Source: Clostridia bacterium
GTDB lineage: Bacteria > Bacillota > Clostridia > Christensenellales > Aristaeellaceae
Direction of reading: 5' to 3'
Assembly: GCA_024404275.1 (NCBI GenBank)
Contig: JAKSQG010000035.1
Coordinates: 1 to 12,353, forward strand
DNA length: 12,353 nucleotides
In this document: positions 1-12,353 of the stretch, piece by piece
Layout: every line of letters begins with the position of its first letter
Position numbering within the stretch: the first letter of the stretch is position 1
Made by a program: the position numbers and the translations under genes
Notes under the pieces: generated by a model
Databases searched by the model: none
What the model was told of the DNA's origin: nothing
What the model saw: only the letters and a program-made list of their open reading frames with translations

Positions 1-49
1 TCATTTCCAAAGGTGAATCTTTTTCACTTTGAAATGGTGCTTTTCCTGT

Positions 50-86
50 AAAAACAGAGGGAATCATGTCAAACATGATTCCCTCT
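50..86 (-). terminator. Rho-independent terminator closing the peptide ABC operon
   Basis: Perfect 13-bp inverted repeat AGAGGGAATCATG (56-68) / CATGATTCCCTCT (74-86) with a 5-nt loop. It begins 6 nt beyond the TAA (93-95) of the ATPase gene on the minus strand and is followed on that strand by a TTTTT run (50-54). Confidence 0.75.
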
Positions 87-92
87 TTATGA

Positions 93-2192
93 TTATTTGT
101 TTTCCTTGGTGAGGTTCTCGCGGTAGCCGTCCAGTTCCTTCTCGTTGCCGTAAACAAAGTGACCGGGCAGGATCTCGCACCAGATGGGCTTATCCACGCT
201 GTAGTCATGCTGCGTGGGATCGTACACCAGCAGCTTCTTGTTGCGCTCGAGGTAGGGATTGGGGTTAGGCACAGCGGAAAGCAGCGCCTGCGTATAGGGA
301 TGCAGCGGATGACGGAAGAGTTCTTCCGCTTCAGCCAGCTCCACGATACGACCCTTGTGGATAACGGCGATACGGTCGGAAATGAAGCGCACCACGCTCA
401 GGTCATGAGCAATGAACAGATAGGTCAGGGAGCGCTTCTTTTTCAGCTCGTTGAGCAGGTTCAGCACCTGCGCGCGGATGGACACGTCCAGAGCGGAGAT
501 GGGCTCGTCCGCCACGATAAATTCAGGCTCCATGATCAGGCTGCGGGCGATACCGATGCGCTGACGCTGACCGCCGCTGAACTCATGCGGGAAACGGCTG
601 GAGAACTCCGGCAGCAGACCTACCTCATCCAGCGCGTGGCTCACCTTCGCGGCGCGCTCGGCCTCATCCTTGTACATGTGATGGTTGATGATGCCTTCGG
701 AAACGATGTAGTCAACCTTGGCACGTTCATTCAGTGAAGCCATGGGATCCTGGAAGATCATCTGGCAGCTGCGGATCACCTTCTTATCCAGTTCCTTGCT
801 GATCTTGCCGCTGATGCGCTCGCCCTTGAACAGCACTTCGCCGCCCGTGACGGGGTTGATACGCACAATGGCACGGCCAATGGTGGTTTTACCGGAGCCG
901 GATTCACCCACCAGAGAGAAAGTCTCGCCGCGGTAGATGGTAAAGTTGACATCGTCCACAGCCACAAACTTCTTCTTGCCGCTGCCAAAGCTGACCTGCA
1001 GGTTCTTGACCTCGATCAGGGGCTCACGGTTGGGATCCTCATGCGGATGCTTCAGTTCCTTGACGTTGCCGAAGTTACCGTTCTGCTGCTCAGCCAGACG
1101 CTTGATGGTGTCGGGCTGATCGATCTGCGGAGCACGCGGGTCCATCAGCCAGGTCTTGGCCTGATGGGTGGGCGTCACGTCATAGTTCGGCGGCTCTTCC
1201 AGGAAGTCGATGTTCAGGGCGTTATGGTTGCGGGGCGCAAAGGAATCGCCCTGGATCTTATTGAACAGGTTCGGAGGGGTACCGTCGATGGCGGGCAGCT
1301 TCTCGCCCTTGATGCCCAGCTGCGGCAGCGCGCTGAGCAGCGCCCAGGTGTAGGGATGGCGGGGATCGAAGAAGACTTCGTTCGCCAGACCGGTCTCAAT
1401 GATCTGACCGGCATACATGACCGCCACACGGTCCGCCACATTGGCCACCACACCCAGGACATGGGTGATGTAAATGATGGTCATATGGTTATCGGCCTGC
1501 AGCTTGCGGATCAGGTCAAGGATCTGCGCCTGAATGGTCACGTCCAGAGCAGTGGTGGGCTCGTCGCAGATCAGAATCTGCGGCTTGCAGGCCACGGCGA
1601 TGGCGATAACGGCTCTCTGGCGCATGCCGCCGGAGAACTCATGCGGATACTGCTTATAGCGCTTCTCGGGGAAAGGAATGCCCACCTCGCCCAGCAGACG
1701 GATGGTTTCCTCCTTGGCGGCCTTGCCGTGCAGACCCTGATTGAGTTCCACAGCTTCCTGAATCTGCTTACCGACCGTTTTGAGGGGGTTCAGGCTGGTC
1801 ATGGGGTCCTGCGTCACCATGGCGATGCGCTTGCCGCGGATGCCCTGCCATTCCTTTTCAGTGGTCAGCTTGGTCAGGTCGATACCGTCATACATGATGG
1901 AGCCGTTGGCGATGCGACCATTTTTATCCAGCATGCCCACGAACAATTTGGTAAATACGCTCTTACCGGAACCGGATTCACCTACGATAGCCAGCGTCTC
2001 GCCTTCATAAAGATCCAGAGAGCATCCGCGGATGGCCTTCAGTTTCTGGCCGCGCAGGGTGAATTCAACCTCCACGTCCTTGGCGGAAAGCAGCGGCTCG
2101 CTGGACAGCATCTGACGGCTCAGCTCTTCAAAGCGGGACGCAGTCTTCGCGTTTGAACCGGCTTGTTTGCTTGAAATGATTCTTTCGCTCAT
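93..2192 (-). CDS. Fused tandem ABC ATPase of an Opp/Dpp-type peptide importer (OppD-OppF fusion, GsiA-like architecture)
   Basis: 699-aa ORF with ATG start, TAA stop, and GGAGG 6 nt upstream of the start. Two complete nucleotide-binding domains: Walker A GESGSGKS and GESGSGKT, signatures FSGGMRQR and FSGGQRQR, Walker [13 protein letters not shown] and [13 protein letters not shown]-loops ITH and IAH. Both halves carry the oligopeptide-type C-terminal HPYT motif ([25 protein letters not shown]). Confidence 0.93.
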
Positions 2193-2204
2193 AAGCTGCC
2201 TCCT

Positions 2205-3275
2205 TTATCTGTGATTCCTGGGGTCGCACGCGTCAGAGAAGGCGTTGCCCACGAGGTAGAAAGTAATGGTGATAACGGATACAATGGCGGCCGGGAAGAT
2301 CAGAATGTAGGGATAGCTCATAAACAGGGAGCGGGCATTTCTGAGCAGAATGCCCAGAGAAGGCGTTTCCACACTGATCAGGCCCAGGTAAGCCAGAGTG
2401 GTCTCGTAAGCGATGGTGCCGGGGATGGCCAGGGCCAGGCGCAGCACGACCACGCTGATGAGGTACGGGAAAATGTTCTTCCACAGCGTGCGGGGCAGCG
2501 AGGTGCCCAGGCAGCGGGAAGCCAGGTTGTACTCACGGTCACGATACATGAACACCAGGTTACGCACGTTGCGGGCGGTGCCCAGCCAGCCGAAGGCGAT
2601 GAGCGCGCCGCCGATGACAAGGTAGGATTTACCGATCATCAGGGCAATCAGCGTCATGTAAATGATGGTGGGAATGTTATCGATCAGGTTGTACAGCTCG
2701 GTCATGGGGCGGTCCAGCTTGCGCACATAGCCCCACAGCAGACCCATCACCGTACCCAGCAGAATCTGACCGCCGGCAACGCTGATGGCCAGCAGGATGG
2801 ACAGGCGGGTGGCGTACCACACCTGGCACCAGTAGTCAGCGCCCAGAGAGTCGGTACCAAACCAGTAATCGGAGTTGGGAGCGATAAACGCGTTCTTGGT
2901 GTCATAGCGCAGGGCGGTAACATCGTATCTGCTGATGAGCGGCGCCACAAAGGTGAACACAAACAGCAGCACGAACACGATCAGCATAACGACGGCGCTC
3001 TTCTTTTTCAAGAAGTTCTGCCACACGCTCTTCCAGTAGGAGTACTGGCTGTAGCCGGTGCGCTCAGCATCCTGATAGTGATACTCCGCACGGGCAAACA
3101 GCTGATCTTCCGGCAGTTCGGAGCGTTTTTTCACGTGCGGACGGCCTTTTTCAAACACCTTTTCATCCGTGTTGAACTTATTGGGATCGGGACCGTCAAT
3201 AACGGCATCGCGGTTACCATTTTCGGGGTTGATGCCCTTGACAACGATATCCTTGAATGTTTTCTTGTTCGACAT
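2205..3275 (-). CDS. Opp/Dpp-type ABC permease, OppC-like subunit
   Basis: 356-aa ORF with TAA stop. Its start lies 1 nt after the upstream permease stop (TGA-T-ATG) and is preceded by GGGAGG. It has the OppC_N-like SYWKSVWQNFLKKK segment before TM1, multiple hydrophobic helices, and a typical BPD-transporter C-terminal half. The N-terminal cytoplasmic tail is about 55 aa longer than in E. coli OppC. Confidence 0.88.
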   Translation of the reverse strand: MSNKKTFKDIVVKGINPENGNRDAVIDGPDPNKFNTDEKVFEKGRPHVKKRSELPEDQLFARAEYHYQDAERTGYSQYSYWKSVWQNFLKKKSAVVMLIVFVLLFVFTFVAPLISRYDVTALRYDTKNAFIAPNSDYWFGTDSLGADYWCQVWYATRLSILLAISVAGGQILLGTVMGLLWGYVRKLDRPMTELYNLIDNIPTIIYMTLIALMIGKSYLVIGGALIAFGWLGTARNVRNLVFMYRDREYNLASRCLGTSLPRTLWKNIFPYLISVVVLRLALAIPGTIAYETTLAYLGLISVETPSLGILLRNARSLFMSYPYILIFPAAIVSVITITFYLVGNAFSDACDPRNHR

Positions 3276-3276
3276 A

Positions 3277-4686
3277 TCAGCGGGTACCTCCCTTCTTGGT
3301 CAGGCTGATTCTGGGATCCAGCACGCCCATGAGCAGGTCGCCCAGGAAAGTACCGATGATGCCCATCGCGGCATAGAACAGTACGATCGCCTGTACCAGG
3401 TTGGTATCATAGCGGGAAATGGCCAGCGTCAGCAGGGGGCCCATACCGGGAACGGAGAAGAAGCTTTCCGCCAGCAGGGAGCCGCCCACCGTCAGCAGGA
3501 TGTTGTAGGGCAGGTACTGTGCCAGAGGCAGGAAGGCGTTTTTCATCACGTGACGGAACATGACCTGCGTGGTGGTCAGACCTTTCAGCTGTGCCAGACG
3601 GATGTAATCCTTGTTGAGTTCATCCACCATGTAGCGGCGCATCCACAGCATATAGGAAGCAATGGAGCCCATCGCCAGACACAGGATCGGCGGAATGGAG
3701 GATTCCAGCGGCGTTGCCGCACGGTAGGTCATGGGCAGCTTGAACAGTGCGGCGCAGACATACATGATCAGCGTATAGCTGACCAGATGCGGCACGGCGT
3801 TGACAAAGATGGTGTAACCGGTACCAATCTGATCCAGCAAACCACCCTTGAAGCGTGCCTGCAGGATACCCAGCACAACGCCTACCACCAGGGCCAGTGC
3901 CAGAGAGCACAGACCCAGCACCATGGAGACGGGGAATTTTTCCATGATGACCTTGATGACCGACACACCGTGCTGAATGCGGTAGCTGTCACCCAGGGAG
4001 AAATGCAGCGTATAGTTGAAAGGATTGAGGTGGTTCAGCACATTGGCAAAACCGGAAGTACTGGTGGTAAGTGTCATTCCTTTCACTTTCGCGCCGATCT
4101 CGGTACGGATGTTTTCATTCAGGGTCGCGGTGAACGCTTCGGCAATATCGTTGCCGCAGGCCTTCTTGGCATCCTTGAGCAAAGTGCCCAGCGCCTTATC
4201 GGCGCACTGGCTGTACACAGACTCCAGAATGGCCGCGTCATCCGCGTCCTTTATTGCAAGCGCCGACGCGGTGATGCGTTCCACAACCGTCTGCGTCAGC
4301 ACCTTATCATTCATCTTTGTAATTTCCTTGGCAGCGGCATCCGAATCGGTATAATACTGGTTGATGGTCTTTTCCACCGCGGTGTGAAGTCCATCCACTG
4401 CGCCGGCGGCAAGCTCCACGCTGATGCGCGCCGACTGAGCGCTGTCATAGGTATATTCGATGCGGAACATTTGCGCATAGAAATTTTTCAGCTGAACAAA
4501 GGGATTATCCAGCAGACCGGCAGAGTTCAGCTTATCGATTTTCTGCGAGTCGGTCAGCTTGATCAGTTCATCTTCGGTGAAGAAATAATCGGTGGGCATC
4601 AGTCTCATCAGCAGAAATACCACGCTGACAATAACAAACAGCGTGATAAGAGACTGAAGCATTCTTTTGAGAATGTATTTGATCAT
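3277..4686 (-). CDS. Opp/Dpp-type ABC permease, OppB-like subunit with an enlarged first external loop
   Basis: 469-aa ORF with TGA stop and GAAGGAG 8 nt upstream of ATG. The N-terminus MIKYILKRMLQSLITLFVIVSVVFLLMRLMP is collinear with OppB/DppB. The GDxxxS-type motif (FSLGDSYRI) and the conserved permease core (IRLAQLKGL, LLAESFFSVPGMG) are present. About 150 extra residues (aa 76-228) sit between TM1 and the GD motif. Confidence 0.9.
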   Translation of the reverse strand: MIKYILKRMLQSLITLFVIVSVVFLLMRLMPTDYFFTEDELIKLTDSQKIDKLNSAGLLDNPFVQLKNFYAQMFRIEYTYDSAQSARISVELAAGAVDGLHTAVEKTINQYYTDSDAAAKEITKMNDKVLTQTVVERITASALAIKDADDAAILESVYSQCADKALGTLLKDAKKACGNDIAEAFTATLNENIRTEIGAKVKGMTLTTSTSGFANVLNHLNPFNYTLHFSLGDSYRIQHGVSVIKVIMEKFPVSMVLGLCSLALALVVGVVLGILQARFKGGLLDQIGTGYTIFVNAVPHLVSYTLIMYVCAALFKLPMTYRAATPLESSIPPILCLAMGSIASYMLWMRRYMVDELNKDYIRLAQLKGLTTTQVMFRHVMKNAFLPLAQYLPYNILLTVGGSLLAESFFSVPGMGPLLTLAISRYDTNLVQAIVLFYAAMGIIGTFLGDLLMGVLDPRISLTKKGGTR

Positions 4687-4766
4687 AAGCAGGGCTCCTT
4701 CGAGGTGATTGAGGCACGGGAAGAGCAGTCAACGCTTCTGCCTGCTATTCAATAAAAATGACTTGT

Positions 4767-4802
4767 GGCAGACGGCTCTCCCTTGTGGGAAAGCCGTCTG
4801 CC
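4767..4802 (-). terminator. Intra-operon stem-loop after the binding-protein gene (partial terminator or mRNA stabiliser)
   Basis: GGCAGACGGCT (4767-4777) pairs with AGCCGTCTGCC (4792-4802), and inner TCCC/GGGA pairing extends the stem. It lies 32 nt downstream of the SBP stop on the minus strand. The T-run (TTTTT) is displaced about 9 nt from the stem, so it is not a canonical strong terminator. Confidence 0.5.
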
Positions 4803-4834
4803 GTACGCAGTAAGGTTATTCGCTTAAGAAGGGA

Positions 4835-6739
4835 TTATTCCGCAGCTTCGTAAGCAGCCTTGAAGGCTTCGTATTCAGCGGTGGTGTACAGCTCGGTGCT
4901 GGTCTCCCAGTTCTCGTAGCGATAAGCGGAAATGCCGTAAGCAGCATAGATCTTGGTGTAGTCATTGACCTTGGTCAGCTGCCAGGACACATCGATGTAG
5001 CAGGGGATGGTCAGGGCATGAGCCACGAAGTAGGCTTCGGCCTTGGCGAAGGCATCATAGCGGGCATCCAGATCAGTGGTGATGTCGCGGCCTTCGGCAA
5101 CCATGGCGGTGTACTCTTCATAGGTGGCGATCAGGGCGGCGGCGGTGGGATCATCGGCGCGCTCATTGATCTTGGAGTAGCTCACAGAGTAGTAAGCGTT
5201 GTCCTCACCGTAGGTCTCCTGACCAACGAAGTTGACGGGATCGCCGAAGTCAGCGCCCCAACCGTTGATGTAGAAGGAAGCATAGGAGGGCTTACGGACT
5301 TCATTGGCCAGAGAAGAAACGTAGGTCTGGATGGTGAAGTTGATGTAATCCTCACCCAGGCAATCGGCGAAGATCTGCTGCAGCACCTTGGCGGTCTCGG
5401 CAGCGGTGGTGGAGGAACCGGAGATGTAGTAGCGAACTTCGATGGGGAAGCTCACGCCCAGAGCGGTCAGCTCTTCCATGGCCTGAGCCTTGTACTGAGC
5501 AGCCAGTTCGGGGTTGACACGAGCAGTGGTGTTCTCTTCGCCCAGGTAGGAAGCGACCATGTTGGCATAGTCCACACCCTGGCTGTTAACAGCAACGCCC
5601 AGACCGGTGTAGGTGTAGTTCTCGCACTTCTGGGGGTTGATGGGGTTGGTGCGCTCCAGGTACTTGGTCAGATCCAGGCCGTGCAGCCAGGACATACGGA
5701 AGGCCTCGTTCGCAATGGCGGTGTTCCAAGCGGTATCGGGGGTGTTGTCCAGGTTGTTGACGTTGTAGCACAGGTGCATCTGGTAGGAGTACTTGGTAGG
5801 ACGGGCTTCCACCAGGTTGTTGTAGTAGGGGTTGTTGGTGTCGTTGTAGATGGTCATCAGCTTGCTCTGGCTCAGAGCGGTGTAATCCAGCTGGCCGTTG
5901 GTGAACAGCTCGTAGGCCTTATCGGCGGATTCAACCATGGTGATGACGACTTCGTCGAACAGGTCGGCGTCTTCGTTCCAGTACAGGGGGTTGCGGGTCA
6001 GGGTCTTTTCAGAGCCGTTGTTGTAGCTGGTCACGGTGTAGGGACCGGAGTACCACAGATCGGCAGGAGACACAGACTGGGTGCCTTCCACGCCCAGCTC
6101 GTCGACCATGCCCTGGGGCAGGGGATACAGGCAAGCATAGGTGCAGACAGAGGCGAAATAGGGGGTGGGAGCGAAGCAGGTGAACTCGAGGGTGTACTCG
6201 TCCAGAGCCTTGATACCGACCTTGGCGAATTCCTCATTGTCATACAGCAGGGCTTCGGCGGCAGCGGTATCGCTCTCGGCCAGGGCCTTGGTGTAGGCAT
6301 AGTAGTCTTCGGTGCCAACCAGAGTCTCAAACAGCATGGAGGTGTTGGTGGCAGCGTTCTTGGCATAGTTCAGGGTCCATTCCACGCCGGTCATCCAGTC
6401 GGCGGTGGTCACGTCGCCCTTGTACTCGCCGTTGGCGTCGACCCAGCTCATATCCTCACGGATCTTGAAGGTCCACACGGTGGCGTCGTCGTTGGAGCTC
6501 CAGCTCTCAGCGGCCAGGCCCACCAGGCTGCCCTGGTTGTTGTTGTAAACCAGACCATCCAGGCAGTTGTTCAGGACGTTCAGTTCCTTGGCGCCCTGAG
6601 ACATCTGGATCAGCCAGTACTCCATTTCGTTCGCGGTGGTCTGATAGTCATGATACACATTCAGCTTTTCAGCGGAGACAACGCCCACGCAGCTGAGGAT
6701 CATGGCCAGAACCAGCACGAGAGAAGCAAACTTCTTCAT
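4835..6739 (-). CDS. Extracellular peptide/solute-binding protein, ABC family 5 (OppA/DppA-like)
   Basis: 634-aa ORF with TAA stop and AGGAGG 8 nt upstream of ATG. The N-terminal signal sequence MKKFASLVLVLAMILSCVGVVSAEK contains either a near-lipobox (ILSC) or a VSA/EK signal peptidase I site. Size, composition and position as first gene of an Opp-type operon fit a family-5 SBP. Confidence 0.85.
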   Translation of the reverse strand: MKKFASLVLVLAMILSCVGVVSAEKLNVYHDYQTTANEMEYWLIQMSQGAKELNVLNNCLDGLVYNNNQGSLVGLAAESWSSNDDATVWTFKIREDMSWVDANGEYKGDVTTADWMTGVEWTLNYAKNAATNTSMLFETLVGTEDYYAYTKALAESDTAAAEALLYDNEEFAKVGIKALDEYTLEFTCFAPTPYFASVCTYACLYPLPQGMVDELGVEGTQSVSPADLWYSGPYTVTSYNNGSEKTLTRNPLYWNEDADLFDEVVITMVESADKAYELFTNGQLDYTALSQSKLMTIYNDTNNPYYNNLVEARPTKYSYQMHLCYNVNNLDNTPDTAWNTAIANEAFRMSWLHGLDLTKYLERTNPINPQKCENYTYTGLGVAVNSQGVDYANMVASYLGEENTTARVNPELAAQYKAQAMEELTALGVSFPIEVRYYISGSSTTAAETAKVLQQIFADCLGEDYINFTIQTYVSSLANEVRKPSYASFYINGWGADFGDPVNFVGQETYGEDNAYYSVSYSKINERADDPTAAALIATYEEYTAMVAEGRDITTDLDARYDAFAKAEAYFVAHALTIPCYIDVSWQLTKVNDYTKIYAAYGISAYRYENWETSTELYTTAEYEAFKAAYEAAE

Positions 6740-6799
6740 AGCAGATTCCTCCTATAGAGAAAAATAGTATTACCACAGAGTATTTCTGTGATAGCGTAA

Positions 6800-6828
6800 A
6801 TTATAAAGAAATTTGCAGTTTTCGTCAA
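6800..6828 (-). promoter_or_regulatory. Sigma-70/SigA-type promoter of the peptide ABC operon
   Basis: On the minus strand: TTGACG (6828-6823), a 17-nt spacer, then TATAAT (6805-6800). This sits about 60 nt upstream of the SBP start codon in AT-rich DNA. Confidence 0.65.
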
Positions 6829-6859
6829 GCATTTTCGCAAAGAGTTCCGTCGAAAATGC
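6829..6859. promoter_or_regulatory. 9-bp perfect inverted repeat abutting the -35 box (candidate regulator site)
   Basis: GCATTTTCG (6829-6837) and CGAAAATGC (6851-6859) are separated by 13 nt. The repeat lies immediately upstream of the -35 hexamer of the opp-type promoter. Confidence 0.4.
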
Positions 6860-6929
6860 CATCCTTTAAGACTTTTGTAATGTTTTTTTGTTGTATATGC
6901 ATTTTTTCAAATGCAATAATCCATACTGC

Positions 6930-6958
6930 TTGTCAAATCCCCCTTTTCAGTGTATGAT
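6930..6958 (+). promoter_or_regulatory. Sigma-70/SigA-type promoter of the membrane-protein/dipeptidase operon
   Basis: TTGTCA (6930-6935), a 17-nt spacer, then TATGAT (6953-6958). These are followed by GGGAGG (6972-6977) and ATG at 6983. Confidence 0.55.
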
Positions 6959-6982
6959 GGAACCGTGTTATGGGAGGTCAGA

Positions 6983-7399
6983 ATGAAAAACAAACTGAAA
7001 GAAAATTTTACCCGTGTGATCATCCGTCCCACCATCTATATGACGCTCACACGCTTTCCCGTTGCCCTGCTCATCGTGCTGCTGGCGGATTTTTTCCTGC
7101 CCACCTCGCTTACCCGCATCAAAACCAACGGCTGCGCCTTCTTCGGCGTGCTGTTTCTGCTGATGGCCTGGGTGGCGTGGCTGCGCATGGACGGCATGCA
7201 TCTTCCCAAGCCCATGATGATGCGCCTTAACCTACGCAAAAAGCCGATGATCTCCTCCTATGGAGATATGATCGACCACATCGATGAGCGCCCCGAAGCC
7301 TTCGAGGACCTTCAGGAGGGCGAAAAAGACGCCTGCTGCCTGATTGCCGACCTCATCTGTGCCGCGGCGATGATCATCATTTCCCTTTATATTGTCTGA
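6983..7399 (+). CDS. Small integral membrane protein of unknown function
   Basis: I trimmed the ORF track entry 6950-7399 to the ATG at 6983. That ATG has GGGAGG 5 nt upstream, whereas the GTG at 6950 lies inside the predicted promoter spacer. The product is 138 aa with a TGA stop. It has three hydrophobic segments (FPVALLIVLLADFFLP, CAFFGVLFLLMAWVAWL, CCLIADLICAAAMIIISLYIV) and an acidic loop. I recognise no family motif. Confidence 0.6.
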   Translation: MKNKLKENFTRVIIRPTIYMTLTRFPVALLIVLLADFFLPTSLTRIKTNGCAFFGVLFLLMAWVAWLRMDGMHLPKPMMMRLNLRKKPMISSYGDMIDHIDERPEAFEDLQEGEKDACCLIADLICAAAMIIISLYIV

Positions 7400-7418
7400 A
7401 AGAGCAGGGTGAAAACGC

Positions 7419-8060
7419 ATGATGTTTTCCAATGACGCCTCCGGATTTGTGTCGCTTTCGCATTTTCTGCCATCGATTCTGTGCGAGATCCGTTATCATT
7501 CTTCCTATAATTTTATAGGCGACCGCATCGACGGCTATGAGGAGCCTTTGGCGCTTGCTACCCGTGAAGCCGCCGAAGCGCTGAAAAAAGCCGCCGCCCT
7601 TGCCGCCGCGAAGGGATATATCTTCAAAGTGTATGATGCCTATCGCCCGCAATGCGCGGTGGATCATTTTGTGCGTTGGGCAGAGGACACCGCCGATACG
7701 CGCATGAAAAGCGTTTTCTATCCCGACGTCAATAAAAAAGACCTGTTTTCACAGGGCTTTATTGCCAGGCACTCCGGTCACAGCCGCGGCAGCACCATCG
7801 ACCTGACGCTGTTTGACATCGCCGCGGGCAAGGAAGTGGATATGGGCGGACCATTCGACTTTTTCGGTCCTCTCTCCCACCCCGATCACACCGAAGGGCT
7901 GACCGGAGAGCAATACAACCACCGTCAGCTGCTGCGCGGCTTCATGCTGGACAGCGGCTTCCGTCCCCTTTCCACCGAGTGGTGGCACTTCACCCTCGAC
8001 AACGAGCCCTATCCTGATACCTATTTCACCTTTCCCGTCCGCATGGATTCATTGAGATAA
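7419..8060 (+). CDS. ddpX: D-alanyl-D-alanine dipeptidase, VanX/DdpX family (M15D zinc peptidase)
   Basis: 213-aa ORF with TAA stop, collinear with VanX over its full length. The substrate-binding Arg context is YDAYRP. The zinc ligands and catalytic residues sit in SGHSRGSTIDLTL (His, Asp) and EWWHF (Glu, His). The C-terminal EPYPDTYFTFPV matches the VanX EPYPNSYFDFPV. Confidence 0.9.
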   Translation: MMFSNDASGFVSLSHFLPSILCEIRYHSSYNFIGDRIDGYEEPLALATREAAEALKKAAALAAAKGYIFKVYDAYRPQCAVDHFVRWAEDTADTRMKSVFYPDVNKKDLFSQGFIARHSGHSRGSTIDLTLFDIAAGKEVDMGGPFDFFGPLSHPDHTEGLTGEQYNHRQLLRGFMLDSGFRPLSTEWWHFTLDNEPYPDTYFTFPVRMDSLR

Positions 8061-8092
8061 TCGGCAAGGGGAACCAATCGCACATAATAATA

Positions 8093-8128
8093 AAGACGAG
8101 CAAGCCTGTTGAAGCTGCTGCCCGTCTT
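8093..8128. terminator. Bidirectional rho-independent terminator between the convergent ddpX-like and trmO genes
   Basis: Imperfect GC-rich stem AAGACGAGCAAGC ... GCTGCTGCCCGTCTT. It is followed by TTTTTGTTTATT on the plus strand and by a T-rich CTTTATTATTAT tract on the minus strand. It sits 5 nt beyond the trmO stop. Confidence 0.6.
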
Positions 8129-8133
8129 TTTGT

Positions 8134-8823
8134 TTATTCATTTTCGACTCTTGTCACCGTCAGAATGCCATTTTCAACGCGGAAGCCAACATCCATTCCC
8201 GCGAAGGACAGACCGTAGACAGTCTCCGGTGCATCCTCATACCCGGGGCGCGGGTCACATGCCAGCACGCCTTTCAAAGCAGAACGCTTCTCCGTCGGCA
8301 CTTTGTCAAGAAGTTCCTGCGGAAACACCACCTGCAGGCGATGCGTACGCGTTTCGGCGGTATACCCCTCCGATGCTTCTGGATGGCAGTCCGCCACGGG
8401 AATATACGGCTTGATATCATAGATGGGGGTGCCGTCCAGCAGGTCCGCACCTGATACTGTCAGCACCGGCGCTTCGGGCGCATCCAGGTCGATGCCCGTC
8501 AGCTTCACACAGGAAAGCCCCAGTCCGTTGGGACGATACGGCGCACGGGAGGCAAACACGCCGACCCTTGTATTTCCGCCAAGGCGCGGCGGGCGCACTG
8601 TGGGACGGAACTCGCTGACGCGGGTCTTTGAAAACTCCCAGATGAGCCACAGATGGCTGAAGCCTTCCAGTCCCCGCACCGCTTCCACACGGCGGAATTC
8701 CGGTTCAAATACGATATACGCCTGCAGTTCACTCACCAGACCGCTTTGCCGCGGAATGCCGAACTTTTGCTTGAAATCCGTATGAATGTAAGCAATGGGG
8801 TGCAGAATATGATTCTCACTCAT
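8134..8823 (-). CDS. trmO: tRNA (N6-threonylcarbamoyladenosine37-N6)-methyltransferase TrmO (TsaA/YaeB family)
   Basis: 229 aa counted from the ATG at 8823 ([29 protein letters not shown]...), which is the typical family N-terminus, with GGAG 7 nt upstream. Contains the DGTPIYDIKPYIP motif. TAA stop. The longer track ORF (to 8922) would overlap ispE by 107 nt and adds only an Arg-rich non-homologous leader. Confidence 0.85.
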   Translation of the reverse strand: MSENHILHPIAYIHTDFKQKFGIPRQSGLVSELQAYIVFEPEFRRVEAVRGLEGFSHLWLIWEFSKTRVSEFRPTVRPPRLGGNTRVGVFASRAPYRPNGLGLSCVKLTGIDLDAPEAPVLTVSGADLLDGTPIYDIKPYIPVADCHPEASEGYTAETRTHRLQVVFPQELLDKVPTEKRSALKGVLACDPRPGYEDAPETVYGLSFAGMDVGFRVENGILTVTRVENE

Positions 8824-9661
8824 AACAGGTCTCCGTTCTGAGCACAACAGGCCACTTGCCCTTGAGTGCTTCCGCCGCCCTATCCGCCGCCGCTGCGCTT
8901 TCAAATACGCCATAGGTGACACTGCCGCTGCCCGTCATGCGGGCAAACAACGCTCCCTGTGCCAGCAGCTCTTTCTGTGCCGCCGCAATGGCGGGCACCA
9001 ACCGCATGGCAGCACCCTGCAGTGAGTTGACCGAGCTTTTTTCCAGCAGCTGCATATCCCCCGTGTCGATCGCCTTCAATACACCAAATGTATCTCCATG
9101 AACCGAAGGCATCGCATCCGATTCACGGAATACCGCCGCCGTGCTCAATTCTTCCCTCGGCTGCAAAAGCACCAGCGGATAGGTACGCCTTCCCCCGATG
9201 GGCGTCAGCTTTTCACCGATGCCCTGCACACGGCACAGACCGCCCTGCAGGCAAAAAGGGATATCCGCCCCCAAGGGCAGCGCCAGTTCTTGCAGCGTTT
9301 CAAGCGGCAAATGAAGCTGCCACAACTGATTCAGCATTTTCAATGCCGCCGCCGCATCCGCGCTTCCGCCGCCCATGCCCGCTCCCGCAGGGATACGCTT
9401 GACCAGCGTCATGGCTGCCCCCTGCTGTACGCCCGCAAACGCTTTCAGACAGCGCGCTGCACGCAGCACCAGATTGTTTTCATCCGCCGCCACCGTATCC
9501 GAACCGCTCAGCGTCAGGCTCAGCGTTTCCGCCTCCTACGCAATCAGCGTATCGGACAGTGTCACGCTCTGCATGACCATGTCCAGCAGATGATAGCCGT
9601 CCTATCGGCGTCCGGTCACCTCCAGCGACCAGTTGATTTTGGCTTTCGCTTCAAGCTTCAT
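8816..9661 (-). CDS. ispE: 4-diphosphocytidyl-2-C-methyl-D-erythritol kinase IspE, interrupted by two in-frame TAG codons (recoded or very recent pseudogene)
   Basis: I joined three track fragments that share one frame: [76 protein letters not shown]...[23 protein letters not shown]...[12 protein letters not shown]. The IspE N-terminal AKINxxLxV...DGYH motif, GHMP ATP loop and C-terminal GSG motif are all present. The total is 281 codons plus a TGA stop, which is a normal IspE length. Confidence 0.85.
9536..9538 (-). other. In-frame TAG, ispE codon 42
   Basis: Coding-strand context CTG ATT GCG TAG GAG GCG GAA ACG. It is in the same frame as codon 20 and as the downstream GHMP motifs. Confidence 0.95.
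9602..9604 (-). other. In-frame TAG, ispE codon 20
   Basis: Coding-strand context GGA CGC CGA TAG GAC GGC TAT CAT. It sits inside the conserved G-x-R-x-DGYH block. Confidence 0.95.
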
Positions 9662-11126
9662 TTTCAATGTGCCGCGGCGGCTCCTTTCCCATATCCAAGG
9701 TAAATTCAAACACGCTGCCCCGGTCCGAGGGAAGCAGCCGCAGCTGATGGCCATGCTTGTCCATGATGCATTTGCAGATGGCCAGCCCCAGACCTGTGCC
9801 CTTGCCCACCGTGTGAGCCTTGTCTGCCTTGTAGAAACGGTCAAAAATGTGCGGGGCGTCCTATGGCGCAATGCCCGGTCCGTTATCCGCCACCGTCACA
9901 TGGATCAGCTTGTTTTCCATACGGGTCGCAAGGGTGATTTTTCCGCCTTCCTGCGTATACTTGACCGCATTGCTGAGCAGATTGGTCAGCACCTGATAGA
10001 TCTGTTCCGCATCGGCATGCGCATACATGGGATCGCTGCCGAAGTTCAATTCGACCTCCATGTTTTTTTCATCCAGCTGCGTCATATTGGCAATGATGAC
10101 GCGGCGAATGCTTTCATGGATGTCAAAATCACTCAGTGCCAGCTCGGTAGTACCGTTCTCCATGCGGGAAAGATTCAGCAGGTTGCCCACCAGACGGGAA
10201 AGCCGTTTGGTCTCGTCCAGCACGATCTGCATATACCGTTCCTGCTCCTCACGGTCGATGGTGCCATCCGCCATGCACTGCAGGTAACCCTGAATGCTGG
10301 TCATGGGCGAGCGAAGCTCATGCGATACATTGGCGATAAAATCCTTGCGTGTCTGCTCCAGTTCATCCAACTGCGCAGCCATAATATTAAAGGCATGTGC
10401 CAGTTCCCGGGTCTCCAAACTGCCGCTCTCGGGAACACGGCGGCCGAAACGCCCCTCCGCCATCTCGCGGGAGACCGCCGCCATCTGCTTGAGCGGGCGG
10501 ATCATGGGTCGTGTGATGAGCAGCACGACCAGTGCCGAACAGATCATCACGATCAGGGCCGCAAGCACCACCTGCCAGATAAGGGAATGAAAACCGCTGT
10601 AAACCGTCTGTGCCGCAGTCTGTACAAATACAGCCCCCAGCACCGTGCCATTATCGATCCAGGGCACCGCCACCGTAAACATAGGGCCCGATTCACTCTG
10701 GACGCTGGTCACGATCTCCTGTCCGGTCAGCACCTGACGCAGCGTACTGATCACCAGTTCGCGGTCAAAATCGACCATTTCGGTCTAAAGCATGTCCGGG
10801 GTGATGTACACTGTGGTCTGCCCTGTGCGGTCCACCACCACGGCGTAAGCGGAAAAGTCCTCATAAATACGGTTGACTTTCCATTTGATATATTCCGTTG
10901 TCGTGTTAACATGCAGAACACGTTCTGCCACCAAATTGTTGCGCACACGGCTGGCCATATAGGCCAGGTCATACGCCTGCACCTTCAATTCCTGCATGCG
11001 GGTGGAGATATAGTTGCTGCGCGACGCATACCAGAAGATGCTGACCAGTGACAACACACATACCAGGATCACCGCCAGCACCACGGTCATCAGCCGCACA
11101 TACATGCCGTTCCATCTTTTTTTCAT
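9651..11126 (-). CDS. Membrane sensor histidine kinase (HAMP-HisKA-HATPase_c), interrupted by two in-frame TAG codons
   Basis: One frame runs from ATG 11126 to TGA 9651-9653, giving 491 codons. Elements in order: TM1 ([24 protein letters not shown]), external domain, TM2 ([23 protein letters not shown]), HAMP ([18 protein letters not shown]), H-box [20 protein letters not shown]-box [10 protein letters not shown]1 [25 protein letters not shown]2 [15 protein letters not shown]. The TAGs are at codons 114 and 422. Confidence 0.85.
9861..9863 (-). other. In-frame TAG, histidine kinase codon 422
   Basis: Coding-strand context GGC ATT GCG CCA TAG GAC GCC CCG CAC ATT TTT. It lies between the G1 box (DNGPGI) and the F/G2 boxes of the ATPase domain. 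Confidence 0.95.
10785..10787 (-). other. In-frame TAG, histidine kinase codon 114
   Basis: Coding-strand context CCG GAC ATG CTT TAG ACC GAA ATG GTC. It lies in the predicted external sensor domain between TM1 and TM2. Confidence 0.95.
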
Positions 11127-11815
11127 TTTACTTCAAATTTGTAGCCGACACTCCACACCGTACGAATCTGCCAGCCATATTCCTCACAGCCGATCAGCTT
11201 TTCCCTCAGACGTTTGATGTGCACATCCACCGTGCGGCTATCGCCGAAAAAGTCAAAGCCCCATACCTGCTCCAGCAGCTGCTCACGCGTAAACACACGG
11301 TTCTGATGGGAAGCAAGGAAGTACAATACCTCCAGCTCCTTGGGCGGCATTTCGACGGCTTTTCCCTGATAATATACCTCGTACTTTTCCAGGCTCACCG
11401 TCAGCCCCGGGAAGGAGAGGGTGTTCTTTTCGCCCTCGCTCGGCATCGTACGGCGCAGCACCGCCTTGACGCGGGCAGCCAGCTCCTTGTTGTCAAAGGG
11501 CTTGGTGATATAGTCATCCGCGCCCAGTTCCAAACCCAGTACCTTGTCAAAGGTCTCTCCCTTCGCAGTCAGCATGATAATGGGAATCTGTGAGATCTGA
11601 CGCACCGAACGGCACACCTGCCAGCCGTCCATGCCGGGCATCATGATATCCAGAATCATCATTTGCGGCGGATTCTGGCGGAATGCCTCCAGCGCGGTAT
11701 CACCGCGGCTGAAGGTCTGCACCTCGTAGCCTTCTTTTTTCAGGCACAGTTCCACAAGGCCCGCAATATTGGGGTCATCATCCACTACCATGATGAAGCT
11801 TTTTTCATTCGCCAT
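11123..11815 (-). CDS. OmpR/PhoB-family response regulator
   Basis: 230-aa ORF with GGGAGGG 7 nt upstream of ATG. The receiver domain has VVDDD, MILDIMMPGMDG (phospho-Asp) and LTAKG. The winged-helix DNA-binding C-terminus has TVDVHIKRLREKL and TVWSVGYKF. The TGA stop overlaps the kinase start (ATGA). Confidence 0.92.
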   Translation of the reverse strand: MANEKSFIMVVDDDPNIAGLVELCLKKEGYEVQTFSRGDTALEAFRQNPPQMMILDIMMPGMDGWQVCRSVRQISQIPIIMLTAKGETFDKVLGLELGADDYITKPFDNKELAARVKAVLRRTMPSEGEKNTLSFPGLTVSLEKYEVYYQGKAVEMPPKELEVLYFLASHQNRVFTREQLLEQVWGFDFFGDSRTVDVHIKRLREKLIGCEEYGWQIRTVWSVGYKFEVK

Positions 11816-11834
11816 ATCGTTACCCTCCCTTTTC

Positions 11835-12353
11835 TTATTTCAGGGTCACAATGGTCACGCCGTCCTCGCCCTCGCCGTACTGGCCCAGTCGGAAAGACCT
11901 GACCTGAGGATTCATTTTCAAATGCCGCTGGATGCCGCTGCGCAGCACACCCATGCCCTTTCCGTGCACGATTCCGACCTCGCCGAGACCTGCCAGGATG
12001 GCTTCGTCCAGATACTGGTCCACTTCCATCAGTGCTTCCTCCAGGCTCATGCCGCGCACATCGCATTCCATGTGTACCGTACGGCTTGCGGCGCCCGTGT
12101 GGACCATGACGGCGCTCTTTTTCTTCTTGGCTTCGCTCTTCTTTTCCTGCACGGGCCGCAGCTGGCTCAGGTTGGCTTTAAGTTTCAGTATGCCTGCCTG
12201 CACCTGCACATCGCCGTTGGCGTCGGGCTTGCTGAGCACGGTGCCGCGGGTGTTGAGGTGCAGGATATCCACGGTATCCCCCACGTTCAGCGTCTTGGGT
12301 GCCTGTGTCAGGGTCTGCGTACCCTGAATGCCCTCTGCCACGCTGTCGGCGCT
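11835..12353 (-). CDS. mutS2: Endonuclease MutS2, C-terminal portion with Smr domain (5' end lies outside the window)
   Basis: The frame is open to the window edge and ends in a TAA stop. The KOW-like segment VGDTVDILHLNTRGTVL is followed by the Smr domain: CDVRGMSLEEALMEVDQYLDEAILAGLGEVGIVHGKGMGVLRSGIQRHLKMNPQVRSFRLG...GVTIVTLK. Confidence 0.85.
   Translation of the reverse strand, partial: SADSVAEGIQGTQTLTQAPKTLNVGDTVDILHLNTRGTVLSKPDANGDVQVQAGILKLKANLSQLRPVQEKKSEAKKKKSAVMVHTGAASRTVHMECDVRGMSLEEALMEVDQYLDEAILAGLGEVGIVHGKGMGVLRSGIQRHLKMNPQVRSFRLGQYGEGEDGVTIVTLK

Follow-up and report, generated by a model that had tools for sequence, protein, structure and literature searches.

The window analysed here, a stretch of 12,353 nucleotides that forms one whole contig of the MAG GCA_024500545.1, carries an ispE gene and an adjacent sensor histidine kinase (HK) gene that are each broken twice by an in-frame TAG. 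This raises the question as to whether the two genes are dead or whether UAG encodes an amino acid in this organism, and if so, which one. The NCBI annotation of the MAG splits both genes: the annotated ispE comprises the last 225 aa only (MCQ2453635.1), and the kinase appears as three fragments, the N-terminal one being the hypothetical protein MJ136_03565. An earlier, sequence-only reading of the window had proposed that the frames are otherwise intact, and we confirm this. All four TAGs lie on the minus strand at the positions it gave (Table 1), and re-reading both frames showed no in-frame TAA or TGA and no frameshift. Read through, the genes yield products of the normal lengths it had claimed, 281 aa for IspE and 491 aa for the kinase. 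IspE exceeds the cutoffs of the NCBIfam equivalog NF011202 (240.7 bits, cutoff 204) and of TIGR00154 (210.5 bits, cutoff 138.7), in alignments that cover residues 2-271, or 3-271 for NF011202, and include both TAG sites, with Glu placed at the TAGs. The kinase has the domains HAMP, HisKA and HATPase_c in this order (residues 203-254, 260-325 and 372-479), the Pfam match to the last of these includes TAG422, and the gene adjoins that of an OmpR-type response regulator (RR). The stop/start overlaps that link RR, HK, ispE and trmO are likewise intact; we located all three, with the RR stop TGA overlapping the kinase ATG at 11126-11123, the kinase overlapping ispE at 9661-9651 and ispE overlapping trmO at 8823-8816. 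None of the window's 11 genes ends in TAG; six have TAA as their stop and five TGA.

Table 1. Genes and codons of the window discussed in the text (positions refer to the 12,353-nucleotide stretch).
Feature	Position	Strand	Remarks
trmO	8134..8823	-	without TAG; end of the overlapping RR-HK-ispE-trmO string
ispE (CDP-ME kinase)	8816..9661	-	281 codons with TAG read through
ispE codon 42, TAG	9536..9538 (reads 9538-9536)	-	context TLIA-TAG-EAE
ispE codon 20, TAG	9602..9604 (reads 9604-9602)	-	context GRR-TAG-DGYH
sensor histidine kinase, HAMP-HisKA-HATPase_c	9651..11126	-	491 codons with TAG read through
kinase codon 422, TAG	9861..9863 (reads 9863-9861)	-	context GPGIAP-TAG-DAPHIF, ATP-binding domain
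kinase codon 114, TAG	10785..10787 (reads 10787-10785)	-	context PDML-TAG-TEM
OmpR-type response regulator (RR)	11123..11815	-	without TAG; protein identical in three other assemblies
mutS2 3' part, Smr domain	11835..12353	-	gene continues past the contig end
mutS2 GAG (Glu) codon	12039..12041	-	context MSL-E-EAL; TAG in L001 and L085

With the RR gene as the anchor for locating related loci, the same TAG sites were found in at least 10 independent assemblies (pairwise identity 87-97%), among them two NCBI MAGs, six Logan run assemblies and one ENA assembly. Across the ~55 kb of this lineage, in-frame TAG occurs at 16 sites, distributed over 11 genes, which include mutS2, the kinase and ispE as well as ylxQ, truB, an M42 peptidase gene, vanY, murJ, ROK and a TPR gene; the latter rule out a limitation to the mutS2-kinase-ispE operon, at which the first 20 kb had hinted. 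Beyond the four sites of the window, the TAG positions include MutS2-131, TruB208, M42-24, M42-287, M42-336, VanY392 and ROK87. On the 44-kb lineage contig, all four called "TAG stops" run on into conserved sequence, for example E-TAG-KKDITG...WHIRYVG in VanY. Several sites vary among strains (W is the window; L001, L085, L086, L097-L100 and L104 are lineage loci or strains). Codon 20 of ispE is TAG in W, L097, L098 and L099, always preceded by CGA, and GAG in L001, L085 and L100, always preceded by CGG. W, L001 and L097-99 have TAG both at codon 42 of ispE, which is GAG in L085 and GAA in L100, and at codon 114 of the kinase, which is GAG in L085; around the latter site 21 nt on either side are identical between the two states (45-nt contexts alike). 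At codon 422 of the kinase, 8/8 lineage sequences, from strains that differ by 6-13% in nucleotides, have TAG. The TAGs are thus real and inherited, with haplotypes that covary (CGA-TAG versus CGG-GAG at ispE codon 20), and the exchange between TAG and GAG/GAA among strains resembles near-synonymous change. All clade strains that cover the sites have the TAGs. By comparison, 86 loci of relatives contain no internal TAG, each candidate there being a true gene boundary; these are the sister clades L088 (83% nucleotide identity) and L004-8 (78% MutS2 identity) and 80 further loci. A search for MutS2 homologues returned full-length relatives only, at up to 78% identity, and no lineage fragments, and an exact look-up of the window's OppDF had no match.

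From these sequences we infer, with a probability of roughly 0.8, that UAG would be a rare sense codon, read as glutamate, in a genus-level clade of uncultured gut Clostridia, because within essential, well-conserved genes TAG coincides precisely with Glu codons of relatives. As a mechanism, a putative tRNA with anticodon CUA would decode UAG and be loaded with Glu by GluRS. Its probable ancestor is tRNA-Glu(CUC), altered at anticodon position 36; a tRNA-Gln(CUG) that escapes GatCAB would be another possible source. To our knowledge Bacillota lack GlnRS, and their non-discriminating GluRS accepts YUC and YUG anticodons. Such an enzyme should tolerate a change at position 36, so that a CUA tRNA would most naturally come to mean Glu. 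RF1 would be either lost or outcompeted, and the cost of codon capture would be lowered by the fact that TAG stops are already rare in the family. ARAGORN found no tRNA of any kind in the window and the other lineage loci, ~55 kb together, and a search of the window, L085 and L086 against Rfam at the gathering thresholds gave no match. A tRNA-Glu-like anticodon arm with CUA (CCGCCCTCTAACGGCGG) had three matches in viral_contigs, none of them a tRNA. E. coli RF1 was compared by tblastn with 826 kb, of which the lineage makes up ~55 kb, and its only matches were in L081 and L082, two distant relatives whose prfA sits in a rho-rpmE-DUF1385-prmC-prfA cluster; the lineage's counterpart of this locus lies outside the ~55 kb covered.

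How far such a change may have gone is a separate question. A complete reassignment, in which RF1 is gone and the non-discriminating GluRS charges a tRNA-Glu(CUA) dedicated to UAG, is a tentative proposal to which we give somewhat less than an even chance. The lineage has an ordinary G+C content (55-58%) and its TAG/GAG polymorphism is still segregating, so a complete reassignment, if true, would have been caught early. In a variant of the main reading that we regard as doubtful, UAG carries two meanings while RF1 stays intact: a tRNA-Glu encoded on the chromosome would act as an amber suppressor in competition with termination, and TAG would be kept only in favourable 3' contexts and weakly expressed genes. 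The bases that follow TAG speak for this variant. A purine follows 14/16 TAGs vs. 62% of GAG codons (P = 0.027), which is the direction of the 3'-purine effect that is classical for amber suppression, and GAN is the next codon at 10/16 TAGs vs. 15% of GAG codons (P = 1.8e-5). The two sites that the sequence-only reading had seen followed by GAC belong to this significant bias. The GAN preference is not what simple complete reassignment would predict; the position of TAG before purines, mostly GAN, suggests context-dependent decoding, so that the reassignment may be young or incomplete. Usage points in the same direction, since no more than about 1% of Glu codons in the lineage are TAG (about 0.08% of all codons) and the 12 most strongly codon-biased genes, including IF2, NusA and the opp operon, have none, although this last signal is weak (P = 0.09) and the score was partly trained on the same genes. 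On the other side, genes with two or three TAGs, such as ispE of the window and the M42 gene of L086, would make little full-length product under effective competition from termination, and TAG422 is stably fixed. A genuine TAG stop is also lacking among the 34 genes of the 44-kb contig, which end in TAA (22) or TGA (12), but this is not significant against the family background (P = 0.08), given that relatives use TAG as the stop of 33/465 called genes (7.1%). With a background this low, we rejected the zero count of TAG stops as proof of RF1 loss.

As to the amino acid, the sequence-only reading had proposed that the host decodes UAG, with Glu or Gln as the leading guesses. This is upheld, and Glu is favoured. 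Thirteen of the TAG sites vary among strains, and the partner codon is GAG or GAA at 11 of them, CAG at one (ROK87) and AAG at one (M42-287); with GAG accounting for 21.6% of the sense codons one step away from TAG, the probability of at least 11/13 Glu partners is 2.4e-6. Changes away from GAG within the lineage lead to TAG in 7 columns, to AAG in about 3 and to CAG in 1. The reading had also suggested asking what TAG aligns to, and at conserved columns in relatives and PDB homologues the answer is Glu: relatives have it at MutS2-131 in 25/34, at HK422 in 38/59 (the nearest relatives all with GAG) and at ispE codon 42 in 17/28 sequences, position M42-24 in the SG-x-E motif is E in all five PDB homologues shown, and TruB208 is E in E. 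coli and in the sister locus L088. At ispE codon 20 the most frequent residue in relatives is E (10/28), followed by A or P.

That UAG is read through with another residue, with TAGs persisting at tolerant positions, is improbable. Near-cognate read-through of UAG classically yields Gln, Tyr, Lys or Trp, and pyrrolysine would be a further candidate; the CAG partner at ROK87, the AAG partner at M42-287 and the variable homologue columns at HK114, M42-336 and VanY392 would all suit such a residue. If the residue were Gln, however, the C/T transition between CAG and TAG would be the neutral exchange, and CAG is about as common in the lineage as GAG (384 vs. 390 codons), yet it is the partner at just one of the variable sites. 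TAG also occupies strictly conserved Glu columns (SG-x-E in M42, GxGIxxE in the kinase, MutS2-131). Pyrrolysine is unsupported in that the TAGs lie in housekeeping genes (ispE, truB, mutS2, murJ) and not in those of methylamine methyltransferases.

A decaying lineage with plain nonsense pseudogenes, or with split genes whose fragments work, is very improbable. It would accord with the fragments in the NCBI annotation and with an in-frame TAA in the M42 gene of strain L104, which indicates that real nonsense mutations or unitig errors also occur in the lineage; in-frame stops conserved between bacterial species have been reported as well (PMC7918605). The sequence-only reading had named plain pseudogenes as its own alternative, and this fails on purifying selection, with a large excess of synonymous over non-synonymous differences to either side of each TAG, and on the fixation of TAG422. 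The synonymous/non-synonymous codon differences are 59/14 for the kinase, 32/15 for ispE and 34/2 for mutS2, and by segment 10/1 for kinase codons 423-491, 20/0 for mutS2 codons 722-788 and 5/1 for ispE codons 1-41. Neither relaxed selection nor mixed stops, frameshifts or the lack of a consistent source codon, the marks of nonsense pseudogenes, are seen here: the interruptions are TAG, with TAA once, TGA never and no frameshift, and random nonsense mutations are not expected to concentrate on Glu codons. An IspE truncated at codon 57 would lack its N-terminal substrate-binding region and a kinase ended at codon 422 its ATP-binding boxes.

A sequencing or assembly artefact, which the earlier reading had likewise allowed for, is hardly credible: systematic miscalling of G as T, for instance where the G is modified or damaged, would agree with every change being G-to-T at the first base of GAG, mostly within a local GAGGA, but the TAGs come from at least 10 assemblies of several projects and assemblers, TAG and GAG occur in identical HK114 contexts of different strains (which also excludes a modification motif), the TAG state tracks the strain haplotype, and the changes are restricted to in-frame GAG codons, which an artefact could not recognise.

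Decoding of UAG as glutamate in this clade would differ from the systems known so far. We know of UAG as a sense codon in bacteria otherwise only for pyrrolysine, and in phages. Among bacterial code changes, table 4 (UGA to Trp) is found in Mycoplasmatales, some endosymbionts and, recently, Eggerthellaceae, and table 25 (UGA to Gly) in Absconditabacteria and Gracilibacteria. These resemble the present case in being clade-wide chromosomal changes from stop to sense in which standard annotation splits genes; they differ in that the codon there is UGA (RF2) and here UAG (RF1), with the meaning Glu, and in that this lineage, at the G+C content given above, is neither AT-rich nor reduced and uses the codon at very low, strain-variable frequency. 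According to a screen with Codetta, all known bacterial code changes reassign UGA (PMC8629427), and we found no prior report of UAG being read as Glu in bacteria. The same new meaning, Glu, is found in peritrich ciliates (table 30) and Blastocrithidia (table 31), where tRNA-Glu-derived suppressors are the mechanism. In these eukaryotes, UAA and UAG change jointly in an eRF1 system, whereas here TAA is the main terminator in an RF1/RF2 system. TAG-recoded gut phages (table 15-like; crAss-like, Lak and others) share the in-frame TAGs and the gut ecosystem and rely on a suppressor tRNA-CUA, but there the change affects phage genomes, usually from TAG to Gln, in hosts with the standard code, and here it affects the chromosomal nusA-infB operon, truB, mutS2, ispE and murJ. 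Pyrrolysine (pylTSBCD; some Bacillota and Deltaproteobacteria) likewise gives bacterial UAG a sense, by means of a dedicated CUA tRNA; it sits at catalytic sites of methylamine methyltransferases, while in this lineage TAG swaps with GAG and occupies ordinary Glu positions in housekeeping proteins that are unrelated to each other. E. coli supE and C321.deltaA illustrate the reading of UAG by a CUA tRNA, its dependence on 3' context and the dispensability of RF1 when TAG stops are few. They were selected or engineered, and supE inserts Gln, whereas here a natural lineage would depend on UAG decoding for essential genes. A further comparison is with the cases of Belinky et al. 2021, in which in-frame TAG persists under purifying selection, with sense revertants in some strains (PMC7918605); those concern single genes in scattered species, with TAG/CAG as an example, and have no consistent amino acid or clade-wide pattern.

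If the reassignment were complete, it would be the first bacterial code in which UAG stands for a canonical amino acid, and a new translation table would be needed. The splitting of essential genes by PGAP and Prodigal distorts completeness estimates and pathway calls for these MAGs. A natural pair of GluRS and tRNA-Glu(CUA), possibly with RF1-free translation, would be of interest for work on genetic code expansion. The consequences for phages in such a host would be opposite, depending on whether they terminate genes at TAG or are recoded at it. Finally, this lineage of free-living gut bacteria may offer a live test of a code change, as the alternation of TAG and GAG among strains lets the codon-capture and ambiguous-intermediate models be compared, and the context bias is a hint that termination still competes to some degree.

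The sequence-only reading had placed four in-frame TAG codons in the ispE and sensor histidine kinase (HK) genes, in otherwise unbroken frames with intact gene overlaps. Re-examination of the window matched all four positions exactly; both frames are free of TAA, TGA and frameshifts, and the overlaps of stops and starts along the gene string are preserved. IspE read with Glu at its TAGs lies above two NCBIfam equivalog cutoffs (residues 2-271), and TAG422 of the kinase falls inside the HATPase_c domain. Products cut at TAG would lose the N-terminal region in IspE and the ATP-binding boxes in the kinase. The window corresponds to essentially all of a 12,355-bp contig of MAG GCA_024500545.1, in whose annotation ispE appears as a 225-aa protein (MCQ2453635.1) and the N-terminal kinase fragment as a hypothetical protein (MJ136_03565). 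The 11 gene ends in the window are TAA (6) or TGA (5), never TAG. Elsewhere in the window, no TAG occurs in the opp oligopeptide ABC transporter operon, whose codon bias is the strongest of the region; its products are two permeases, a binding protein of 634 aa and OppDF, a double-ATPase fusion of 699 aa. Upstream of the VanX-type M15 dipeptidase lies a small ORF (138-149 aa) for a conserved membrane protein with no Pfam match.

Gene features, in-frame TAG codons and sequence sources (window positions unless a locus handle, L, is given)
Feature	Position or source	Strand	In-frame TAG codons
mutS2 (3' part)-RR-HK-ispE-trmO, tightly packed string	8134-12353	minus	
ispE	9661-8816	minus	20, 42
Sensor histidine kinase	11126-9651	minus	114, 422
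TAG-GAN pairs	9599-9604, 9533-9538, 9858-9863		
opp operon	93-6739	minus	
Small membrane-protein ORF	6950-7399 / L086:18113-18529	plus (window)	
trmO-vanX interval	L001:4940-6350 (cf. window 8062-8118)		
219-aa AT-rich ORF	L085:11571-12230	minus	
rho-rpmE-DUF1385-prmC-prfA cluster	L081:15399-20656		
ROK codon 87, TAG site	L105:9352-9354		
TAA in M42 peptidase gene	L104:1788-1790		
ylxQ			69
truB			194, 208
mutS2			131, 721
M42 peptidase			24, 287, 336
vanY			392
murJ			129
ROK kinase			87
TPR protein			183
L001, L093, L104	Logan SRR27361835		
L002	Logan SRR21151038		
L084	Logan SRR21150928		
L096, L098	Logan SRR21150819		
L100	Logan SRR28408152		
L099	Logan ERR6929691		
L097, L105	ENA ERZ27247129		
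L003, L085, L086	44,352-bp contig JAZRWA010000062.1, MAG GCA_045599485.1 (GTDB species representative)		

The region was retrieved from independent assemblies by exact look-up of the protein of the OmpR-type response regulator (RR) and then of further cluster members. At the nucleotide level the lineage sequences obtained share 87-97% identity with the window and thus represent several strains or species. All eight sequences covering kinase codon 422 have TAG, and the remaining window TAGs are common to some strains and GAG in others. At ispE codon 20 a linked synonymous change co-varies (CGA TAG versus CGG GAG), and at HK114 either TAG or GAG occurs within 45-nt contexts that are otherwise identical; together with the sharing of TAGs, this excludes an assembly or base-calling artefact tied to a sequence motif. 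Synonymous/non-synonymous codon differences between the window and L001, a Logan locus, number 59/14 for the kinase, 32/15 for ispE, 34/2 for the mutS2 part and 18/0 for the RR, and each TAG-delimited segment is still under selection (kinase 423-491, 10/1; mutS2 722-788, 20/0; ispE 1-41, 5/1). Between trmO and vanX, L001 also holds ~1.4 kb missing from the window, with an ORF of 141 aa and the gene of an HTH_26 regulator; this is an insertion or deletion specific to the strain.

In-frame TAGs are not restricted to this region. A walk along the 44-kb contig and two more contigs of 11 kb brought the lineage total to 16 distinct in-frame TAG sites across 11 genes. All four gene-finder "TAG stops" in the 44-kb contig run on in frame into conserved sequence; VanY continues past its TAG as E*KKDITGFEAEAWHIRYVG, and read-through returns YlxQ to its normal ~100 aa. 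The 34 curated genes of this contig (11,652 codons) contain 9 TAG, 390 GAG and 414 GAA codons. TAG is missing from the 12 most codon-biased genes, including IF2, NusA and the opp operon, a weak trend. The same contig carries, between HAD hydrolase and PPIase genes, an AT-rich 219-aa ORF (GC3 0.45) with a faint phage Mu F-like match; the sister clade has other genes there, and the ORF is probably a mobile-element remnant.

Which amino acid is inserted can be approached through strain-variable sites. At 11 of 13 such sites the partner of TAG is GAG or GAA, whereas GAG accounts for 21.6% of the sense codons one step from TAG in lineage genes (P(>=11/13) = 2.4e-6). CAG is as frequent as GAG in these genes and one transition from TAG, so Gln decoding predicts mainly CAG partners; CAG is found at one site, which makes Gln unlikely. 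Across lineage alignments, GAG columns change to TAG seven times, to CAG once and to AAG about three times, so G-to-T there acts as a silent change rather than as missense or nonsense. Among 80 more distant metagenome loci with the same gene order, Glu occupies the TAG columns at MutS2-131 (25/34), HK422 (38/59), ispE42 (17/28) and ispE20 (10/28); MutS2-721 is Asp in 41 and Glu in 12, and HK114 is variable. In homologues, the M42 SG-x-E motif has Glu in all five PDB-homologue alignments shown and truB 208 is Glu in E. coli TruB; the M42-287, M42-336 and VanY392 columns are variable. Only two TAG sites have non-Glu strain partners, ROK87 (CAG) and, in L086 from the 44-kb contig, M42-287 (partner AAG). 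Under the new code these may represent Q-to-E and K-to-E replacements at positions that vary; otherwise they may be true nonsense alleles. Some in-frame stops of the clade are not recoded TAGs: the M42 gene of L104, a Logan locus, has an in-frame TAA (HVRP*LAYV) where L086 has AAC, either because the gene is truly knocked out there or through an error in the Logan unitig. Strain partners, Glu columns and selection bear out the proposal of the sequence-only reading that the host reads UAG as an amino acid, and of its two candidates they favour Glu. At the level of DNA sequence comparison, from which all the evidence comes, these data show UAG as a codon that is very likely translated, as Glu or a functional equivalent.

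A tRNA with a CUA anticodon, charged by GluRS, would read UAG. To our knowledge GlnRS is absent from Bacillota, whose non-discriminating GluRS takes both Glu (YUC) and Gln (YUG) anticodons and thus tolerates variation at anticodon position 36. One base change in tRNA-Glu(CUC), C36 to A, would yield a Glu-inserting amber suppressor. No tRNA was found in the window or in ~55 kb of lineage sequence, and among the sequences covered prfA, encoding the UAG release factor RF1, was seen in distant relatives only, within a rho-rpmE-DUF1385-prmC-prfA cluster. The codon after TAG is GAN (Asp/Glu) at 10 of 16 sites and begins with a purine at 14 of 16, compared with 15% and 62% for GAG codons of the same genes (P = 1.8e-5 and 0.027). 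Amber suppressors show a classical 3'-context effect with which the purine preference agrees, suggesting that decoding of UAG competes with RF1 or with slow tRNA selection. The GAN bias could instead reflect mutational context (GAGGA to TAGGA) rather than decoding context.

Full-text literature searches returned no report of a bacterial chromosome in which UAG encodes Glu or another canonical amino acid. According to the Codetta screen, all known bacterial code changes reassign UGA (PMC8629427); a 2026 k-mer screen of 2.7 million assemblies, which treated stop-codon calls as contamination-prone, found none of this kind, and the TAG/CAG examples of Belinky et al., in frame and conserved, are isolated cases (PMC7918605). 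The closest parallels include the UAR-to-Glu codes of peritrich ciliates and Blastocrithidia, TAG-recoded phages and pyrrolysine decoding. Our comparisons support UAG use in this clade of uncultured gut Clostridia as a probable form of stop-codon reassignment, with the residue narrowed to Glu.

Relatives outside the clade delimit the trait. No internal TAG occurs in these or neighbouring genes in 86 of their loci; under a simple gene caller based on codon statistics, every candidate proved to be a true gene boundary, for example a MutS2 end (...VTLK-TAG) with the RR next in the same frame. In a large protein database the closest full-length MutS2 reaches only 78% identity, and together these results mark a narrow, rarely sampled clade. 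TAG terminates 33 of 465 called genes of the relatives (7.1%); in the nearest sister clade the count is 2 of 81. The 34 curated genes end in TAA (22) or TGA (12); given this sparing use, their lack of TAG stops is a hint that does not reach significance (P = 0.08). Such sparing use of TAG stops across the family would make codon capture cheap.

Follow-up and report, generated by a model that had tools for sequence, protein, structure and literature searches.

TAG is very probably translated in this uncultured, gut-type lineage of Clostridia, to judge from comparison of the sequences. With only slightly less assurance we suggest that, in the species of the window (the whole stretch of 12,353 nucleotides analysed here) and in at least one sister species, UAG would encode glutamate through a dedicated decoding system and would have no stop function. 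With rather more reserve, we consider it probable that this is a natural bacterial code with UAG as a glutamate codon, that no cellular prokaryote has previously been known to reassign amber to a standard amino acid, and that the code is seen at an early, context-restricted stage at which TAG is gained and lost between strains. The ispE gene and the histidine kinase gene beside it would thus be ordinary full-length genes in which a few glutamate positions are spelled TAG in place of GAG, with termination by UAA and UGA alone. The preliminary description of the window had viewed the TAG codons as an oddity of a single gene and offered no mechanism; the wider comparison, in which evidence from at least eight genes points to glutamate, shows what appears to be a property of the organism's code.

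The ispE frame contains, apart from the two TAG codons, zero stops and zero frameshifts in translation (Table 1), and the N-terminal DGYHLL, the GHMP ATP-binding motif (PxGxGxGGGSSxA) and the C-terminal MTGSGS all lie in this one shared frame. Pfam GHMP_kinases_N and GHMP_kinases_C both match the protein, and with Glu placed at both TAG positions it gives a full-length match above the cut-offs of two NCBIfam equivalogs, NF011202 (240.7 bits against a cut-off of 204) and TIGR00154 (210.5 against 138.7). The translation and these scores bear out the preliminary description, which had claimed two amber codons (20 and 42) in an otherwise intact gene that retains its motifs and its 8-nt overlap with trmO, whose ATG is at 8823. 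GenBank lists for this contig a 225-aa IspE (P0002, MCQ2453635.1) that restarts at codon 57 and is without profile positions 1–60. The nearest IspE among about 5.8 billion proteins (P0001) is intact, 89% identical and encoded on the syntenic contig of the sister species; the preliminary description had proposed reading the two TAG columns in such orthologues, and in this one both are GAG. Among the homologues, the codon 42 column is Glu in 73 of 119, and the codon 20 column is variable (Ala 36, Glu 27, Pro 22, Gln 16). We note that at codon 20 the TAG and GAG alleles differ at two adjacent bases (CGA TAG in the window, CGG GAG in L002 and L001) and that this two-base change, within 9602-9607, abolishes a Shine-Dalgarno-like GGGAGG run; at the other sites the change is of a single base.

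Table 1. Features in the window, with the alleles found at the TAG sites in other assemblies (L001, sister species; L002, L003, L005 and L006, independent assemblies of the window's species; L008 and L009, outgroups). Kinase codons 107 and 415 are the numbers used in the text.
Feature	Position	Strand	Remarks	TAG	GAG or GAA	Without coverage
trmO	8134..8823	-	Pfam TrmO_N and TrmO_C; start overlaps ispE end by 8 nt
ispE CDS	8816..9661	-	281 sense positions including 2 in-frame TAG; ATG at 9661, TGA at 8818-8816
ispE codon 42	9538-9536	-	TAG in TLIA(TAG)EAETL	window, L002, L005	GAA: L006, outgroup L008; GAG: L001	L003
ispE codon 20	9604-9602	-	TAG in VTGRR(TAG)DGYHLL, directly 5' of DGYH	window, L005	GAG: L002, L006, L001, outgroup L009	L003
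Histidine kinase CDS	9651..11126	-	HAMP, HisKA, HATPase_c; 2 in-frame TAGs; overlaps ispE start by 11 nt
Kinase codon 422 (415 in the cross-assembly comparison)	9861..9863	-	TAG in ATP-lid motif; TAG throughout the lineage	window, L002, L005, L006, L001	GAG: outgroup L009; GAA: outgroup L008	L003
Kinase codon 114 (107 in L001)	10785..10787	-	TAG or GAG, depending on the assembly	window, L002, L005	GAG: L001	L006, L003
Response regulator	11123..11815	-	OmpR type; upstream partner of the kinase; without TAG
MutS2 codon 721	12039..12041	-	GAG in Smr domain; TAG at the same site in strain L002 and sister species L001	L002, L001	GAG: window, L005, L003	L006

The window is in essence one complete MAG contig of 12.35 kb. 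Frames bounded by TAA and TGA alone were enumerated in it. The window has four in-frame TAGs, in two genes (ispE and the kinase), and its 11 genes stop at TAA (six) or TGA (five). The response regulator is identical in protein sequence in the independent contigs L002 and L003 and in assembly GCA_024500545.1. Further along the window, the opp ATPase (93-2192, minus strand) is one fused protein of 699 aa in which the ABC_tran and oligo_HPY domains each occur twice; GenBank lists for this contig a protein of 320 aa (MCQ2453628.1) that groups with the orthologue of the ATPase in the sister species, and exact-protein look-ups for the 699-aa oppDF product and for trmO returned no record. The OppB-like permease (3277-4686, minus strand; 469 aa) has an insertion of about 190 residues between its N-terminal helix domain and the BPD_transp_1 core, which is kept in the sister species. 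Between trmO and the M15 peptidase, L002 (4940-5689) has an extra HTH_26 gene and a 141-aa ORF, neither of which is in the window and which together form a small strain-specific insertion.

The sister species (GCA_045599485.1, a GTDB species representative) has a syntenic 44-kb contig with nine in-frame TAGs, three in the M42 peptidase, two in MutS2 and one each in the kinase, VanY, YlxQ and TruB; each gene that "ends" in TAG reads on in frame to a protein of normal length. A GTDB scan gave this contig, already known, as its sole match. Across 46 genes of the two genomes there are 13 in-frame stops at 12 unique sites in eight genes, and all are TAG, with no TAA or TGA in frame; under equal thirds, the chance of this for 12 unique sites is 2e-6. 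TAG is thus found in frame in many unrelated conserved genes without other disabling lesions. The same 46 genes terminate with TAA (28) or TGA (18) and never with TAG, a comparison of low power given that only 1 of 32 genes in the relatives (L008, L009, L012 and L013) ends in TAG, so that the probability of 0 in 35 could be as high as 0.33. The outgroup L008 has one true TAG terminator, and the scarcity of such terminators in the relatives is what a codon-capture route would predict. Because the contigs carry housekeeping genes (nusA-infB-rbfA-truB, dnaE, RNase Y, murJ, the opp operon and a two-component system), they are bacterial chromosome and not phage, ciliate or other eukaryotic contamination. 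The TAG sites form a coherent clade, being present in two species and at least five strains, with the genes intact in the syntenic outgroups L008 and L009. A related lineage (L012 1-480, L013 4790-5640, L014 and L015), with a GC content of 0.59–0.60 and a TruB that is 62% identical, has neither TAG terminators nor in-frame TAGs in 17 genes, and TAG may therefore be rare or unassigned there already. An apparent "conserved split" of a HAD hydrolase in that lineage (157-aa calls in several samples) was discarded, as it comes from contig ends and an N gap at one place and involves no frameshift.

Six independent assemblies from NCBI, ENA and Logan reproduce the TAG sites. Those of the window's own species are Logan SRR27361835 (L002), SRR21151038 (L003) and SRR28408152 (L006) and ENA ERZ27247129 (L005 and L007). 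Five assemblies, drawn from two species separated by a dS of about 0.4, cover kinase codon 415, and every one of them has TAG there. Of the five sites compared, the remaining four vary between assemblies, and the alternative allele is always GAG or GAA. The sequence around TAG matches that around GAG exactly at kinase codon 107 and at MutS2 codon 721, and hence no local recoding signal accompanies TAG.

The residue to which TAG corresponds is consistently glutamate. GAG would be the precursor of about 18% of random nonsense TAGs, and its occurrence at four of four polymorphic sites has a P of about 1e-3; under random nonsense mutation, CAG-to-TAG transitions should dominate. The outgroups L008 (GCA_965338115.1) and L009 (a JGI metagenome) have Glu at kinase 415, ispE 42 (GAA), MutS2 131 (GAA) and ispE 20 (GAG, in L009), and the TruB site is Glu in L013 of the related lineage. 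The first site of the M42 peptidase, in the motif SGF(TAG)DD, is occupied by Glu in all 120 homologues and all four solved structures, and the MutS2 Smr site is Glu in the structures of B. subtilis MutS2; at the kinase codon 415 site, solved kinase structures have Glu, Lys or Ala. When five columns are scored with a simple likelihood, the posterior for Glu is 0.99998; Ala (1e-5) and Gln (2e-6) come next.

It is this distribution that makes any other residue at TAG very improbable in our view, whether glutamine (as in the TAG-recoded phages), pyrrolysine or a mixture inserted by near-cognate tRNAs. Glutamine is, according to the literature, the usual outcome of UAG reassignment elsewhere, and the variability of ispE column 20 would accommodate it; however, no TAG site alternates with CAG or CAA, although CAG matches GAG in frequency and becomes TAG by a transition, and the invariant M42 column, taken with the five-column likelihood, leaves glutamine with the value given above. 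Pyrrolysine would not fit the conserved Glu positions, the TAG-bearing genes are IspE, the kinase, MutS2, TruB and M42, and no methylamine methyltransferase or pyl genes were seen on the single contigs available. We find it scarcely credible that the region is decaying or redundant and that ispE and the genes beside it are pseudogenes, even though the standard code truncates ispE and GenBank annotates the 225-aa fragment. When the window is compared with the sister species, with TAG scored as Glu and dS at about 0.25–0.4, the dN/dS of ispE is 0.145 for the whole gene, 0.064 for codons 1–56, which include both TAGs and lie 5' of any restart, and 0.157 for codons 57–281; that of the kinase is 0.074 overall and 0.026 for the 69 codons 3' of the conserved TAG, and neighbouring genes range from 0.03 to 0.10. 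As dN/dS is low on both sides of the TAGs, including the segments that the standard code would leave untranslated, these segments are translated and constrained, and decay is refuted. The preliminary description, which had seen in ispE a gene under purifying selection and had proposed the post-TAG estimate, is supported on this point. Decay is also at odds with the occurrence of TAG alone, with no frameshift, TAA or TGA, with the conservation of the same TAG in two species and with the presence of housekeeping genes (TruB, MutS2 and IspE) among those affected. We give equally little credence to a sequencing or assembly artefact, in which a methylation- or motif-driven miscall would systematically turn G into T in GAGGA-like motifs. 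G-to-T is a recognised artefact of oxidative damage and the majority of sites do lie in a (G/T)AG-GA context, but the sites recur across samples and pipelines and track strain relationships, the coding strand of the window has 15 unaltered copies of GAGGA, and strains that share an identical context have different alleles.

The main rival is leaky suppression, in which release factor 1 would be present and TAG would still end some genes, while a chromosomal or prophage suppressor tRNA would read it efficiently in favourable contexts, the only places where in-frame TAG would be tolerated; it differs from a UAG-to-Glu code in degree and not in kind, and we regard it as unlikely. It draws its support from the rarity and the narrow context of the codon. 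There are 13 TAGs against 525 GAG and 569 GAA, which is about 1.2% of Glu codons and about 0.08% of all codons. GA, which opens an Asp or Glu codon, follows TAG in 10 of 13 cases and GAG in 15% (P of about 5e-6 on unique sites), and a purine follows in 13 of 13; on the 5' side, A precedes TAG in 6 of 13 and GAG in 8%, and C never precedes TAG (0 of 13). In amber suppression in E. coli, the suppressor tRNA competes better with release factor 1 when a purine lies 3' of the codon. Against leaky suppression, the M42 peptidase has three TAGs and ispE two, so that the yields of partial read-through would multiply down, one TAG is kept between species at a dS of about 0.4, and none of 46 genes ends in TAG. 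The TAG-GA bias is nevertheless unexpected for a fully established sense codon. The preference for GA and for purines suggests that decoding efficiency may depend on the 3' neighbour, and the bias may reflect decoding efficiency, competition from release factor 1 or mutational bias. Given the rarity of TAG and its nearly constant place 5' of GA or a purine, it is probable that decoding is context-sensitive or that the reassignment is evolutionarily young; the bias fits a young or incomplete reassignment to glutamate, possibly with residual competition from release factor 1. Avoidance of a Shine-Dalgarno-like GGAGG as the cause of TAG-GA is unsupported, since ispE codon 42 retains AGGAGG and GAA would serve equally. 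We observe separately that the tetranucleotide CTAG does not occur once in the window or in two further TAG-bearing loci, L010 and L011, for which trinucleotide counts predict 5.0, 8.1 and 2.6 copies respectively, which matches the lack of C before in-frame TAG; a restriction system or a general avoidance of CTAG may be responsible.

For the reading of UAG as glutamate, we suggest that the decoder would be a tRNA with the anticodon CUA charged with glutamate, that release factor 1 would be lost, weakened or dispensable, and that release factor 2 would read UAA and UGA. The anticodon is normally among the identity elements that bacterial GluRS recognises, and in many Clostridia Gln-tRNA is produced by a non-discriminating GluRS together with GatCAB. 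Speculatively, a CUA suppressor derived from tRNA-Gln could be charged by the non-discriminating GluRS and escape amidation, thereby delivering glutamate. ARAGORN found no tRNA(CUA), and no tRNA of any kind, in about 60 kb of DNA from the lineage (the window and each fetched locus), and Rfam at gathering thresholds gave zero matches in the window, L010 and L011. A search of JGI metagenomes and IMG/VR with a pattern for a Glu-type tRNA(CUA), CCCTCTAACGG-N10-11-GGTTCGAATCC, returned five matches, none of them from this lineage; four are phage-type tRNA-like sequences and one is a tRNA fragment, and ARAGORN calls one tRNA among them, with the anticodon CTA. We note that near-identical tRNA-like sequences with CTCTAAC (L017 2903-2934, L018 8253-8284, L019 803-875 and L020 2586-2617) sit on IMG/VR viral contigs and one JGI contig, and that only that of L019 is the one recognised by ARAGORN. 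They are presumably phage amber-suppressor tRNAs, unrelated to the lineage of the window.

The case would work as known systems of stop-codon reassignment do, but none of them shares its domain, its codon and its amino acid together. According to Shulgina and Eddy 2021 (PMC8629427), UGA is the codon concerned in every known bacterial stop reassignment, and a screen of about 2.7 million NCBI assemblies (July 2025), which may well have included both MAGs, reports no reassignment of TAG in bacteria (bioRxiv 10.64898/2026.04.02.715157); our literature search on bacterial UAG reassignment likewise found none. The bacterial UGA-to-Trp and UGA-to-Gly codes (tables 4 and 25; Mycoplasmatales, several endosymbionts, Eggerthellaceae MAGs and Absconditabacteria/Gracilibacteria) turn a stop into a sense codon genome-wide, as is proposed here. 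Such a change is recognised by in-frame stops at conserved housekeeping positions, which the present case shares, and by the disappearance of the codon as a terminator. The expected signature of a stop reassignment is a new tRNA together with loss of the matching release factor (PMC13462651). In contrast to the UGA codes, the codon here is UAG, the expected loss is that of release factor 1 and not 2, the amino acid is glutamate, the genome has 56% G+C, and the contigs show no sign of genome reduction. The pairing of codon and amino acid is identical to that of the eukaryotic UAG-to-Glu codes. Peritrich ciliates read UAG and UAA as glutamate (table 30). In Blastocrithidia nonstop, UAG (and UAA) likewise encode glutamate and are read by cognate tRNA-Glu with altered anticodons (PMC12153298). 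The eukaryotic codes, however, involve eRF1 and a change of UAA together with UAG, whereas here the genes are in bacterial operons and more of them end in UAA (28 of 46) than in any other stop. Gut bacteriophages recoded at TAG (table 15, UAG to Gln, with a suppressor tRNA(CUA)) also show in-frame TAGs in gut-type metagenomes, but their hosts use the standard code and their residue is glutamine, while here it is chromosomal housekeeping genes that carry the codon and the residue is glutamate. Pyrrolysine decoding, in some bacteria and archaea, likewise gives UAG an amino-acid meaning in prokaryotes; the codon may there be ambiguous between pyrrolysine and stop, and archaea have been proposed to read all TAG as pyrrolysine (PMC12626013; bioRxiv 10.1101/2024.09.30.615893). 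It requires pylTSBCD and is tied to methylamine methyltransferases, whereas here TAG stands on Glu columns and interchanges with GAG and GAA. The present case would resemble the engineered E. coli C321.deltaA, from which all TAG was removed and release factor 1 deleted, in terminating at UAA and UGA alone and in having UAG free as a sense codon; that strain is synthetic, and this lineage would be a natural counterpart that is beginning to repopulate TAG as a Glu codon.

Table 11 mis-annotates these MAGs, with IspE, the kinase, MutS2, TruB and M42 split or truncated, and pathway calls and completeness estimates are affected as a result. If glutamate is indeed the meaning of UAG in this lineage, the pairing would be a new entry in the bacterial code tables and its bearers a natural counterpart of the E. 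coli engineered to live without release factor 1. It would also pose the mechanistic question of how a tRNA with a CUA anticodon comes to be charged with glutamate when bacterial GluRS normally reads the anticodon. Since a single species is polymorphic at its TAG sites, one could follow directly how a newly captured codon spreads and why it is confined to TAG-GA.

Follow-up and report, generated by a model that had tools for sequence, protein, structure and literature searches.

In-frame TAG codons in a sensor kinase gene and the probable use of UAG for glutamate in an uncultured gut Clostridia lineage

Can a sensor histidine kinase gene that carries two in-frame TAG codons, one in its external sensor domain and one inside its ATP-binding domain, still encode a working protein, and if so, how is TAG read? 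Read with the standard code, the gene breaks up into stretches of 113, 305 and 69 codons. Gene callers split it in this way, and the protein collection that we searched contains it as fragments of 305 and 414 amino acids. The locus lies in a stretch of 12,353 nucleotides, called here the window, and an earlier reading of that stretch (the original prediction) had pointed out the two TAGs of the kinase. We compared the locus with related strains, with more distant Christensenellales and with other genes of the same lineage.

The kinase reading frame and its evolutionary constraint

Translation of positions 9480-11126 on the minus strand yields the kinase as a single frame of 491 codons, from an ATG at 11126-11124 to a TGA at 9653-9651, with exactly two in-frame TAGs, at codons 114 and 422. 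These codon positions and their placement in the domains agree with the original prediction. TM1 (residues 10-34) and TM2 (182-204) flank codon 114. With TAG entered as an unknown residue, Pfam profiles, a check that had been suggested for HisKA and HATPase_c, match HAMP at residues 203-254, HisKA at 260-325 and a complete HATPase_c domain at 372-479, and the HATPase_c match continues in frame across codon 422. The H, N, G1, F and G2 boxes of a class I histidine kinase are all present, provided that the second TAG is read through, and the best match among solved structures is SrrB (E = 1.7e-43). The OmpR-type regulator that adjoins the kinase as its cognate partner is undisrupted, and its stop codon TGA shares bases with the kinase ATG in the sequence ATGA, both as foreseen; it differs from its counterpart in the related strain L001 (introduced below) by 17 synonymous and 0 non-synonymous changes. 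Judged from the sequence, the best explanation is an intact HAMP-HisKA-HATPase_c sensor kinase of 491 residues with Glu114 and Glu422, predicted to be co-translated with its regulator. The features are collected in Table 1.

Table 1. Genes of the window and short features within them. The asterisk stands for TAG; L001 and L003 are the related strains introduced in the text.
Feature	Position	Strand	Remarks
OppDF	93-2192	-	oligopeptide ABC transporter
OppC	2205-3275	-	oligopeptide ABC transporter
OppB	3277-4686	-	oligopeptide ABC transporter
OppA	4835-6739	-	oligopeptide ABC transporter
Small membrane protein	6950-7399	+	
VanX-like M15 dipeptidase	7419-8060	+	
TrmO	8134-8820	-	
IspE	8816-9661	-	GHMP kinase of the MEP pathway; two in-frame TAGs
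TAG, IspE codon 42	9536-9538	-	LIA*EAE; TAG in L001, Glu in L003; Glu in 13/20 orthologues
TAG, IspE codon 20	9602-9604	-	GRR*DGYH; GAG in L001, Glu in L003
Sensor histidine kinase	9651-11126	-	491 codons with TAG as sense; TM1, extracytoplasmic domain, TM2, HAMP, HisKA, HATPase_c
G2 box GTGLGL	9783-9800	-	downstream of TAG at codon 422
F box FDRFY	9831-9845	-	downstream of TAG at codon 422
TAG, kinase codon 422	9861-9863	-	ATP-binding domain, between G1 box and F box; TAG in window, L001 and L003
G1 box DNGPGI	9870-9887	-	inside the HATPase_c match
H box SHELRSP	10305-10325	-	contains the phospho-acceptor His
TAG, kinase codon 114	10785-10787	-	extracytoplasmic sensor domain; ITPDML*TEMVDF; TAG in window and L001, GAG in L003
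Response regulator, OmpR-type	11123-11815	-	cognate, intact
MutS2, C-terminus	11835-12353	-	
GAG in MutS2 Smr domain	12039-12041	-	same position TAG in L001 and L003

The main genes of the window lie on the minus strand, with two plus-strand exceptions, and each ends in TAA or TGA, most commonly TAA. The G+C content of the window is 55-56%. The genome is neither AT-rich nor reduced, and no phage genes surround the kinase.

Two related strains carried most of the comparison. An exact-protein look-up of the regulator led to a 7.8-kb contig from sample SRR27361835 (L001), which has 94% DNA identity to the window, and a scan of species-representative genomes led to contig JAZRWA010000062.1 of GCA_045599485.1 (L003), whose kinase is 96% identical in amino acid sequence. 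The same kind of look-up with OppDF and OppC of the window returned no record, and the exact protein was also missing from the results of a homology search with OppDF. Both kinase TAGs recur in the independent assembly L001 and the second one also in the third genome, L003, a recurrence that is more than chance would give. Every sequence used here comes from metagenome assembly, so sequencing or assembly errors have to be considered, as does contamination by a recoded eukaryote or phage, given that UAR codons are known to mean glutamate in some ciliates and trypanosomatids. An artefact, however, would hardly place identical TAGs in independent assemblies from different samples. As for contamination, the surroundings are typical bacterial operons in which starts and stops overlap; they are in synteny with other Clostridia and 60-86% identical to them, and the prevalence of TAA stops and the lack of nearby phage genes speak against it as well. 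We regard both explanations as exceedingly improbable.

The three strains differ at dS values of 0.07-0.42, and across that distance the kinase keeps its length, shows no indels and shares its TGA stop. Whole-gene dN/dS is 0.05-0.08. By segment, it amounts to 0.11-0.19 for codons 1-113, 0.03-0.06 for codons 115-421 and 0.03-0.09 for codons 423-491, where 10-12 synonymous differences stand against 1-2 non-synonymous ones. The low ratio beyond the second TAG suggests that the last 69 codons, with the F and G2 boxes, are translated and constrained, and purifying selection on codons 1-113 indicates that TM1 belongs to the protein. This bears on the idea that termination at codon 114 might be followed by reinitiation two codons later. 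The sequence there does read TAG ACC GAA ATG, as had been noted, but L003 has GAG at exactly this position and the preceding segment is under selection. Since all segments of the kinase are constrained, reinitiation at codon 114 can be set aside.

The same constraint weighs against a pseudogene with two nonsense mutations, which is what the three-way split under the standard code would suggest at first sight. Neither relaxed constraint nor frameshifts nor a mixture of stop types is seen: the premature stops are all TAG, the one at codon 422 has been kept across dS of up to 0.42, and PolC, IspE, MutS2 and TruB show a like pattern. The relatives thus give no sign of the decaying locus that the original prediction had named as the finding that would speak against it. 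We consider a pseudogene very improbable and return to the reading of the kinase as an intact protein.

In-frame TAG across the lineage and the residue it encodes

The lineage comprises the MAGs GCA_024500545.1 (regulator record MCQ2453637.1) and GCA_045599485.1 and contigs from samples SRR27361835, SRR21151038 and ERZ27247129. Additional contigs were reached through cluster-member ids. The material includes 40.7 kb read from a 44-kb contig of GCA_045599485.1 (L052-L054), two contigs of ENA sample ERZ27247129 (L055 and L056) and a second contig of SRR27361835 (L057). Altogether, the sample amounts to approximately 75 kb from four strains or samples, with some 47 genes and 16 TAG sites, and is to be read as a sample and not as a whole genome.

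The 16 distinct in-frame TAG sites fall in 13 genes, and homology stays in frame across each of them. Kinase, IspE and MutS2 have two sites each and an M42 peptidase has three, while TruB, PolC, YlxQ, a VanY-like peptidase, a MATE transporter, a ROK kinase and a TPR protein have one each; PolC and IspE are expected to be essential. Premature stops are always TAG, never TAA or TGA, and not one of the approximately 47 lineage genes ends in TAG, where 17% would be expected from relatives (P ~1.6e-4). In the 40.7 kb of the one contig, seven genes out of about 35 have an in-frame TAG; in the window, TAG accounts for about 0.1% of all codons and for about 1.6% of those for glutamate. A codon that stands in frame in many genes and never at a gene end points to a lineage-wide change of the code, of which the kinase is a symptom. 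The original prediction was right in taking the kinase TAGs as real, but the phenomenon is not peculiar to the kinase, as at least 13 lineage genes, including the adjacent ispE, have an in-frame TAG. The finding is larger in scope than had been proposed: the two kinase codons would be two of many glutamate codons written as TAG.

Two ways of passing a TAG without decoding it were also considered and rejected. A +1 frameshift at CTT-TAG and hopping over the codon do not agree with homology that stays in the zero frame, a residue count equal to that of orthologues and the GAG of a sister strain.

We found a sense codon in another strain at 12 of the 16 sites: GAG or another record of Glu at ten of them, AAG at one (M42 site b, with a compensating change next door) and CAG at one (the ROK kinase). 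For the kinase, the search for sense codons in orthologues that had been recommended gave GAG at codon 114 in L003 and a column at codon 422 that holds Glu in 29 of 43 orthologues and Gln in seven. Glu is also the residue of SrrB (GIAPE) in this column, in line with the expectation that it is the usual one, but VicK, WalK and HK853 have K, A and H/D, respectively. Two further sites, beside kinase codon 422 and IspE codon 42 (Table 1), bring the conserved Glu columns with a TAG to four. Glu occupies the column of MutS2 site 160 in 30 of 31 orthologues and that of M42 site a, within the GxSGxE motif, in all four solved homologues; the YlxQ column is variable among solved structures and uninformative. 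Conserved columns of Gln, Lys, Trp or Tyr contain no TAG site. This tally is restricted to verified coding strands, antisense ORFs being misleading (the leucine codons CTA and CTG, reversed, appear as TAG and CAG).

Taken together, these comparisons make it very probable that TAG is translated as a sense codon in this lineage. Which amino acid it stands for is a separate question. Glutamine as in recoded phages, lysine, pyrrolysine or a mixture of glutamate and glutamine could be meant, and the CAG and AAG swaps, as well as the seven Gln residues in the kinase column, fit such a reading; Firmicutes make Gln-tRNA from Glu-tRNA, and a tRNA with the anticodon CUA could in principle be amidated too. 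CAG, however, is as common as GAG (127 versus 118 codons) and is one transition away from TAG, so that it should be a frequent partner if TAG meant glutamine. It is the partner once, which leaves glutamate as the best reading, whereas the AAG and CAG swaps mean that the assignment goes by majority rule. The conserved columns with TAG sites are Glu columns, which also counts against pyrrolysine, and the phage variant (code 15) sits poorly with chromosomal housekeeping genes and a single CAG among 12 swaps. Another or ambiguous residue is thus unlikely, if less so than the other alternatives discussed here. We hold with considerable confidence that UAG is a sense codon, most probably for glutamate, throughout this uncultured gut lineage; it is equally to be expected, as far as comparative sequence evidence goes, that TAG means glutamate and that the kinase is functional.

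Codon context, decoding and the loss of TAG as a stop

The sites are not a random draw of glutamate positions. TAG is followed by GA, i.e., by an Asp or Glu codon, at 11 of 16 sites compared with 12-16% of GAG codons (P ~1e-7), has a purine at +4 at 15 of 16 sites compared with 57% (P 0.002) and is preceded by a Leu or Pro codon at 9 of 16 sites compared with 14% (P 8e-5). The combined pattern C[CT]N-TAG-GA describes half of the sites (8/16), in contrast to 2.6% for GAG. A simple and free reassignment does not predict this last bias, which could mean that decoding depends on context or that it competes with termination. The context may reflect good decoding by a new tRNA or poor termination; it may equally reflect a preference for "P/L-E-D/E" at the N-terminus of helices, or mutational bias.

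It is mainly because of this context that we keep a small probability on UAG as a stop still recognized by RF1 and read through in part by a suppressor tRNA, which would make the codon dual in meaning or regulatory and the full-length kinase a minor product. The C-terminal proline of the nascent chain and the +4 base are known to modulate termination and suppression efficiency in E. coli. On the other hand, TAG serves as a stop in no gene of the lineage or of its nine nearest relatives, TAG and GAG swap freely between strains in the manner of synonymous codons, and some TAGs come early in presumed essential genes (PolC; IspE at codon 20), where inefficient read-through would be expected to kill the cell. 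We consider read-through of a true stop improbable and glutamate decoding the better account of the same sites.

How would UAG be decoded? We infer a tRNA with the anticodon CUA, charged with glutamate, together with an RF1 that is lost or unable to compete, as the stop reassignments known so far all lead one to expect. The GluRS of Firmicutes is usually non-discriminating and tolerant of different bases at anticodon position 36. With such an enzyme, a tRNA-Glu body carrying CUA would receive glutamate and escape amidation by GatCAB. It is plausible, then, that the decoding tRNA would be a derivative of tRNA-Glu, accepted by GluRS and ignored by GatCAB. ARAGORN, run on the window and on all 57 loci, detected no tRNA gene in the approximately 75 kb of the lineage, and Rfam, run on 91 kb, gave no match in lineage DNA. 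Two patterns for a CUA tRNA-Glu, one of the D-arm with CUA and one of CUA with the 3′ half, both built from the tRNA-Glu(UUC) of relatives, had 0 matches in JGI metagenomes and 0 in IMG/VR. The lineage was probably out of reach of both scans, since the kinase search places it in NCBI and Logan sources only.

The wider phylogeny suggests how such a code could have arisen. Around the TAG-using lineage we distinguished nine species whose kinases are 60-65% identical (MAGs, among them rumen "RUG" and Hadza-gut ones), two species at 52% and 31 Christensenellales at 43-51%. Stop codons were counted with a codon-usage classifier and by anchoring on orthologues of seven genes, which replaced a tally of all ORFs. 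By the classifier, ORFs ending in TAG number 0/91 in the nine species, 0/29 in the two and 41/237 in the 31, while in the TAG-using lineage TAG ends appear only as fragments cut at internal TAGs. Anchored on orthologues, the counts are 0/18 in the lineage, 0/50 in the nine species, 0/13 in the two and 31/164 in the 31. The difference between the nine species and the 31 is significant in both (Fisher P = 9e-7 by the classifier and 1.6e-4 by orthologues), and the share of TAG among stops in the distant Christensenellales is 17-19%. Within gene bodies the nine species have no TAG either. One methyltransferase gene that ends in TAG is an exception in the pair at 52%. Sense TAGs, in turn, occur in each of the four strains or samples that represent the lineage, i.e., the change is phylogenetically coherent.

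Nine sister species in which TAG is neither stop nor sense suggest that a clade-wide loss of TAG came first. The simplest reading is codon capture: a family-level clade would have dropped TAG altogether, and one sub-lineage would later have re-introduced it as a rare codon for glutamate, mostly through GAG-to-TAG changes.

Place among known codes and kinases

The genetic code of this lineage is apparently undescribed. All bacterial stop reassignments known in 2021 involve UGA according to the Codetta screen (PMC8629427), and a bacterial reassignment of TAG is absent from those listed in a 2026 preprint (10.64898/2026.04.02.715157), which screened approximately 2.7 million assemblies. Our full-text literature searches found no report of bacterial UAG-to-Glu; the bacterial reassignments of stops to standard amino acids that we found described are all of UGA. 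We think it likely that this is the first natural bacterial code with UAG for glutamate, lying beside at least nine gut and rumen sister species that appear to use UAG neither as stop nor as sense, with decoding that is still restricted by context (C[CT]N-UAG-GA) and a fast turnover of TAG and GAG between strains.

If true, this would be a new code table from free-living-type gut Clostridia of moderate G+C and a rare natural case of codon capture in which the "unassigned" stage is alive in sister species, so that the order of RF1 loss and suppressor-tRNA birth becomes testable. There would be practical consequences as well. Standard callers split or truncate an appreciable share of the genes in these MAGs, and the annotation, completeness estimates and protein databases for the clade would then be wrong. 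For genetic-code engineers, a tRNA(CUA)/GluRS pair from nature and a host free of RF1, if present, would be of interest.

The known bacterial codes with a reassigned stop are table 4 (UGA for Trp, in Mycoplasmatales and others) and table 25 (UGA for Gly, in Absconditabacteria and Gracilibacteria). As in these, a stop codon appears to have been given over genome-wide to a standard amino acid: it ends no genes and lies inside conserved ones, and the change is phylogenetically coherent; unlike in these, the codon is UAG, the amino acid would be glutamate and the genome is neither AT-rich nor reduced. Closer with respect to the codon are the crAss-like and Lak phages (table 15), in which UAG is read as glutamine by a suppressor tRNA(CUA), a recoding thought to time the expression of late genes in standard-code hosts. 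They share the reading of UAG as sense, but here it is housekeeping genes of the chromosome that carry the codon, with Glu, not Gln, as the aligned residue. Pyrrolysine decoding, found in Methanosarcinales and some Firmicutes, needs pylTSBCD and is tied to methylamine methyltransferases. It, too, makes UAG a sense codon, whereas in the present lineage TAG swaps with GAG and stands in columns of Glu. Archaea that read all TAG as pyrrolysine are described in work cited by the gTranslate preprint, and UAG-to-Pyl in archaea is the only UAG change which that preprint mentions.

The nearest counterparts in codon and amino acid alike are eukaryotic. Peritrich ciliates and Blastocrithidia nonstop have nuclear codes in which UAR means glutamate, and UAG is decoded as glutamate there (PMC12153298). 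These codes have reassigned both UAA and UAG, in contrast to the present lineage, where TAA stays the main stop. The kinase itself follows the pattern of EnvZ, PhoR, SrrB and WalK, class I kinases that pair with OmpR-family regulators: a transmembrane segment, a sensor domain, a second transmembrane segment, HAMP, HisKA and HATPase_c, with the H, N, G1, F and G2 boxes in place. Against that family, the protein is ordinary once TAG is read as glutamate.

Sequence context and turnover of the TAG codons

The sequence context of the in-frame TAG codons in this lineage is strongly non-random. GA directly follows TAG at 11 of the 16 sites, a Leu or Pro codon stands just before it at nine of the 16, and both features together (C[CT]N-TAG-GA) are found at eight of the 16, versus 2.6% of GAG codons. 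These sites include three in the window and others in the sister genome GCA_045599485.1 (L053, L054), the ENA strain ERZ27247129 (L055, L056) and the second contig of sample SRR27361835 (L057).

The number of TAG codons per strain varies widely: the ENA strain (L055, L056) has two sites in 25 kb, as opposed to 10 in 40.7 kb of GCA_045599485.1 (L053, L054). Since the majority of the sites are polymorphic with GAG, these data suggest that TAG gain and loss are fast and still under way.

TAG in related species

Among the nine next-closest species (L004–L011 and L050; 60–65% kinase identity), TAG is absent from approximately 91 called genes, both as a stop and in frame; TAG closes 17–19% of genes in more distant relatives. 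Across this sister clade as a whole, UAG appears to be unassigned. One of these genomes (L011), otherwise devoid of TAG in genes, carries a (TAG)n microsatellite of approximately 25 tandem triplets upstream of a gene.

Distant relatives also carry a tRNA array (Pro-Glu-Met-Asp-Thr-Tyr...) approximately 7 kb upstream of the kinase; the equivalent stretch of DNA in this lineage yielded no tRNA.

Kinase surroundings and strain differences

The gene ends around the kinase are tightly coupled, with overlaps on both sides.

Coordinates of overlaps, TAG codons and strain-specific features
Feature	Contig	Position	Detail
IspE start/kinase end overlap	window	9651-9661	11 nt
Regulator stop/kinase start overlap	window	11123-11126	4 nt (ATGA)
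TAG codons in context set	window	9861-9863, 9602-9604, 9536-9538	
OppDF	window	93-2192	699 codons
Two-gene insertion	L001 (SRR27361835)	4940-5689	missing from window at about 8061-8133
M42 peptidase	L057 (SRR27361835)	9274-10221	broken by TAA
Phage Mu F-like head-morphogenesis gene fragment	L003 (= L053 12690-13349)	2688-3347	
(TAG)n microsatellite	L011	~4070-4150	

The insertion in L001, between TrmO and the VanX-like gene, encodes an HTH_26 regulator and a 141-aa protein. The phage gene fragment of the sister genome is flanked by HAD hydrolase and PPIase genes. Next to the H-loop in its first ABC domain, OppDF of the window shows an Asp-to-Val change relative to the sister genome (ITHVLGVV versus ITHDLGVV). 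In the protein collection, the 90% cluster that holds the OppDF of the sister genome also contains a 320-aa product encoded on a 12,355-bp contig, even though the ORF in the window spans 699 codons. The M42 peptidase, which bears numerous radical substitutions, is either a genuine pseudogene or located in a poor assembly region, and its TAA break contrasts with the TAG-only interruptions at other loci.
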